Positions 1 to 64,000 of a stretch of DNA of 64,000 nt are shown here, one piece after another. The stretch is taken from IMG/VR virus record IMGVR_UViG_3300005095_000072, positions 32,001 through 96,000 of that record. One strand, given 5' to 3'. A program made the position numbers and the translations under genes. The notes under the pieces were generated by a model, which was not told the origin of the DNA, did no database searches, and saw only the letters and a program-made list of their open reading frames with translations. Within the stretch, counting starts at the first letter, position 1. Each line of letters begins with the position of its first letter. The stretch comes from a virus.

Positions 1-2
1 TC

Positions 3-581
3 GAGAAAAAATCATCTCCAAAAGCTGAGGTAAAACCTGTTGCTAAAGAGATAGACCCTGATGAGTGGGATAAGGAAAGTGGAAAACTTCTCTTAGAAGC
101 TGAAGCAGAGGGGCAAGATAGTCCAGACTTCCTTTATGAGAGTTATCGTCATGTTGAGTTTTGGGTATATTCAATCCAAAGAGCTACAAAGGCTCAGAGA
201 GTAGAATATATAAAAGCAAAGCTCAAAAAAGAGGGTAAAAATAGTCCATTTGGATTAATGTTATCTTCTTATAAAAGAGGTAACAAAATCAATCTTGATA
301 GAGCGAAGCTCATCGATATGGTTTTAGTTGATAGAGTGCAAGAAGGTAAAAGAGTCAAAAAGCTAAATGTTGCTAAAATCATGGAAGAGCTTGATAAGCT
401 TAAAGGTAGAAGTAGAAGCAAAATCAAGAGAGAAGAGTATGAAAGACTTATTCATCTTGTTCCTGATGACGGTATCGATGGTTTTCAAGGTTGGGCTTTC
501 TATATGATAAGTGGAGAGTTTTACAGAGATATAGGTCTTAAGCTTACAACTAAAGAGCTTGAAGCTTTTGATTTATATTAA
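3..581 (+). CDS. hypothetical protein, 5'-truncated by the window edge
   Basis: The frame of ORF 258..581 stays open back to position 3 (EKKSSPKAEVKPVAKEIDPDEWD...). No family motif. Confidence 0.7.
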   Translation, partial: EKKSSPKAEVKPVAKEIDPDEWDKESGKLLLEAEAEGQDSPDFLYESYRHVEFWVYSIQRATKAQRVEYIKAKLKKEGKNSPFGLMLSSYKRGNKINLDRAKLIDMVLVDRVQEGKRVKKLNVAKIMEELDKLKGRSRSKIKREEYERLIHLVPDDGIDGFQGWAFYMISGEFYRDIGLKLTTKELEAFDLY

Positions 582-650
582 GATATAAGGCTAGGGAGCT
601 AGTCTTATAAAGGATATTTTCAATATTCTAAAAATTCTAAGGAGTAAATC

Positions 651-1289
651 ATGAGTTTAAAAGTTAGAAAGTTAGGTGACTATGGTTGGGCTGTATATAA
701 AGATAGTAAAGTAGAATTTACTGTTAATGGTTTAACTGACCTAGTAGATAATCTAAGGAATATAGGGTTAGAGGATAAAGCAATAAACTCTATGATAGAT
801 GAAGCTAACCTATTTGCTAATAAATGGTATATGGGTATAGATTTAGAGTCAGATGGAGTTTATCCTGATGAACCTACCTATGTTGATTGGATATATGAAT
901 ATGAGAAGTTTAATGATAAGTTCGGCTATAAAGATTGGAGAGAGCTTAGGTTAGCTTTAGCAAAAACTGACTATAGTAAGCTGTCTGATATAGAAAAACA
1001 AGCTTATGGAAAGTGGGAAGTCTATGAAATAGAGGAGAAAACTGCTACAGCTTGTTTTGGCTGTGTTAAAAGTATGGCTAAGGTTGTTAGTTTAGGAAAT
1101 ATGCAAAAAGTTATAAGCTCCATCCCTAAAGAGTATCATAGCTTACCTGTAACATTGGATTTGGATAGAGATTACACTTGGAGTGAAGTAGAGAGAATCT
1201 TTGTAGTTTCTAAGGGGGATTTAGAATTAAATGAATGTAGTTTCTTTATGTATGAAGGCTGTCAAGTTATCATTGAAGGAGGTGCATAA
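651..1289 (+). CDS. hypothetical protein
   Basis: 212 aa ORF with AAGGAG SD; followed by a terminator. Confidence 0.75.
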   Translation: MSLKVRKLGDYGWAVYKDSKVEFTVNGLTDLVDNLRNIGLEDKAINSMIDEANLFANKWYMGIDLESDGVYPDEPTYVDWIYEYEKFNDKFGYKDWRELRLALAKTDYSKLSDIEKQAYGKWEVYEIEEKTATACFGCVKSMAKVVSLGNMQKVISSIPKEYHSLPVTLDLDRDYTWSEVERIFVVSKGDLELNECSFFMYEGCQVIIEGGA

Positions 1290-1294
1290 AGCTT

Positions 1295-1326
1295 AAGGTT
1301 AGATGATTTCTCACCTAACCTTTTTA
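1295..1326 (+). terminator. intrinsic terminator
   Basis: aaggttag-atga-tttc-tcac-ctaacc hairpin followed by a T run. Confidence 0.7.
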
Positions 1327-1352
1327 ATTAGTAAAAGTAGAAAGGAAAAAAG

Positions 1353-1694
1353 ATGTATCAAGTGAAAATAGTTAAAGATTTAAAAACTATAACTTTATTA
1401 GGTAGAACTAAGAAAGATGTACTGCAACAAGTTCAAACACTAAATCTTGCAAGTTTATTTGCAGAACAAAAAGCTGAGGTAAAACCTTTAAAAGTCATTG
1501 TAGAAGCTGAAAGTGATTCTAATGTTACAATGGTTTCTTACATAGATAATAAAGAAAAAGCTAAAGAGTATGTTAAAACTTACGGGTTAGGTGAGATATA
1601 TTCTATTTTAGAGTTTAATAATAAAGTTAAAAAATATCAAAACAATGAAGGTGTAGTTAAATCTGTACAAATATGTAAGGTTAAAAGTTTATAA
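1353..1694 (+). CDS. hypothetical protein
   Basis: 113 aa ORF with AAGGA SD. Confidence 0.7.
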   Translation: MYQVKIVKDLKTITLLGRTKKDVLQQVQTLNLASLFAEQKAEVKPLKVIVEAESDSNVTMVSYIDNKEKAKEYVKTYGLGEIYSILEFNNKVKKYQNNEGVVKSVQICKVKSL

Positions 1695-1748
1695 AAAGAC
1701 TTTGTATAAAATACAGTAGCTAAATAAATAAGAACAGGAGGTATATAT

Positions 1749-3089
1749 GTGGAAGAACTAAAAGAGTTAAAAGTTGGTGAGAAATTTAAGTATCTATCTC
1801 AAGAATACGAGATAGTAGATATAACCGACAGTGGGGTGATGATACAAAGAGTTAAAAGGTTAGATAATGAGTTAGCTATATTTGTTAAGTTCAACTCAGA
1901 GAGATTTTATAAGGTATTTAAAGAGTTCAATATAGAGAACTTAGAAATACCTGATGTAGAGGACGGAGATGATGAAGGCTTAGATGTAGAGCTTGTTAAG
2001 ATGAATGAAGAAACAAAGGAATGGGAAAGTGACCCTTATTTAAAGTTTCTTTTTATGCTACAAAAAAGCAACACGAAGTTAGAAAACAGAAAAGAGGTTA
2101 CGGCTTACTTAAAGGAAGAACTTTTAAAAGATGATGAATTGAAGTTCTATCGTAGGCTAGTTATGGAGTTATGGCTTAGAAGAGCAGGTCTTATAGCTTT
2201 TGACAGAGATATTTTGTATAAGGCTATTGAAAAGGTAAAGAGAAGACCTGAAAGTTACTCCTCTTTAGAGATAGTAAATAATCTTTTAAAGCAGGTAGAT
2301 AAGCACTTAAACAGAGGAGAACCTTTAACACTAAAAGAAGCTAAAGAGCTTGTTAAGTATCTACCTTATGAAGCTGAAGATATAGTAGTCTTAATGCTAG
2401 ATGGATTTGATACAGGTGACGAGTTGTGGCTAACAGATTTAACTGTTGAGAAATTGTTAAAAGAGACATCTCATATAGCAGAACAAAGTAAAGGTGGTTC
2501 AATAAAAGAGCCTGACAATGTATATAATAAAGATAGCAAAATAAAAATTGCTAGAATCAAAAATTTTAAGAAGGAGATAGAAGAGATGGGACTAGAAAGT
2601 TTGTCAGATAAAACAGTAGCAGAAATGCTAAAAGCTTTAGAAGAAGAGGCAGATAAAAGAGGTCTGTTTGAAGATGAAGAATCAGAGGAAACAGAAGATG
2701 AGGGGCTTGAGGAAGAGCTAGACGATGATGAAGATGACGAGGAAATCGAAGAGGAAGCAGAAGATGAAGACTTTGAGCCTTATACAAAAGAGGAGCTTGA
2801 AGAGCTAGAGTTAGATGAACTTATTGAGATAGCAGAAGAAGACTTCGAGTTAAGTGTTCCAAAAAAAGCTAAAAAAGCAAAAGTTATAAAAATGATACTT
2901 GATGCACAAGAAGAAGAGCCTGAAGAGGAAGACATAGAAGATGAGGATGAAGAAGAGCTTGAAATGCCTGATTTTGAGAGTATGTCTTTAAGAGAGCTTA
3001 GAAAAGAAGCTAAAGAAGAGGGGATAGATATAAAAGGTCTATCAAAAGATGAATTGATTGAAGAGCTAAAAGCTTTATATGAAGAGTAG
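1749..3089 (+). CDS. acidic protein with C-terminal Rho-N/HeH-like helical repeats
   Basis: AGGAGG SD and GTG start. D/E tracts separate YTKEELEELELDELIEIAEEDFELSVPKKAKKAKVIKMIL and DFESMSLRELRKEAKEEGIDIKGLSKDELIEELKAL. Confidence 0.65.
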   Translation: MEELKELKVGEKFKYLSQEYEIVDITDSGVMIQRVKRLDNELAIFVKFNSERFYKVFKEFNIENLEIPDVEDGDDEGLDVELVKMNEETKEWESDPYLKFLFMLQKSNTKLENRKEVTAYLKEELLKDDELKFYRRLVMELWLRRAGLIAFDRDILYKAIEKVKRRPESYSSLEIVNNLLKQVDKHLNRGEPLTLKEAKELVKYLPYEAEDIVVLMLDGFDTGDELWLTDLTVEKLLKETSHIAEQSKGGSIKEPDNVYNKDSKIKIARIKNFKKEIEEMGLESLSDKTVAEMLKALEEEADKRGLFEDEESEETEDEGLEEELDDDEDDEEIEEEAEDEDFEPYTKEELEELELDELIEIAEEDFELSVPKKAKKAKVIKMILDAQEEEPEEEDIEDEDEEELEMPDFESMSLRELRKEAKEEGIDIKGLSKDELIEELKALYEE

Positions 3090-3139
3090 CAGATAGTTTA
3101 AAAGGTTAGCAATAGCAGGTATATAAAATGCACAATCAT

Positions 3140-3207
3140 CTCTTAGAGGGATAATCTCCCTCTAAGAGCTTTTACAAAGTTTATTATTTAAATAGATTTT
3201 GTAAAGG
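3140..3207 (+). terminator. hairpin/terminator followed by a second hairpin
   Basis: Perfect 12-bp stem ctcttagaggga/tccctctaagag, then ctttt, which begins a second stem with ...gattttgtaaagg. Confidence 0.65.
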
Positions 3208-3240
3208 AAATATAAATACAAGACGATGAGGTAAAGAACA

Positions 3241-3999
3241 ATGGCTAAGATAGATTTAGATGAATTGAAAAGAATAAGAGAGAAGTATCAAAAACAATTT
3301 ACAGAGCTTAGTGAAGTAATGAAAGCTTTAAAAGAGGATTCAGAGGTTAATTATAACAAAGCTAAAAAAGAGATTGAAAAATATAACAACACTTCTCTAA
3401 CATTAGCTAGTGTTACAGATAGAGTAATTAATAAGCATAAGAACTCTTTAAATGGGTTGAAAGACATACATAATAGTCTGTTTAATATTCAAAAAATAAG
3501 TGAACTGTTTAGAGCTGTGTATATAATAAGAGATACAGAGATATTGTCGGATGCTAAGAATTTATGGGATAATATCTCAGTTGAGTTCTCAGGAGACTTA
3601 GAAGTCGTAGAGCTGTTAAATACAAACACGGCAATAGAAAGAGAGCTGTATTATATCTTTAGAGGGGAGTATAGTAACTATTCCTATATAAGAGCATATA
3701 GTCAAAATTTAGATAATCTTGTTAAGTATATAGATAATCAAATATATGGGTTAAATCGTCTTGATAATCTTATTCAAAAGTTAGAGGGGATTAAGTTCAA
3801 TGAGATGTTTGCTGATGGCTCAGAGGGGAGCACTAATGTAGATGAGTATTCAGTCAGTATGTCAGATATTGATGAAGATGACTATAATACAACTTCATCT
3901 GTTTCTAAACCAAAAGCTAAAAGTAGAGAATCTATAAAGAAAACTAGAAAATCAAGACCTTCTTTAGGTAAAAGATTAAGAAGAGTCAAAGATGAGTAA
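3241..3999 (+). CDS. hypothetical coiled-coil protein with basic C-terminal tail
   Basis: 252 aa ORF with GAGG SD. Confidence 0.7.
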   Translation: MAKIDLDELKRIREKYQKQFTELSEVMKALKEDSEVNYNKAKKEIEKYNNTSLTLASVTDRVINKHKNSLNGLKDIHNSLFNIQKISELFRAVYIIRDTEILSDAKNLWDNISVEFSGDLEVVELLNTNTAIERELYYIFRGEYSNYSYIRAYSQNLDNLVKYIDNQIYGLNRLDNLIQKLEGIKFNEMFADGSEGSTNVDEYSVSMSDIDEDDYNTTSSVSKPKAKSRESIKKTRKSRPSLGKRLRRVKDE

Positions 4000-4001
4000 A
4001 T

Positions 4002-5363
4002 ATGAATAGAACTAATAGAGCTACCTCAGAAGAACTTACTAAGTTATTAGTAGATAAGCTTGTTAAAGAGTTAAAGGAAGGACAGGATTTATTTCTTACA
4101 GGCTCAGGGGGAGTTGGAAAATCATATATAACTAGATTAATTGTTAAAGAGTTCAAAAGTCCAACTATCTTAGGTAGCACTAATCAGTCAGCTTTGAATA
4201 TAAATGGAGCAACTTTACATAAGGTGTTTAAGTTAGAAACCTGCAAAAATATCAAGCAGTTAAAGGCTTATGACAGAGATAAAATAAAGAAGTTACAAGC
4301 TAGATATAACAGAAGTGAAGAGATTGTTAAGGAGTGGCATTTCAGACCTATAAAAGAGGTCTTAAATAAAACAGACTTAATTTTAATAGATGAAATATCC
4401 ATGATAAGTAAAGACACTTTTGATTTGTTTATATACAGACTAAAATCTTTAGCAGATAAGAAAATCCCTATATTGGTTGTAGGGGATTTTTATCAGTTAC
4501 CACCTGTTAATTCAGATTTAGCTTTTCTTAGTAAATATTGGAAATTCAAAACTTATGAGTTAGCAGTTATAAAGAGAACTAATGAAGTTAAGTTCAGTAA
4601 AGCTCAAATTGCGATTAGAGAGGGGAAAAAGTCCAAGCTAGTAAAATCATTAATAGATGTGTTATCTTCTCGTAAAACAGCTCCTAGTGGTGATGCTTTG
4701 AGGTTATATCCTTTAAATAAGCAAGTAAAAGCTTATAATGCTAAGAAGTTAAAAGAGCTTGAAGAGAAATCTAATAATATTGTATATACTTTCAAAACAG
4801 AGTTAGTGTTTAAGGAAGATTATATACCTAATTTTAGGGTGGATAGTTTTATAAACTCTTTACAAGTGAAAGACAGTATTAAGCTAGTAGTAGGAGCTAG
4901 AATATTGTTTATAGCAACTTATGATGGATTATATTACAATGGAGAAAGAGGAACTATCTTAGATATAAACACAGTAACAGGAGTTATAAGAGTTAAAAAA
5001 GATAATGGTAGTATTGTAGAGGTTGAAAGATTTATATTTTCAGATAAAACATATACGGTAGTAGATGGTAAGCTAACTCTTAAAAAAGAAATTGAAGTAT
5101 CTCAGTATCCTATGATATTAGCTTATGCTGTTACTATTCATAAAACACAAGGAATGACTATTGACTCACAAATAGTAATAGATTGTAAAAATTTGTTTGC
5201 TGAAGGACAGTTTTATGTAGCTATATCAAGAGCAACTAGATTAAAGAACATATATTTAAAAGATGTTGATATAAATAAGCATATCAGACCTAATATAAAG
5301 GTAAAGCAGTTTTATAATAAGTTGAAAAAGAATAATCAACTTATAAGGTTGGAGAATTATTAA
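4002..5363 (+). CDS. Pif1/RecD-like SF1B DNA helicase
   Basis: Walker A GSGGVGKS, LIDEISM, GDFYQLPPV, AYAVTIHKTQGMT, GQFYVAISRA. Confidence 0.92.
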   Translation: MNRTNRATSEELTKLLVDKLVKELKEGQDLFLTGSGGVGKSYITRLIVKEFKSPTILGSTNQSALNINGATLHKVFKLETCKNIKQLKAYDRDKIKKLQARYNRSEEIVKEWHFRPIKEVLNKTDLILIDEISMISKDTFDLFIYRLKSLADKKIPILVVGDFYQLPPVNSDLAFLSKYWKFKTYELAVIKRTNEVKFSKAQIAIREGKKSKLVKSLIDVLSSRKTAPSGDALRLYPLNKQVKAYNAKKLKELEEKSNNIVYTFKTELVFKEDYIPNFRVDSFINSLQVKDSIKLVVGARILFIATYDGLYYNGERGTILDINTVTGVIRVKKDNGSIVEVERFIFSDKTYTVVDGKLTLKKEIEVSQYPMILAYAVTIHKTQGMTIDSQIVIDCKNLFAEGQFYVAISRATRLKNIYLKDVDINKHIRPNIKVKQFYNKLKKNNQLIRLENY

Positions 5364-5387
5364 ATATTTTATAAATTGAGGTAAGAA

Positions 5388-5924
5388 ATGAACAAAGAAA
5401 AACAGATACAAGAGTATAAAGATAGAATGAAAAATATAACAACTGTAGCTTCAAGAAGAACTGGTTTAATTCTTGGTTATAGAGTTAGAATGTCTGTTAA
5501 TGGTAAAGAGCATAGAAAATCTTTTAATATAAGTGAATACAATTCAGTTTCATTGGCTTTAGATGAAGCTAAAAAGTATAGAGATAATTTGTTAAGTAAA
5601 AGAAAAACAAGAGAAGCACAGATAAGTAGTAGAACAGGTTATCCTAATATGACCATAAAAATAGATAAAGATAATTATTCTTTATTGGTTGTTTATGGTA
5701 GAGGTAGAGAGAAAGCATTTAGCATAGACCAGTATGGTTATAAAGTTGCTATGATACAAGGAGCTATATGGTTAAAGAACACTTTTAAGAATGTAAAATA
5801 TACAGAAGGATTATGGGATAATTTATCCACTAGAGTTGGTATGCTATATTTGAAAGATAGACTACCTAAAGAAAAATATGATAACATATTAGAAAAGACA
5901 CAGTTCTCTAATTCTGTAATGTAA
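5388..5924 (+). CDS. AP2-like DNA-binding domain protein
   Basis: YRVRMSVNGKEHRKSFNISEYNSVSLALDEAKKYRD and a second unit REKAFSIDQYGYKVAMIQGAIW. No HNH motif. Confidence 0.55.
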   Translation: MNKEKQIQEYKDRMKNITTVASRRTGLILGYRVRMSVNGKEHRKSFNISEYNSVSLALDEAKKYRDNLLSKRKTREAQISSRTGYPNMTIKIDKDNYSLLVVYGRGREKAFSIDQYGYKVAMIQGAIWLKNTFKNVKYTEGLWDNLSTRVGMLYLKDRLPKEKYDNILEKTQFSNSVM

Positions 5925-5986
5925 TTAAAGGTAGAACTGTGTATAATAGTATGTATATTAAAAATAAATCTAAAAAAGGAGAAAGT

Positions 5987-6829
5987 ATGAGTATAAAAAG
6001 AAGAACTAAAAAGAAAGCTAAAGATGAAGAGGTTAAAGAGACTGCAAAAAAGTCATCTTGGAGAAATAAAGCTGAGAAGCTAAAAGAAGCTGAACCTGAG
6101 AAAACAGATATAGAGGTCTATAAGCTCGAAAAGAAAGACCAAAAAGGTAGAATAGGCTTTCCTTTAACAGATGAGAACGGTGATGTAGTGATGATAAAGG
6201 TTGTTTATTTTAAAACTAAGTTCAAGCAAACATTAGCAGATGGAAAGTGGCACTCTTTTGTAGCTCCTGAACATAATCCTGAGTTAATGGCTATGTGTGA
6301 AGCTCATCCTATGTTAGAGAAAAAAGTAGAGAGAGTGACTCCTATAATTGTTTATGAAACAGATAGAAAAGGCAAAGTTATAGGGGATAGCTATGATATT
6401 ATGGCTCTTAAGATAAACAACCCTAGATTAATAGAGTTACAGGAGATAGATGAAGAGGACAATCTTGCAGAAGTTGATGTTAGAGTATCATTGAACCCAT
6501 CTAAAGATGTTAAGTTCCAAGAGATGAGATTCAAAGCTCTTAAAGATTGTCTATGGAGAGATAAGCTAGACACAGAAGAGATAGTTAAAGAGGTCGAAGC
6601 TTATGCAGATAGTGGAAAGCTTGAAAATGTCTTAGCATTTACTTATGATGACGATAAAATAGAAGCACTAGTAAGTGATGAGGAGTATGATGAAGACGAA
6701 GAAGAGTATGAAGATGATGAGGTAACAGAAGAAGACATTGATGAAGAAGAGTATGAAGATGACAATATAGATGATGAAGAAGAGGAAGAACCTGCTCCAA
6801 AGAAAAGAGCTAGAAAGAGAAGGAGGTAA
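5987..6829 (+). CDS. putative single-stranded DNA-binding protein
   Basis: Start moved to ATG 5987 (AAGGAG SD). Beta-rich core, long acidic C-terminal tail, lies among recombination genes. Confidence 0.55.
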   Translation: MSIKRRTKKKAKDEEVKETAKKSSWRNKAEKLKEAEPEKTDIEVYKLEKKDQKGRIGFPLTDENGDVVMIKVVYFKTKFKQTLADGKWHSFVAPEHNPELMAMCEAHPMLEKKVERVTPIIVYETDRKGKVIGDSYDIMALKINNPRLIELQEIDEEDNLAEVDVRVSLNPSKDVKFQEMRFKALKDCLWRDKLDTEEIVKEVEAYADSGKLENVLAFTYDDDKIEALVSDEEYDEDEEEYEDDEVTEEDIDEEEYEDDNIDDEEEEEPAPKKRARKRRR

Positions 6830-6831
6830 TT

Positions 6832-7239
6832 ATGTATCCTTCTGATATTTTTAGAAAAAGTGTCTTTTTAGTTATAGTATTAACTTTTGTGGGGATACCT
6901 TTATATAAGTCAGTAGCAGACAGACCTTTGATAGAGAAATATAGTGAAGGTGTTATGACTAATGTATCTCCTACAAAGCTATCTCATAAAGGTTGGTATT
7001 GGAAAACTTGGGAGGGGTGGATACCTTTAGGTATGACTTCTGATGGTGATGGTAATCCTATGCTTGATAAGTGGTATTTTAGTATAGATAATGTTTCTAA
7101 TCAAAAAGAGATTATATCTTGTATAAGAAACAATAAAAGAGTTAATCTTTACTACACTGATAATATTATAGTTCCATACAAACTAGGAGAAGACCATTTA
7201 GTATATAAATGTGAACCATCAAATAAAGATAAACAGTAG
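6832..7239 (+). CDS. membrane-anchored hypothetical protein
   Basis: N-terminal TM helix (VFLVIVLTFVGIPLY); YSEG...KLSHKGWYWKTWEG motif. Confidence 0.65.
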   Translation: MYPSDIFRKSVFLVIVLTFVGIPLYKSVADRPLIEKYSEGVMTNVSPTKLSHKGWYWKTWEGWIPLGMTSDGDGNPMLDKWYFSIDNVSNQKEIISCIRNNKRVNLYYTDNIIVPYKLGEDHLVYKCEPSNKDKQ

Positions 7240-7315
7240 GGTAAAACCTCTGTTTATCTCACTTAAGTAATTAAGGTTGTATTGTAGTAAGTATAAATTG
7301 TTTAAGTGAGATAAA
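7227..7315 (+). promoter_or_regulatory. overlapping hairpins covering the endo VII RBS
   Basis: 7227-7236 pairs with 7250-7259. 7253-7272 pairs with 7296-7315 (20 bp, 2 G-U) and ends at ATG 7316. Confidence 0.65.
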
Positions 7316-7936
7316 ATGGGTAAAGAACAGCAAAAGATACAGCTTAAAAGATTAAGGAAATTAAAACCTCTAGGAAATCAAGCACAGAGAGATTTTAAGT
7401 ATCCTTTGTATCAAATGTCAAATAAAGATATTAAAGAGGTTAGAGAGCTGTTATATGAAGAACAAAAAGGTATATGTCCTATATGTGAATATAAGATTGA
7501 TAAGAGTATAGCAGTATTAGACCATCTTCATAAAGAGAAAGGACAAGTAAATGGAGAAGATGGAGCAGGTGCTATCAGACAAATGCTCTGTTTTCAATGC
7601 AATTCTCTTGATGGCAAATTGTTAAAACAGTTTCAAAGGTCAGGGCTTAAGAAGTATATAAAGTTCGACCATTGGGTGGAAAATTATTTAAGATATATAA
7701 GAAAAAAACCTAAATTGATAAAAGGAAAGTTATATATCCACCCAACAGAAAAAGAAGATGATTTATATATGGGGAAACAGTTATTCAATAAATTAAATAA
7801 ACTGTATAAAGAAAAATATCCTAATAGAAAACCTTTAGAAGTACCTAAAAGTATAAAAACTAGAGGAAAGTTTAGGGGTAAATGGAAGATAACTAAAAAG
7901 TGGGAAGATTTGTTAAAGGAGTTCAACCTTGAATAA
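7316..7936 (+). CDS. recombination endonuclease VII-like Holliday junction resolvase
   Basis: EQKGICPICE...VLDHLH...GAIRQMLCFQCNSLDGK matches the endo VII zinc/His-Me pattern. Confidence 0.85.
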   Translation: MGKEQQKIQLKRLRKLKPLGNQAQRDFKYPLYQMSNKDIKEVRELLYEEQKGICPICEYKIDKSIAVLDHLHKEKGQVNGEDGAGAIRQMLCFQCNSLDGKLLKQFQRSGLKKYIKFDHWVENYLRYIRKKPKLIKGKLYIHPTEKEDDLYMGKQLFNKLNKLYKEKYPNRKPLEVPKSIKTRGKFRGKWKITKKWEDLLKEFNLE

Positions 7937-8114
7937 AGGATTGATTATTTTAAGAAAGTACGATAAAGTTACAAAAGGTGGCAAAAATAAAAGAGTTATT
8001 TTCTTATGCAGACAGTGTAAAGAAAAAGTAGATATGAATTACACTTGGTATAAGAAGTATGTAGAAAAAGAGCAGTTGTGTAGAAATTGTCAAAAGAAGA
8101 ACAAGGAGAAATAA
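7929..8114 (+). CDS. small zinc-ribbon protein
   Basis: CRQC...CRNC, 61 aa, overlapping both neighbours. Confidence 0.5.
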   Translation: MNKGLIILRKYDKVTKGGKNKRVIFLCRQCKEKVDMNYTWYKKYVEKEQLCRNCQKKNKEK

Positions 8115-8116
8115 AG

Positions 8117-9508
8117 ATGGGTAAAGGTTTCACTAAAGATATAATAAAACAAATACAAACTAAGTTCGGAAAAGAAAATGAAGATATAATATACAACCCT
8201 GATAAACCTATTGATTCTGTTTCTAGTGGCTCAGTAGTAGCTGATATGATAGTAAGAGACAAAGGTGATGGAGGGCTGTTAATAAAAGGTAGAATGACCG
8301 AGATATTTGGACCTGAGTCTAGCGGAAAAACCACCTTTGCTTTGCAGTCCATAGTTCAAGCACAAGAAAAAGGGTGGGTAGGGGCTTTCTTAGATTATGA
8401 ACAAACTTTTGATTATGATTATGCAAGAGCTTTAGGAGTTAAGATTGATGATAGCTTAATAGTTATTCAACCTGACGATGCAGAACAAGGAGAGAAAGTC
8501 CTTAATTACCTTGTAGGAGTAGGTAAAGATAATAAATTCCTTAAAAACCCACCTGTAGAGCTTGATTATCTTATAATAGATAGTATCGCCGCTTGTGCAC
8601 CTCGTAAGCTTATAGCTATTGAAAATTCAACAGGAGAAGGAGGAACTAAAGCCCTCCACGCCGCCTATTGGAGTAACTTTATAAGAAAACTAAACAGTAT
8701 CGCTAAGAAAAGGAAGATAGCTATATATCTAACTAATCAAGTTCGTAATAAGTTTAGTATGGGAGGGCAATTCCAAGCACAAGCTATGAAAGACACAGGT
8801 ATAGGAGCAGGGTTTAGTCAAGATGCAGGTTGGACTACAACAGGAGGACAAGCTGTAAGGTTTTATATGTCTGTGAGAAATCTTGTTTATCAAGCTAAGA
8901 AGTTAAAAGAAGTTAGAGAAGTGAACGGTGTTGAAAAAGATGTTGATGAAGCTATGTGGGTAGAGTTCAAAAATGTTAAAAATAAAATATCAGCACCTTT
9001 TAGAAAAGGTAGAGTAGTTATAAGATATGGACAAGGAACTGATGATTTACCTCCTATATTAGATTATCTGAAAGCAAATAAAGTTATTGTTACAAGTGGA
9101 GCTAAATATGTTTATAACTCATTAGATGGTAATCTTGACATAGAAGCTATAGGGGAAAAGAAGTTCAAAAAGTTAATAACTGATGAAGTATTTGAAGATA
9201 TGAAAGAACAGTATAAGCAGTTAAAAGCTATGGAGAACCCATTTGAAAATATAGATGAAGATATGAAAGCATTTATAACTGATGAAGACGAAGAAGAGTT
9301 AGATGATAGCATAGAGTTTGAGGAAGTTGACACCAACGAAGAAAATACAGATTTTGGAGAGGAAGATATACCTTTGAAAGATATGAATATAAAACAACTT
9401 GAAGCTCTTGTAGAAGAACTAAAAGAAGAGGATGGTATAGAAATTAAAATTAAAGGTAAAAAAACTAAAGCAAAATTGGTAAAGGAACTTTCAAAGTATT
9501 ATGAGTAA
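8117..9508 (+). CDS. recA: RecA/UvsX-family recombinase with acidic linker and HeH-like tail
   Basis: EIFGPESSGKTT, FLDYEQ, IIDSIAA, LTNQVR, TTTGGQAVRFY, KNKISAPF. Start at ATG 8117 after AAGGAG. Confidence 0.93.
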   Translation: MGKGFTKDIIKQIQTKFGKENEDIIYNPDKPIDSVSSGSVVADMIVRDKGDGGLLIKGRMTEIFGPESSGKTTFALQSIVQAQEKGWVGAFLDYEQTFDYDYARALGVKIDDSLIVIQPDDAEQGEKVLNYLVGVGKDNKFLKNPPVELDYLIIDSIAACAPRKLIAIENSTGEGGTKALHAAYWSNFIRKLNSIAKKRKIAIYLTNQVRNKFSMGGQFQAQAMKDTGIGAGFSQDAGWTTTGGQAVRFYMSVRNLVYQAKKLKEVREVNGVEKDVDEAMWVEFKNVKNKISAPFRKGRVVIRYGQGTDDLPPILDYLKANKVIVTSGAKYVYNSLDGNLDIEAIGEKKFKKLITDEVFEDMKEQYKQLKAMENPFENIDEDMKAFITDEDEEELDDSIEFEEVDTNEENTDFGEEDIPLKDMNIKQLEALVEELKEEDGIEIKIKGKKTKAKLVKELSKYYE

Positions 9509-10343
9509 ATCAAACAATATAGATAGTATAAAAGTTAAGAAATCTAAGATACGAAAAAAGAGGATTAAAAAATCTTCTAAAGATAGCATTGTTAATAGTA
9601 GTACTAAAGAAATTAAGTTTCAAGATATGATTAATGATGTTACTTTAGGAGAAAGTGAAGAGTTGATTAAGCTTATTCCTAATAATTCCGTAGATTTAGT
9701 AATAACAGACCCTCCTTATCTTATGGATGCTGAAAGGAAGAATAATAGAGGAACTACTATTCACTCCTTACAAAAGTTCGACGATAAAGAGTTCTTAGCT
9801 TTATGCAATGGCTTTGATATAGATTTTTTCTTAGGTGAGTTTCAAAGAGTACTTAAAAAAGTAAATATGTTTATATTTTGTAGCAATAAACAGGTATCCT
9901 CTTTAATGAAGTGGGGAGAAGATAGAGGTTACATTGTTAATTTACTTGTGTGGCATAAATATAATGCAACTCCTTTTTCTAATGGAGTATATAAAGCAGA
10001 CGTTGAGTTCATAGTGCATATTAGAGAAGGTGGGAGCATTTTTAAAGGTAAATCAACTATAAAAAATAAAGTCTTTAAAATACCTAGTGTAGTGAGTAAG
10101 TATGGACATCCAACTGAAAAACCTGTATTCTTTTATCAAAGATTTATTGATTTATGTGCTAATGATGGAGATTTAATACTAGACCCATTTGCAGGTAGTG
10201 GCACTTTAGCAGAAGCTTGTAATCATCATAAAAACATAAAGAATTTGAAGTTTATCTTATTTGAAAAATCAGAGAAATACTATAAAGTTTGTAAAGAAAG
10301 GATTAAAGGAACTTCTAAAGATTGGAGTAGTTTTTTCAAATAG
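9501..10343 (+). CDS. N6A/N4C DNA methyltransferase (beta class)
   Basis: VITDPPY, HPTEKP, ILDPFAGSGT; motif IV precedes motif I. Confidence 0.9.
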   Translation: MSKSNNIDSIKVKKSKIRKKRIKKSSKDSIVNSSTKEIKFQDMINDVTLGESEELIKLIPNNSVDLVITDPPYLMDAERKNNRGTTIHSLQKFDDKEFLALCNGFDIDFFLGEFQRVLKKVNMFIFCSNKQVSSLMKWGEDRGYIVNLLVWHKYNATPFSNGVYKADVEFIVHIREGGSIFKGKSTIKNKVFKIPSVVSKYGHPTEKPVFFYQRFIDLCANDGDLILDPFAGSGTLAEACNHHKNIKNLKFILFEKSEKYYKVCKERIKGTSKDWSSFFK

Positions 10344-10382
10344 AACTTAGTATATTGTTGTAAAGATTTTAAGAGGAAAGAA

Positions 10383-10814
10383 ATGAAGCAAGTTATAGAC
10401 GATAGTGGAGTTATTGATAGTAGTGTAAAAAGATTATATGATTTGATAAAAGATATAGCAGTTATCATTATTCCTCTTTATAGAAAACCTATAACATTAT
10501 ACTTTAAAAATAGTAAAATATCTTACAATGAAATTGATAATCCTTTAGACGAAGAAGATGAGTATCTGACTATTCATTTAGAATTATCTGAACCTATTTC
10601 TTTATCTAGTATAGTTAGTTATGGAGAGTCAATAACTAAAGATAATTATTTGAGTAATCCTCAATATTTTGTTTTTAAACAGTTATTAGAAACTGAAATT
10701 GAAAACAGATTTAGAAAGTATATGAATTGCACTGTAGAAATTGAAGATATAAATGATGGGTTAAGCAATGATGAATTGATATATGAAATCAATGTAAAGG
10801 TTTATAATGGGTAA
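10383..10814 (+). CDS. hypothetical protein
   Basis: 143 aa ORF with GAGG SD. Confidence 0.65.
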   Translation: MKQVIDDSGVIDSSVKRLYDLIKDIAVIIIPLYRKPITLYFKNSKISYNEIDNPLDEEDEYLTIHLELSEPISLSSIVSYGESITKDNYLSNPQYFVFKQLLETEIENRFRKYMNCTVEIEDINDGLSNDELIYEINVKVYNG

Positions 10815-12021
10815 AGGAAAAAACATATATACATTAAAATTACATAACTTTCAAAGAATAAAAGAACAAGAGCTTAAATTCTTTGGATTTACAGTAATTG
10901 AAGGAGCATCAGACTTAGGTAAATCTTCTATAAGAAGAGCTATTAGCTTAGTAACTCAAAATCAATGGAATAAATCTTTTGTTAGAGACGGAGAGAAGAG
11001 CTGTATTGTTAATTTTAGTTCTAATGATTTTAAGATAGAGTGTAATAGAGGGGGTAAACTAAACAAGTTCAAGTTAGTTAAAGATGGTAAAACATACATC
11101 TATGAAAAAACAGGAAAAGATGTACCAGAGAAAATAAAAGAAGTAGGCTTCGATTATCTGCATTTAAAAAATGAAAAGCTGAACTTAAATATAGTAGGGC
11201 AGTTCGACCCTCTCTTTATGGTAGGCTTTAATACAACTATGAATACAAATATTTTAAATAGTATCTTTGATATTGATTATATTGAAAAAGCAGGGGAGTT
11301 ATTAGTCAAGGACTTTAATTCTCAAAAAAGAGAACTGAAAAGAGAATTACAGGCTTTAGAGAAAAAAGAAAAAGAGCTACAATACAACAAAGAGCTTTTA
11401 GAAAAATATACCAACTTAGAAAAAGCTTTATCTGTAGTAGATAGAATATCTTTATATAAAGATTATTTCAATAAAGAGAAAGAGGTCAGTATTTTAGATT
11501 TAAGGCTTAAAAAGCTTCAAGGTATATCAAAGTATAGAGAAGTTATTAAAAAGCTAAATAAGCTTAGTTCTGTGGCTCAAAAAAGGGTTAAATATATAAA
11601 AGATTTAAAGATAATCCAAAAGAGGATAAATTTATATAACAATATTGTTATAATTGATGATATAAACCATTTAAAAGAAATCCACTTAGAAAGAGAAGAG
11701 TTAGAAAAAGAGCTTAAAAATTTATTTAAGAAAAATGAACTATTAAAATATATTAGCATTGTTAAGTCTATTAACCACTATAACCATATATTTTTAGAGT
11801 ATAGTATTAAGTCAATGAAAGTAGAACTTATAAAGAAAGTAGAAAGTTATTATAAGATAGATAAGTACTTAAGTATATATGAAAAGTATCAAAAAGTGCA
11901 AAAAGATATTAAGCTTATTGTTAAGAGATATAAAGAAGTTAAAAAGAAATTAGATAATATGACTTGTCCAACTTGTGGTAGTGTATTATCTAAAGTTCAT
12001 AATCATAAAGGAAAGAGATGA
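10807..12021 (+). CDS. SbcC/Rad50-like ATPase, N-terminal half
   Basis: LHNFQ, Walker A GASDLGKSS, Q-loop GQFD, coiled coil, zinc hook CPTCG at the C-terminus. No signature or Walker B. Confidence 0.85.
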   Translation: MGKGKNIYTLKLHNFQRIKEQELKFFGFTVIEGASDLGKSSIRRAISLVTQNQWNKSFVRDGEKSCIVNFSSNDFKIECNRGGKLNKFKLVKDGKTYIYEKTGKDVPEKIKEVGFDYLHLKNEKLNLNIVGQFDPLFMVGFNTTMNTNILNSIFDIDYIEKAGELLVKDFNSQKRELKRELQALEKKEKELQYNKELLEKYTNLEKALSVVDRISLYKDYFNKEKEVSILDLRLKKLQGISKYREVIKKLNKLSSVAQKRVKYIKDLKIIQKRINLYNNIVIIDDINHLKEIHLEREELEKELKNLFKKNELLKYISIVKSINHYNHIFLEYSIKSMKVELIKKVESYYKIDKYLSIYEKYQKVQKDIKLIVKRYKEVKKKLDNMTCPTCGSVLSKVHNHKGKR

Positions 12022-12473
12022 AAATTAAAGCAAGTGTATATAATAAACAACCTATTTTAATGATAGAGGAAATAAAAGATAACAACAAATATATAAATAT
12101 GGATTCTGTAGCTCCTGATGTAGTTCAAACAATAACTAGAGAGTATGTAGAGGCAGAACTTAGAATAGTCGCAGACGAAGCCCAATCATTGTCTATGTTT
12201 AAGGATGAGGCTGTTAAGAAATTAACAAAACAGTATGTAGAGAATCACATGGTTGTAGAAAGGCATTACACAGAAATACCTTACACACATTCATATATAG
12301 CTAGATTAAAAGTTGCAGAAGATAAAGATATACAAGAACTAAGAGTGTGTAAAGAAAAGGTTATAAATTTAGAAACTGCTGTTGAGTTACAAAAACAGAT
12401 GATAGACTCAAAAGATAAGATAATAGAAGAGCTAAAAAATAGAACTATATGGGATTATATATCTATATGGTGA
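12018..12473 (+). CDS. hypothetical protein
   Basis: 151 aa ORF with a C-terminal coiled coil. Confidence 0.65.
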   Translation: MKIKASVYNKQPILMIEEIKDNNKYINMDSVAPDVVQTITREYVEAELRIVADEAQSLSMFKDEAVKKLTKQYVENHMVVERHYTEIPYTHSYIARLKVAEDKDIQELRVCKEKVINLETAVELQKQMIDSKDKIIEELKNRTIWDYISIW

Positions 12474-12481
12474 GGTAATCT

Positions 12482-13543
12482 ATGGAGAAGTTAGTAGATA
12501 GTTTCTTTGTCATAAAAGACCCTCATAACAGATTTGGTTTTAATGTTCCTATATCAAGGCAAGATACCTATTTTGATGAGATTAAAGATAAATATAAACA
12601 TTTAAAAGAGCTTGGAAAAAAGTATAATGTTAAAAAGCTTTATATAGCAGGGGATATAAATGACATAAAGACTTTACATCTATGGTTATTTAAACATACT
12701 AAATTGAACTCAAAAGTATTAGAAGATTTAAAAGAGCAGTTTAATATTTTTACGATAGCAGGTAATCACGATTTACCTTATTCATCTAAAGAGTATAAAC
12801 AGGAAAGTGTCTATCAGCACTATGTAGATAACAATTTAATCAACGATATTGATAATAGATATATAGTTCATAAAAGTTATATAATTGTAGGACTAGACTT
12901 TGAATCAAAGATAAAGAACTTAGAAGATAGACTTAAAAAAGTAAATGCTAAATTTAAGAGATTGAAGAGTAAATACCCTCAAAAAAAGATGATTGTAATG
13001 TTTCATGAACATATAACACCTAATCCTGATAATGAACCTGAGTTAAAGTATTCAACTTATTTTAGTTATGATTATTTAGCTAAGAAGTATAAATATATAG
13101 ATATGTTTATAGCAGGTCATTACCATAAAGGCTACCCAACTACAACATATAAAAGAAAGATATTTGTAAATCCTTTTAATTTTGCAAGGTTAGCTAGAAG
13201 TAACTACACTTTAGATGGCTCACATAAACCAACTGTAACAATGGTTAGATTTTATAAAAACAAAGATAAAATTATTGTTAAGTATAAAGATATAGTATTG
13301 AGGCATAAACCTTTTGAGGAAGCTATCAAGATAGATAAAATATTAGAAGAAGCTAAGGCTGAACTTTCTATAGATGAGTTTGTAAGCAATATAAACTCTT
13401 TAGATGATATTAAGTCAATGCTTAGTGATGATAATCTTTCAATGTATGATATTGATAAGCTTGATGAAGCTAACCTAAGTGATGAAGTTAAGGAAAAAAT
13501 AAAGTATTACATATCTTCTGCTAAAGAAAGTCAAAGAGGGTAA
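12482..13543 (+). CDS. sbcD: SbcD/Mre11-like metallophosphoesterase nuclease
   Basis: DPH, AGDIND, AGNHD, MFHE, AGHYH motifs. Confidence 0.88.
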   Translation: MEKLVDSFFVIKDPHNRFGFNVPISRQDTYFDEIKDKYKHLKELGKKYNVKKLYIAGDINDIKTLHLWLFKHTKLNSKVLEDLKEQFNIFTIAGNHDLPYSSKEYKQESVYQHYVDNNLINDIDNRYIVHKSYIIVGLDFESKIKNLEDRLKKVNAKFKRLKSKYPQKKMIVMFHEHITPNPDNEPELKYSTYFSYDYLAKKYKYIDMFIAGHYHKGYPTTTYKRKIFVNPFNFARLARSNYTLDGSHKPTVTMVRFYKNKDKIIVKYKDIVLRHKPFEEAIKIDKILEEAKAELSIDEFVSNINSLDDIKSMLSDDNLSMYDIDKLDEANLSDEVKEKIKYYISSAKESQRG

Positions 13544-13547
13544 AAAG

Positions 13548-14498
13548 ATGAGTGAAAATTCTAATAGACGAGTAATTAGTAGGAAATACCAAAGACCAAT
13601 ATATGTATCTTATAGTATGTATAAATGTTATAAGAGCTGTAAAGAATGGTTTAGGCAGAAGTATATACTTAAAAAACAAGTAACATCTGACAATGAAGAT
13701 TATAATGGTTATCATAGTGCAGTAGGTAAAGCTATTCAAGCAGTTTTTGAAAATGTTATAAATAAAGGTATCAACTATAAAGATTTAGATATTTTATTTC
13801 AAAAAATAGACAAAGATATAATCAATATTTCAAATATCTTATATAGCGATATTGATAAGATAAACTCAATGGATAGAGTTGTTAGTATTGATGGAAACAC
13901 TATTATAAAAGAGTTCGAGCCAACTCATATAAAATCTCTAAGTGGTGGAACTTTAAAAAGTGCTAGGATTGATTTTATAAGAGAGGTGATATCTGTTTAT
14001 AAAAACCCTTTAAAAACTTTGTTAAGTACTTATGATGTTAAACATATATCAAGTGAAGTGAAATTAAGTTACCTAAATAAAGAGTTGAACTTAAATATGA
14101 ATGGAATATTAGACTTTCTAATTTATGATAAAGCTTCAGATAGTTATATTATATTTGATGGGAAAAGAACTTATAATCCTGATTATATAGATAAAGAACA
14201 GCTAATATTTTATAAAATACTTGTAGAGAAGAACTATAAAAAGAAAGTTAAAAAACTAGGCTTTATAGATTTTACAACAGGTGAAACACATCTTATTAAA
14301 GTAACTGAAAAAGATGTTAAAGAGTATCTAAAAGATTTATCTAAGTTTGCTAATGATTATAGTAATATAGAGAAAGAACAAAAATGTAAAATAGGCTACC
14401 ACTGTAATTGGTGTCCTATAAATAATGATTGTTTAGTTTATAGCAAAAAGACTGTATATGATGGTAAGAAATTAAAATATCAAAAGATTAAAGGGTAA
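13548..14498 (+). CDS. PD-(D/E)XK exonuclease, Cas4/AddB-like with four Cys
   Basis: SYSMYKCYKSC, GILD...IFDGKR, EQLIFY, C-terminal HCNWCPINNDC. Confidence 0.8.
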   Translation: MSENSNRRVISRKYQRPIYVSYSMYKCYKSCKEWFRQKYILKKQVTSDNEDYNGYHSAVGKAIQAVFENVINKGINYKDLDILFQKIDKDIINISNILYSDIDKINSMDRVVSIDGNTIIKEFEPTHIKSLSGGTLKSARIDFIREVISVYKNPLKTLLSTYDVKHISSEVKLSYLNKELNLNMNGILDFLIYDKASDSYIIFDGKRTYNPDYIDKEQLIFYKILVEKNYKKKVKKLGFIDFTTGETHLIKVTEKDVKEYLKDLSKFANDYSNIEKEQKCKIGYHCNWCPINNDCLVYSKKTVYDGKKLKYQKIKG

Positions 14499-14501
14499 AA
14501 G

Positions 14502-14633
14502 ATGGCATGGATACCTTTTCTAAATGACGAAGAGAACGAGAGCTTTAGGGATCTATTTGAAGAAATAGATATAAGTGATTCTGAACAAGAATATTACCCT
14601 TGTGAAGATGATGCAGAGGAAGACAATGACTAA
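14502..14633 (+). CDS. small acidic protein (43 aa), not in the ORF track
   Basis: MAWIPFLNDEENESFRDLFEEIDISDSEQEYYPCEDDAEEDND after AAGGG; overlaps the next ATG. Confidence 0.45.
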   Translation: MAWIPFLNDEENESFRDLFEEIDISDSEQEYYPCEDDAEEDND

Positions 14634-15051
14634 GCTAAGTAGAATAGATTTAGTAGCTTTGTGTAGCAATTATTGTGATTTATATGAGAAAGAATCAACT
14701 AGCAAACAATTAGAGTTTTATAAAACAAAATTAGGAGTTAAGGTTAATAGAAAATCTAGCAACACTTTTGTTAGGATTTATAATTCATTTGCTAGAGAAG
14801 AGTATAAGATAGGTGATAAAGATGATATGAGTGTCAATAAACTACTATATTTTGTTTTTAGGGCAATACCTTATAAAGTTCCTTTAGGTGATATGAATAA
14901 ATATCTTTTAGACACTAAGTTAGATGTAGATGTTAATCAAATATCTAAGAAAGAGAAAAAAGAACTGGTAGAGAAAACTGTTAATGACAAGTTAAATAAA
15001 TATTGGAAAGAAAAAGGATACATAGATGGGAAAAGTGAAGAAGATAAATGA
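14626..15051 (+). CDS. hypothetical protein
   Basis: ATG 14626 after GAGGA, in the frame of ORF 14575. Confidence 0.6.
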   Translation: MTKLSRIDLVALCSNYCDLYEKESTSKQLEFYKTKLGVKVNRKSSNTFVRIYNSFAREEYKIGDKDDMSVNKLLYFVFRAIPYKVPLGDMNKYLLDTKLDVDVNQISKKEKKELVEKTVNDKLNKYWKEKGYIDGKSEEDK

Positions 15052-15313
15052 AGATGAAATACTTGAAAAGTTTGAAGAACTTAAGTTAGATGAAAAGAAT
15101 TTATCTAAGCAGAAAACTAAGTTAGAGTTAGAGCTTGATAGGTTAGAGGAAGAACTGAATGAGCTTGAAGAGGATTTATCCAAAGATTTAGGTAAAGATA
15201 TATCTATTAACTCAGAAGAAGACTTAGAGGATTTAGAGTTAATTAAGAAAGATTATCTAAAAAAAGCTAACGAGCTTATAGAAGAAATAGAGGAGCTTGA
15301 AAAAGATGGCTAA
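15026..15313 (+). CDS. pure coiled-coil protein (possible SbcC arm segment)
   Basis: 95 aa with E/K/L heptads. Confidence 0.6.
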   Translation: MGKVKKINEDEILEKFEELKLDEKNLSKQKTKLELELDRLEEELNELEEDLSKDLGKDISINSEEDLEDLELIKKDYLKKANELIEEIEELEKDG

Positions 15314-15494
15314 ATATCTTAAGCAAAATGGAGATAGAGTTAAATTTAACAACTGCTATGTCAAGATTGACAATAAAGGTAGATTGTATATAGAGGAGGG
15401 TAGTGTAAAGAGGTATGTAGTTAAATGCAACGGCAATATTGATTATGCTACAAAAGATAAAATAAAAGAAGTTACTAAAACAAATAGAACTTAA
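15306..15494 (+). CDS. hypothetical protein
   Basis: Small ORF overlapping the upstream stop. Confidence 0.5.
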   Translation: MAKYLKQNGDRVKFNNCYVKIDNKGRLYIEEGSVKRYVVKCNGNIDYATKDKIKEVTKTNRT

Positions 15495-15520
15495 TTTTAA
15501 AAGTTATAAAAGGATAAAAG

Positions 15521-16285
15521 ATGGGATTACAGATATTTAGTATAGATATAGAAACAACTGGTTTATCTCCTGATAACTCAGATTTATTGGAAATAGGGTT
15601 AGCTTATTATGATTTTGAAAAGATGAAAGGAAAGACTTATCAAGAGATGTTAAGTGAAGTTCCTAAAAGAAAAATCATAACTAAGTTAAAGAAGTATAAT
15701 CAACTTCAAGGAAATATAGTTGCTTTTGAAATGCACTTAACAAGTGGGCTTTTACAGAACTATAAAAATTTAGATAAGGTTGAAGATATTGAACTTGAAG
15801 AAGATGTAGTTGTAGCTCACAGCTCTTTTGATGTTATAATACAGATATATAAATTTATGCTTGATGTAGGATATATTACAGATAAAGAGTTAAAAGAAAA
15901 AGGATTAGAGTTTTTAACAGCAAACTACTATAATCTAGACGATGTTGTTTCTATAGTTAAAGATTATAATTTCAGAAAAACAATAACGGTAGCAGGTAAA
16001 AATGTAGCAAGTTTTGATATACCTTATTTACAAAACTTGCTACTTGAATGGAATAAGTATATGAGAGTTCGTCATAGAGTATTTGATCCTACAGTATTTT
16101 TCTATGATAAGAGCTTAGATAGACTTCCTGATTTAAAACAATGTATGGATATCGCTAAAAATACAGATGAGAGTTTTCCTAGTGGAGAAGTTGCTCATGA
16201 TTCTTTAAGTGATTGTTTAGATGTGTTAAAATTGATACACTATGTAAATAATAGATATGATATATCTAAAACTTTAATAAATTAA
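15521..16285 (+). CDS. DEDDh (DnaQ-like) 3'-5' exonuclease
   Basis: SIDIETTG, GKNVASFD, AHDSLSD. Confidence 0.85.
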   Translation: MGLQIFSIDIETTGLSPDNSDLLEIGLAYYDFEKMKGKTYQEMLSEVPKRKIITKLKKYNQLQGNIVAFEMHLTSGLLQNYKNLDKVEDIELEEDVVVAHSSFDVIIQIYKFMLDVGYITDKELKEKGLEFLTANYYNLDDVVSIVKDYNFRKTITVAGKNVASFDIPYLQNLLLEWNKYMRVRHRVFDPTVFFYDKSLDRLPDLKQCMDIAKNTDESFPSGEVAHDSLSDCLDVLKLIHYVNNRYDISKTLIN

Positions 16286-16298
16286 AAGGAGATAATAA

Positions 16299-17477
16299 AT
16301 GTCAGAAGAGAAAAAGAGAAGAAGACCTAAAGCTATGAGAAGCAAAAAGGCAAAAGATATTAAAAATGATATAAACACTGAAGTAGAGGATAATTACACT
16401 GTAGCTACTTCAAGTATCGGAGATAGTGCTAAGTTTTCTTTAACAAAAGACCAAATAGCTAGAATTGTAAAAGCTATGAAACCTGTTGTAAGAGAAGATA
16501 AGTTCAAAGTTGAGGTGAATCCTGCAGGTAGTAATATAATTGTATCTGTTGATGAACAAGGATTTCAAATAGGTGTTAATCTTGGAGTGCAAACTATAAA
16601 AACTAACGAAAAGTTTGTATTTTACATAGATAAATCTATTTTGCAAAGGCTTTCTGGTATAGTAGCAGATGAAATAAAATTCGATATAACTTCTGAGAAT
16701 ATGAAGTTAGATATAGCAGGAACTGCTCTTAATTTAGGTTTAACTATTGAAGAGTTTGATGTAGATTTAAACTATAAAAGTGATATATCTGAGGTTAAAC
16801 CCAATGACTGGTTAAGTGAAATGTTAAACCGTATATCTGTTAGTAAAATAGCAGATGGTAGCCCTCTCGCACCTGTTATAGCTTTAGGAAAAGACATAAG
16901 ATATGGCTCATTAAAAAACTTGTCTCTGTATAAAAAAGGCTTTAGCAAAATAAATGTTAATGTATTACCTGAGTTTGTGAATTTTATGAAAAATGCTACA
17001 ACTTTAGGAGATAACATAGAGTTTATACAAGACAATGAAAACAAGCAATTTATAGTGAAAGTAGATAATGTTATCTATAAGACTTCTATGCTTGATATTC
17101 AATTTCCTGCTGATGTTGCTAAAATGCTAGAAGAGTTAGAAAGTGAAAGCACAGCCGAGTTTAGTAGAACTAACTTATTGCTATCTTTAGAGAGATTATC
17201 TATTCCTCTTATAGGGGCAAAAACACCTGAAATAAATATTGCTTTTCAAGAGGACAAACAAAATGCTTGGGTAGTGGTTTATAGTGTAGGTAATCAAGCG
17301 AGTAATGATATATGGGAAGCGTCTTTTGTAGAAGGAACTTCAAGTGCTATTGTAAATATATACAACTTAATGGGAGCTTTAGGGGTGGTAGATGAGAATG
17401 TTACAATAATCAACTATCAAAACTTCTTAGTGGTAAGAGATACAGTACAAGATATTTTATTAGCTAAATATCTATAA
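16299..17477 (+). CDS. dnaN: divergent DNA polymerase III beta sliding clamp
   Basis: About 390 aa with alternating alpha/beta three-domain pattern; KTSMLDIQFP, FSRTNLLLSLERLS and VNIYNLMGALGVV resemble DnaN domain 2/3 motifs; DnaX is also present. Confidence 0.65.
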   Translation: MSEEKKRRRPKAMRSKKAKDIKNDINTEVEDNYTVATSSIGDSAKFSLTKDQIARIVKAMKPVVREDKFKVEVNPAGSNIIVSVDEQGFQIGVNLGVQTIKTNEKFVFYIDKSILQRLSGIVADEIKFDITSENMKLDIAGTALNLGLTIEEFDVDLNYKSDISEVKPNDWLSEMLNRISVSKIADGSPLAPVIALGKDIRYGSLKNLSLYKKGFSKINVNVLPEFVNFMKNATTLGDNIEFIQDNENKQFIVKVDNVIYKTSMLDIQFPADVAKMLEELESESTAEFSRTNLLLSLERLSIPLIGAKTPEINIAFQEDKQNAWVVVYSVGNQASNDIWEASFVEGTSSAIVNIYNLMGALGVVDENVTIINYQNFLVVRDTVQDILLAKYL

Positions 17478-17484
17478 GTAAGTT

Positions 17485-17624
17485 GTGAGTGTTTTGTATG
17501 TCATTGTTAAGTGGAGAAATGCAATGACACAAACACTCATCTTTTTCCTTTTCCTCTAAGAAGTCAGCATGGTAGCTTAGATAAAAAGCAAACTTTACCC
17601 ATCGCAACTCTTGCTACCGTGCTG
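17485..17624 (+). ncRNA. structured intergenic element (two long hairpins)
   Basis: gtgagtgttt..tgtcattgt pairs with gcaatgaca..aaacactcat, followed by a pyrimidine tract. 17565-17576 pairs with 17613-17624 (12 bp). Confidence 0.45.
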
Positions 17625-17649
17625 TTGGATTTATAAATTTTAAGGATAA

Positions 17650-18345
17650 ATGAGTATGACTGGTATAACTTTAGAACAAGTAAAAGAAAGAAAAAACTAC
17701 TTAAAAGCTGTTACAGATGTCTTGGAAAAAGATTGTACTATTTTAAAATCTGATATAGATAATTTAACTAAAGATATATTGATATTAGAGAAGGCTAATG
17801 AGTTCATAACCTTATCCATTGAGAATAAAGTGTCTTTAGTTAAAGATAGAGTAGAAGAGCTTGTAAATTCAGGCTTAAATGCTATATTTAGAAAAGATAT
17901 ACAGTTTCAAATAAAAGCTAGTGTTAAATATTCTAAAACAGTTTTTGATTTAGTTATAAAGAAAAAAGAAGTAGAAGGGCTTACAGAAGCTCATGGAGGT
18001 GGGGTACTTTCATTAGTAGCTTTTATTTTAAGAGTAGTTGTAGTTATGTTATCTAGCAGACGGAGGTTTATAGTCTTTGATGAGAGCTTAAGTCAAGTAT
18101 CTGCTAAGTATCAACCTTTATTATCTGAGTTCATAAGTAAGCTATGTAAAGAACTAGATTTTACATTTGTTTTAATAAGTCATCAACCTTTATTATCTCA
18201 ATATGCAGATATTGTTTATGAAGCACAAGATAAAGGAAAAGAGACTATATTTATTCAAAAAGGATTAAAAGATGGAAATTGTAGTAACAAAAAACAACAA
18301 AGAGTACGAAGTAGAAAAGCTAAACTTAGTTCTAGGAGAAAATGA
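17650..18345 (+). CDS. SbcC/Rad50-like ATPase, C-terminal half
   Basis: Short coil, signature-like AHGGG, Walker B FIVFDES, H-loop LISH. No Walker A. Confidence 0.85.
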   Translation: MSMTGITLEQVKERKNYLKAVTDVLEKDCTILKSDIDNLTKDILILEKANEFITLSIENKVSLVKDRVEELVNSGLNAIFRKDIQFQIKASVKYSKTVFDLVIKKKEVEGLTEAHGGGVLSLVAFILRVVVVMLSSRRRFIVFDESLSQVSAKYQPLLSEFISKLCKELDFTFVLISHQPLLSQYADIVYEAQDKGKETIFIQKGLKDGNCSNKKQQRVRSRKAKLSSRRK

Positions 18346-18481
18346 TAAGCCTGAAAAGCTAGAAGTTACCTATCTATATGAAGATAGTGAAGGCAGTTTA
18401 AGATATGGAACTGTAGAACTTGATTTAGAGGATAAGGGTAATCAATCAACTGTGTATAATGGGTATATGAATCTAAAATAA
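18272..18481 (+). CDS. hypothetical protein
   Basis: 69 aa ORF with AAGGA SD, overlapping the tail of SbcC-C. Confidence 0.55.
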   Translation: MEIVVTKNNKEYEVEKLNLVLGENDKPEKLEVTYLYEDSEGSLRYGTVELDLEDKGNQSTVYNGYMNLK

Positions 18482-18509
18482 AAAGATAATCCAAAGGAGA
18501 TATTGAATA

Positions 18510-19088
18510 ATGAATGATACATACAGAGACACAAAAATAGAAAAAGTATTGAAGTTAAAATCATTAAGAGATGAAGATAAGGATTTTTATGTTAAAGCTC
18601 TAAATAGTGATATAGTTTTATATAGCATAGATGATAAAGCTAGTATTCTCACAAATGAGTTAAGTTGCACTAAGTTCGACTATGATAGTTTAGATATTTA
18701 TTCTACAGATGGAACTATGTTAGATAGCTCTTTTATAAAAGAAGACAGTAAAACTGTTATAGCAAACACTTTAAGTGCTTTGGATTTAGTTTCTAAGAGT
18801 GCTAAGGATGATATAGAATTTATAAAAAATGTATCTATTTATTTAGATAATAACAATATTAGATTTATTGTAGAGTTAAATGATAAACTAGATACTGATG
18901 ATATTTCTAAGTTCGTAGGTAAAGAGTTCAGCAATCTTAATTTTGTTAAAAAGATTTATATAATGAACTCAGGACAGTATAATAAAAAAGTAAGTATGTA
19001 TTACTTGAACACAGGGTTTAAACATAGAGATAGCAATGGAAAAAGAAACATTCAAAAAAACACCAAAAAGAACTTTAAAACTAAATAA
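18510..19088 (+). CDS. hypothetical protein
   Basis: 192 aa ORF with AAGGAG SD. Confidence 0.65.
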   Translation: MNDTYRDTKIEKVLKLKSLRDEDKDFYVKALNSDIVLYSIDDKASILTNELSCTKFDYDSLDIYSTDGTMLDSSFIKEDSKTVIANTLSALDLVSKSAKDDIEFIKNVSIYLDNNNIRFIVELNDKLDTDDISKFVGKEFSNLNFVKKIYIMNSGQYNKKVSMYYLNTGFKHRDSNGKRNIQKNTKKNFKTK

Positions 19089-19743
19089 AGAGTATTCACA
19101 GAAAGATATAGAGAAAATATATAATCTCTCTATATCGTCCTCTAATAAGAAAAAAGCTTCAAGGTATATCAAAGGTCAAAGAGGGTTAAGAAATACAAAT
19201 ATAGGCTATATACTGAATGAACAGGATTATAAAATTCATAATAGTTTAGTTATCCCCCTTCATAATATATTTGGCAAGGTTGCAGGAGTAGAGCTTCGTA
19301 GTTTAGATGAAGAACAAGTTAGATATAATAAACTATATTCAAATAAATTGTATATCCCTCTATATGGTTTTCCAAATAAACATACAACTTCTAATTATGT
19401 TATTTTAACTGAAGGAGTTTTTGACACTTTATCTTTGATAGAATTAGGTTACAACTCAGTTACAGGGTTAAGAGCTTCTGTATCAAGTTTAGTTTTACAC
19501 TATATGGCTATCTTCTTTGATAAGATAATCATAGCTTTTGATAATGATAGTGCAGGGAGAAATGGAACTAAAAAAATATATGATTTTTATAACAAGTATT
19601 ATTCAGATATTGAGATAGATATATTAGATATTGACTATTCTTTATTTGATGTGAACACTAAAGATATAAATGATATATTTAAGCTATTCAAAGATAAAGG
19701 AAAGAAGTATTTAAAGGAAGTTATAGAAGAGACTTTGTATTAA
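19036..19743 (+). CDS. DnaG-type primase catalytic core (Toprim), no zinc-binding domain
   Basis: LVIPLHNIFGKVAGVELR, ILTEGVFD, IAFDNDSAG, KDIND. Confidence 0.85.
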   Translation: MEKETFKKTPKRTLKLNKEYSQKDIEKIYNLSISSSNKKKASRYIKGQRGLRNTNIGYILNEQDYKIHNSLVIPLHNIFGKVAGVELRSLDEEQVRYNKLYSNKLYIPLYGFPNKHTTSNYVILTEGVFDTLSLIELGYNSVTGLRASVSSLVLHYMAIFFDKIIIAFDNDSAGRNGTKKIYDFYNKYYSDIEIDILDIDYSLFDVNTKDINDIFKLFKDKGKKYLKEVIEETLY

Positions 19744-19770
19744 ATACATAAATTAAAACAAGGAGAACTT

Positions 19771-20466
19771 ATGAAAGTGATAGGCGAAACAGTAGAAAAT
19801 TTTGGAGATACAACTGAAGAGATTATAAAAGAAGAAGAGATAAGAGAAACAACAGAACCTGCAGGGGTTAAAACCAAAGGTAGGTCTTTTTATGGTAATT
19901 TAACAATAACTACATTTGTTAAAGAAAGAGACTTTGAAAAAGGTGAGTTCATACTAGGAGTAGACTTTTCAACAGATAAGCAAGATAGCATAGTAGCTTT
20001 TGAAATAGAGGATAAAAAGCTAACTGATATTTTTAATAAGTCTGTTAATAGTCAAGTTAATAGAAGTGGGTTAGAGATGTTTTTAACTAAAGGTTTCTTA
20101 AAAGCTATTCAAGATAGCATAGACCTAAATAAATTTGAAAAGTCTTTAAATGAAGTCGATGAAAAGTTTAAGGCTAAACTAGAGGAAGTTTATAGTTATG
20201 AAATATCTAATGGATTAATTGAAGAGAAAGAGTCTGATATATCAACTGTCGCTTCAAAAATAGAAGAGGTCGAGCAAAAGAAAGATAAAAAAGATAACCA
20301 ACCTAAGGTAATTGACATATCTCTTGATGAAAAATCCAACACTGGTGATATAGAAGATGATGAAATACCTGAAAATTACCAACCATTGAAGTCTAGTGTA
20401 AAGGTTGATGAAGAGATAGAAGAAAAAGAACCTTCTTTGGAGTCTGTAGCTAAGTTGTCTATATAG
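19771..20466 (+). CDS. hypothetical protein
   Basis: 231 aa ORF with AAGGAG SD and upstream promoter motif. Confidence 0.7.
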   Translation: MKVIGETVENFGDTTEEIIKEEEIRETTEPAGVKTKGRSFYGNLTITTFVKERDFEKGEFILGVDFSTDKQDSIVAFEIEDKKLTDIFNKSVNSQVNRSGLEMFLTKGFLKAIQDSIDLNKFEKSLNEVDEKFKAKLEEVYSYEISNGLIEEKESDISTVASKIEEVEQKKDKKDNQPKVIDISLDEKSNTGDIEDDEIPENYQPLKSSVKVDEEIEEKEPSLESVAKLSI

Positions 20467-20591
20467 CTTAGAACTGCTTAGCAGATGAACAAAATGATAA
20501 GTTGGGTTAGTTTGTTTAGTTAAAAATGTATATATAAATATGAGATTTGCTTTAGCTTATCTCAATAAAAATTCTTAAGTAAGGAGCAGAA

Positions 20592-20987
20592 ATGCCAGAA
20601 GTTAAAGACGAGTGTCAAGTTGTAGAGGTAAATAGCTTAAATGAGTTCAATAAAGTTCTAAATGAGAATGAACTTGTTATGGTAGATTTTTGGGCTGAGT
20701 GGTGTGGACCTTGTCGTATGTTACATCCTGTGTTAGATGAAGTGAAAAAAGAAGCACTTTTTAGAAACAGAGGTTTAGTAATAGCAAAGGTAAATGTTGA
20801 TAAAGCAGAAGAGGTAGCAATCCATAACAATATAAGAAGTATCCCAACTTTGAGATATTTCAAAAATGGTGAGCTACAAAAAGAGACTGTAGGGCTACAA
20901 AGCTTAGATGCTATAAAAGAGGTTATCAATAGTATAGATGATGAAGGTAGAAGAAACCCAACTGTAGAAGATATGCAGTTAAGCTAA
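20592..20987 (+). CDS. trxA: thioredoxin
   Basis: VDFWAEWCGPC, KVNVD, IRSIPTL. Confidence 0.95.
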   Translation: MPEVKDECQVVEVNSLNEFNKVLNENELVMVDFWAEWCGPCRMLHPVLDEVKKEALFRNRGLVIAKVNVDKAEEVAIHNNIRSIPTLRYFKNGELQKETVGLQSLDAIKEVINSIDDEGRRNPTVEDMQLS

Positions 20988-21004
20988 AGCAAGTGCAAAA
21001 GGAA

Positions 21005-21069
21005 AAAGACAGGGAGTTAATTCTCTGTCTTTCTTTAAGTATATAAGAGTATGTTTAAAGACAGACAGA
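21005..21069 (+). terminator. terminator-like hairpin overlapped by a 20-bp hairpin
   Basis: 21005-21016 pairs with 21021-21032. 21024-21043 pairs with 21050-21069 (19 of 20). Confidence 0.6.
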
Positions 21070-21211
21070 ATAAAGGTTAAGGTATATATGGAGAAGTTAA
21101 GAAAGAGATTGAAAGTAGCTAATAGATTAATAGCATTATTTTTAATAGAGTTATTAACTCCTATAACTTTTAAAAGTTTTCATATACAATATCCTAAAAT
21201 GGATAAGAAGT

Positions 21212-21742
21212 TTGAAAATCAATATATCTAAACTCTTATATTATTCTCCATTAAAGAAAAGTAAAAGAGGTAAAGAGGTTATAAGAATTCTTGCTGAAAC
21301 TTATAATAAACCTGAAGACTATATCTTAGAAAGATTTGCTATTTATCTTGGAGCTTTAATTAAAGCAAAAGTTAAAAAAGCTATAAAAACTCAAAGGATA
21401 AAAGGAAGACCTATGAAGATGGTTTATCCTTCTTTGTCTGAAAGCTATAAGAAAAGAAAGAATTATAAAAATAGAGATAAATTTTATTTGAATACTGAGA
21501 TGTTTTATAAAGAACTTAAAGCTTGGAAAAGAGGAGAAAATATTTATATTGGGTTTCCTAAGAGATTAAAGCATAAGAACGGAGCATATTTATCTGATAT
21601 ATTAGTATATCTTGAAAAAGGAACTAGCAGGATACCTCCTAGACCTTTATTTTCAGTAGTAGTTACAAGTATAGCTAAGAACATTATATATTATTTATAT
21701 AGCTTTGTTAAAAAAGTAGCAAAAAACGAAATAAAATTGTAA
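21212..21742 (+). CDS. putative neck/tail-completion protein (HK97 gp10-like)
   Basis: Basic protein with YPSLSESYKKRK and YLEKGTSRIPPRPLF. Confidence 0.6.
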   Translation: MKINISKLLYYSPLKKSKRGKEVIRILAETYNKPEDYILERFAIYLGALIKAKVKKAIKTQRIKGRPMKMVYPSLSESYKKRKNYKNRDKFYLNTEMFYKELKAWKRGENIYIGFPKRLKHKNGAYLSDILVYLEKGTSRIPPRPLFSVVVTSIAKNIIYYLYSFVKKVAKNEIKL

Positions 21743-21753
21743 AAGGGTTTAAG

Positions 21754-22662
21754 ATGAATAGAAAAGTTTATAAGTGTTCTAACTGTGGTGATTTTCATTC
21801 TTTTATTATTAATATATCTGCTGGAAAAACTTTAGCAAGATGTAGTAATTGTAATTGGGTGTATTTAGAGAACGATTTGATAGAAAAAGGTTATCAACCT
21901 ACATCTAATTGTAATGATTTGGTGGATAGTGTATCTTATAGTTTAAAAATTACTTCAATAGAAGAGTTAAAAAACAAACATAACACTAAGCATAGTGCAG
22001 AGAAAATTTTTAATAATTATTTTAGTAATTTCAAAATTACTAAAAATAGTGATGTAAATCCTGCTACACAGATAGCTTGTCAAGTTTATCTAAAACATTT
22101 ATCAAATGATGAGATAAAAGGGCTATTAAGAAACCAAGTTCATAATGCTTATAAAATGTTAAAAGATGCAATGAATCTTTTAGATAATGGGCTTTTAACA
22201 TATTCTAAACCTATATTTAAAGGTCATCAAGTTCCTTATAGTCAAATAGAAGCAACTTTTGACATAATAGCTATTCATTATTACAGAGAGTTAAATCAAG
22301 CTCAACAAGAAGTATATGAGAGCTTAGTAAAAGAACAGGAGAATTTAAAAGCAAAGGCAAAATTTGTTTATTTAGCAGTTAAATTTAAAAAATATCTTAA
22401 CAAGTGGAAAAGAAATCTAAACAATTTAAAGTTAGTAAATAAAATAAAAGAAACTTTATCCCAACCTAATATTTATAAAAAAGATTATATAATTCTTTAT
22501 AGGAGTCAAAAATATATTATATACTTAGATTTGTTCTCTTATAAATATATGAGAGTTGGGCTTAAAATAGGCGAACCTAAAAATGATGAGTTCTATGCAG
22601 ATATATATTTAAACATTGCAGGAAATATAGTTATTGTTAGTAAGCAAACTGTGTATATTTAA
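21754..22662 (+). CDS. hypothetical protein with N-terminal zinc ribbon
   Basis: CSNC...CSNC. Confidence 0.6.
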   Translation: MNRKVYKCSNCGDFHSFIINISAGKTLARCSNCNWVYLENDLIEKGYQPTSNCNDLVDSVSYSLKITSIEELKNKHNTKHSAEKIFNNYFSNFKITKNSDVNPATQIACQVYLKHLSNDEIKGLLRNQVHNAYKMLKDAMNLLDNGLLTYSKPIFKGHQVPYSQIEATFDIIAIHYYRELNQAQQEVYESLVKEQENLKAKAKFVYLAVKFKKYLNKWKRNLNNLKLVNKIKETLSQPNIYKKDYIILYRSQKYIIYLDLFSYKYMRVGLKIGEPKNDEFYADIYLNIAGNIVIVSKQTVYI

Positions 22663-22694
22663 TATGAAAATTCTATAAATTGTAAAGGTATAAA

Positions 22695-23162
22695 ATGGAT
22701 TATATAGTAGATGGAGTAAAGATTTTAGAAATTATGAAGCACGAGCCTAAACCATTACCTTGTGAAAAATGTTATGGCTCATGTTGTGGTAAGAAAGTAC
22801 ATTTCTCTAAAAAAGATTTAAAGAGGATACAAAAGAAATACACTTCTTTAATTGAGAAATTAAAAATATATGCAGTTCAATTAGATAAAAAGACTTTTCA
22901 GTTTGAATCAGATTTAGAGAGTTATAAAAAAGATTGGTATTGTATCTTTTATGATAAAAATAGTAACAAATGTTTGATATATGAGGAAAGACCTCAGGTA
23001 TGTAGAATGTATGGAAAGTCTAAACTATTATTATGTCCTTTTGAAGGGATGGATTATGTACCTGAAAAAGGAAGTGCAGAAGAACAAGATTTAGTTATAC
23101 AAACTCAGATTAAACAATCTCAAACTTTGTTAGGTAGTTTTAATAAACTAGCAAATATATAA
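22695..23162 (+). CDS. YkgJ-family CxxCxxCC cysteine-cluster protein
   Basis: CEKCYGSCC...CIFYD...CLIYEERPQVCRMY. Confidence 0.85.
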   Translation: MDYIVDGVKILEIMKHEPKPLPCEKCYGSCCGKKVHFSKKDLKRIQKKYTSLIEKLKIYAVQLDKKTFQFESDLESYKKDWYCIFYDKNSNKCLIYEERPQVCRMYGKSKLLLCPFEGMDYVPEKGSAEEQDLVIQTQIKQSQTLLGSFNKLANI

Positions 23163-23179
23163 ATTCTAGGAGGAAAAAG

Positions 23180-23521
23180 ATGGGAGATTTTTTAAATATA
23201 AGACATTATTTAGAAAATATAATAGATAGAGTGGAGGATTTAAAAGCAGGTCTTGATGAAGAGAATTTAATAAAGATAAAATGTAGTGATATATGGGATG
23301 GGATAGCAGGTAATATTTATCTTGATAAAGATATGAGAATGATATATCTAACAAGTGAAACTACATTTAAAAGATTATATAAAGAAACTGAGTTCTCTAA
23401 TATAAATGAAAGCTCTTGGTTAGTTTTTAAAATAGAAGATACTGAACTATTTGCAATAGATATAGATTATTCTATTGTCTTAGAAGATATTTACCAAAGA
23501 TTTACAGAGGAAGAACTGTGA
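23180..23521 (+). CDS. hypothetical protein
   Basis: 113 aa ORF with AGGAGG SD. Confidence 0.65.
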   Translation: MGDFLNIRHYLENIIDRVEDLKAGLDEENLIKIKCSDIWDGIAGNIYLDKDMRMIYLTSETTFKRLYKETEFSNINESSWLVFKIEDTELFAIDIDYSIVLEDIYQRFTEEEL

Positions 23522-24324
23522 GGCAAAGAACTATAAAAGATATGTTAGATATATTTCATCAGATAGCTAGTAATGGTTATTCTTTAAATCAAGTATATTC
23601 AGATTTTTTAGAGATAACTGCTATTTCTTTTAGAACTTCTGTTGTAGATGAAAAAACAAGAGAGAAGATAGAAGAACAATATAGTAGATTTTTAGATAAA
23701 TATAAAGCAGATAATATGAAATTGTTTGCTAAAGTTTTAGCAGTACTAGTTGAGTTACAAGAACAAGAGTATAGAGATTATTTAGGAGAGTTAGCAAGTG
23801 AAGTTGCTATATTGAGTAATAAGAAAGGTCAAGTCTTTACACCTTTACATATTTCAGATATGATGGTAAAAATGACTTTAAATCAAGATAGTATTAAGAA
23901 AGCATATAAAGAACAGGGTTATATAACTATTTTAGAACCCTCTGCAGGGACTGGTGCATTTTTAGTATCTATAGCTAGACAAGGAATAAAAGGGGAGTTA
24001 CCTTGTAATTTTCAAAAGGAAATAAAGATTCAAGCTTGGGAACTAGATAGAACTGTTTTCTTTGGACTGTATATTCAAGCTTGTCTATTAGGGTTAGATG
24101 CTGAGATAATAAATGGAAACACTTTAACAAGAGAGGTTTATGAAAGATGGATAACTCCTGTATCTCATATAAATAGAATGGAAAGCATTATATCTAATAT
24201 TTTTACTAAACCTAAAGAACAGGATATATTTAAAGATAGTGATGTTAAACTTGATAGGTCTATAAAAGATAGGATAGCAAAGATGAGTGAGAGACTAAAA
24301 AGAGGTGATTTTGATGAAGATTAA
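23518..24324 (+). CDS. HsdM-like N6 DNA methylase homolog lacking catalytic motif IV
   Basis: DYLGEL, KGQVFTP, ILEPSAGTGAFL, AWELD, INGNTL; no NPPF/Y follows. Confidence 0.75.
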   Translation: MRQRTIKDMLDIFHQIASNGYSLNQVYSDFLEITAISFRTSVVDEKTREKIEEQYSRFLDKYKADNMKLFAKVLAVLVELQEQEYRDYLGELASEVAILSNKKGQVFTPLHISDMMVKMTLNQDSIKKAYKEQGYITILEPSAGTGAFLVSIARQGIKGELPCNFQKEIKIQAWELDRTVFFGLYIQACLLGLDAEIINGNTLTREVYERWITPVSHINRMESIISNIFTKPKEQDIFKDSDVKLDRSIKDRIAKMSERLKRGDFDED

Positions 24325-24439
24325 AAATTATTCTCAAAATTGGATTTTAAGAGCTAAAGATAGTTATCATAAGTTAGAGAGTGTTTTAGATGTTTTCTTT
24401 CTTAAAATAGCTAATTTTGTTAAGTTGTAAGGAAATAAG

Positions 24440-25135
24440 ATGAGTAAAGAGAAAAGAAAAAATTTATATATCAATACAGAGGGGTTAGATAAGTCAGGTA
24501 AATCAACTTTACTGAATCAAATAAATGGTTACTTTAATAGTAAATTTTTTACAGTAGCAGAGGAACTAGAAATTGGTAAAGAGAGTCCATTTGACTTAAG
24601 TAGAGCTATAAGGTCTTATTTGTCTTTTAGCTCCGAAGAACTTGTCATAGATAAAGAATTATATAATAAGATGGCAGGGATTTTATTTACAGCAAATAGA
24701 TTTAGGCTTGAAGCTTATGTAAAATCTCAAACAACAGTTAAACATCTTATTATGGGTAGAGGTATAGTATCAACTTTAGTATATGCAGAGATAGATGATT
24801 TACATTATAATAATTTGATAAAAGAAATAAACTTAACTAAGCAGTTAATCACTCAACCTGATATTATATTTTACCTCGATATAGATATGAACACTTATAT
24901 AAATAGATTAGGTAATAACTATTCTGAGTTAGAGAGCTATGAAGCAGATATACATAGTTTTAACAAATATAAAGCTCGTTATGCTAAATACCTTGATGTT
25001 ATGGAGAAAAGTGGAGTACAGGTTATTAAGTTAGATGGTAGGGATAAACCTGAAATTATCTATAACAATTTTGTTATAGAGATAATAAAAGCAAGACCAG
25101 ATTTAAACAATAAAAATAGTATATATTTTATATAA
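24440..25135 (+). CDS. tmk: thymidylate (dTMP) kinase
   Basis: EGLDKSGKST, LFTANR, STLVY, PDIIFYLDID. Confidence 0.85.
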   Translation: MSKEKRKNLYINTEGLDKSGKSTLLNQINGYFNSKFFTVAEELEIGKESPFDLSRAIRSYLSFSSEELVIDKELYNKMAGILFTANRFRLEAYVKSQTTVKHLIMGRGIVSTLVYAEIDDLHYNNLIKEINLTKQLITQPDIIFYLDIDMNTYINRLGNNYSELESYEADIHSFNKYKARYAKYLDVMEKSGVQVIKLDGRDKPEIIYNNFVIEIIKARPDLNNKNSIYFI

Positions 25136-25147
25136 AGAGGATTAAAT

Positions 25148-25375
25148 ATGAGACTAGAGGGTATTAAAACAGGTAAAAGTTTTATGTTCGCTGAGATTGA
25201 GTTACTTGCAGATAAAATGAACTTTAAGTTAGAAGAGTTGGGGGGAAATATTATAGGTAAAAACTTTTTAGTATTGGAAAATCCTTATAAAAAAGATGAA
25301 CTATATTCTTTTATTTTAACTGATGTTAATCCTGCTTACATTTATACTTGTATTTATGCAAATAGTAAGGATTAG
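25148..25375 (+). CDS. hypothetical protein
   Basis: 75 aa ORF with GAGG SD. Confidence 0.55.
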   Translation: MRLEGIKTGKSFMFAEIELLADKMNFKLEELGGNIIGKNFLVLENPYKKDELYSFILTDVNPAYIYTCIYANSKD

Positions 25376-25378
25376 TCT

Positions 25379-25987
25379 GTGAGTAAACACTTAAAAGGAA
25401 CTTCTTTAGCAGGTGGTAGTAATATACACCAAAGGGTAGAAAATGATTTTTATGCAACTGACCCAAAATCTGTAGAAGATTTGCTTATAAATTATGATAT
25501 TGATGGAAGTTCTTTTTATGAACCTTGTTGTGGGCAAGGTCATATATCTAAAGTGTTAGAATGGTATTATCCTAAAGCTAAACATTATGCATCTGATTTA
25601 GTATATAGAGGTTATGGACAGGGAAATATAGATTTTTTAAATACAAGCATTAATAACTTACCTATTAAAGGTAAAAAAGTAGATTGGATAATAACTAACC
25701 CACCTTTTAAGTTAGCACAAGAGTTTATAGATAAAAGCTTACAACTTACAAATATTGGTGTAGCTATATTCTTGAAAATTCAGTTTTTAGAAGGACAAAA
25801 AAGAAAAGAATGGCATCAAAAATTACCTTTGAACTTTGTATATGTTTTTAGCTCAAGGCAGTTAGTTCTTAATAATGGAGAGAGGATTAACCCTAAAACA
25901 GGAAAAGAATGGTCAAGTACTATGTGCTTTGCTTGGTTTATCTGGAAACATGGGTATAGTGGAGAACCAATAATAAGGTGGGTATGA
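25379..25987 (+). CDS. N6-adenine DNA methyltransferase (small, phage type)
   Basis: DFYAT, EPCCGQG, IITNPPF, FAWFIW. Confidence 0.85.
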   Translation: MSKHLKGTSLAGGSNIHQRVENDFYATDPKSVEDLLINYDIDGSSFYEPCCGQGHISKVLEWYYPKAKHYASDLVYRGYGQGNIDFLNTSINNLPIKGKKVDWIITNPPFKLAQEFIDKSLQLTNIGVAIFLKIQFLEGQKRKEWHQKLPLNFVYVFSSRQLVLNNGERINPKTGKEWSSTMCFAWFIWKHGYSGEPIIRWV

Positions 25988-26460
25988 TGAAAAAAGAAAT
26001 AGATGATAGCTTTGTAACAGCTTGGGGGCAGGTTACTTTAAAAACAGATGCTAGTGGCAGTAGGTTAAAAGATTTTAATTTCAGACAATTTATGGCAAAG
26101 TTTATGTATGAACCTATTTTTTCAAATTTTGAAGAAACTTTTAAAAGTGCATTAGAGAAACAACTAGAGGGTTACATGCCTAACCACTTGAGAAAATATG
26201 TTAAATATGAGATAATACAAGATAAAAGTAATGTATCTATTGTACCTAAAAATGTATTTACAATTTTTCTTATGATGGGTAAAATACAATATGCTTTAGA
26301 TAAAATCCCTGAACTTTATTATGATAAAGAAAGATATGAAGATAACAAATTTCTTGTATATTATTTTAGAGATGAAAACAATGAAGGGTTTAATTTTATA
26401 AGAAAAGAAGAACTTGCTATAAAAAATATAATTTTAAATGAAGATAAGAAAAAGGATTAA
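25984..26460 (+). CDS. hypothetical protein
   Basis: ORF overlapping the upstream stop (ATGA). Confidence 0.6.
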   Translation: MMKKEIDDSFVTAWGQVTLKTDASGSRLKDFNFRQFMAKFMYEPIFSNFEETFKSALEKQLEGYMPNHLRKYVKYEIIQDKSNVSIVPKNVFTIFLMMGKIQYALDKIPELYYDKERYEDNKFLVYYFRDENNEGFNFIRKEELAIKNIILNEDKKKD

Positions 26461-26462
26461 AA

Positions 26463-27122
26463 ATGGAAGTAGAACTGTTACACAATACACCTTTACACAT
26501 AGCGAGTAAAGCTATAAGAACTGCTTGGCAGAGTTTTGATAAAAGTGATAACGGAGGACAAAAAGATAAAGAGCTTATAGATAGAGTAGGGAATAAGTTT
26601 AAACATAGTTCAACTTTAGAGCATCTGGTTTATACTTTTTATATTAAAGGAATAAGTAGAGCATTATTACAGGAATTAGCAAGGCATAGGATAGCAAGTC
26701 TTACCGTAAAATCAACTAGATACACATTAAAAGAATTGAAAGAGGAAAAAATAAAGTGGTTTAATATAGCAGGTGAAGTTACAGATGAAGCATACAACCT
26801 TGTAGAGAAATATTGTGTATTACCTAAAGACTTAGATTTTGAAGATGAAGTTAAATTTAAAATTGCTTTAGCTAATTCTTTAGGAACAATAGCTAACTCT
26901 AAATTATCAAATGATAGGATAAAGTATTTACTGCCTGAAAGTTATAAAACAGAGCTTACTTACACTATAAATGCTAGAAGCTTACAGAACTTTTTAAGTT
27001 TAAGAAGTGATAAATCGGCTTTATGGGAGATTAGGATATTAGCTCGTAAGTTGTATGAAGCTTTACCTAATGAACATAAATATTTATTTGGAGATTGTAT
27101 GAAGGATATAAAAAGAACTTAA
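26463..27122 (+). CDS. thyX: flavin-dependent thymidylate synthase
   Basis: HSSTLEH, ISRALLQELARHRIASLTVKSTRY, NARSLQNFLSLR, ALWEIR; Campylobacterota-like N-terminus. Confidence 0.95.
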   Translation: MEVELLHNTPLHIASKAIRTAWQSFDKSDNGGQKDKELIDRVGNKFKHSSTLEHLVYTFYIKGISRALLQELARHRIASLTVKSTRYTLKELKEEKIKWFNIAGEVTDEAYNLVEKYCVLPKDLDFEDEVKFKIALANSLGTIANSKLSNDRIKYLLPESYKTELTYTINARSLQNFLSLRSDKSALWEIRILARKLYEALPNEHKYLFGDCMKDIKRT

Positions 27123-27173
27123 AACATATTTTGATGAGTATTTAAGTATAGTGTAAAAATAGGAACATATAAA

Positions 27174-27509
27174 ATGAGTAAAAATAAAGACTGGAGAAAT
27201 AGTAGAATCTATAGAATATGGAAGATAACTGTTATAAGAAGAGATAGAGTTTGTCAAGTATGTGGCAGTAGAAAAAAGAGACAAGCACATCATATAAATT
27301 CTGCCAGATATTTTCCTCATTTAAGGTTTATAGCAGACAATGGTATATGCTTATGTTATAGTTGTCATTTTCATTTTTATCATATATTATTTAAAGGCGG
27401 AACTAAAAAGAAAACAACTAAAGAGGATTTTGTTAAATTTATGGAGATAGCAAAACATTATATTGAAGTAGGTAAAGGATTAAAAGGTGAGTCAAAAGGA
27501 AATATCTAA
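27174..27509 (+). CDS. HNH endonuclease
   Basis: RRDRVCQVCG..AHHI..DNGICLCYSCH..H. Confidence 0.85.
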   Translation: MSKNKDWRNSRIYRIWKITVIRRDRVCQVCGSRKKRQAHHINSARYFPHLRFIADNGICLCYSCHFHFYHILFKGGTKKKTTKEDFVKFMEIAKHYIEVGKGLKGESKGNI

Positions 27510-29094
27510 AGAACAGGTAGATTTATTTCATGTATCTAAGGTAAATAAGTTATCTAAAGCAAGACTTCATAAGTTAAGAGATATGGTGATATTTAAAAAC
27601 TCTCCATATCTTAATAAAGAAACTTTTGAAAAAGCATATAACAAATATAAAAAATATGTTAATTATAAATGGAAGAACTTACTTCATAAATCAGATGAAG
27701 AGTTATCTCAAATAATGATGGCTTGTGCTTATAATTATTATCTCAACAAAGACCATTATTTAAAACAAAGACCAGATGCAAATACAAGAGATTTAACTTT
27801 ATTCTTAGATACTAGATTATCTAAAGCCTATGATAGAAAAAATAAAATGTTATTGAAAAATAAGCTAGGTATAGTATTTCTTAATTATTTTGTTAAGGAA
27901 TTTATCATAGCAACCAGGGTAGATGGTAAAGAAGATAAGTCAGTATTGAAAACATCTGAAAATTGGAAACAGTTGTATAGAACTACAATAAAAACAGTTT
28001 ATCTTGGAGATGACCCAACCCCTGCAAATATATTTTCTACATTGAGGTTTAGTGATGGAGCACAGATACCATCTAATTTTAGACCTTTAAGTGCAGGTTG
28101 GATATTTTATAATTATGGTTTTTTACCTAATAAAGATAAAACTAAAGATATATATTTGCATTGTAGCTCTGAAGGGTTTTTAGGAAGATTGTTGTCGACT
28201 TTTTATATAGCATACCATAATCCTAATTATAATATACATTACTATACTATAGACCCAAATATTAATGTAGTAAAAGCTTTTGATGAAGTGGTAGAGTTTC
28301 TTAAAGATTATGGAAAAGTTAAGAACTGGTTTCCTAAGATTTTTAATATAGGTTCTGAACAAGATGAAGCTGATTTTTATAAATTGTATGGTAAGAAGTT
28401 CCATGTATCATTCACAAGCCCACCTTATTTTAATTTAGAAAAATATGCAGAGACTTATACAATACAGGCAGTCTTAGACATTGAAAATAAAACCAAAAAA
28501 GAATACTATGTAATTGATGATAAAAAAGAAAATATTACTTATATAGAAGCATTGAAGTTATATAGAAAGGGCAACACTGTTTTGTATAAAGATAATAATT
28601 TTAATATAGAAGAGAAACATAGTGAGAGTGATAAAATAGAAATAATAGATAGAGGTCAATACAGACAAGAACTTGCTAGTAAGTTAAAAATAGGTGATAA
28701 GATAAAGAGAAACAACTTGGTATATAAGATTATTAAAGTGAATAAAGTAGGTCAATCAATGAGATTTAAATCTTATGATGCTTGGAATGAGTATTTTTTG
28801 AGACCAACTGTAAAGAACATATATAACTGTTTAAACGATAGTTGTTATTTGTTGTTAAATGTAGTTAATATAAAAACTCATCCAACTTTAGAAAATGATA
28901 CCATTAGAATAGCAAAAGAGAATAATTTTAAACATATAGATACATTGAAGTTCAAAATACAAAGAGTACCGGGTTCTGTTAAACTTAAAGATGGTAGCAC
29001 AGTTCTCCTGAAAGAGTTTAAGAAAGATTGGGAACCGATATTTGTATTTCAAAAAGGAGAAGATAAAAATAAAGTTGTTAAATCTGACGAGTAA
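27487..29094 (+). CDS. DNA methyltransferase (SPPY) with an insertion of about 100 aa
   Basis: SNFRP, degenerate motif I CSSEGFLGRLL, IDPN, FTSPPYFNLEKY, WNEYFLRP, EPIFVFQK. Confidence 0.75.
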   Translation: MSQKEISKEQVDLFHVSKVNKLSKARLHKLRDMVIFKNSPYLNKETFEKAYNKYKKYVNYKWKNLLHKSDEELSQIMMACAYNYYLNKDHYLKQRPDANTRDLTLFLDTRLSKAYDRKNKMLLKNKLGIVFLNYFVKEFIIATRVDGKEDKSVLKTSENWKQLYRTTIKTVYLGDDPTPANIFSTLRFSDGAQIPSNFRPLSAGWIFYNYGFLPNKDKTKDIYLHCSSEGFLGRLLSTFYIAYHNPNYNIHYYTIDPNINVVKAFDEVVEFLKDYGKVKNWFPKIFNIGSEQDEADFYKLYGKKFHVSFTSPPYFNLEKYAETYTIQAVLDIENKTKKEYYVIDDKKENITYIEALKLYRKGNTVLYKDNNFNIEEKHSESDKIEIIDRGQYRQELASKLKIGDKIKRNNLVYKIIKVNKVGQSMRFKSYDAWNEYFLRPTVKNIYNCLNDSCYLLLNVVNIKTHPTLENDTIRIAKENNFKHIDTLKFKIQRVPGSVKLKDGSTVLLKEFKKDWEPIFVFQKGEDKNKVVKSDE

Positions 29095-29204
29095 TGATTT
29101 AACAAAATCAGGATAGAGCTATCTTAAAGATAGAGGGGATTCGGGAGGGCGAAAAACAGTTGTATGACTTTGGACGGTTATATGACTTAGAAAAGGAGTC
29201 CATT

Positions 29205-29519
29205 ATGAAAAGATTTATGCTAATGCTTGTAGCAATGGTAGGTGCACTATTCAGTGCTAGTTTTGGTGGTAACAAAGGTGGTAAAGCTTCCGACCTAACT
29301 GCTGTTAAAAAAGGTAAAGCAAGTCCTCTAAGATTTACTAAAGGTAAAAAAGGAACACCTGAGTTGAAAGCAGGTAAAGGAAGACTTACAGAAACCACTA
29401 AAAAAGCTATGGATAGAAGAACCAATGTAAAAGGTGGTGGAACTACAGCAAGAGGTAAAGTCGGAGGACCAAACACTCCTAAAGTAGCTCCTACAAGAAA
29501 ACCTAGAAGAAAAAAGTAA
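29205..29519 (+). CDS. small Gly/Lys-rich basic protein with hydrophobic N-terminus
   Basis: ATG 29205 after AAGGAG. MKRFMLMLVAMVGALFSA then a K/G/R-rich body; followed by a terminator. Confidence 0.75.
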   Translation: MKRFMLMLVAMVGALFSASFGGNKGGKASDLTAVKKGKASPLRFTKGKKGTPELKAGKGRLTETTKKAMDRRTNVKGGGTTARGKVGGPNTPKVAPTRKPRRKK

Positions 29520-29546
29520 TTTAGCTTTTAGGAAACCAACTTTTAG

Positions 29547-29587
29547 AAAGAGTAGTTAGAGTAAAACCTGCTACTCTTTTTCTATTT
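29547..29587 (+). terminator. intrinsic terminator
   Basis: aaagagtagt/gctactcttt stem followed by a T-rich tail. Confidence 0.65.
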
Positions 29588-29716
29588 ATAATAACTTCAA
29601 TTAACTTACTTCAAACAATTTAATACAACTTAATTTCCAAATCTTTTTAATTGTTAATATTTAATAGAAAGTTTTTAGACTTGTATATATTCAAATAGTA
29701 ATATATAGGAGAAAAG

Positions 29717-32629
29717 ATGAAAAGAGATATAAGAGTCCAAAAGAGAAAAGGAAATCTTGAGCCTTTAGATATATCTAAAATTAGAAAGCAAACTAAAATA
29801 GCAGAGTTGTACGAAGATACAAGTTTGTCTGAGCTGGAGGTAGACTCACATTTACAATTTTATGATGGAATAAAAACAGAAGATATACAACAAACTCTTA
29901 TAAAAACAGCAGTAGATAAAATAAGTATAAGAAGACCTAATTGGACATTTGTAGCTTCTAGGTTGTTTTTATCTGATTTATGGCATAAGTTTGGTTTAGT
30001 ATATGGTAAAGATGAAAATGAAGTAACTCTAAAAGATGTTATTGATTACGGTATCAAAAGAAAGAAATATATAAGAACTTTAAATATTGATTATACAGAA
30101 GAGCAAATAAATGAACTTCATAATTATATGGATTTTGACAGAGACCATCAATTTACTTACTTAGGTATAAAAACTTTATATGACAGATATTTAGTAAAAG
30201 AAGATAACGGTTATCCTATTGAGATGCCACAATATATGTTTATGTTGATAGCTATGTATCTTGCTGGTAAAGAACAAGATAAAATGAATTGGACTAAGAA
30301 GTTCTATGATATGATAAGTAAGTTTGAAGTAATGATGGCAACCCCAACTCTTTCAAATGCCAGAACATTAAGACATCAATTAAGCTCCTGCTATGTAGGT
30401 TCAACTCCTGATAATATAGAAGGTATCTTTGATAGTTATAAAGAAATGGCACTGTTATCTAAATATGGTGGTGGTATCGGTTGGGACTGGTCTAAGGTAA
30501 GGGCTATGAAAGGAGAGATAGCTGGATTTAAAGGGGTAGCAGGTGGTGTAGTTCCTTTTCTTAAAATTGCTAATGATTTAGCAGTAGCAGTAGACCAGTT
30601 AGGCACTCGTGCTGGGAGTATAGCAGTTTTTCTACCAACTTGGCATTTAGATTTAATGGATTTCCTAGACTTAAAAAAGAACTCAGGAGAAGAGAGAAGA
30701 AGAACACACGATTTATTTCCTGCTTTATGGATAGACGATTATTTTATGGAATGTGTAGAGCTTGATAAAGATTGGTATTTATATGACCCTCATTCTGTAA
30801 AACAAAGATATAATATAGAACTAGACGAGTTACAAGGTAACGATTTAAAAAGAATGCTGGTTAAGTTAGCTAATGATGATAAAATCCTAAAAGAAAAATT
30901 TAAAGCCAAAGAGGTATGGAGAAAAGCACTAACCTCTTATTTTGAGTCAGGTAATCCTTTTTTAGCATTTAAGGATACAGCAAACAGAAGAAACCCAAAT
31001 AAGCATAATGGTATTATACGGTCATCCAATTTGTGTGTAACAGGTGATACGAAGATATTGACTAAAGAGTTCGGTGATATTGAGATAAATAAAGTAGTTA
31101 ATCAATCTTTAACTGTTTGGAATGGAAAAGAGTGGTCTGAAAATGTTACAATAACTCAAACTGCAATAGACTATCCTAATCTGTATAAAGTGATTATAAG
31201 TAATTTTGAAGATGGAAGAGCAGTTGAAATAAAAGCCACAGATTATCATAAATGGTATAATTCTATAGGAGAAGAATTTAGAACTAAAGATTTAAAAAAA
31301 GGTATGATTTTAGAAAGCTTTATGTTGCCTGATGGAAAAATTGAAAATAAATATGTAATCACTTATATTGAGAAGTTACTTTTACCTGAAGACACTTATT
31401 GTGCTTTAGAACCTAAAAGAAACAGGTTAATGTTTAATGGAGTCTTAACTGGTAATTGTACTGAAATCTACCAAAATACCGAGCCAAATGATTATAAATA
31501 TAACCTTTGGTTTAAAGGTTATGAAACTGCTCCTATAACTTTACATGAAAATAAAATTGTTAGTGTTATAGACCAGTCTGATACTTTAGATGGATATGAA
31601 GTCTTATACACTATAACTGTTAAAGAGCTTACAGGTGGAGAACATATTCTTTTTAATATTGAAGAGAAAAATGTATCTTTCTTTGGACAAGTAACTTGTA
31701 TAGAGAAAACACAAGGTCAAAATGGTAAAACTGCTGTTTGTAATCTTGCTAGTGTAAATCTATCTAAGATAAATACTAAAAAAGATTTTGAAAGAATTAT
31801 CCCTATAGCTATAAGAGCTTTAGATAATGTTATTGATTTGAATTATTACCCAACTAAAAAAGCTGAAAGAGCTAATAAAGAGAACAGAGCTATTGGTTTA
31901 GGTATGATGGGTGAAGCACAAATGTTAGCAGATAATAAGATAATGTTTGGAACTAAGCTACATCTTGAAAAGATAAATAGTATTTGTGAAATGTTTAGTT
32001 ATAATGCAATTAAAGCATCATCTGACTTAGCAAAAGAAAAAGGCTCATATTTTGGATTTAAAGGTTCTGAGTGGTCTAAAGGTATCTTTCCTATAGATAG
32101 CAGTATTTCGTTGCAGGAAATTGATGACAGGCTTTCAGGGAAGTATGTTTATAATTGGGAGAAGTTGAGAAAGAAAGTCAAAGCAGATGGTATGAGAAAT
32201 GGTTATCTTATGGCAATAGCACCTACAAGTTCAATTTCTATATTAGTAGGAACTTCACAAGCAATAGAACCTATTTATAAAAGAAAGTGGTTTGAAGAGA
32301 ATAAGTCAGGATTTATACCTGTAACTGCTCCAAATATAAACCCTGAAAATATAAACTATTATATAAGTGCTTATGATGTAGAACAGAAAGATATTATTAA
32401 AGCAGGGGCTGTAAGGCAAAGGTGGATAGACCAAGGGCAGAGTTTAAATATATTTGTTAAACCACAGGAGGTAACTGGAAGATATTTATCTGAGTTATAT
32501 ATGTTAGCTTGGAAATTAGGATTGAAATCAACTTACTACCTTAGAAGTCAGTCACCAGAAGCAGAAGACAAAGATGAAGAAGATTTTGATGTAATAGACA
32601 GGTCTTATGAGTGTGCAGGATGTCAATAA
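29717..32629 (+). CDS. nrdA: class Ia ribonucleotide reductase alpha subunit, intein-containing
   Basis: ATP cone, ATPTLSNA, LSSCY, SNL-[intein]-CTEI, VCNLAS, AIAPTSS, KSTYYLR, C-terminal CAGCQ. Confidence 0.96.
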   Translation: MKRDIRVQKRKGNLEPLDISKIRKQTKIAELYEDTSLSELEVDSHLQFYDGIKTEDIQQTLIKTAVDKISIRRPNWTFVASRLFLSDLWHKFGLVYGKDENEVTLKDVIDYGIKRKKYIRTLNIDYTEEQINELHNYMDFDRDHQFTYLGIKTLYDRYLVKEDNGYPIEMPQYMFMLIAMYLAGKEQDKMNWTKKFYDMISKFEVMMATPTLSNARTLRHQLSSCYVGSTPDNIEGIFDSYKEMALLSKYGGGIGWDWSKVRAMKGEIAGFKGVAGGVVPFLKIANDLAVAVDQLGTRAGSIAVFLPTWHLDLMDFLDLKKNSGEERRRTHDLFPALWIDDYFMECVELDKDWYLYDPHSVKQRYNIELDELQGNDLKRMLVKLANDDKILKEKFKAKEVWRKALTSYFESGNPFLAFKDTANRRNPNKHNGIIRSSNLCVTGDTKILTKEFGDIEINKVVNQSLTVWNGKEWSENVTITQTAIDYPNLYKVIISNFEDGRAVEIKATDYHKWYNSIGEEFRTKDLKKGMILESFMLPDGKIENKYVITYIEKLLLPEDTYCALEPKRNRLMFNGVLTGNCTEIYQNTEPNDYKYNLWFKGYETAPITLHENKIVSVIDQSDTLDGYEVLYTITVKELTGGEHILFNIEEKNVSFFGQVTCIEKTQGQNGKTAVCNLASVNLSKINTKKDFERIIPIAIRALDNVIDLNYYPTKKAERANKENRAIGLGMMGEAQMLADNKIMFGTKLHLEKINSICEMFSYNAIKASSDLAKEKGSYFGFKGSEWSKGIFPIDSSISLQEIDDRLSGKYVYNWEKLRKKVKADGMRNGYLMAIAPTSSISILVGTSQAIEPIYKRKWFEENKSGFIPVTAPNINPENINYYISAYDVEQKDIIKAGAVRQRWIDQGQSLNIFVKPQEVTGRYLSELYMLAWKLGLKSTYYLRSQSPEAEDKDEEDFDVIDRSYECAGCQ
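31034..31456 (+). mobile_element. mini-intein (141 aa) in NrdA, before the radical Cys
   Basis: Starts CVTGDT, block B ATDYHKW, ends TYC...FNGVLTGN|C. No endonuclease domain. Confidence 0.92.
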
Positions 32630-32666
32630 TCCTACACACTATATAATATAAAAGAAAAGGAACAAT

Positions 32667-32876
32667 ATGGTATTTACTTTTAGTTCTTATAGAGGAGAAA
32701 GAGAAGTGACTTTTCCTGCTAGTTCAGTTAGTCATATAATTACAGAAAGCTACAATGAAACATATAGAATAGTGTTTAAAACAGGAGATAACTTTGTAAC
32801 TTATTGTAAAGAGAAAGATATTAAACAATTAAAATCAAAACTAGGAGAAGATGATGGAAAGAAAGAGAGTATATAA
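32667..32876 (+). CDS. hypothetical protein
   Basis: 69 aa ORF with AAGGA SD between nrdA and nrdB. Confidence 0.55.
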
Positions 32877-33867
32877 CCCTGACTCAAATGAAACAGTTAG
32901 AGAGAGAAAGATTTTTGGAGGTAATCCAACAGGTATATTTGAACTTAATAGCATTAAGTATCAATGGGCTTATAATTTATGGGATGTAATGTTAAATAAC
33001 ACTTGGTTTCCAAAAGAGGTTAATCTTACAGAAGATGTTAAAGACTATAAAAATTTAACTGAAATTGAAAAAGAAGCTTATGATAAAGCTTTATCTCAGC
33101 TTATCTTTATGGATAGTCTTCAAACAAATAATCTTATTGATAATGTAAATCCTTTTATCACTGCACCTGAAATTAACTTAATATTGGTTAGACAAGCTTT
33201 CGAGGAGGCTCTACATAGTCAAAGTTATGCTGTAATGGTAGATAGTATATCTCCTAACTCTGCTGAAATATATGACAGGTGGAGAGTAGATGAAAAGCTG
33301 AAAAGAAAAAATGACGAAATAGCTAAGGTGTATGAAGACTTAGCTAAAAATCCAACAGATAAAGCTATTGTATTATCTATGTTTGCTAATCAAATATTGG
33401 AGGGGATATATTTCTACTCAGGTTTCACATTTTTCTACACTTTAGCTAGAAGTGGTAAAATGTTAGGCTCTGCACAAATGATAAGATTTATTCAAAGAGA
33501 TGAAATAACACATTTATTGTTATTTCAAAATATGATAAATTCTACTAAGAAAGAAAGACCTGAACTATTTACTTCTGAACTTATAGATGAAGTATATTAT
33601 ATGTTTGAAAAGGCAGTAGAACTGGAAGTAATGTGGGGACAGTATATTACAGGTGGAAAGCTTTTAGGACTTACTGATGGTATCATAGACCAATATATAA
33701 AATATCTTGCAGATAAAAGATTGACAGCAGTTGGCTTTAAAAAGCTTTATAATGTTAGTCATCCTATAAAATGGGTAGATAACTTTTCTAAGTTCAATGA
33801 CCAAAAAACTAACTTCTTTGAGGGTAATGTAACGAACTATAGTAAAGGAAGTCTTGATGAGTGGTGA
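32851..33867 (+). CDS. nrdB: ribonucleotide reductase beta subunit
   Basis: [40 protein letters not shown]. Confidence 0.96.
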
Positions 33868-33909
33868 GAAGAAAAATCAAGATAAATAGAAATTTTATAA
33901 ATTTTTCCT

Positions 33910-33944
33910 ATTTAAGCTAGTTTTAAGGTTTTCTATGATATAAT
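33910..33944 (+). promoter_or_regulatory. host sigma70-type early promoter
   Basis: ATTTAAGCTAGTTTTAAG-6nt-TATGATATAAT (extended -10 TGnTATAAT); near-identical copy at 41193. Confidence 0.75.
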
Positions 33945-33979
33945 CTAAAATATATAAAAAATTATAGGAGGGTTATATC

Positions 33980-34258
33980 ATGGAGATAGCAGTAGTTAAA
34001 GGGGCAATATTAGTTCGAGAGATTTTAATTGAAGATATGTTTGAAGTGAAAGAACATAATGGAGAGTTAAAAGTTTTTGATAAGTATGGTAATTTATATA
34101 AAAGTCGTGGAATAGGTATATTAGAAAGGTTAGATGTTAAGTCTGATTTTAAAGCAGGAACTACAATAAGAAATAGTGAGCTTTATCATAAATTTATGGT
34201 AGCTAAAGAGGTTATAGTCCTTAAAGAGTGGCTAAAGTGTAAAGGTGAGGAGATATAA
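33980..34258 (+). CDS. hypothetical protein (probably early)
   Basis: AGGAGG SD, directly behind the sigma70-type promoter. Confidence 0.65.
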   Translation: MEIAVVKGAILVREILIEDMFEVKEHNGELKVFDKYGNLYKSRGIGILERLDVKSDFKAGTTIRNSELYHKFMVAKEVIVLKEWLKCKGEEI

Positions 34259-35718
34259 TGTTTTCTTATATAAAAGAAACATCTAACAAAACAACTCACA
34301 TAGAAATTTTAGATATTATTGATGAGTTGAGAGCTGAACCTAAAACTAACAATAAAAAGAAAATCTTAGAAGAGCATAGAGATAATGAACATTGGTTAGC
34401 AGTTCTTAAATATGCTTATGAACCTGAAATTAACTATGGTGTTATTTCATTAGACGAAGAGTGTTTTCAAAACCATCATAAGCATAATGCAGAACCATTT
34501 GGGTTAGAATATATGTATGCTCTGTTACAAAAGTTAGCTAATAGAGAGATAACAGGGAATAAAGCAAAAGATGAAATAAGAGATTTTTGTCGGAACTGCT
34601 ATGATGGCTTACAAGATTTGTTACAACTTATTTTATGGAGAGATTTAGATATTGGAGCTAGTATCAAAACTTTCAATAAAATTTATAGTAAAGAAGAACC
34701 ATTCATATATGTCTTTGAAACTATGTCTGCTAGAGGTAAGACTATAAAATACCCTTGCATAGGTAATACTAAGCTTAATGGACAAAGACTTGTTATAGAA
34801 AAAGAAAATGGAGAAATAAAATTCATATCAAGAAATGGTAAGGAATACACTCCTCATTATTTAATCAAACAAGCTGAGTTCTTGTTAGCAGAGAAAGATA
34901 ACATTGTCTTAGATTGTGAAATAGATGGTATTCCTAGTGAATATGGAGAAACTTCTTTATATAATAGTGATGCTGTTAGATTAAAAGTGAATGGACATAT
35001 AAATCAATTCATAAGAGGAACTGCTCCTATGGGGCTAGATATGAAGTTCAGAGTGAATGTTTTTGATGTACTTTCTTTAGATGAGTTCAAAGGGAAAAAG
35101 AAATCGAAAATAATTCAAGAGAGAATGGAAGACCTTGTAGCTTTATTTGATGGAGTTGAATTACATAATTTTAGATATGAAGAACCTGTCATTATAAATA
35201 ATGCAGATGAAGCACAAGAGTTCTATTATCATATAGTATCTAACAAAGGTGAAGGAGCTATTTTTAAGTTACTTGATAAACCTTATCAGTTAGGAGATAG
35301 TCAATATTGGGTAAAGGCTAAACAGGAAGTAGATGTTGATTTAGAAATTGTAGGCTTTTACAGAGGAGCTAAAGGTGGTAAAAGAGAGCATACTGTTGGT
35401 GGAGTTCATCTTAAAAGTTCTGACGATTTGCTTTATGTAGATTGTGGCTCAGGATTAAAAGATAGTGATATAGAGTTCATTTTAGATAATCAAGATTGGT
35501 TAATAGGTAAAGTAGTTCAAGTGAGGTTTAACACTATTAGTAAAGATAAGAAAACTAAGATTAATTCTCTATTTTTACCTAGATTTGTAGGAGGTAATAA
35601 AAACATAGGTAATTTTGAAGCTAGTCTTAGATTAGATAAAGATATAGCTAATACATTTGAAGAGATTAAGCTTGAAGAATTAAATGCACAAAGATTTTTA
35701 TTTAAAAAGGAGAATTAA
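34258..35718 (+). CDS. lig: ATP-dependent DNA ligase
   Basis: Motif I TKLNGQR, SRNGK, LDCEI, VFD, EGAIFK, WVKAK, CGSGL, LFLPRF. Confidence 0.92.
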   Translation: MFSYIKETSNKTTHIEILDIIDELRAEPKTNNKKKILEEHRDNEHWLAVLKYAYEPEINYGVISLDEECFQNHHKHNAEPFGLEYMYALLQKLANREITGNKAKDEIRDFCRNCYDGLQDLLQLILWRDLDIGASIKTFNKIYSKEEPFIYVFETMSARGKTIKYPCIGNTKLNGQRLVIEKENGEIKFISRNGKEYTPHYLIKQAEFLLAEKDNIVLDCEIDGIPSEYGETSLYNSDAVRLKVNGHINQFIRGTAPMGLDMKFRVNVFDVLSLDEFKGKKKSKIIQERMEDLVALFDGVELHNFRYEEPVIINNADEAQEFYYHIVSNKGEGAIFKLLDKPYQLGDSQYWVKAKQEVDVDLEIVGFYRGAKGGKREHTVGGVHLKSSDDLLYVDCGSGLKDSDIEFILDNQDWLIGKVVQVRFNTISKDKKTKINSLFLPRFVGGNKNIGNFEASLRLDKDIANTFEEIKLEELNAQRFLFKKEN

Positions 35719-35720
35719 AG

Positions 35721-36110
35721 ATGGAAAATAATAATTATGTTAAATTGAATAATGATATTATCATTGTTTTAAATGATAATATTTTAACCTTTAAAAATTT
35801 AAAAACAGGCTATTCTAGTAGTTTAGAAGTAAAATTATATAGTTGTTTTCGATTTCCTAGTGACTTTAATAGAAATATATTAGCTTATATAACTGCTTTT
35901 GAAAAAGAGCATTTATTGGATAGTTTTAATCTTACTTATATGCATCTGTTTGATGGTATACATTGCTTTAAAAAGTTAAATGATAAAGAAATAGTAATTT
36001 TTGCAAAAGAGGAGTATATCCCTCATATTATAGGTTATAAAGGTAGAAATATTATGAAATTAAAATGGATTTATAATTTAAGAAAAATTACTGTAAAAAA
36101 GGAGAAATGA
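35721..36110 (+). CDS. KH-domain (RNA-binding) protein
   Basis: IPHIIGYKGRNIMKL matches the KH GxxG loop. Confidence 0.55.
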   Translation: MENNNYVKLNNDIIIVLNDNILTFKNLKTGYSSSLEVKLYSCFRFPSDFNRNILAYITAFEKEHLLDSFNLTYMHLFDGIHCFKKLNDKEIVIFAKEEYIPHIIGYKGRNIMKLKWIYNLRKITVKKEK

Positions 36111-36838
36111 TGAGATTAGAAGATAAGAACTTTGCAGATACATTAAAATTGTATAAGAAAGTAAAGGATGATATAGAAGAGAAAGGCTATAAATCAAAAT
36201 ACACTAGAGTTCAATTAAAACAACTTGAAATGCAAGTTATCAAAAAACAAAAAGAGATATTACAAAAGAAGTCTAAAGAAGAGTTAAGAAAAAAATATAT
36301 AGCAAGGCAGGTCAATATTAAGCTGTGTGAAAAGAAAATTGATTCTTTGATGCAGAAGTTAAGGAGATATAAAAATCACCTTAGATACCAAAATATGAAA
36401 AAAGATATAATTTTAGATATTGAACCTAGCCTTGAGTATGCTTTAGTAAAAGAGGAAATTCAGGCTTTAGTATCTATGCTTTTACTAGATTGTAAAGACT
36501 TTAATTATAAGGTATTTTATTATAAGCTGAACTTCTCTAATTTCACAGATAGTATAGACACTTTAGTAGATGTCTTTACATTTTTGAAAGTGTCTTTAAA
36601 GCTAGACTATGATGATATAAGAATATTATTTTATAGAACTTGTAATAATGGAAACAAGGTTATGACTTATGAGATGGTAAATGAAAAATTAGAAAATCCA
36701 TATAAAGACCATTTTTCAGTATCTAAGCGATACAACTCTATATTACAAAAAATAGGTAAGTTATTTCTTAAAAATAGAATTACAAATTATGAAGATATAA
36801 AGGATTTGCTATGGGTAAAGAACAAGAAAAAAGATTAG
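36107..36838 (+). CDS. coiled-coil protein with sigma70 region-4-like HTH
   Basis: LDYDDIRILFYR...MTYEMVNEKL...SVSKRYNSILQKI. Confidence 0.45.
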   Translation: MMRLEDKNFADTLKLYKKVKDDIEEKGYKSKYTRVQLKQLEMQVIKKQKEILQKKSKEELRKKYIARQVNIKLCEKKIDSLMQKLRRYKNHLRYQNMKKDIILDIEPSLEYALVKEEIQALVSMLLLDCKDFNYKVFYYKLNFSNFTDSIDTLVDVFTFLKVSLKLDYDDIRILFYRTCNNGNKVMTYEMVNEKLENPYKDHFSVSKRYNSILQKIGKLFLKNRITNYEDIKDLLWVKNKKKD

Positions 36839-37065
36839 TCAGTTTCTTTGAATCTTGCAGTATAGATGAAGGTGTTTTATATGAAACCTCAACTGTAAAG
36901 GTATATAAATCTAATATGTCTAAGCTGTTTGCTAATCTTGATGTAAGAGAGATTATAGAAGAGACTGATGATTATATAGTTTTTAATGGAAGAACTTTTC
37001 ATGGTGCTAAAAATGTAGATTTTTATAAGTCTAGTGAATATGATTATGTGGCTGCACCTAGATGA
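36811..37065 (+). CDS. hypothetical protein
   Basis: 84 aa ORF overlapping both neighbours. Confidence 0.55.
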   Translation: MGKEQEKRLVSFFESCSIDEGVLYETSTVKVYKSNMSKLFANLDVREIIEETDDYIVFNGRTFHGAKNVDFYKSSEYDYVAAPR

Positions 37066-37472
37066 AGTTTTATAAGATGGAGTGGGTGTATAAGTTTATA
37101 CCTGTTCCTGTGTTTTTATCTGATAAGATAAGAGAACCTTTTAGTGGGTATTCAAGATTTGTATATATAGTTATTAAACCTAATTGTATTGATGATTTAG
37201 GATTAATAGAGCATGAGCTAACTCATATAAGGCAATTTTATAGAACTTTAGGTTTAATGGATTTGTTGAAACATTTTAGTAAAAGGATAAAGTTAAATAG
37301 AGAATTAGAAGCTTATATTAATCAAGCTAACGAGTATGGTTATTCTAGTTACTATGAAGTGTCTTGGATTGTAGATAGTTTGATATATGATTATGAACTA
37401 GGTATATATGATGAAGAGGATATATATGCTAGTATTTTAGTGAATTTAAAAAAGAGAAAGGAAAAAGAATGA
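37062..37472 (+). CDS. putative zinc metallopeptidase
   Basis: LIEHELTHIRQ (HExxH) and downstream ELEAY. Confidence 0.65.
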   Translation: MKFYKMEWVYKFIPVPVFLSDKIREPFSGYSRFVYIVIKPNCIDDLGLIEHELTHIRQFYRTLGLMDLLKHFSKRIKLNRELEAYINQANEYGYSSYYEVSWIVDSLIYDYELGIYDEEDIYASILVNLKKRKEKE

Positions 37473-38275
37473 AAAAGTTATTATCAACTTACACAATAAA
37501 AATAGGAGATGTAGGAAATCCTATAGATATAGAGAAAGGAAAAACTGCTATACCTGTTACAAATACAAATAAAATAGAGTATAAACCGAATGAGTATGGA
37601 TTTTTTACAATAGATATTCCAACTGGTTTATATATAGATTTACATCCAAACAAATGTTTGCAGGTAGAGTTAGATATAACTTTACCTAATCCTGAACACT
37701 ATGTAATGAATTACAAAAGGATATACACTAGAGAAGAGTTGTTAAATAAAGAACTTATAATAAAAGCTGTTTGTATAGCTGACGATACAGAGTATTGGTC
37801 TGCTGAAACAAAAGAAGCACAAATTATAGATTCTTATACTAAACTAGGTTATCTTTATGTTACAAATGTAGATACATTAAACATTTTCTACCAAAAAAGA
37901 GATAGTAATAATAAAACAGTAGATGAAGTTCTTGAAGAAGTTAAGGCATCAACTTTAGCTGATTTAGATTTACAACAGGTTAAGGTGGTATCTGTAGATG
38001 AGAATAAAATTGCTGAATTGTTATATAATCTTGAAAAATATAATGGATTGAGTATAGAAAATATCTTAGATAGTAAATATGCACCTGAAAAGAAAATCAT
38101 AGTTATATATGATGTATATGAGTTCATGGAAGAGAAGCAAAATATATCTAAAGAGATAAACAGAGTCCTTAAGGTTTTAGATAAAGATAAAGTTATTGAA
38201 CTTTATAAAAAGATGAAAGAAGATAAAAGTAAAAACAAAGATAGCAACTCATTATCTTATTTTGTAGGAGAGTGA
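37469..38275 (+). CDS. hypothetical protein (weak dUTPase-fold resemblance)
   Basis: IDIPTGLYIDL; other dUTPase motifs are absent. Confidence 0.55.
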   Translation: MKKLLSTYTIKIGDVGNPIDIEKGKTAIPVTNTNKIEYKPNEYGFFTIDIPTGLYIDLHPNKCLQVELDITLPNPEHYVMNYKRIYTREELLNKELIIKAVCIADDTEYWSAETKEAQIIDSYTKLGYLYVTNVDTLNIFYQKRDSNNKTVDEVLEEVKASTLADLDLQQVKVVSVDENKIAELLYNLEKYNGLSIENILDSKYAPEKKIIVIYDVYEFMEEKQNISKEINRVLKVLDKDKVIELYKKMKEDKSKNKDSNSLSYFVGE

Positions 38276-38544
38276 ATATGAATAAAAATAGTTTAGATAA
38301 TCTGTTAAGTATTTTACTTGTATTATCAGCAATTATACTATTAGTAGTATGGGCTTATTTAGGTAGATATACTTATGATAATCCTAGTAAAACAAGTGCA
38401 ACAGGGGGAGTGTTTTTTAAAAGAACTTTAGATTTAACTAAATATGTTAAAAATTCTTCAGGCAAAGGATTATTTGGAAAATATGATACATATAACATAG
38501 GTGGAACTAAATCTAAAGTTATTTACTACAAAGATGAGGAGTAG
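38272..38544 (+). CDS. small membrane protein
   Basis: TM helix LLSILLVLSAIILLVVWAYL. Confidence 0.6.
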   Translation: MNMNKNSLDNLLSILLVLSAIILLVVWAYLGRYTYDNPSKTSATGGVFFKRTLDLTKYVKNSSGKGLFGKYDTYNIGGTKSKVIYYKDEE

Positions 38545-38546
38545 AT

Positions 38547-39005
38547 ATGACTTCTGAAAACATAGAAAAATTTGTAAAAGAGGAATTTATTTTCCTTAAA
38601 GACTTAAAGCATATAAAAAGCGAGTTCAATCAAATAAACAAATATAAGGAAGATGATTTATCTTTGTATCAAATAAAGAAAGGTAAAGCAGTTTTAACTA
38701 TTGTACCTCATCTACAAGCACAAAAATTTTTAATAAGAGTTAAAGGTGGAGAAGTCTTTGATTTAGTTCCTAACTTTGAAGAAGACAGCTATATTATATC
38801 CCCTAGAAATATAGCTATATATGATAAACAAGATGACAGTTTTGATATGCATGAGGTGGCTAGTTATATTTTAGATAGCTTAGTAATGTATAAAGATATG
38901 TTTATCGAAGGTATTAAATATTCAACTCAAACAATACATAATGTAAAAACAAAGAACTTAACAATATTTGATTTTTATAACTATAAGGTTTATCTAAATA
39001 TATAG
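38547..39005 (+). CDS. hypothetical protein
   Basis: 152 aa ORF with GAGGAG SD. Confidence 0.65.
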   Translation: MTSENIEKFVKEEFIFLKDLKHIKSEFNQINKYKEDDLSLYQIKKGKAVLTIVPHLQAQKFLIRVKGGEVFDLVPNFEEDSYIISPRNIAIYDKQDDSFDMHEVASYILDSLVMYKDMFIEGIKYSTQTIHNVKTKNLTIFDFYNYKVYLNI

Positions 39006-39034
39006 AGCTGTAGTTCAAGAACGAGGAGTATTTT

Positions 39035-40096
39035 ATGAATTATGTATTGTTATCTGTAAGTGCAGTAGTTTTGTTTATAGTATCTGCTACACTTAACATA
39101 AGTGGATACACTCAGCTATTTCCTAAATCTGTTATAGTAGTATCTATAGTCTTAGCAGGGTTGGAGTTAGCTAAATTTACGATTGTAGGTGTAGTATTCA
39201 ACTTAGGAGATTTGGTATCTAAAAAACTAAAAGTCATTTTATCTTTGTTTATTGTAGTTTTGATATTTATATCAACTGTAGGGCATTATGCAGTATTGAC
39301 TTCTTATTATGTAAAGAGTTATCAAAACAAAGATATATTAGTTAAGGATACTAAGTATTTAGATAATCAAATTGTTTATATTAAAGAACAGATAAAAGAT
39401 TTAAAAGCTATATATCAAGACTATCCTAAAGGTCATTCTACAAAAAGATTAATAGCTTATAAGAAAGTTAAACCTGATATAGATAGATTGCAAAAAGAAT
39501 TAAATGAACTTCAAAAACAAAAATATCAAACAATAAAAGAAACTAACAATGAAGATAAAAAGAACACAAATATATTTCAAGCTAGTGCCGATTTGTTAGG
39601 TATCAATGCTAATAAGTTAGCTAGTCTTATAATATTTATCTTATCTTTGATTATAGACCCTATGACTTTATTAATGGTATATACAGCAGGAGCAGTTAAA
39701 AAGAATATAGAAAAAAGAAAAGAGCAACAGAGATTAAAAGAGGAAGAACTTAAACAGAAAGAACTAGAAAATAAACAAATAGAAGAGGATTTACATCTGT
39801 TTAGAAAATTGACAGAAGCAAGAGATTATAATGTCAATAATACAACTATAGATGATATTGTAGAGTTCAACGATGATGAGGTTATAGATTTCTTTCCTCA
39901 TCTTGATACAAAAGAAAAGCAGGAATGGTTTAAGTTAGCTTTAGTGTGGCGAGAGTACGGTTTTATGAATGATAAAGATATATTGACCATAGATTTTGAT
40001 AAGATAAGGGATTTAGATATAGACAATATATATGATAAATATAAGGATATGTATTTAAGTAAATCTAAAGAGATAGAGGAAAAGAAAATTGAGTGA
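39035..40096 (+). CDS. multi-pass membrane protein with coiled coil
   Basis: Three N-terminal hydrophobic helices (AGLELAK), coiled coil, a further TM segment (IIDPM). Confidence 0.7.
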   Translation: MNYVLLSVSAVVLFIVSATLNISGYTQLFPKSVIVVSIVLAGLELAKFTIVGVVFNLGDLVSKKLKVILSLFIVVLIFISTVGHYAVLTSYYVKSYQNKDILVKDTKYLDNQIVYIKEQIKDLKAIYQDYPKGHSTKRLIAYKKVKPDIDRLQKELNELQKQKYQTIKETNNEDKKNTNIFQASADLLGINANKLASLIIFILSLIIDPMTLLMVYTAGAVKKNIEKRKEQQRLKEEELKQKELENKQIEEDLHLFRKLTEARDYNVNNTTIDDIVEFNDDEVIDFFPHLDTKEKQEWFKLALVWREYGFMNDKDILTIDFDKIRDLDIDNIYDKYKDMYLSKSKEIEEKKIE

Positions 40097-40295
40097 AGAT
40101 AACAGAACTGAAGAATTAGATAAAGAAACTATAAAAGAGGTCAAGGTAAATGCTAAGATAGCATCCTTAATCTTGAAATATAAAAGAAGTAAATCTAATC
40201 AATTTAATTTATTGAAAACAACTATAAGTTATATAGAAGGATTGACTGGAGTTACTACAGATAAGTTCAACGATTATAAAAAGGTAGAGGTATAG
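40089..40295 (+). CDS. hypothetical protein
   Basis: 68 aa ORF, TTG start after GAGG. Confidence 0.5.
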   Translation: MSEDNRTEELDKETIKEVKVNAKIASLILKYKRSKSNQFNLLKTTISYIEGLTGVTTDKFNDYKKVEV

Positions 40296-40299
40296 ATAT

Positions 40300-41169
40300 A
40301 TGAGTAAAGGAAGTCCTTTAAGATTTGTAGAAAAAGAAAAGAAGATATCTAAGTCTAAAACAGTAAAAAAGAAAAGACTTGTTAAATCTTCTAAAACTAA
40401 TAAAGCAAAAGAACTTAAGAGGGTTTATATTATAGAACCTGAAAAGAATTGCTGTGTAATCTCTAAATCAGACTTCTTAACTAATTTAATAGTTTCTCAT
40501 ATAGTAGCTATCAATAATTATATAGGGTATGATTTAGAGGCATCTATCTTAGGAAAATATATTGTCATTGATGATGAAGCAGAACCTATAGAAAATACTA
40601 AGCTTGTAGTATCTAAAGTAAGACGAAAAGATAGTAGATTTTTAGAGATTAACTTAGATGAAGATTATATAAAGATATTTGCTTATTTGTTATTAGATGA
40701 ACCTGATAAAAAATTCTTAAGATATTGTGATAAGTATTTTAAGAAGCTAAGACCTGAACTCGTATTCTATTATATGTATGCTATAGTAGAAACAGCTTTT
40801 GATAGTGATGGAGAGTTCAACATTATTCAAGCTGATTTAGTTAGAGAAACTTATAACTATAAAGGAGAACATACATATTTAGAGAAGTTCAGAACTGTAG
40901 TCAATTTTGTTAAGAGTCCTAGTGAGAAGACTTTACATAAATTGTTATTGATTGTAGATGGTAAAGATGAGAATTATCGAGGTATTGTAAGGATTATTGA
41001 TAATATAGCAAATAAGAGCTATCCTAGTTATATAGAGAGTAAATTTAAAGATGTCTTAGAAGGTGTTAGCTTTCAAAAGAATTTACTAAAGATATTGGTT
41101 AATATGTTACAAGCTGATTCAAAAGAGGATTTTATCTTAATGTGTCTTAAGAATATAGTTTATATATAA
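40300..41169 (+). CDS. hypothetical protein
   Basis: 289 aa ORF with basic N-terminal tail. Confidence 0.65.
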   Translation: MSKGSPLRFVEKEKKISKSKTVKKKRLVKSSKTNKAKELKRVYIIEPEKNCCVISKSDFLTNLIVSHIVAINNYIGYDLEASILGKYIVIDDEAEPIENTKLVVSKVRRKDSRFLEINLDEDYIKIFAYLLLDEPDKKFLRYCDKYFKKLRPELVFYYMYAIVETAFDSDGEFNIIQADLVRETYNYKGEHTYLEKFRTVVNFVKSPSEKTLHKLLLIVDGKDENYRGIVRIIDNIANKSYPSYIESKFKDVLEGVSFQKNLLKILVNMLQADSKEDFILMCLKNIVYI

Positions 41170-41192
41170 TGGTAAGAAAATAATTATTTTTC

Positions 41193-41226
41193 ATTTAAGC
41201 TAGTTTTAAGTTTATTATGATATAAT
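41193..41226 (+). promoter_or_regulatory. host sigma70-type early promoter
   Basis: ATTTAAGCTAGTTTTAAG-5nt-TATGATATAAT; near-identical to 33910. Confidence 0.75.
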
Positions 41227-41287
41227 TATAATAGAAGTTGAGATAAAAGCTCATCTTCAAATTCTATAAATTTTAAGGAGAAAAGTT

Positions 41288-41506
41288 ATGAATAAAATTG
41301 AAGCATATAAAAGCTTAGTTAGAGATGATGGAAATGTAGGTAAAGCTGTTATGTCTGTATCTGATTTAATAGAAGCATTAGAGAGGATAGAGGATAAAGA
41401 TAGTATTCCTGTATCAATTATAGATACAGAAGGTGAAGCATGGTTTATAGATAAAATTCTTTTTCAAGATGAAGATGGAGAAAAGTATCTATATTTTAAG
41501 CCTTAA
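41288..41506 (+). CDS. hypothetical protein (probably early)
   Basis: AAGGAG SD behind the sigma70-type promoter; palindrome ccttaagaga-tta-tctcttaagg at its stop. Confidence 0.65.
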   Translation: MNKIEAYKSLVRDDGNVGKAVMSVSDLIEALERIEDKDSIPVSIIDTEGEAWFIDKILFQDEDGEKYLYFKP

Positions 41507-41555
41507 GAGATTATCTCTTAAGGTCATTTTATAAAATTCTAAAAGGATAAAAAAG

Positions 41556-41978
41556 ATGTTAGTATTAAATAATAGAATAAAAGCAAGAAGAGATTTTTTA
41601 AAGGATTGGTATAAATCAAAGAACGGAAATAAAGATATAAAAATTATTAACGATAATAATTTTTTTACAATAAAAGATGGCAATGAGGAAAGAAATTTTG
41701 TCGTATTGTTTGAGGTAGAGTTGGAGATACAGGCTAAAGATGTATTTAAGCAAAATTTTTATGATTATTATTTAGAAAAAATGAAAAGCAGTTTAAGTGA
41801 AGATTCTTTTAAATATATCTCTGAAAATATGCTAAAGAGTGTTGAAGAAGCTTTTAAAAGCTCAAATTACCTTGATACCTATAAAAAGAGCTTTAATATA
41901 TATCAAGTTGAAGGTTATAATAAATATTTTAATGAAAATTATATGCTCAATATATTTATAAAAGAGATAGAGGAATAA
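41556..41978 (+). CDS. hypothetical protein
   Basis: 140 aa ORF with AAGGA SD. Confidence 0.6.
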   Translation: MLVLNNRIKARRDFLKDWYKSKNGNKDIKIINDNNFFTIKDGNEERNFVVLFEVELEIQAKDVFKQNFYDYYLEKMKSSLSEDSFKYISENMLKSVEEAFKSSNYLDTYKKSFNIYQVEGYNKYFNENYMLNIFIKEIEE

Positions 41979-42063
41979 TATATCCTTTATCTTTAAATTA
42001 TTCGCCGTAAAGTTGTAGAACTTTGTATATATAAAATAATCAAATTTAATAAAAAGGAAAAAT

Positions 42064-42720
42064 ATGAAAAAGTTAGAAGTTAGCACGGATAAAGTTAATT
42101 ATTATGCTTTAGAAGAAGAGGATATAAAAAAGTTGTTTAAAATAGAAGCACAAGAGCAAGTGCTATCTATTTTAAAAGGTAAGTATGGGTTTAACCATAT
42201 TTTAGGAATAGAATCTAAAGACCCAATCTCTGTTATAGAGATATTAAAAGCTATGACAGGTATAATCCATACAGATTGTTTGCTATTTCCTGATGAAGAG
42301 GTAGAAACAGATTTTGAAGAGGGTGATATAACTTATATTGCACAAGTAACAAAAGAGTATCAATTTGACTTAGAGTATATATTTAGTGCAGATAAAGATA
42401 TTGCTAAAGAGTTCAACATACCTGAAGAGACTCCATTAGTGGTAGATACTAACTATGGCTTTAATCCTCTTATGAGATTTAAAGTAGATGGTAAAGTAGT
42501 AACTGAAGACTATTTACTAGCTATGGGTTATGCAGATAAAGAACTTATAAAGTCTTATAGAGAGTATGCATCTGCTTTTGTTAAGGTCTTAAGAGGTTAT
42601 TTCATGGGTAAAGGTTATAAGCTTATAAAAGGAACTGTAAAGTTAGGTGTAGATGTTGGAAATAGGCTTAGACTAGTGCAAGGTTTCTATCCTCATCAAT
42701 ACTATGTAATATCTTTATAG
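42064..42720 (+). CDS. degenerate SAICAR synthetase (PurC)-fold protein
   Basis: Colinear resemblance to PurC (IAKEFNIPEETPL, VTEDYLLAMGY, VLRGYFMGKGYKLI..KLG..LRL..FYP) with catalytic motifs replaced. Confidence 0.6.
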   Translation: MKKLEVSTDKVNYYALEEEDIKKLFKIEAQEQVLSILKGKYGFNHILGIESKDPISVIEILKAMTGIIHTDCLLFPDEEVETDFEEGDITYIAQVTKEYQFDLEYIFSADKDIAKEFNIPEETPLVVDTNYGFNPLMRFKVDGKVVTEDYLLAMGYADKELIKSYREYASAFVKVLRGYFMGKGYKLIKGTVKLGVDVGNRLRLVQGFYPHQYYVISL

Positions 42721-42743
42721 ATTATTAAGTAGGAAAGGCAAAG

Positions 42744-43952
42744 ATGAGTTTATTTACGAAATACAGACCTAATAGTTGGGAAGATGTTAAAGGGCAAGAC
42801 CATATAATATCTATCTTAAAGGGTATTCTTAAGAGAGGAACATACAAGGAGATGAACTCATTAGTGCTTGGAGGGGGAGCAGGTAGTGGTAAAACAACTA
42901 TAAGTCGCTTGTTTGCTAAAGCTGTGAATTGTTTAGATAAAAATAACAAACCTTGTAACAAATGTAAGCACTGTCAAATGTTTAATGCAGGTGAATATCC
43001 TGACTATATAGAAGAAGATGGTGCTACATACAATAAAAAAGAAGATATACAACAATTAAAAGATTTAGCAAATATGTATGCTAATGTGCCTAATGGACTT
43101 CGTATCATTTACATTGATGAAGCTCATGCACTTTCTAATCAAGCTTGGGATATATTGTTAAAGTTATTAGAAGAAGGAGAAACAAGAACTATATGGATAT
43201 TTGCTACTACAGAACCTGAAAAGATTAGACCTGCAATTATAAGTCGTTCTATGGTATTTTCTGTTAGACCTTTAGGGGTAGAAGATATTAAAGAAGAACT
43301 TATAAATATTTGTAAAAAAGAAAAAATAAAATACGACAATCAGTCTATAACTAAGATAGCAACAATGTATTCAGGGAAAACTAGAGACGCTATAAAAACT
43401 TTAGATATGTATTATAAGTCTAAAGGTGATATTGTAGATATTGAGTTATCTTCAAGTGAAGAAGATATGCTTGATATTCTTAAGTTAGCTTATTTTAACA
43501 AAATTGATGAAGCATATAAATTATTAGAGAAGATGATAGTTATTAAGAACAGTGATTATCAAAGAATACTATCTAATGTTTTGATGAGTGCTTACTCTTT
43601 TGGCAAGTTCGATATATCCTTTAGTATAGACAGTAAAAGATTGGATAAATTTAAAGAAGTAGTTCAAAATGATATAAAGAATCTAATTAATTTATATCTA
43701 CAAAATAAGCCTAACTCTTTAGAAGATATGAAATTATATTTGTTGTTAGTATCTGAGTTAGGTATTGGTTTATCTAATAAAGCAGATGGAGAAGAAAATT
43801 CTAAAACTGTTAAAAGGAAGTTTGTACCCAATGTAGATAAACATTTAGGAGTTGATAACAAATATAAAGAGAAGTTACAACCTAAAAAAGTTATAAGAGT
43901 AACAGAAAAAGAGAGGAAAATAAATAAGTTTAAAGAACTTGGTTTTAGTTAG
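42744..43952 (+). CDS. dnaX: DNA polymerase III gamma/tau-like clamp loader ATPase
   Basis: KYRP..DVKGQ, GGAGSGKTT, C..PCNKCKHC, IDEAH, LLKLLEE, ATTEPEKI..ISRS. Confidence 0.92.
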   Translation: MSLFTKYRPNSWEDVKGQDHIISILKGILKRGTYKEMNSLVLGGGAGSGKTTISRLFAKAVNCLDKNNKPCNKCKHCQMFNAGEYPDYIEEDGATYNKKEDIQQLKDLANMYANVPNGLRIIYIDEAHALSNQAWDILLKLLEEGETRTIWIFATTEPEKIRPAIISRSMVFSVRPLGVEDIKEELINICKKEKIKYDNQSITKIATMYSGKTRDAIKTLDMYYKSKGDIVDIELSSSEEDMLDILKLAYFNKIDEAYKLLEKMIVIKNSDYQRILSNVLMSAYSFGKFDISFSIDSKRLDKFKEVVQNDIKNLINLYLQNKPNSLEDMKLYLLLVSELGIGLSNKADGEENSKTVKRKFVPNVDKHLGVDNKYKEKLQPKKVIRVTEKERKINKFKELGFS

Positions 43953-44043
43953 TTAAGACTGTATAGTTAAATATGTATATATGTAAAATATTAAATTTGT
44001 GGGCTGTTTGGGTGGGTAAAGAATTTTGAAAAAGGAGAGTGTT

Positions 44044-44514
44044 ATGCCAAAGAAAAAAGCAAAAGACACTAAGAAAGTAGAACAAGAGGTGGCTGATTAT
44101 ACAGCTAAAAATCAAGAGGTTATAGAAGCTGAGAGTGGTAAGTCTGCAAATGATATATTTTATAGAAGACTTGCTAAGAGGTTAGGAGTTCCTATTAAGG
44201 ATAGAAAAACTCTTGAAGATGTTATGCTTACAATAGCTTTAACAGTTCAAGAGACAGTAGCTATTAAAGGCTCATTTACAATGCCAGGACTATGCACAGT
44301 AAAAGCTACAGAAGTTGGAGAAAGAGAGGGAACAATACAATTCGGACCTAAAAAAGGTGAGAAGTATGTTACTCCTGCACATATTGCTCCTAAGTTTGTT
44401 AAACCTGATGGCTCTTTTAAAGATTTATTAAATGGAAAAGAGGAGCTATTAGCAGAGGATGAAGTTGTTACACTTGAGGATGAAGAGTCTGATGTAGAAG
44501 AGACTGAAGAGTAG
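44044..44514 (+). CDS. HU/IHF-family DNA-binding protein
   Basis: FTMPGLCTVKATEVGEREG...GEKYVTPAHIAPKF; start at ATG 44044. Confidence 0.75.
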   Translation: MPKKKAKDTKKVEQEVADYTAKNQEVIEAESGKSANDIFYRRLAKRLGVPIKDRKTLEDVMLTIALTVQETVAIKGSFTMPGLCTVKATEVGEREGTIQFGPKKGEKYVTPAHIAPKFVKPDGSFKDLLNGKEELLAEDEVVTLEDEESDVEETEE

Positions 44515-44523
44515 GAAAAGCTA

Positions 44524-45642
44524 ATGCAATATAAGGTACTTTTATCTTCACAACCTTTTACTTATGAGGTTTATCAAGAGTTAGAAAAAAGAGGGTTAAA
44601 AGTACCTTATGACCCTAAAGTTCAAGATATAAATATATATGCTTATCTCCCTTTATCATTAGAGGGGGAGATAAGCAGTATATTAAAAAGATTTAACTTA
44701 CAAGACCTTAATTGGTTGGTAAATGAATATGAAGTAAATAAGAACTTAAAAAAAGTTGAGATAGTAAATACACCTAAAATAAATGATTATGTATATTTAC
44801 TGTCTGAATTTAAAGAGTTACCCTTTCAAGTAATAGATATAAAAAACGATGTAGCAACTATAAAAGCTATAATGAAAAATATAGATATTGTTGTTGAAGA
44901 ACCTTTAGATAATTTAGTCTTAGTAGATTATGAAAAAGTAAAAGAAAAAATATACACTTCAAACAAGTTACCTGAAAATTTAAGTAATTCTATTTATATA
45001 GATTGTGATAGCATCGAAAACGATATAAGATATTTATTTAGCTTGATATTAAGATTAAAGTTACAATATCAAGATTATGAAATCGTATTGTTAAATCCTT
45101 TACCTAGTTTTAACTCTTTAATAAATGAACTGAAATTAGCTTGTATATATGGTGATATTAGGTTTGTTGCTAAAAATATAAACTATAAAGATTATATTTA
45201 TTCTAACAACTTAAATTTATATATGTTTAAAGAGGATTTAGTGTTATTATATGAGGTCGTAGAAGGAGAGATATATCAGTATATAGAGGAGATAACTTAT
45301 AACACTTTAGGATTTAGTAGCTTTGATAGTTATCTATATTTTCAAGTTATTAAAAATCTGTATCATAGTGATATTATAGATAAAGATATAGATTTTAACA
45401 TACTAAAAGTTAAGCTAAATCAAGATATAAATTTAGTTAAAATGCTTTTTATCAAATATTGGAAAGATATTGAGAATAAATACAATCTATTAAGAGATAA
45501 TATAAAAGTAGAAGAACCTTATCACATTATAGAATCAAGTAATGAAATAAACTACAATTCTTTAATAAATCTCTTAGAAAATCATAAACTACATAAATAT
45601 ATAGATAATATTGAATATTTTGTATATATGATAAAGTCATAG
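44524..45642 (+). CDS. NusG-like (NGN/KOW) N-terminus fused to a possible degenerate 5'-nuclease domain
   Basis: KOW-like PKINDYVYLLSEFKELPFQVIDI; then IYIDCDS and C-terminal INYNSLINLLE. Confidence 0.45.
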   Translation: MQYKVLLSSQPFTYEVYQELEKRGLKVPYDPKVQDINIYAYLPLSLEGEISSILKRFNLQDLNWLVNEYEVNKNLKKVEIVNTPKINDYVYLLSEFKELPFQVIDIKNDVATIKAIMKNIDIVVEEPLDNLVLVDYEKVKEKIYTSNKLPENLSNSIYIDCDSIENDIRYLFSLILRLKLQYQDYEIVLLNPLPSFNSLINELKLACIYGDIRFVAKNINYKDYIYSNNLNLYMFKEDLVLLYEVVEGEIYQYIEEITYNTLGFSSFDSYLYFQVIKNLYHSDIIDKDIDFNILKVKLNQDINLVKMLFIKYWKDIENKYNLLRDNIKVEEPYHIIESSNEINYNSLINLLENHKLHKYIDNIEYFVYMIKS

Positions 45643-45652
45643 GAGATAAAGA

Positions 45653-46336
45653 ATGGAAGTGAATAATAACTATTGGGATTATATATCAACTTTAGACACT
45701 AGAGAGAGTGAAGAAGATATAAGGGAACTTATAAAAGAGAACTTTCAATTTTTAAAACCTTATCTCAATGAACTGTTTTATGTAGAAGCAAATTATATTT
45801 ATCTGAATTATGTGTTTGATATACCTCAAGCTAAGATAGCAGAACTGTTTGGAGTTAGTCAGTATGGGGTGTCTAAAAGGATTAAGTCAGCTTTAGAGAA
45901 GATAAATAATTTATTTAAAAGACCTGAAAATAATAGAAACATAGTTAGACAAGATTTTAAAAATTTATTACCTAATTATCTTGTTGAAATAGCAGTTATA
46001 TATTATTTTATGAAAACTTTTAGTATAACAAGTGAGATAACAGGGTTTACTTATGGTAATCTTAGAAATAAATTATATGATGTTATAAACTTATTAGATA
46101 AATACTCTAAAGTTAAAACACATCAAGAGTTTGTTAAGCTTTATAAAAGAACTAAAAAAGAAAAGAACCAAAATATATATTATATGAACTCTTTGAAAGA
46201 TAAATCTATATTTGAGTTAGAGGTTACAAAAGCAAAAAGATATTATGATTATCTTAATAAGTTAATAAAGTCGAGTAACTATGGTGATTATACTTTCAAA
46301 AGAGATGATAAAAAGAGATTAGAAAGACTTAAATGA
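45653..46336 (+). CDS. sigma70 region-4-like HTH transcription factor
   Basis: IPQAKIAELFGVSQYGVSKRIKSALEKI plus a second HTH-like unit. Confidence 0.7.
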   Translation: MEVNNNYWDYISTLDTRESEEDIRELIKENFQFLKPYLNELFYVEANYIYLNYVFDIPQAKIAELFGVSQYGVSKRIKSALEKINNLFKRPENNRNIVRQDFKNLLPNYLVEIAVIYYFMKTFSITSEITGFTYGNLRNKLYDVINLLDKYSKVKTHQEFVKLYKRTKKEKNQNIYYMNSLKDKSIFELEVTKAKRYYDYLNKLIKSSNYGDYTFKRDDKKRLERLK

Positions 46337-47004
46337 AAAAAGAAACTTTGCTAGATGTTTATAATACAAAGAACTTAGATATAGCTAACGGATCTTTATC
46401 TTCTTTAGTAGAATATCTTATAAGCAATCCTGATTTAGATTATAAAACTGTTTATATAGATTTATGGAGTGATGATACAACTATAAAATCTATTTTTGGT
46501 GGTATTAAAGAGTGCAATCATAAGTATATAAACGAAGATAACAATTTATGTAAGTGTGGAGCTTGGGTAGGAAATATTGGAGAAGAACAAGATGTTTGTT
46601 TATATTATAAACATTTGTTTAATTTATATAATAATATTGATGTAGATGAAATCTTTATACGGTTAGATAGATATTACCCTATTGATTTTAATTTCTCTCT
46701 ATTTGGTTTAGAGGTCAAAAAGCTATATAGGTATGCTAAGATATATGTTATATATAATAATGCTCTTAGATTCAATTCTCGTAATGATATAGCTAATAAA
46801 TGTAATTACTTTTTTCTGTTACATTTATCTAAGAAGAAAAAATATCTATGGAAAAATGAAATACTGTTAAATAAGAGTTTTAATCCAATTTATCTGTTTA
46901 AAGGAAAGACATTATTTGTTAATCCTTATTATGATGATATTAGTCTGCATAACATTGACTATTACATTTGTAATACTGATGTTTTAAAATATCTTCATAA
47001 ATAA
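46333..47004 (+). CDS. hypothetical protein
   Basis: 223 aa ORF with CNH...CKCG. Confidence 0.6.
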   Translation: MKKETLLDVYNTKNLDIANGSLSSLVEYLISNPDLDYKTVYIDLWSDDTTIKSIFGGIKECNHKYINEDNNLCKCGAWVGNIGEEQDVCLYYKHLFNLYNNIDVDEIFIRLDRYYPIDFNFSLFGLEVKKLYRYAKIYVIYNNALRFNSRNDIANKCNYFFLLHLSKKKKYLWKNEILLNKSFNPIYLFKGKTLFVNPYYDDISLHNIDYYICNTDVLKYLHK

Positions 47005-47023
47005 AATAGATAAAGGAATTAAA

Positions 47024-47410
47024 ATGAAAGCTAATATAAAAGGCTTAGATAGGGTTATGTGTGATGAACCTATGACTTCAGTAGCTTGTAAAAGCTCTGT
47101 AGATGGTTTTTTTAAATGTGAAACAACTAAAAGTATGGGAGCAAAAGCATCTAGCTGCACTTTATGTCTTACTAAGATAAAGTCATTAGGAGGACAGGTC
47201 AATTCAATAGGAGATAAAGGTTATAAGATTAAAGGACTTGGGAGATTATCTGTAGTAGCTTTTACTAATCTATTGAAACAAAACAATGATATAGATGTTA
47301 GATACCCTGATGGTATTGATAATAATGAAATGATAGAGAAGACTAAAGAACCTTTATGGAATGTATCTAAAGATATAAATGGTGATTTTGTTCTTCAAAG
47401 AAATTTTTAA
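47024..47410 (+). CDS. hypothetical protein, possibly virion-associated
   Basis: Start of the packaging/head module; Cys-rich N-terminal half. Confidence 0.6.
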   Translation: MKANIKGLDRVMCDEPMTSVACKSSVDGFFKCETTKSMGAKASSCTLCLTKIKSLGGQVNSIGDKGYKIKGLGRLSVVAFTNLLKQNNDIDVRYPDGIDNNEMIEKTKEPLWNVSKDINGDFVLQRNF

Positions 47411-47424
47411 AGTAAGGGGTTATT

Positions 47425-48252
47425 ATGGGAGTTATGGATAGACTTATGAAACAAGATACAACTTCTATGAGAGTAGAAGATAAGATATCACTCAAACAAA
47501 GAGATTATGGAAGAGTTAGTGTCGCTAGAAATGAAATATTAGCTAAAGAACAAAATATGAAAACAACTGCAAGTCAAGAAGTAGTATATAAATCTCTATT
47601 TGATATTATGGATGATACTTTGTCTTTATTTGATAGTAGAGATAGACAGTCAATAAATGTATTGAGAGCTTTAAGTGCAAATATAGATGATGAACATAAC
47701 ATAACTTCTTTAGCTAGTTTATTTCAAAAGAAAAATGGATATAGCTTTGATGTTAAAAGTGAAATAGCAAAAAGAGGACTTTATAGTTCATTTTTAAATA
47801 TGTTAGCAGATGGAAAGCTAGTTACAAAAGAGATAAGAGATGTTATACCTAGTAGCATAAAGATAGCTATTGTTAAAAGAAAAGACTATAATAGCACTGA
47901 TTTATTAAATAGAAATGGTGTTACTTTTTTAGGAACTTTACCTGCTGTAAAAGTAGATGATTTTTCAGAAGATAGCATAAATTACATAGGAGATAAGCTA
48001 AAGATTGTTAATGGTAAAAACCTATGGAACTTTATGAACTCTCAAAGAAAAACATATTTAACAGAAACTAAAAAAGATATGATAGAGGATACACTTTTAC
48101 AAAATGCAGATGCAAAGACATTAGCAGATATTGTATATAGAAAGTTCAGAAATGACATAGACAGTGGTCTTAACTTTCTAAGGAACCATAACATACCAAC
48201 TCAAAAGATAAAAAAGGTATCTATGTTGCTAAAGGTATATCAAGATTATTAA
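47425..48252 (+). CDS. hypothetical protein, possibly virion-associated
   Basis: Contains a KTTASQ motif like those in the scaffold. Confidence 0.6.
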   Translation: MGVMDRLMKQDTTSMRVEDKISLKQRDYGRVSVARNEILAKEQNMKTTASQEVVYKSLFDIMDDTLSLFDSRDRQSINVLRALSANIDDEHNITSLASLFQKKNGYSFDVKSEIAKRGLYSSFLNMLADGKLVTKEIRDVIPSSIKIAIVKRKDYNSTDLLNRNGVTFLGTLPAVKVDDFSEDSINYIGDKLKIVNGKNLWNFMNSQRKTYLTETKKDMIEDTLLQNADAKTLADIVYRKFRNDIDSGLNFLRNHNIPTQKIKKVSMLLKVYQDY

Positions 48253-48300
48253 AAATGAATACAACTATATGGGTAAGTAGTTGTAACAAAAGGAAATAAG

Positions 48301-49146
48301 ATGAGTGAAATAGAAGTAAAACTTAAAAGACTACGACCTATTAAAGGTGAATATATAAAAGATTATTTAGATAACTTAGATGTATATAAAAATTTATCAA
48401 GTAGTCATGAGTTCCAAAATCAAACTAATGTAGGTCAAGGTGGAATAAATTTAGAAAGTATGCTTGAAACTGCAAAGAAACAACTATCTTTTGTATATGA
48501 TAACCTAACTGATAATTCTAAGTCTTTTGGGGCTAAGATGGATAGTATATTATCTTTACAGATGTTAGCATTACAACCTATAATACAAAACCTTGATGAA
48601 ACCTTATATGATGAGAGGAAAGCTCATAGTGCCTCTCGTTTGAATGGTATGATAACTCATTTAAAAGATAGCTTAATACAAAAACAACAGTTTGAGTTAA
48701 AAGAAGAGATAGATTTATTGCACCCTAAAATACAAAAAGCTTTTAGTTTTTTAGTTGAGTCATTTATATATGTACTTACAGAGGTAGGGGTAGATGCTTC
48801 AACTAAAGCTATGATTGTTAATTCTCTATCTCTTAAAATAATGGGATTTGAAGAGGAAATGAATAATAGACTTAAAGGGCTATCATTCTCTATGCTTGAT
48901 AATCTTGAAAATCCTATACTGGAGGGATTACCTAATATTAAACAGTTAGAGTTAATCAATCAACAAAAGAATACCGTAAAACCTATAGATAAAGATGATG
49001 ACGAAGATATTGAAACTGTAGAAGATATATCAAATAATATTAACCAACAAGAACAATATAAAAAAGTTAATTTAGATAATCTTAATATAGATGAAGATAA
49101 AAAGAAAGCTATATTAGAGAAGATAAAGCAAAGGAAAGGTGAGTAA
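48301..49146 (+). CDS. putative terminase small subunit
   Basis: Helical protein coupled (TAATG) to terL; call based on position only. Confidence 0.4.
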   Translation: MSEIEVKLKRLRPIKGEYIKDYLDNLDVYKNLSSSHEFQNQTNVGQGGINLESMLETAKKQLSFVYDNLTDNSKSFGAKMDSILSLQMLALQPIIQNLDETLYDERKAHSASRLNGMITHLKDSLIQKQQFELKEEIDLLHPKIQKAFSFLVESFIYVLTEVGVDASTKAMIVNSLSLKIMGFEEEMNNRLKGLSFSMLDNLENPILEGLPNIKQLELINQQKNTVKPIDKDDDEDIETVEDISNNINQQEQYKKVNLDNLNIDEDKKKAILEKIKQRKGE

Positions 49147-51011
49147 TGGCTTTATCTGACTTTCTAAGAGATATAGTTAAGCAAGTCGAAAAGGAAGCTA
49201 GAGTTAAACCTATGACTATAATAGAGTTTGCAGAAGCTCCATCAGGGCTTAACTATACTCTTTATCCTGTGCAGAAATTTATATTTAAAGTATTTTATAA
49301 AATTCCTCTGTCTAGTGATATAAATGAAAATAGAATTATAGTAAAAGACCAATTCAATGAAAAAACTTTATATGAGTTCGACGAGGTATCTTTTTTTAAA
49401 TTTTTAGAAAGAGAAGGACGAATAAACTTATCTTTCCAAGATTGGGAAGAGATGGAAGACACTATTGATGAAATTATTTTTGTTATAGGGAGAAGAGGGA
49501 GTAAAACTACTATGACTTCTATAATCTCTGCATATACAGTTTATTTATTATTACTTATGGAAGACCCTCATAGCTATTTTGGTATAGTTCCTAACGAACC
49601 TATTGGTATTGCTTTATGTTCTAATAGTTCTGAAGGGGCTGAAAGACAATTAAGAAACCTGATACAGCTTATTAATCCCTCTCGTTTCTTCCAACCTTAT
49701 ATTTATGGAACTAAAGGTGGGAAGTACTGGTTAAGAACAGTTAAGTTTAAAGAAAAAGAAGAGCTAGGATTAACTACATCGCCGGGTGATATTCTTATTG
49801 AAGCCTACGCCGCTAGTCCATCTGTTAGAGGTGCTAGTAATATTGTTGTAGTAATGGATGAGTTCGGACACTTTAATGATGCAGATGTTACAAACAAGAA
49901 AAAACCACTAGACGAGAAGTTATATGAAGCTTTAACCCCCTCTGTTGCAGGTTTCACAGACGATGATGGAGTAGCTTATGGTAAATCCTTTATAATGAGT
50001 TCTCCTAATGGTAAAAAAGGAGCTTTGTATAAGTTCTATAAGAACTCTTTCAATGATAAAACATATTTAGCACTAAATATGCCTAGTAACTGGGTTAATT
50101 ATAAAATATCTTCTAAGAGATTGAGAAATGCTTATAATAAATCTGAGTTATCATTTAGACAAGAATACTTAGGAGAATTTGTTGATTCTGCAGGAGGTTG
50201 GATAAGCAATAAAGATAAAATAAAAGCTATGATTAATATGAATATGGTCAATACTTTAAGAAATGGTGTAAGAGGTAAGAAGTACTTCTTAGGTATTGAC
50301 CTTGCTATGAGTGGGGATGGTTTCTCTCTCTGTGTAGCTCATAAGGAAGCTAGAAGGGTTAATCATAAAACAGAAGATGAAAAACTTGAAATATTATTGA
50401 ATGAAAAGAATATAATTGTAATTGATTATATTGAATACCATTTACCTGAAGAGGGAGAGGTTTTAGACTATGAGTTCATAATACAACGAATAAAAAATGT
50501 TTATAGGTATTTTAATATAAGTAGAGGGTATTATGACCAATGGGCAGGTCAAGTATTTACTCAATTATTTGCTAAACATAAAGTACCTAGATTAGAGATG
50601 ATACCATCTACTCAAAAACTAAATAGTGAAGTAGCTAAATTGTTTAGACAGTTAATTATGGAAGGTCGTTTAATGTGTCCTAGTGATGTAGATTATTTTA
50701 TTGATGAGATTTCTAACTTACAAGAAACAGTATCAAGGAATAATTATGTTAAAGTAGAAGCTAACTCAGGAGAACACGATGATGTTTTTGATGCAGTTAG
50801 TAGAGCTGTTTATATGGCTTATAGGTTAGGAGAGTATGAACCTTATATCCCTAATAGTGCTAAGAATAACAAAGTTTTAGAAGAGAAGATTAAGCAACAA
50901 ATAAAAGACAATGCAAGTAAAGTTAAGAAAAATTTTGGTGGTATGGAGCTACCTAGTAGTATAAAGATAAAAAGGAAAGCACCTTCTTATTTAATAAATA
51001 AAAGAAGATAA
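49146..51011 (+). CDS. terL: terminase large subunit
   Basis: LYPVQ, GRRGSKT, VVMDE, MSSPNG, FRQEY, GIDLA, YDQW, HDD. Confidence 0.92.
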   Translation: MALSDFLRDIVKQVEKEARVKPMTIIEFAEAPSGLNYTLYPVQKFIFKVFYKIPLSSDINENRIIVKDQFNEKTLYEFDEVSFFKFLEREGRINLSFQDWEEMEDTIDEIIFVIGRRGSKTTMTSIISAYTVYLLLLMEDPHSYFGIVPNEPIGIALCSNSSEGAERQLRNLIQLINPSRFFQPYIYGTKGGKYWLRTVKFKEKEELGLTTSPGDILIEAYAASPSVRGASNIVVVMDEFGHFNDADVTNKKKPLDEKLYEALTPSVAGFTDDDGVAYGKSFIMSSPNGKKGALYKFYKNSFNDKTYLALNMPSNWVNYKISSKRLRNAYNKSELSFRQEYLGEFVDSAGGWISNKDKIKAMINMNMVNTLRNGVRGKKYFLGIDLAMSGDGFSLCVAHKEARRVNHKTEDEKLEILLNEKNIIVIDYIEYHLPEEGEVLDYEFIIQRIKNVYRYFNISRGYYDQWAGQVFTQLFAKHKVPRLEMIPSTQKLNSEVAKLFRQLIMEGRLMCPSDVDYFIDEISNLQETVSRNNYVKVEANSGEHDDVFDAVSRAVYMAYRLGEYEPYIPNSAKNNKVLEEKIKQQIKDNASKVKKNFGGMELPSSIKIKRKAPSYLINKRR

Positions 51012-51022
51012 AAGGCTAAAAT

Positions 51023-52903
51023 ATGGTAAAAATTGGTAACAGTTTAACAGAGTCAGAACAAATAAAATTAAAAGCAAGAGCATCTGCAGGGGATGTTAAA
51101 TCTATTAATGTCTTAAAGATAAACTCTGCAAAAAGAAATTTATCTACTACAAGTTCATTAAGCTTTGGTAGTGGAAATTTAACTTCATTAAGACAGGCTG
51201 TTGATAAAATGAGTTTAGAGGATAATTATATTTATATAAGAGCTGAGTTATTAATGGAGTTAGTTATTTCAGGTGGGCTAACTATCTCAAGATTAACTTT
51301 AGAACAAAAGATTATTATATTTGCTTGGCTGTATAAGTATGATAAAAAGATAGGTAGAATCATAGATATATTTGTTAATTTACCTTTAAGCACTTTGAGA
51401 TTACAAAAACCAACTCAAACTAAAAATGATATACTTCAAGATTATGTGTATGCTTATTTTGAAAGATTTTGGAATAAAGTATCTTTTAAGAAAAAACTAA
51501 AAAAAGTATTTTTATACACTAAGTTATTTGGGGTGGGGGCTTTACTGTTAAGCGATGATTATAATGAAAAGTCAGATACAGTTATAGACTTTACTAATTT
51601 AAAAACTCTTATTCAAGATGAGATAACAGAAGAAGAATGGGAAGAGATAGACAAGATAACAAAGGAATATAATAACAACCCTGATAAAGTTTCATTAGAA
51701 GATAAAAATAAAGTTATATCTAAACTTGTTAGAGGTGTTAATAATCAATATAAAGGGGTGGAGTTCGCTAAAGTTGTAAATCCTTTTGAAGTTATTAAAA
51801 GAAAATCAAATAAAGATATTGATTATCATATATACAATATAAGTGAAGATACTCATATTAAAAAGTTCTTAGAAAGTGAGATGGGGGTTAAACTTAAAAG
51901 AAACCCTGATGATATAGTAAATATGTTAAAAAAGATAAACTATTCTGAAAGTTATATAAAATTATTTCTTAATAGCAATGGTATGGATGGAGTACAAGTT
52001 GATTCTAACCCTTATTATTCTTCTTGTTATATAGTATCTATGGAAGAAGAAGGACTATCTAACTTGGATAATTCTAACTTTAATAGAGTATTACAAAGTG
52101 CTATTGATTTAAAGATGGTTAGAGATAGAGAAAGAATGAAATCAAATGAAGCTTATAAAGTTATAAGGCTTGTTACTATCCCTGAGGGAGAACTCACACC
52201 TGACCAAGTAGCTGAGTTTGAAGCTAAAGTATTAGACGCCGCTGAATCACCTGAAGGTAGTGTTATTACAACTAACTATAATGTTAATTGGCAAGAGTTT
52301 CGTTTGGATGCTAGAGAACAGATAGATTTACAAGGAGTAGAACTTAAAGCAGAACAAGATATAAATTCAACTTTTGGTATAGCAGATGTACTCGTTGGAG
52401 GAGAAGATAGTTATGCTAATTCTTTTATGAAAACTGAAATGATGGTAAATGAGTTCAATGCTAGTAGAATGGAACTAAAAGAATTTGTAGAAGAGAAGAT
52501 ATTTAAACCTATAGCTATTAAGGCAGGATTTGTTGTTAAAGATGAATGGGGAGAACCTAAACCTGTTTATCCTAGCTTGAAGTTCGACAGAATATCTATT
52601 GCCAGAGGTTCAGAAGATTTTGCACTATTACAAGAACTAGCTAGTGCAGGTAAGTTGCCTTGGGAGACAATTATAAATGCTCTCAATTTTGATTATGAGG
52701 AAGTACAAACTAAGTTGAGAAATGAAAAAATGAGTATTTTAAATGATAACATAGGTGCTGTAATAGATAACTCTGCTGGAGGTTTAGCTGAACAATTATC
52801 TTCTAACCCTGAGTTTTTAGAGAAGATAGCAGATATATTACAGTTAAAGATAGATATAAATAAAGAACCAAACACAGATGAAGAATCACAGGGAGATGAA
52901 TAA
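51023..52903 (+). CDS. portal protein
   Basis: 626 aa directly after terL; IGRIIDIFVNLPLS clip region, FGIADVLVGGE-SYA, EEKIFKPIA. Confidence 0.75.
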   Translation: MVKIGNSLTESEQIKLKARASAGDVKSINVLKINSAKRNLSTTSSLSFGSGNLTSLRQAVDKMSLEDNYIYIRAELLMELVISGGLTISRLTLEQKIIIFAWLYKYDKKIGRIIDIFVNLPLSTLRLQKPTQTKNDILQDYVYAYFERFWNKVSFKKKLKKVFLYTKLFGVGALLLSDDYNEKSDTVIDFTNLKTLIQDEITEEEWEEIDKITKEYNNNPDKVSLEDKNKVISKLVRGVNNQYKGVEFAKVVNPFEVIKRKSNKDIDYHIYNISEDTHIKKFLESEMGVKLKRNPDDIVNMLKKINYSESYIKLFLNSNGMDGVQVDSNPYYSSCYIVSMEEEGLSNLDNSNFNRVLQSAIDLKMVRDRERMKSNEAYKVIRLVTIPEGELTPDQVAEFEAKVLDAAESPEGSVITTNYNVNWQEFRLDAREQIDLQGVELKAEQDINSTFGIADVLVGGEDSYANSFMKTEMMVNEFNASRMELKEFVEEKIFKPIAIKAGFVVKDEWGEPKPVYPSLKFDRISIARGSEDFALLQELASAGKLPWETIINALNFDYEEVQTKLRNEKMSILNDNIGAVIDNSAGGLAEQLSSNPEFLEKIADILQLKIDINKEPNTDEESQGDE

Positions 52904-54174
52904 TGGTAAAAGTTAAAAGAAGATTAAAAAGATTTAATACAAGTGCTTTAGATAAAATCATAGATTTACATGAAAAAACAGCAAGAGAGATATTTGATAT
53001 ACCTAATCTTAAGAAAATATCTAAAGGTGGCTCAGATAGACAAGTCTTTGATTTGGGTGGAAATAAAGTCTTAAAGGTAGCTAAGACGGCAAGAGGTTTA
53101 GCTCAAAATGAAGCTGAGTGGGATTTTAATTTAGCAGGAGGTATTTTACCACAGGTATTCTATAAAGGAAAGAACTTCTTAATAGTGGAGAAAGTTTATT
53201 TTGATAAGAAAAGACCTTTAATAAATGCTCTCTGTAAATATTTGAAAAACCAAGATACATATACTCCAAGTGCTTATGAAAGAAAATATAATATGGATAG
53301 AGCTTTAGAAAATGCAGAAGAACAATTTAAAATACCTTATTTAACTAATTTAAGAGATTATGATTATCTTATCGGAGATTTAACAGCACCTAGAAATTGG
53401 GGAGTTACAGGTAGAGGAAGAGTTGTACTTGCTGATGGAGGAACTGTTAGTTCTGATAGTATAATGAGTCCTCCTCAATGGGTTAAAGGAGAGTGGGAGG
53501 AAGTTAAACAAAAGAATAGAGAACTAAAAAAGTTATACGGAGATACAGATAAAATTATAGCTAGTAGTTTAGTAACTAAAGCAAAGATTGAAAAAGAGTT
53601 CCTAGAGAAGAACAAAGATTTACCTGAAACTGTTGTATATCAAACCCCACCTATAAAAGGTGGAAAGAAATTTCTATCTGTTATAAGAAGAGGGGATAAA
53701 CCTAGTAATTATTACTATTATTCTCAAAGAGTAGGAAAAGATAGCATAAGATTTTTGTTATATGATGCAAATAAAAAAGATAAACCTTTTGGAGTTTTAG
53801 AACAGTTTGAAGCTAGTCAAAACAGAACTACAGTTGGAGCTTTTAGTGGCTCAATGGATAAACCTAATTTAACTCCAAAAGAGATATGTAGAGAAGAAGT
53901 CAATGAAGAGAGTGAATACACTGTAACAAAAGCTGAGATGAACGATAGGATATTTCATCTTAAAAATATGAGAGTAGGGAGTCAAACAAATGAAGTAGCA
54001 TATCTTTATATTGTAAATGTTACAGGCTTAAAAACAACTCCTAAAAAACCTGAGAATGAGTGGGAGGAGAACACAGATACTCACTGGCTATCTTTAGAAG
54101 AGATAAAAGATTATTGTAATTGGGAAGCTTTTATTATAGCAGACAGAGCTAAAGCAATATTTAAGGAATTATAA
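52903..54174 (+). CDS. protein-kinase-like domain fused to a Nudix hydrolase
   Basis: GGSDRQVF..VLKVAK..QNEAE..DLTAPRNWG..LADGG, then GSMD..PKEICREEVNEESEY (Nudix box); linker KIIASS. Confidence 0.75.
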   Translation: MVKVKRRLKRFNTSALDKIIDLHEKTAREIFDIPNLKKISKGGSDRQVFDLGGNKVLKVAKTARGLAQNEAEWDFNLAGGILPQVFYKGKNFLIVEKVYFDKKRPLINALCKYLKNQDTYTPSAYERKYNMDRALENAEEQFKIPYLTNLRDYDYLIGDLTAPRNWGVTGRGRVVLADGGTVSSDSIMSPPQWVKGEWEEVKQKNRELKKLYGDTDKIIASSLVTKAKIEKEFLEKNKDLPETVVYQTPPIKGGKKFLSVIRRGDKPSNYYYYSQRVGKDSIRFLLYDANKKDKPFGVLEQFEASQNRTTVGAFSGSMDKPNLTPKEICREEVNEESEYTVTKAEMNDRIFHLKNMRVGSQTNEVAYLYIVNVTGLKTTPKKPENEWEENTDTHWLSLEEIKDYCNWEAFIIADRAKAIFKEL

Positions 54175-54177
54175 AAA

Positions 54178-54564
54178 ATGAAGATTATAGCTTTTGAGAT
54201 TAAAACATCAACTTTAGAAAAAATGTTAAAAAAGTATCTTAAAAGCATTTTTGAGAAAGATATTGAATATAAGATAAGTATCTATAAAGATGAAAAAACT
54301 AAAGAACCTTATATCTATATAAATGAAATTTATGTTTATCCTGATAAAAGAGGTCAAGGTTTAGGAACTAGATTCCTCAAAGAGGTTATTAAGTTCGCAG
54401 ATATTCATAAGTTAAATATAGCTTTGTTATCAACTTTAATAAACAATAAAAAACAGAATAGCTTTTATTATAGACAAGGTTTTGTTAGATTAAAATGTAA
54501 AAATTGTAAATACAATATGAGAAGATATTATAAAAGGAAGAACAATGAAGATAATAGCATATAA
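54178..54564 (+). CDS. GNAT acetyltransferase
   Basis: IYVYPDKRGQGLGT (acetyl-CoA motif A), FYYRQGF; starts MKIIA. Confidence 0.85.
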   Translation: MKIIAFEIKTSTLEKMLKKYLKSIFEKDIEYKISIYKDEKTKEPYIYINEIYVYPDKRGQGLGTRFLKEVIKFADIHKLNIALLSTLINNKKQNSFYYRQGFVRLKCKNCKYNMRRYYKRKNNEDNSI

Positions 54565-55978
54565 CAGTAATCCCAAGAACTTTAGAAGATACCATCAAAG
54601 TAAAGGACTGTTTAATAAAAGGTCTATGAGAATAGCTAAGAGAAATCAAAAGACACATAAAAAATCAGCTTTAAAAAGATTTTGTGGAGATAAAATAGAC
54701 ACTAATTGTATTACTAGAGCTTTGAGAAGTAATAAAAAAGAACTTAGAAAGTCTGCTAATTTTGCCTTAACTTTAAAAAAGATAGCTAGTCGTAGAAAGG
54801 GTATAAGAAATAAATTTGATATAGCAACTAGAAAGAAAAACGATGCTATTTATAATAGAAAACATAAAACTGAACTACAAAAGGTTAATAGAGCTAGATT
54901 ACAAAGTAAAGCTAGTTCAAAGATAAACTTCGATAAGATACAAAATTACTTCACAAATGATATTTTAGAAACAGTAGCACCTAAAGAAAACAATTCTAAC
55001 CTTTGGTTAGGTGGAAGTTTTATAGGAAGACCTTTAGAGTATTTACCTTATGTTTATAGAGGTATTTCAAATGAAGAGTGGAACAATATTCAAAAGAAAA
55101 AATATATCAAAAGTGATGGAAGATTAAATTTATCAAATGAAAAAGGACTGACTGTTTATAGTATCAATCCCAACACTGCTTTAAATTATGCTAATGATTT
55201 TATTCCTGATAGTAAAAAAGAGTTGAAACCTACAAAAGATAAGCCTAATTACATAGTTCAAGTAGATATTAGAGATATAAAAGATAAATTTTTTATAGAT
55301 AAAGCTGATGGTTATGTTAAGACTAAAAGTAAAGTACCTATAAAATATATAACTAGAGTGTGGGAGGTATATCCTAATAACAAAACTAAGTTAATTTTCA
55401 AAAGAAGCAATTTAGACGAAACTTTTAACTCTAAGGCTAGTAACAAAACTATTGTTTATCATGGAAGTAATGCTAATATATCTAAGCTAGAACCTAAATA
55501 TATGATGTTAGACCATGCAAACTCACAAGAGGGTGTAGGTATTTATTTTACAACTGAAATATCAACTGCTAAAAGATATGGTAAAAACATTTACACAACA
55601 GAAGTAGAACATACAAATTTTATATCTTCAAGAACTAAAGTATCTGCTTTAGGTAAGCAAAAAGTAATTAAATTGTTAAAAGAGTTAGGAAAGTTAGACC
55701 GTGAGAGTGCTTTTTATCTTGTGACTGATTATGGTGTTTATATTACTGAACCTGAAGAGTATGAAGATTATATGATGGAAGATGTTTATAACAGTATGAG
55801 AACAGAGCAAATAAGAAATTTTCAAATAGAACTATCTGAGAGATTTAGTGTAGTAGATTTTGTTAATGTATGGAATAAAGTATTGCCTAAAGTTCATGGA
55901 ACTTATATTTTACAAAAAGGTAACGAGATTTGGTATTCCATTATAAACACAAAATACAAAATTAAAAGAGTTAATTAA
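54545..55978 (+). CDS. protein with two ADP-ribosyltransferase-like domains
   Basis: Domain 1 YVYRGIS..TVYSINPNTALNYA; domain 2 VYHGS..GVGIYFTT..AKRYG; starts MKIIA. Confidence 0.65.
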   Translation: MKIIAYNSNPKNFRRYHQSKGLFNKRSMRIAKRNQKTHKKSALKRFCGDKIDTNCITRALRSNKKELRKSANFALTLKKIASRRKGIRNKFDIATRKKNDAIYNRKHKTELQKVNRARLQSKASSKINFDKIQNYFTNDILETVAPKENNSNLWLGGSFIGRPLEYLPYVYRGISNEEWNNIQKKKYIKSDGRLNLSNEKGLTVYSINPNTALNYANDFIPDSKKELKPTKDKPNYIVQVDIRDIKDKFFIDKADGYVKTKSKVPIKYITRVWEVYPNNKTKLIFKRSNLDETFNSKASNKTIVYHGSNANISKLEPKYMMLDHANSQEGVGIYFTTEISTAKRYGKNIYTTEVEHTNFISSRTKVSALGKQKVIKLLKELGKLDRESAFYLVTDYGVYITEPEEYEDYMMEDVYNSMRTEQIRNFQIELSERFSVVDFVNVWNKVLPKVHGTYILQKGNEIWYSIINTKYKIKRVN

Positions 55979-55979
55979 T

Positions 55980-56609
55980 ATGTTTGATTTAGAGAAAGCA
56001 GTAGAAGATTTTAAAACAAAAGGTGCAAAGTATTTTATTAGTACTTATGAGAAAGATTTTGAGAGATTGTTAAATCAAGCTCCTAAAGGAAAGCTAAGAA
56101 GCTATTTAAAGTCTAATTTTGGAGTATATGCTCTTTCAAAGCTTAGGAATATATTATCATTAAATAAAAAAGATTTTCTTTATAATCCTATTTTTAGGCT
56201 TGTATTAGATGAATTTTATTTGCTTGATAAATATAGTCAAAAAGATTTAGATAAAGAGAAGATTATTTTAGATAGAACTCTTTCTAAATATCTTACAGAT
56301 ATGGGATACACTTATTCTATGGAAATATTGAATGGTGATAAAGTTCTTAATATAAACTCAATATATGTAGATAAAGATAAAAGAGGTCAAGGTATAGGAA
56401 CTAAATTTTTAGAAGATTTGATTAGATTTGCAGATAAATATAATTATATTTTAACATTAACACCTAGTTCAGATTTTGGAAGTGATGTTAATAAACTTAA
56501 AAAATTTTATTTTAAATTTAAGTTTCAATCAAATAAAGGTAGTAAAGCAATAAATCAATTAAGAAACTCTATGTTTAGACTACCTAAGAATTATAAAAAG
56601 GATAGATAA
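55980..56609 (+). CDS. GNAT acetyltransferase (paralog of 54178)
   Basis: IYVDKDKRGQGIGT, LTLTP..LKKFYFKFKF. Confidence 0.85.
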   Translation: MFDLEKAVEDFKTKGAKYFISTYEKDFERLLNQAPKGKLRSYLKSNFGVYALSKLRNILSLNKKDFLYNPIFRLVLDEFYLLDKYSQKDLDKEKIILDRTLSKYLTDMGYTYSMEILNGDKVLNINSIYVDKDKRGQGIGTKFLEDLIRFADKYNYILTLTPSSDFGSDVNKLKKFYFKFKFQSNKGSKAINQLRNSMFRLPKNYKKDR

Positions 56610-57004
56610 TGAGAATAATATCAATGGATGTTAAAGCAGATTATAGTAAGATGACACCTAACAACACTAAAATAGTTATACCTTATATAAAAGTTAAATT
56701 GATTAAAAATTCAAAAGATAAAAAAGACTTTGAAACTTTTTTAAAATACTTTATAGATAAAGGTTATTATATAGTTATAAACAACGGTAGCTATGAAATT
56801 TCTCAAAAAGAACTTAGAGATTTAAAAATAAAACCTAGTTTATTAAAGAAGATACACACTTATGACTCTCCTAAATATAATCCTTATGTAGTGAGAGATT
56901 ACAGTTCTTTTCCTGTCGAAGATTGGTTACAGCAAATAAAAGCCTTTGAATACATTAATAATGAAACAGATGAAGGAACTGGATTTTATGGTGATTGGAG
57001 CTAA
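56609..57004 (+). CDS. hypothetical protein
   Basis: Starts MRIISMDVKA. Confidence 0.65.
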   Translation: MRIISMDVKADYSKMTPNNTKIVIPYIKVKLIKNSKDKKDFETFLKYFIDKGYYIVINNGSYEISQKELRDLKIKPSLLKKIHTYDSPKYNPYVVRDYSSFPVEDWLQQIKAFEYINNETDEGTGFYGDWS

Positions 57005-57008
57005 AAGT

Positions 57009-57386
57009 ATGAAAATTATAGCATTAACTAAAGGGCAAACAGAAGATAAAGGAACTATTGCTATTGATTTTGATGGAGTTATTCATAAGTATTCTAAAGG
57101 TTATGCTGATGGTAGTATTTATGACGAGCCTATGACAGGTGCAGAAGAAGCAATGATAGAACTTCTTGATAAAGGTCATAAAATATTTATATTTACTGCT
57201 AGAAAAGATAAGAAAGCGATTAAACAATGGTTAAAAGATAACTTTAATGATAAGAGATTACATAATTTGCTTATAACAAATGAGAAACTACCTGCACAAG
57301 TTTATATTGATGATAGAGGGTATAGGTTTAAAGGTTGGGGTGGTGCTATGAACTTCATAGAAAAATTGGACGAGGAAATAATATGA
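57009..57386 (+). CDS. HAD-superfamily phosphatase
   Basis: IAIDFDGVI, IFTAR, K..YIDDR; start at ATG 57009 (MKIIAL) after GGAG. Confidence 0.85.
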   Translation: MKIIALTKGQTEDKGTIAIDFDGVIHKYSKGYADGSIYDEPMTGAEEAMIELLDKGHKIFIFTARKDKKAIKQWLKDNFNDKRLHNLLITNEKLPAQVYIDDRGYRFKGWGGAMNFIEKLDEEII

Positions 57387-58501
57387 AAGAAAATAAAATC
57401 ATCAGTTTAGATAAAATACCTAATAAGGTAAATCCCCCTAATCCTATGAGAAGAGGTGTTAAAAGAACTGCAAGAAACTATTTCAAACAACCTCATATTC
57501 CAAAGAAAATGCTAAATCCTAATGCTGAAAATCTTAGTATTACTTCTGATAGTATAGAAGATGAAGCAAACACTAATAGGAACTTAGAGGGAGAAGAGAT
57601 AATAAATCATTTTGATAAAGTAAAGTGCGACAATTATTCTTGTTATATTGAAAATGATAACTATTTTATATATCCTAGAACAGGTATAAAAGTGGATTTA
57701 GATGATACTGTAGAGTTGGCTTTTAATTCTAATGATTGGATATTCACTCAAATAACAGGGTTAGCTAGTGTAAATATATTTGATAATTATAAGATAACTC
57801 CTGCAACTACAAAATTTGTCAATAATAACGGTAATGCTTTTAGTGATAGAATATTAAAAAAATATTATAAAACTTTTATAGGAGCACATAATTTTAGAAA
57901 TCATAAACAAGTTATTGATGAGTCTTATGGTATTATCTTAGATGCAGTATTAAGAGAAATACCTGTAAATAATGAAGAGTCTGTCTATTATGTAGATTTA
58001 CTTATTGCTACAAATAAAGTTAGACACCCTGAATGGACTCAAAAGATAGAAAATAAAATTGTTAGATTTGGTAGTATGGGAGCTGAGTCATCTTCTTTTA
58101 AATGCACTTACTGTGGTAATATTCCAACTTCTTATGATGAGTTCTGCGACCATTTTAAGTTATATAAAGGTAAATATTATATAGACCCTGCTAGTGGTAA
58201 AAAGTTAAGGATAGCTCATCTTGTAGAAGACTATAAAAACAAAGAAGGTAAAGGATATGTAGAATTTGTAGAGTATTCCTTTTTGGATATACCCCCTGCT
58301 TTTGAGGGAGCTTCAATGGCTCATGTTATTAAAGTACCTCAAAATACAAATGTTAAGTTTAGTATTCCCAGACAGTTATTAACTAAATCTGCTTTTAATG
58401 TCTGGAAAGAATTTTATAAAATAAATGATAATGGTAATAATGTAGGTTATGATGAACTTACAGAGAAACTACCTGCAATATCTGAGTTTAAAGGAGACTA
58501 G
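57383..58501 (+). CDS. putative prohead maturation protease
   Basis: NNNGNAF, TFIGAHNFRNH, GIILDA, SMG, CTYCG..CDH, EYSFLDIPPAF (HK97/herpes-type fold with Zn insert); start ATG 57383 (MKENKIIS). Confidence 0.7.
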   Translation: MKENKIISLDKIPNKVNPPNPMRRGVKRTARNYFKQPHIPKKMLNPNAENLSITSDSIEDEANTNRNLEGEEIINHFDKVKCDNYSCYIENDNYFIYPRTGIKVDLDDTVELAFNSNDWIFTQITGLASVNIFDNYKITPATTKFVNNNGNAFSDRILKKYYKTFIGAHNFRNHKQVIDESYGIILDAVLREIPVNNEESVYYVDLLIATNKVRHPEWTQKIENKIVRFGSMGAESSSFKCTYCGNIPTSYDEFCDHFKLYKGKYYIDPASGKKLRIAHLVEDYKNKEGKGYVEFVEYSFLDIPPAFEGASMAHVIKVPQNTNVKFSIPRQLLTKSAFNVWKEFYKINDNGNNVGYDELTEKLPAISEFKGD

Positions 58502-58588
58502 ATACTTTTAAAGTAGGTTAAGTTTGTTAGTTGTATCTTGTAGATATGGTTAGTAATTAGCTTATTAAGTTAGCTTAAAAGGAAAAAG

Positions 58589-59324
58589 ATGGGTAAAGTA
58601 AAAGCTACAGATGATTTAAAAATATTAGAAAATCTTAAAAAAGGTATATACACTGAAGAGTATGTACAAAAATTAAAATTAAAAGATACATTTAGTTTTA
58701 AAATAAAAGCTTATTATATTCATAAAGATAGATATAACTTTGAGGAAAGTAATTATATTTCAAAAGAGAGTAAGGTTAAAGTATTTTGTAATAAGTGTAA
58801 AGAATATTTTAATGTAAGAGTAGACACTGTAATAAGAACTAACTCTAAAGGAGGGTGTCCTAATAGATGTTGGAGAGAACCTTTTAGAGGTTATTCTATA
58901 GGTAATTTACACCAAAAAGAAAAAACTTTAAAAGAATTTAAAGAGTATGTTAAGATTTCAGGGTTAGATAAATTTTTTAAATATGATTTTTCAAGTTATA
59001 AAAGTGCAAATGAAGGTATTGTAACTACCTGTCTATTACATAATGAAACTTTTAAAAAACCTTTACATAAGTTACGAAAAGGGGTGGAGTTTAGGCAATG
59101 TTTATAAGAAAAATGGATTTAAAGAACATCATAAAACTCCTCCTAATTATTTTTATATAAAAGGGCAAGATAAATACAATAAAAAAAATTTTACAAAAAG
59201 TAAAATATCAAAAAGATATAATATACCTATTAATGAGATAAAATCTGAAAAAGCTGTAATGTATGAATTAGGTTATAAAAGGGTATATGATAGTGGATTA
59301 ACTTGTTATATGAAAGTAAATTAA
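58589..59324 (+). pseudogene. decayed Hef-like homing endonuclease (N- and C-terminal pieces in different frames)
   Basis: 58589..59107 has Cys repeats (CNKC..GCPNRC, CLLH). 59043..59324 has WSLGNVY..GF..PNYFY..RVYDSG. The nuclease core present in the 63094 paralog is missing. Confidence 0.65.
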
Positions 59325-59337
59325 TTAAAGGAAATAA

Positions 59338-60099
59338 ATGAGTAATAACACACTAGATAAAATAAAAATTTATAATATTTCTAGTAATGAACAAAAATAC
59401 CCTGAGATAGGCGATTGGCATAGTATTAATACATCTGCATTGTTTGGCTACAATGAGATGAAAGAGCTTTATTTTAAAGATAAAGTTACTTATGAAAAGA
59501 AGTATAGGAAAAAAGGAAAGTTCATAGGGTTAGGGCTGAATTATGGAGGAACTTGGAAAGTAGTTCAAGATAATACAGGTTTCTCTGAAAGTAAATCTAT
59601 AAAGTTATTTGCTAATTATTTTAAAAATCTGAAAGTGTTTAAGAAGTACTTAGATAAAATAGTTGCAAAGGCAATGAAAGTTAAGTATGTAGAAACTTTT
59701 TTAGGAAGACGGTTATTTTTACCTCAGTTAGATAGTGATGAATGGTGGATAAGAAACAAAGGAAAGAATAAGATATACAACTCCCCTATTCAAGCTATGG
59801 GGGCTGAGATGGTTAAGCTGATAACTTTAAAAGTGGGAGAGTACTTAGAAAGATATGATATTTATTCTTGGCAATTCAATAATATTACTAAAAGCTATCA
59901 TAAAAGAATTGTAGGTATCAATTATATTTATTATAAAAAGCATAAGAAAGAAATTGAAAAAAGATTTAATGATGCACCTGATGGGCATACAAAAGTCTTA
60001 GTAATAGGAAAAGATAAAGAAGTTAAGTTCGAGTATCAAAGGAACTTAAAAATATCTATGAAAGATATACGAGATTTTAAAATGTTTATAATATGGTAA
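59338..60099 (+). CDS. family A DNA polymerase fragment (fingers, motif B)
   Basis: DWHSINTSALFG, RKKGKFIGLGLNYG, YVETFLGRR, NSPIQAMGAEMVK. No motif A or C. Confidence 0.85.
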   Translation: MSNNTLDKIKIYNISSNEQKYPEIGDWHSINTSALFGYNEMKELYFKDKVTYEKKYRKKGKFIGLGLNYGGTWKVVQDNTGFSESKSIKLFANYFKNLKVFKKYLDKIVAKAMKVKYVETFLGRRLFLPQLDSDEWWIRNKGKNKIYNSPIQAMGAEMVKLITLKVGEYLERYDIYSWQFNNITKSYHKRIVGINYIYYKKHKKEIEKRFNDAPDGHTKVLVIGKDKEVKFEYQRNLKISMKDIRDFKMFIIW

Positions 60100-60680
60100 A
60101 GGAAAAGATAATGTTTGTTAAAGCTAAATATAATGATATAGATATGTATAAAAGAGATGTACAGCAAGATTTATTTATTCCGTTCAATACAGTCCATGAT
60201 GAGATTGATTATCTTATAGATTCAAATATGTTTAAACCACTTCTAAAAAAGATTATAAATATATCTGCACTTAAAAAAGTTATGGGTAAGTTGAAATTAC
60301 CTTATATTAATATATTGTTTGATGTAGAATACGATGAGTATAATAGTTGGACTGCTAAAAAAGATATAGATATATATCAAGTAGCTTTACATGAGGAAGA
60401 ACATAAGTGGAGAAAAAAGTATCAAGATTTGTATAGTAAGCTCAGTCAAAAGAGAAGTGATACAAATAAAAAAGAACCTTTAAAATCAAGTAGTAAAGAA
60501 AATCAAGTATCTTCTAACATAATAGAGCTGGTGTTACCTGAGAAAGAGATGACAGAAGAACTTTTAGAAAAGATACAAAAGTCATCAGAGGGTAATATTC
60601 GCTTAGGTGTTAATGTCAATGGAGATATAATGTGGTACTCTAAGCTTATCAACGAAAAGGTAGTGAAAGAGTATCTATAA
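60093..60680 (+). CDS. family A DNA polymerase fragment (palm, motif C)
   Basis: FNTVHDEIDY, then LFDVEY..NSW; alternative start ATG 60111 after AAGGA. Confidence 0.75.
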   Translation: MVKEKIMFVKAKYNDIDMYKRDVQQDLFIPFNTVHDEIDYLIDSNMFKPLLKKIINISALKKVMGKLKLPYINILFDVEYDEYNSWTAKKDIDIYQVALHEEEHKWRKKYQDLYSKLSQKRSDTNKKEPLKSSSKENQVSSNIIELVLPEKEMTEELLEKIQKSSEGNIRLGVNVNGDIMWYSKLINEKVVKEYL

Positions 60681-60716
60681 AATAAATGGCATTAGCCAAT
60701 ATCTAAGGAGATACTT

Positions 60717-61601
60717 ATGGATAGAGAGAAAGAGATACTATCTGTTGTGTCTGCACAATCAAGAGCTATGGACACTATAGCTTCAAGATTAGTAGCAGGT
60801 GAATACACAGATGAGGACATTCAAAGCAAGTTAGAGTCTGTTGCAAGAGTTCTTGAAACAACTGCAAGTGCACAAGATTACCTATATAGTCAAATACAAG
60901 ATGCAAGTTCGTTTAGTGTTATGGCAAATGATGAGTTCGACTCAGTATTGAGTAAAGTTCTAGCAACTCAAGCTCAAGCAGAACTACTAACACAAGCATT
61001 AGAGGGAGAGCTTGTTACTATTGCAGGTGATGAAGAGAGCGACGAAGATGAACTTGATGCAGAAGCTTGTGGAGTACAAGATGATGAGATATTAGAAGCT
61101 AAGTCTTTTGATATGTATGCAGGTGATGAAGAAGGAAATGACGAGCCTAGTGATGAGGACGATGATGTTCTTGAAACTGATGCAGTAGCAGTAAGGCATA
61201 ATCCAGAGACTGGAGATATAGAGGCTTATAGTGCTAAACCTAGTAAGCCTAAAATGATGTATATTAAAAAACAAAATGCAACTCCTCTAAGAAAACCTGC
61301 AGGTAGATTAAAAGTTAAACCTACATCAAGAGGTAAAAAACCTTTCGGAAAACCAACTGCAAGTGCAGAGGAGCTTATGGCACAAGCACAAGAGCTTATA
61401 GCAATGGCACAAGAGATAGGGCAAGGTGATAATCATGGAGAGATAAATCCTCAAGTGAAGCAAAGAGAACCTAAGTCTTTAAATAAAATGGTAAATGATA
61501 GTGCAAATGGAGTTCCTGCTGTAAAAACTGTAGCAAGTGAAACTACTATGCAATCAACTGCAAATGATAGCTCATCTATGATTAGATGGGACTTTGTGTA
61601 A
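60717..61601 (+). CDS. putative head scaffolding protein
   Basis: Acidic, Ala-rich, upstream of decoration and capsid genes; many xxA|S motifs. Confidence 0.55.
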   Translation: MDREKEILSVVSAQSRAMDTIASRLVAGEYTDEDIQSKLESVARVLETTASAQDYLYSQIQDASSFSVMANDEFDSVLSKVLATQAQAELLTQALEGELVTIAGDEESDEDELDAEACGVQDDEILEAKSFDMYAGDEEGNDEPSDEDDDVLETDAVAVRHNPETGDIEAYSAKPSKPKMMYIKKQNATPLRKPAGRLKVKPTSRGKKPFGKPTASAEELMAQAQELIAMAQEIGQGDNHGEINPQVKQREPKSLNKMVNDSANGVPAVKTVASETTMQSTANDSSSMIRWDFV

Positions 61602-61610
61602 GGAGCAAAT

Positions 61611-62069
61611 ATGTTGAAAATACTTTATAAAAATGGATGTATAGACGGAAATACATTTGAGCTAGACCCTGATATTTATCTAGGTCAGGATGCACTTGAA
61701 GCAAGTGATAATGAAGAAGTCCAAGCTCTAGTAGCAGGTAGATTAGCTACTATAGGAACTGATGGTTATGTAGAACTAGCAGATGGTAATCCTCTAGGTG
61801 TTATTGTAAATGATGCAGAGGGTAGAGACCTATATAACAAACCTGCTTTAGCAAGTGGTAAAGTTCCTGTTATGTTTGGAGGAGGTCTTGTAGAAACTGA
61901 CCAAGTAGTCGAGGATAATATAGCTATAGGTGATAAACTATATTGTGGAACTGGTGATAATAAAGGTCTATGGACAAAAACTGCTTCTGATGGTGCAGAA
62001 GTAATAGGTGTTGCTGTAAGTGCAAACTCAGCATCAGACAAAACTGTTAAAATACAGTCAAGAGTATAA
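61611..62069 (+). CDS. head decoration/cement protein
   Basis: Gly-rich beta protein (PLGV..ASGKVPV..ETD..IGDKLY..GLWT..IGV) immediately before the major capsid gene. Confidence 0.65.
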   Translation: MLKILYKNGCIDGNTFELDPDIYLGQDALEASDNEEVQALVAGRLATIGTDGYVELADGNPLGVIVNDAEGRDLYNKPALASGKVPVMFGGGLVETDQVVEDNIAIGDKLYCGTGDNKGLWTKTASDGAEVIGVAVSANSASDKTVKIQSRV

Positions 62070-62079
62070 GGAGAGTCGG

Positions 62080-63003
62080 ATGGAAAGATTTATCCCAACA
62101 AGTGTAGCTCAATCAACTAGCTCACTACAAGATATAACAACTAGAAACGAGCTGACTGCAAAGCTTATGGTAACTGCCGCAGGTAGAGAAGAATTGGCTG
62201 TGTCAATGGTAGAACCTCTAAGAGAGATGAGAGACTATCGTGCAGTAGGTAGAAGAGCATTTAGAGTATATCCTCTAGGACAAGGTGCTATTCCTGAGTT
62301 TCCTAAAGATGTAGATGTACCTGCTTATGTAATAGGTGAAGAAGGTGATGAAGTTCAAGCTAAAATAAAAGGAAAGAAAGTACTTGTACCTCTTTTCAAA
62401 ATAACTTCAAACCCTATGATACCTATAACTGAAATCAAACAAGCAAGATTTGACTTAAATGATAGAGTTAGAGAGAAAGTTAAATCAGAGATTGTTAAAG
62501 TAGAGGATGGTAAAATCTTTGAGCTTATGAAGATAGTAGCAGAGAGAAGCACAGATATAAATGCACTAACAACTGTAAATGAGTCAGAGCTAACAGTTAA
62601 GCACTTTAGCGAAGCACAAGCAGAGATAGAGAAGTGGGGAGAGCTTGATGCAGTAAATATCTTCATGAACCCTTATTGGAAACAAACTCTAAGAGAGATG
62701 AACAATGTTCAAACAGGGTACTATGTAGATTTTGAAACAGCAAGAGAGCTTATAACAGCAGGTTATGTTGCAAGAATCAATGGAACTCAAATTCATACTT
62801 CAAGTATGGTACCGAAAGATATGATATTCATAACAGCTGACCCTGAGTTCTTAGGAAGACTGGTTATTTCATTCGATTTAACAGTCATCGAATCAGAAGA
62901 TGCAAAGGCTCTCGAAGTCGGGTATAGTATCTTTGAAGAGATAGGTATCTTGATACACAACCCTAAAGCACTTAGTGCAATCAAAATCAATCTAGGACAG
63001 TAG
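62080..63003 (+). CDS. major capsid protein (HK97 fold)
   Basis: ATG 62080 after AAGGAG; GREELAVSMVEPLR..DY..VGRR, IFMNP, GYSIFEEIGILIHNPKA; followed by a terminator. Confidence 0.85.
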   Translation: MERFIPTSVAQSTSSLQDITTRNELTAKLMVTAAGREELAVSMVEPLREMRDYRAVGRRAFRVYPLGQGAIPEFPKDVDVPAYVIGEEGDEVQAKIKGKKVLVPLFKITSNPMIPITEIKQARFDLNDRVREKVKSEIVKVEDGKIFELMKIVAERSTDINALTTVNESELTVKHFSEAQAEIEKWGELDAVNIFMNPYWKQTLREMNNVQTGYYVDFETARELITAGYVARINGTQIHTSSMVPKDMIFITADPEFLGRLVISFDLTVIESEDAKALEVGYSIFEEIGILIHNPKALSAIKINLGQ

Positions 63004-63015
63004 TCTTAGTTTGTT

Positions 63016-63088
63016 AAGGTAGTTGAGGGAGGTTATCCCTCTCTACTTTTGTATAAGTAGTCAAGAGGACTTTTTATATAAGGGTAGA
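63016..63088 (+). terminator. capsid-operon terminator overlapped by a 16-bp hairpin covering the next RBS
   Basis: aaggtag..gaggga/tccctc..ctacttt; 63042-63057 pairs with 63073-63088. Confidence 0.65.
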
Positions 63089-63093
63089 AAAAG

Positions 63094-64000
63094 ATGGGTA
63101 AAGATAAAATTAGAATAAGAACAGCTCAAGGTGTATTTTACATAGAACCTACTAATCATAAATTTTCTTACAATACAAAGCAATACCTTGAAAAGCTTTT
63201 CTATAGGTATCCTGATAAATTTAAACCTAGACAATTTAGAAAATTTGCTTGGTTTAGTGCAAAGACTTTAACTAAAGTATATTGTTATGGCTGTAAAAAA
63301 TATATAGAGCAAACTCCTGAAAGATTACTAGGAGGTAAATTTTGTAAAGTATGTGCAGGTAATGTACAATACACAGATAAACAATTTAAAGAAAAACTAA
63401 AAGAAATTTATAAAGATAAACCTCATCTTGATTTTTCACAAGGGATTTACACTAAAGCAAGAGAGCCTTATAAGATGGTTTGTAAGTATCATGGAGAGTA
63501 TATTGTAAAATATGCATCTACTTTGTTAAAAGGGTATAATTGTTATAAATGCACTAGAAAATCAACTGCTGAAAATATGAATAAAGTAATGAAAGAAAAG
63601 TTTAAAAATGGTTATAAACCTGATAGAATTAAGATGAGGAAAACTTCATTTAAAGATAGATTAGATAAAGAGTTCGAGTTCGTAGAACCTATTGAAGTTG
63701 TAGACCAATATTATGCTACAGATAGAGTAGAGATACGACATAAGAAATGTGGCTCTATCAGAACTGTAAATCTTGATAATTGTTCTAGGTTAAAATGCTT
63801 TAAGTGTCATAGGGTAGGAACTTCAAAAGGGGAGCAAGAAGTAGCAGAGTTTTTAAAACAGTATGTAGATATTGAAGAACATATTAAACCTTTTGGAGAT
63901 AAAAGAGAGATAGATATTTATATACCTAGTAAAGATTTGTTTATTGAGTTCGATGGTGTATTTTGGCATAGTGATAAGTATAAAGGAGTTAAGGCTCAAC
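63094..64000 (+). CDS. Hef-like homing endonuclease, 3'-truncated by the window edge
   Basis: Translated by hand: repeated Cys units (CYGC..CKVC, CKYHG..CYKC) then SKGEQEV..REIDIYIP..LFIEFDGVFWHS (PD-(D/E)XK/Vsr-like). Confidence 0.85.
   Translation, partial: MGKDKIRIRTAQGVFYIEPTNHKFSYNTKQYLEKLFYRYPDKFKPRQFRKFAWFSAKTLTKVYCYGCKKYIEQTPERLLGGKFCKVCAGNVQYTDKQFKEKLKEIYKDKPHLDFSQGIYTKAREPYKMVCKYHGEYIVKYASTLLKGYNCYKCTRKSTAENMNKVMKEKFKNGYKPDRIKMRKTSFKDRLDKEFEFVEPIEVVDQYYATDRVEIRHKKCGSIRTVNLDNCSRLKCFKCHRVGTSKGEQEVAEFLKQYVDIEEHIKPFGDKREIDIYIPSKDLFIEFDGVFWHSDKYKGVKAQ

Follow-up and report, generated by a model that had tools for sequence, protein, structure and literature searches.

Why do unrelated enzymes encoded between the portal and prohead protease genes of a phage start with the same five residues, and could that peptide be an address to the head? 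The window considered here is a 64,000 nucleotide stretch of an IMG/VR virus record, part of a 118 kb phage genome called G000. All of the phages concerned are uncultured contigs, and among cultured capsid relatives identity reaches only 34%. The original prediction was that K/R-I-I-A/S is a packaging or cleavage tag that loads host-modifying enzymes into the head for injection. The N-termini from which it argued were all recovered, as were the start of the protease, the KIIASS within the kinase-NUDIX fusion and the lack of the tag on two cassette genes.

Features of the portal-to-protease cassette and of the head genes downstream, in window coordinates
Feature	Position	Strand	Evidence and remarks
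Portal protein gene	51023..52903	+	Upstream cassette border; phrog_16240, E 6.8e-11; stop overlaps next start
Kinase-like plus NUDIX-like fusion, 423 aa	52903..54174	+	Starts MVKVKR, no N-terminal tag
Internal KIIAS at the domain junction of the 423-aa fusion	53551..53565	+	KIIASS is residues 217-222
GNAT acetyltransferase, 128 aa, starts MKIIAF	54178..54564	+	Pfam Acetyltransf_7, 39.9 bits (cut-off 27)
477-aa protein, starts MKIIAY; C-terminal ART-PolyVal-like domain (298-476)	54545..55978	+	Pfam, BLAST, ortholog fold
GNAT, 209 aa, untagged (MFDLEK)	55980..56609	+	Pfam Acetyltransf_7, 29.2 bits
131-aa protein, starts MRIISM	56609..57004	+	Family unassigned
HAD-type phosphatase-like protein, 125 aa, starts MKIIAL	57009..57386	+	phrog_1238, E 1.8e-21
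Prohead protease, 372 aa, starts MKENKIISL	57383..58501	+	Downstream cassette border; phrog_18299 (head maturation protease), E 6.6e-16
Putative scaffolding protein, acidic	60717..61601	+	Position and composition; upstream of cement and capsid genes; homologs in G001 and G004
KTVAS in scaffold, 25 residues from the C-terminus	61524..61538	+	Fits site conserved in wider family; tag resembles the site
Major capsid protein	62080..63003	+	phrog_2522, E 2.5e-44; query for finding relatives

The cassette lies directly downstream of the terminase and portal genes. Its genes are closely spaced, with starts that overlap stops, and no terminator-like sites were found on the + strand within it. The portal shares 56% identity with that of one relative, G001, and 54% with that of another, G004, and the capsid protein is of the HK97 type, about 300 residues long and accompanied by a separate acidic scaffold. 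In the fusion protein that follows the portal, the N-terminal half (residues 1-216) has phrog_4301 (function unknown) as its sole PHROG match and an Atlas match to Kinase-PolyVal (0.91), which leaves the predicted kinase as a lead only. The NUDIX assignment of the C-terminal half fared better in the Atlas (0.96, TM 0.76) although it has no Pfam match, and this half is 55-58% identical to solo tagged genes of G004 and G001. Pfam found no MuF domain in this gene at E ≤ 0.01. The tag at the fusion junction (DNA GAT AAA ATT ATA GCT, without a start codon) is homologous in position to the MRIIA with which the stand-alone NUDIX-like genes of the relatives start.

Both GNAT assignments are above the Pfam cut-off, and the HAD and protease assignments were also supported. 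The tagged GNAT may also use its tag as the fold's first strand. The untagged GNAT matches positions 2710-2802 of the 3925 positions of phrog_10691, a giant-protein PHROG, and its G001 ortholog starts MRIIAS. The N-terminal domain of the 477-residue protein (residues 1-118) is very basic and homologous to a tagged 131-residue gene of G004; a middle part follows. BLAST matched this protein to the ART genes of G001 and G004 and to the same 131-residue gene, whereas its Pfam ART-PolyVal score (21.5 bits) is below the cut-off of 31.2. The family gives weak ART-PolyVal matches in 9 of 26 members. A model of the G001 ortholog (pLDDT 95.6) matched 20 BFVD entries at E ≤ 1e-3, of which those with names are ART-PolyVal, and thus the predicted ART-like domain is supported by modeled fold rather than by a Pfam score above cut-off. 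The MRIISM protein had no Pfam or PHROG match and no homolog in G001, G002 or G004. The HAD protein starts at an internal ATG of the open reading frame 56946-57386 with GGAG upstream, and its orthologs begin there too. Its tag is followed by the linker TKGQTEDKG and then by the core, which begins TIAIDFDGVI and carries the invariant D20 and D22 of the DxD motif (alignment A3). Except for the two GNATs, there is no paralogy among the tagged proteins.

Across G000, M[KR]II[AS] begins 9 of the 152 called proteins, where position-specific composition predicts 0.11-0.16 (Poisson P 2e-13) even with frequencies that included the tagged hits themselves. Genes were called by our own open reading frame and ribosome-binding-site script, whose errors in start choice would conceal tags rather than produce any. 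The tag was absent from all 1210 genes of 78 loci from more distant capsid relatives. Among 630 genes of 57 metagenome loci it was found once, in a gene of the relative G002 itself (0/604 outside G002), and thus the pooled controls contain no tag in 1814 genes. A chance product of Lys/Ile-rich N-termini in an AT-rich genome has next to no probability. Lys and Ile are indeed the most frequent residues at positions 2-7 of the G000 proteome, but this explanation is already refuted by the observed and expected counts, the empty controls and seven tagged genes in unbroken succession in G001.

The tag is concentrated in the cassette (4/6 genes versus 5/146 elsewhere in G000; Fisher 8e-5). The prediction that no other genes carry it holds within the window, where only four of 83 called proteins are tagged, all from the cassette, but fails genome-wide and in relatives. 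Five further tagged G000 genes are found at genome positions 8941, 9746, 19600, 102766 and 103863, and an additional gene at 10555 starts MLKIIS. Off the head module, three small tagged genes lie past the lysis/tail-fiber region and one lies in the replication region; two tagged genes lie between the tail tube and tape measure genes. Tagged proteins are basic in G000 and in G004 (median pI 9.3 versus 6.8), a trend that fails in G002.

Several observations indicate that the tag is a module appended to its proteins. Among the 120 best HAD homologs only four, all clade members, have tag and linker; the other 116 lack them and begin 5-10 residues ahead of the DxD strand. Residues 1-9 of the G001 ART model are low-confidence coil, and the PHROG and Pfam profiles begin downstream of the tag. 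Codons 2-5 vary synonymously (AAA/AAG/AGA/AGG, ATT/ATA, GCA/GCT/GCC and TCT/TCA) and the DNA upstream of tagged starts is not conserved, so the tag acts on the peptide level. As judged from these sequences, the tag is non-random, functions as peptide and was added onto its proteins.

The same data make it very improbable that conservation lies on the nucleic acid, either as an A/U-rich start that helps to initiate or couple translation or as a recombination linker that shuffles gene cassettes. The tag codons are A/U-rich, stops and starts overlap as in translational coupling, and the breakpoints of domain rearrangements coincide exactly with tags. However, in addition to the synonymous variation of every codon and the unconserved upstream sequence, the Ala/Ser codon, which contains G/C, is always retained, and the HAD tags are accompanied by a peptide linker. 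Moreover, no tag is present on the capsid, sheath and tube genes, which are highly expressed, or on 67 window genes for replication and metabolism. As the GC content of the whole G000 genome is 28%, A/U-richness requires no special motif, and recombinational shuffling at tags may be a by-product.

The original prediction could be evaluated in related phages, and there the cassette genes keep the tag. The forms MRI[IV]A/MKIIA begin 6/6 portal-to-protease genes of G001 (0/52 others) and 5/5 of G004 (2/157 others), giving 15 of 17 cassette genes in the three genomes, although gene content differs and only some genes are held in common. G001 encodes a metallopeptidase-like protein, and G002, which has four to five tagged genes, no cassette and an untagged protease, encodes a 2H/Acb1 protein. 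All seven NUDIX-like homologs start M[KR]IIA irrespective of C-terminal fusion, and where domains are fused the composite protein begins with the tag. The predicted N-termini thus show a tag retained through cargo-gene turnover and rearrangement. These comparisons back what had been proposed, a functional peptide tag that is tied to the head-assembly module and carried by enzymes with no other relationship to each other, although the tag is not confined to the cassette.

The protease shares the tag. In the relatives it starts MNIIAN (G001) and MSIIAF (G004), and in all three phages the tag is on a disordered extension, which in the window protein is basic, about 75-110 residues long and modeled with pLDDT <50 over residues 1-75; the model therefore does not dock the protease's own tag. 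In G002 and L098, relatives without the cassette, both the extension and the tag are absent. In another phage, G005, the leaders read M[KF][IV][FL]x and the protease starts MFAFGN. By predicted N-termini, the tag is therefore common to the protease and co-varies with it. Pfam gave no family for the window protease at E ≤ 0.01. The modeled catalytic domain is nearest to T4 gp21 (Z 8.6, rmsd 2.5 over 126 residues) and is also similar to 31 herpesvirus protease entries (Z 5.3-7.8), with the next unrelated family at Z 4.0, which supports a gp21/assemblin fold.

This fold bears on the possibility that the tag is mainly a site recognized and cut by the prohead protease, after Ala as in herpesviruses, rather than a head-loading element. 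N-termini would be trimmed and fused enzymes would be cut into domains once inside the head. The herpesvirus M-site consensus is V/L/I-x-A|S, with the cut between the last two residues. Of 48 scaffold-like proteins of distant relatives, 46 contain [KR][VIL]A[SA] 22-40 residues (median 24) from the C-terminus, and the corresponding scaffold site reads KTVAS in G000, KTVAN in G001 and KTTAS in G004 (alignment A8). The likeness of the tag to this K-[VT]-[VI]-A-S site rests on four to five residues. Tag-like motifs also occur at cargo domain junctions, DKIIASS in G000, PSIIASS in G001 and N[KR][IV]IA[KR]Y in P0168, P0169 and P0172, and each NUDIX-like domain ends in [QNI][IVT][IV]A. Nevertheless we consider a role mainly as a cleavage site unlikely. 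The tag Ala is followed by widely differing residues (F, Y, M, L, G, K, S, N, E or I), which give no sign of a strict cleavage consensus, and position 5 of the G005 leaders is V, I or G. Removal of five residues alone has no obvious purpose, one junction tag of the window ART protein has decayed to NSKASN, and the motif is not significantly avoided in protein interiors.

A decidedly unlikely alternative is that the tag limits toxic enzymes in the producing cell and has no packaging role, being an N-terminal instability or regulatory signal such as a degron recognized by an AAA+ protease of host or phage, or a mark that designates substrates of the cassette GNATs. The tag resembles a class of N-terminal motifs recognized by ClpX, in which Met is followed by a basic and three hydrophobic residues. 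ART, NUDIX and metalloprotease-like cargo could damage the producer, and tagged genes are also found beyond the head module. However, position 2 is Asn or Ser on the proteases and in G002 and is therefore not always basic. An instability signal also leaves unexplained the tagged and co-varying prohead protease, the placement of the genes in a late head operon and the leaders resembling the T4 capsid-targeting type on the ART family in phages with gp21-type proteases.

We therefore favor, with a probability of roughly 0.6, the interpretation that M-[K/R]-I-I-[A/S] works as an N-terminal address peptide for capsid loading, specific to this lineage and equivalent in function to the capsid-targeting sequence (CTS) of T4. 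Loading of enzymes into the capsid for injection, as by the longer T4 sequence, is the most likely role. The enzymes would be products of the portal-to-protease section of the late head operon, each with the tag as a free, unstructured hydrophobic stub at its extreme N-terminus, sometimes followed by a flexible linker. Part of the assembling procapsid (scaffold core, interior of the capsid protein, portal or protease) would bind the stub, and the accessory enzymes would be enclosed together with the protease. As the protease must enter the procapsid, its tag is counted as support for the address role. The cargo would comprise GNAT, ART-PolyVal-like, NUDIX-like, HAD-like and metalloprotease-like proteins, small basic proteins and, in a relative, Acb1. 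It would enter the next host along with the DNA, and the protease may remove the tag. Domains of the window match polyvalent or injected proteins, namely the ART-PolyVal fold and the GNAT that matches a giant-protein PHROG. Overall, the original observation was partly confirmed and its interpretation partly supported.

In other phages, homologs of the ART protein sit within arrays of unrelated genes that have one phage-specific leader, and a T4-CTS-like pattern fits 33 of 95 full N-termini of these homologs. Two phages with CTS-like leaders encode a gp21-type S77 protease, whereas a phage with an MKIFA leader encodes the protease of the present clade. In G007, leader-bearing genes flank the protease gene.

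Four known systems resemble this arrangement. Encapsulin cargo-loading peptides are short, unstructured, hydrophobic and terminal, and direct unrelated enzymes into an HK97-fold shell, as would the tag; they differ in being usually C-terminal, in their consensus and in serving a non-viral compartment. The herpesvirus assemblin M-site shares the protease fold superfamily and a basic-aliphatic-Ala-Ser scaffold site about 25 residues from the C-terminus, but the sixth residue of the tag is not conserved and the scaffold site here is a candidate by sequence. Polyvalent and MuF-fused phage effectors are expected, in the account of Iyer et al. 2017 (PMC5512222), to be packaged and delivered with the DNA. 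Likenesses to the polyvalent proteins of that account are the ART-PolyVal fold, the Kinase-PolyVal lead, the metallopeptidase-like protein of G001, GNAT, NUDIX, the 2H/Acb1 protein of G002 and genes that adjoin portal and terminase. Polyvalent proteins have 2-15 effector domains per polypeptide (PMC5512222); two window proteins have two to three domains and the others one. Most of the domains here are encoded by small genes of their own, every one tagged, and not in one giant polypeptide. Pfam gave no MuF match (E ≤ 0.01) for the gene that follows the portal.

In T4, the CTS is on internal proteins IPI-III and an N-terminal propeptide is on the ADP-ribosyltransferase Alt (PMC9026906, PMC3012670, PMC8442874). 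M[KR]IIA is unrelated to the MKTYQEFIAE given there (PMC8442874) and half as long, and lacks the gp21 cleavage motif L/I-x-E (PMC8442874, PMC9026906). The present phages also differ in their HK97-type capsid protein of about 300 residues, separate acidic scaffold and protease unmatched in Pfam (E ≤ 0.01), and in that most of the proposed cargo genes are in one portal-protease cassette. As in the T4 system, a short N-terminal leader is found on proteins that are unrelated to each other, often basic and non-essential, an ART among them; related phages differ in their cargo sets, and the protease may owe its targeting to its own terminus (PMC9026906, PMC3012670). One leader is common to unrelated proteins of a single phage (the nine of G000), and ART homologs bear CTS-like leaders in phages with gp21-type proteases.

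In a small clade of uncultured myoviruses, the pentapeptide M[KR]II[AS] is a real and strongly non-random N-terminal sequence, appended to the prohead protease and to accessory enzymes whose set varies. With genes and starts called by our own simple script for ORFs and ribosome-binding sites, the tag begins 9 of the 152 proteins of the whole genome (contig G000), where 0.11-0.16 would be expected from the position-specific residue frequencies of the same N-termini. The core [KR]II[AS] occurs 13 times in the 37,599-residue proteome; 11 of these occurrences fall within residues 1-9 of a protein, another forms the KIIASS junction of a 423-aa protein and the last is seven residues away from a C-terminus. 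Proteins did not significantly avoid the motif in their interior (P 0.18-0.44). Every N-terminus listed in the original prediction was present in the sequence. The accompanying claim that no other ORF starts in this way holds within the window (4 of 83 proteins, all belonging to the cassette of six genes that separates portal from protease) but fails for the genome, which has five more tagged genes. The tagged proteins are otherwise unrelated, as had been proposed: all-against-all BLAST links only two GNAT proteins, one of them tagged, which rules out paralogy as the origin of the shared N-termini. A 20-residue N-terminal peptide, a query ill-suited to the purpose, gave no match in PHROGs.

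The window covers bases 32001-96000 of the single 118,425-base contig G000. It has a G+C content of 28% and nearly all of its genes are on the + strand. Replication and nucleotide metabolism genes (helicases, a RecA-like protein, methylases, ribonucleotide reductase, ThyX, a ligase and a clamp loader) fill the left 49 kb, and the head module starts at about 49 kb and extends rightward. As tail sheath, tube and tape measure are encoded outside the window, the phage is a myovirus. Within the cassette, gene spacing is tight, stops overlap starts and no terminator-like sites were seen on the + strand. Promoter-like sites were not in excess (88 versus 85.9 by chance) and the whole window has no tRNA genes.

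Features of the head module and tagged or tag-like genes elsewhere in G000 (window coordinates unless marked genome)
Feature	Coordinates	Strand	Remarks
Large terminase	49146-51011		First gene of head module
Portal	51023-52903	+	Directly before cassette
Six accessory genes (cassette)			Between portal and prohead protease
Prohead protease	57383-58501	+	After cassette
Homing endonuclease, split in two ORFs	58589-59107 and 59043-59324		After protease, just upstream of polymerase fragment
DNA polymerase A fragment, ~250 aa	59338-60099		Pfam PF00476, E 2e-20, profile positions 199-324 of 381
Unassigned gene			Between polymerase fragment and scaffold
Acidic scaffold	60717-61601	+	
Cement protein			Between scaffold and major capsid protein
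Major capsid protein	62080-63003	+	
Homing-endonuclease-like gene, 525 aa	63094-64671		After capsid gene
Tagged genes, small, basic	genome 8941, 9746, 19600		No family assigned
Tag-like gene, 119 aa	genome 10555-10914 (L001)		MLKIIS start, EKIISLSK end
Tagged genes (MKIIAG), 175 and 86 aa	genome 102766, 103863 (span 102766-104123; L003:6766-8120)		Between tail tube and tape measure

The 175- and 86-aa genes flank a conserved 176-aa gene, in the place usual for tail-assembly chaperones; they look like inserted accessory genes because they have no homologues in the relative G001. The polymerase-fragment gene lies between prohead protease and scaffold also in the relatives G001, G004, G002 and G005, and by BLAST the 525-aa homing-endonuclease-like gene has at least five paralogues in G001, dispersed over the head and tail modules.

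Two close relatives were recovered from IMG/VR, G001 (a 55.8-kb fragment, capsid 84% identical) through the capsid protein and G004 (a 109.8-kb contig) through the HAD protein. All six G001 genes between portal and protease begin with MRI[IV]A (a metalloprotease-like protein, a NUDIX-like domain with a C-terminal domain, ART, GNAT, an unassigned protein and HAD); its protease begins MNIIAN, and none of the 52 other called genes has the motif. In G004, M[KR]IIA begins all five cassette genes (a solo NUDIX-like domain, ART, a very basic 131-aa protein, HAD and an unassigned 114-aa protein), the protease begins MSIIAF and two more MKIIAG genes lie elsewhere. The tag was thus kept in both relatives despite gene turnover: the three cassettes have only partly common gene content, yet 15 of their 17 genes are tagged. 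In the more distant G002 (capsid 41% identical), which lacks the cassette and has a 266-aa protease without N-terminal extension, four proteins begin with M[NR][IV]IAG and another with MFNIISG. As controls, the motif was present in none of 1210 + strand genes at 78 other capsid-relative loci and in one of 630 genes at 57 protease-relative loci, that one being G002's own gene. A metagenome relative (L098) has an untagged protease directly after the portal. In capsid sequence, the nearest cultured relatives are Bacillus phage G and a Tunturiibacter phage, at only 34% identity; no DNA-level relatives were found among GenBank phages, nor any relatives in IMG/VR by a single-sequence protease search.

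The tag is conserved as a peptide and is an add-on to its proteins. Codons 2-5 vary synonymously, and each gene has different DNA upstream. HAD homologues numbered 694; in the 120 best of them the usual N-terminus is M-(K)-(K)-TIAIDFDGVI, and only four clade proteins (the query, P0047, P0048 and P0049, 61-100% identical) have M[KR]IIA[LN] followed by a T.GQKEDKG linker and then the TIAIDFDGVI strand. The P0049 contig is absent from IMG/VR. A fifth candidate, P0065, was rejected, its regex match being the core strand itself. All seven NUDIX-like-domain homologues begin with M[KR]IIA across four different C-terminal arrangements. In the AlphaFold model of the G001 ART (73-sequence alignment, pLDDT 95.6) residues 1-9 are coil (block pLDDT 65) and the fold begins at strand 10-16.

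The tag goes with the polypeptide N-terminus rather than with any particular domain. The 477-aa G000 protein consists of a homologue of the 131-aa tagged G004 gene, a middle part and the ART, with the tag at its first residues only and the former ART tag position decayed to NSKASN. In the 423-aa protein the junction DKIIAS is the aligned counterpart of the N-terminal MRIIA[EK] that starts the separate genes of G001 and G004, and the junction DNA has GAT where those genes have ATG. Other fused forms have the junction motifs PSIIASS and N[KR][IV]IA[KR]Y, and [QNI][IVT][IV]A ends every NUDIX-like domain. Such tag-like junctions may be either relics or working sites.

The predicted cargo comprises enzyme domains. 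Both G000 cassette GNATs score above Pfam cut-offs, and for one of them the match is to a domain within a PHROG of giant proteins that is 3925 positions long. The ART stays below the Pfam threshold; its model matched ART-PolyVal proteins in BFVD (20 hits with E <= 1e-3, TM up to 0.66). In the PDB the model matched 6kyf, an anti-CRISPR protein (E 1.6e-4), with weaker matches to a chain of a cyanophage pre-ejectosome and to ARTs of the PARP or diphtheria type. The NUDIX identity rests on the Atlas (0.96, TM 0.76), and the kinase identity is a lead only. According to Iyer et al. (PMC5512222), domain types like those of the cassette are predicted to be packaged and injected. Tagged proteins of G000, G001 and G004 are basic, but those of G002 are not. 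One G002 protein (275 aa, MNIIAG; L090:6172-6996) is a fusion of a GNAT-like region with an Acb1 domain (anti-CBASS 2H-phosphoesterase; Pfam PF23474, E 3e-27), and its gene lies directly upstream of the terminase gene.

The protease shares the tag. It has the gp21/assemblin fold: VIA-align gave Z 8.6 to T4 gp21 (rmsd 2.5, 126 aa), followed by 31 herpesvirus protease entries (Z 5.3-7.8) and then by the nearest unrelated family (Z 4.0). In G000, G001 and G004 its N-terminal extension is disordered and basic with the tag at the tip. In the predicted model the protease's own tag was not seen docked on the catalytic domain, residues 1-75 having pLDDT below 50. G005 (capsid 42% identical) has arrays of genes with M[KF][IV][FL][AVIG] leaders, one directly after the protease gene; its ART homologue (MKIFANSKLKVYHGG) is among the leader genes, and in its protease a basic linker comes after the initial MFAFGN. 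From phage to phage, the start of the protease therefore changes together with the leader.

The scaffold has a related element. In 46 of 48 scaffold-like ORFs of the wider family there is a [KR]-[VIL]-A-[SA] site whose median distance to the C-terminus is 24 residues (the other two have [RK]KEAS). A conserved W...PDVS..F tail follows the site, and this placement is reminiscent of the herpesvirus scaffold maturation site. The site is KTVAS, KTVAN and KTTAS in G000, G001 and G004, respectively. Since K-I-I-A-(S) resembles it, a likeness of four to five residues, the tag may mimic a scaffold element recognized by the protease or the capsid protein, although the sixth tag residue is variable and some G005 leaders have no Ala. 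This likeness also bears on the main rival reading, that the tag is chiefly a processing site for the protease, which we consider unlikely. We favor the tag as a candidate minimal capsid-targeting leader (probability roughly 0.6). Tags far from the head module and the untagged G002 protease would be compatible with a capsid address only by analogy; the T4 internal-protein genes are likewise scattered.

Other phages carry other leaders. MKIIA was found in the window's own protein only among 131 ART-family representatives. For 95 ART homologues in which the first ART strand begins no more than 60 residues from the start, 27 had almost no leader, 33 had a pattern like the T4 capsid-targeting sequence or CTS (aromatic-x-aromatic-aliphatic-x-Glu), and many of the remaining 35 had leaders that were Glu-rich as judged by eye. 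A tblastn search of GenBank phages with two family members gave no match. At 26 IMG/VR loci with ART homologues the ART gene often lies within an array of unrelated genes sharing one leader: MKSF.E[FY]L.EAK, MKTY.EFL.E, MKI[KR]ELFE, MKTFREWLRE, M[RK]I[RK]QI[IT]EA, or MR[AY]IELYE, which with near variants begins more than 12 consecutive genes, one an ART homologue, in G006 (L243, 5611-16056). An unbiased scan of capsid-relative loci of 20 kb each detected a roughly 20-residue amphipathic leader, MD[ND]KK[VI]A[SAG]ELLK.AK.L, on at least 12 genes (L017:2468-17878), and MIKKYS.L[KH] arrays at L008 and L010. Most of the L017 leader genes lie downstream of the capsid gene, and the L017 scaffold contains GGQPKVAS.

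Five of the array contigs were compared for protease type: two with Glu-type leaders carry a Peptidase_S77 (gp21-type) protease, the MKIFA contig carries this clade's protease and no S77, and two fragments had neither type. The whole sample is small, with four phages that pair Ala-type leaders with this clade's protease, two that pair Glu-type leaders with S77 and two further contigs without either call. In G007 (L265) the S77 gene lies inside the MKSF.E[FY]L.EAK array that includes the ART homologue, a neighborhood logic like that of the window; the 31%-complete G006 fragment has no protease of either type.

Because these arrays surround homologues of the same ART, they suggest that the leader principle may be widespread. 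More tentatively, and at somewhat less than even odds, capsid cargo could in many tailed-phage lineages bear a short N-terminal address code peculiar to the lineage; this code would be matched to the prohead protease and scaffold of the lineage and borne by the protease itself. Candidate codes are M[KR]IIA (this clade), MKIF[AV] (G005), MNIIAG (G002), MD[ND]KKVA[SAG]ELLK (L017), MR[AY]IELYE, MKI[KR]ELFE and MKTFREWLRE in other phages, and the T4 CTS; the clade's code, with four residues behind Met, would then be a reduced form. Under this scheme, the set of proteins co-injected with the DNA of a phage could be read from sequence alone through over-represented N-terminal k-mers, and it would include candidate anti-defense enzymes such as Acb1, AcrIF11-like ARTs, NUDIX proteins, kinases and acetyltransferases.

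Were the clade's tag a capsid address, genomes could likewise reveal which proteins are loaded in advance and injected by uncultured phages as their first weapons against host defenses. In the clade and its relatives these would be ART, NUDIX, GNAT, kinase-like and phosphatase-like proteins, with the Acb1 anti-CBASS protein in one relative. A principle known only from T4-like phages would extend to a different head-assembly system, and so small a tag, four residues after Met, could serve for packing foreign proteins into phage heads.

Open-access article texts searched with motif strings and for capsid targeting and internal proteins, main text only, contained no description of an M[KR]IIA tag. 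The nearest known system is that of T4. According to three articles (PMC9026906, PMC3012670, PMC8442874), the first 10 residues of IPIII are enough for head targeting of foreign proteins, cleavage by the gp21 protease occurs after L/I-x-E, Alt is an ART from which a 7-residue propeptide is removed, other basic proteins of T4-related phages bear CTS-like leaders, and the gp21 termini possibly target gp21 itself to the prohead. In contrast to the T4 CTS, the clade's tag is unrelated in sequence, half as long and without the Glu-type motif, and the head-assembly genes of G000 differ from those of T4. By analogy, the best reading is that the tag system works like the T4 CTS but is not a member of the T4 CTS system.
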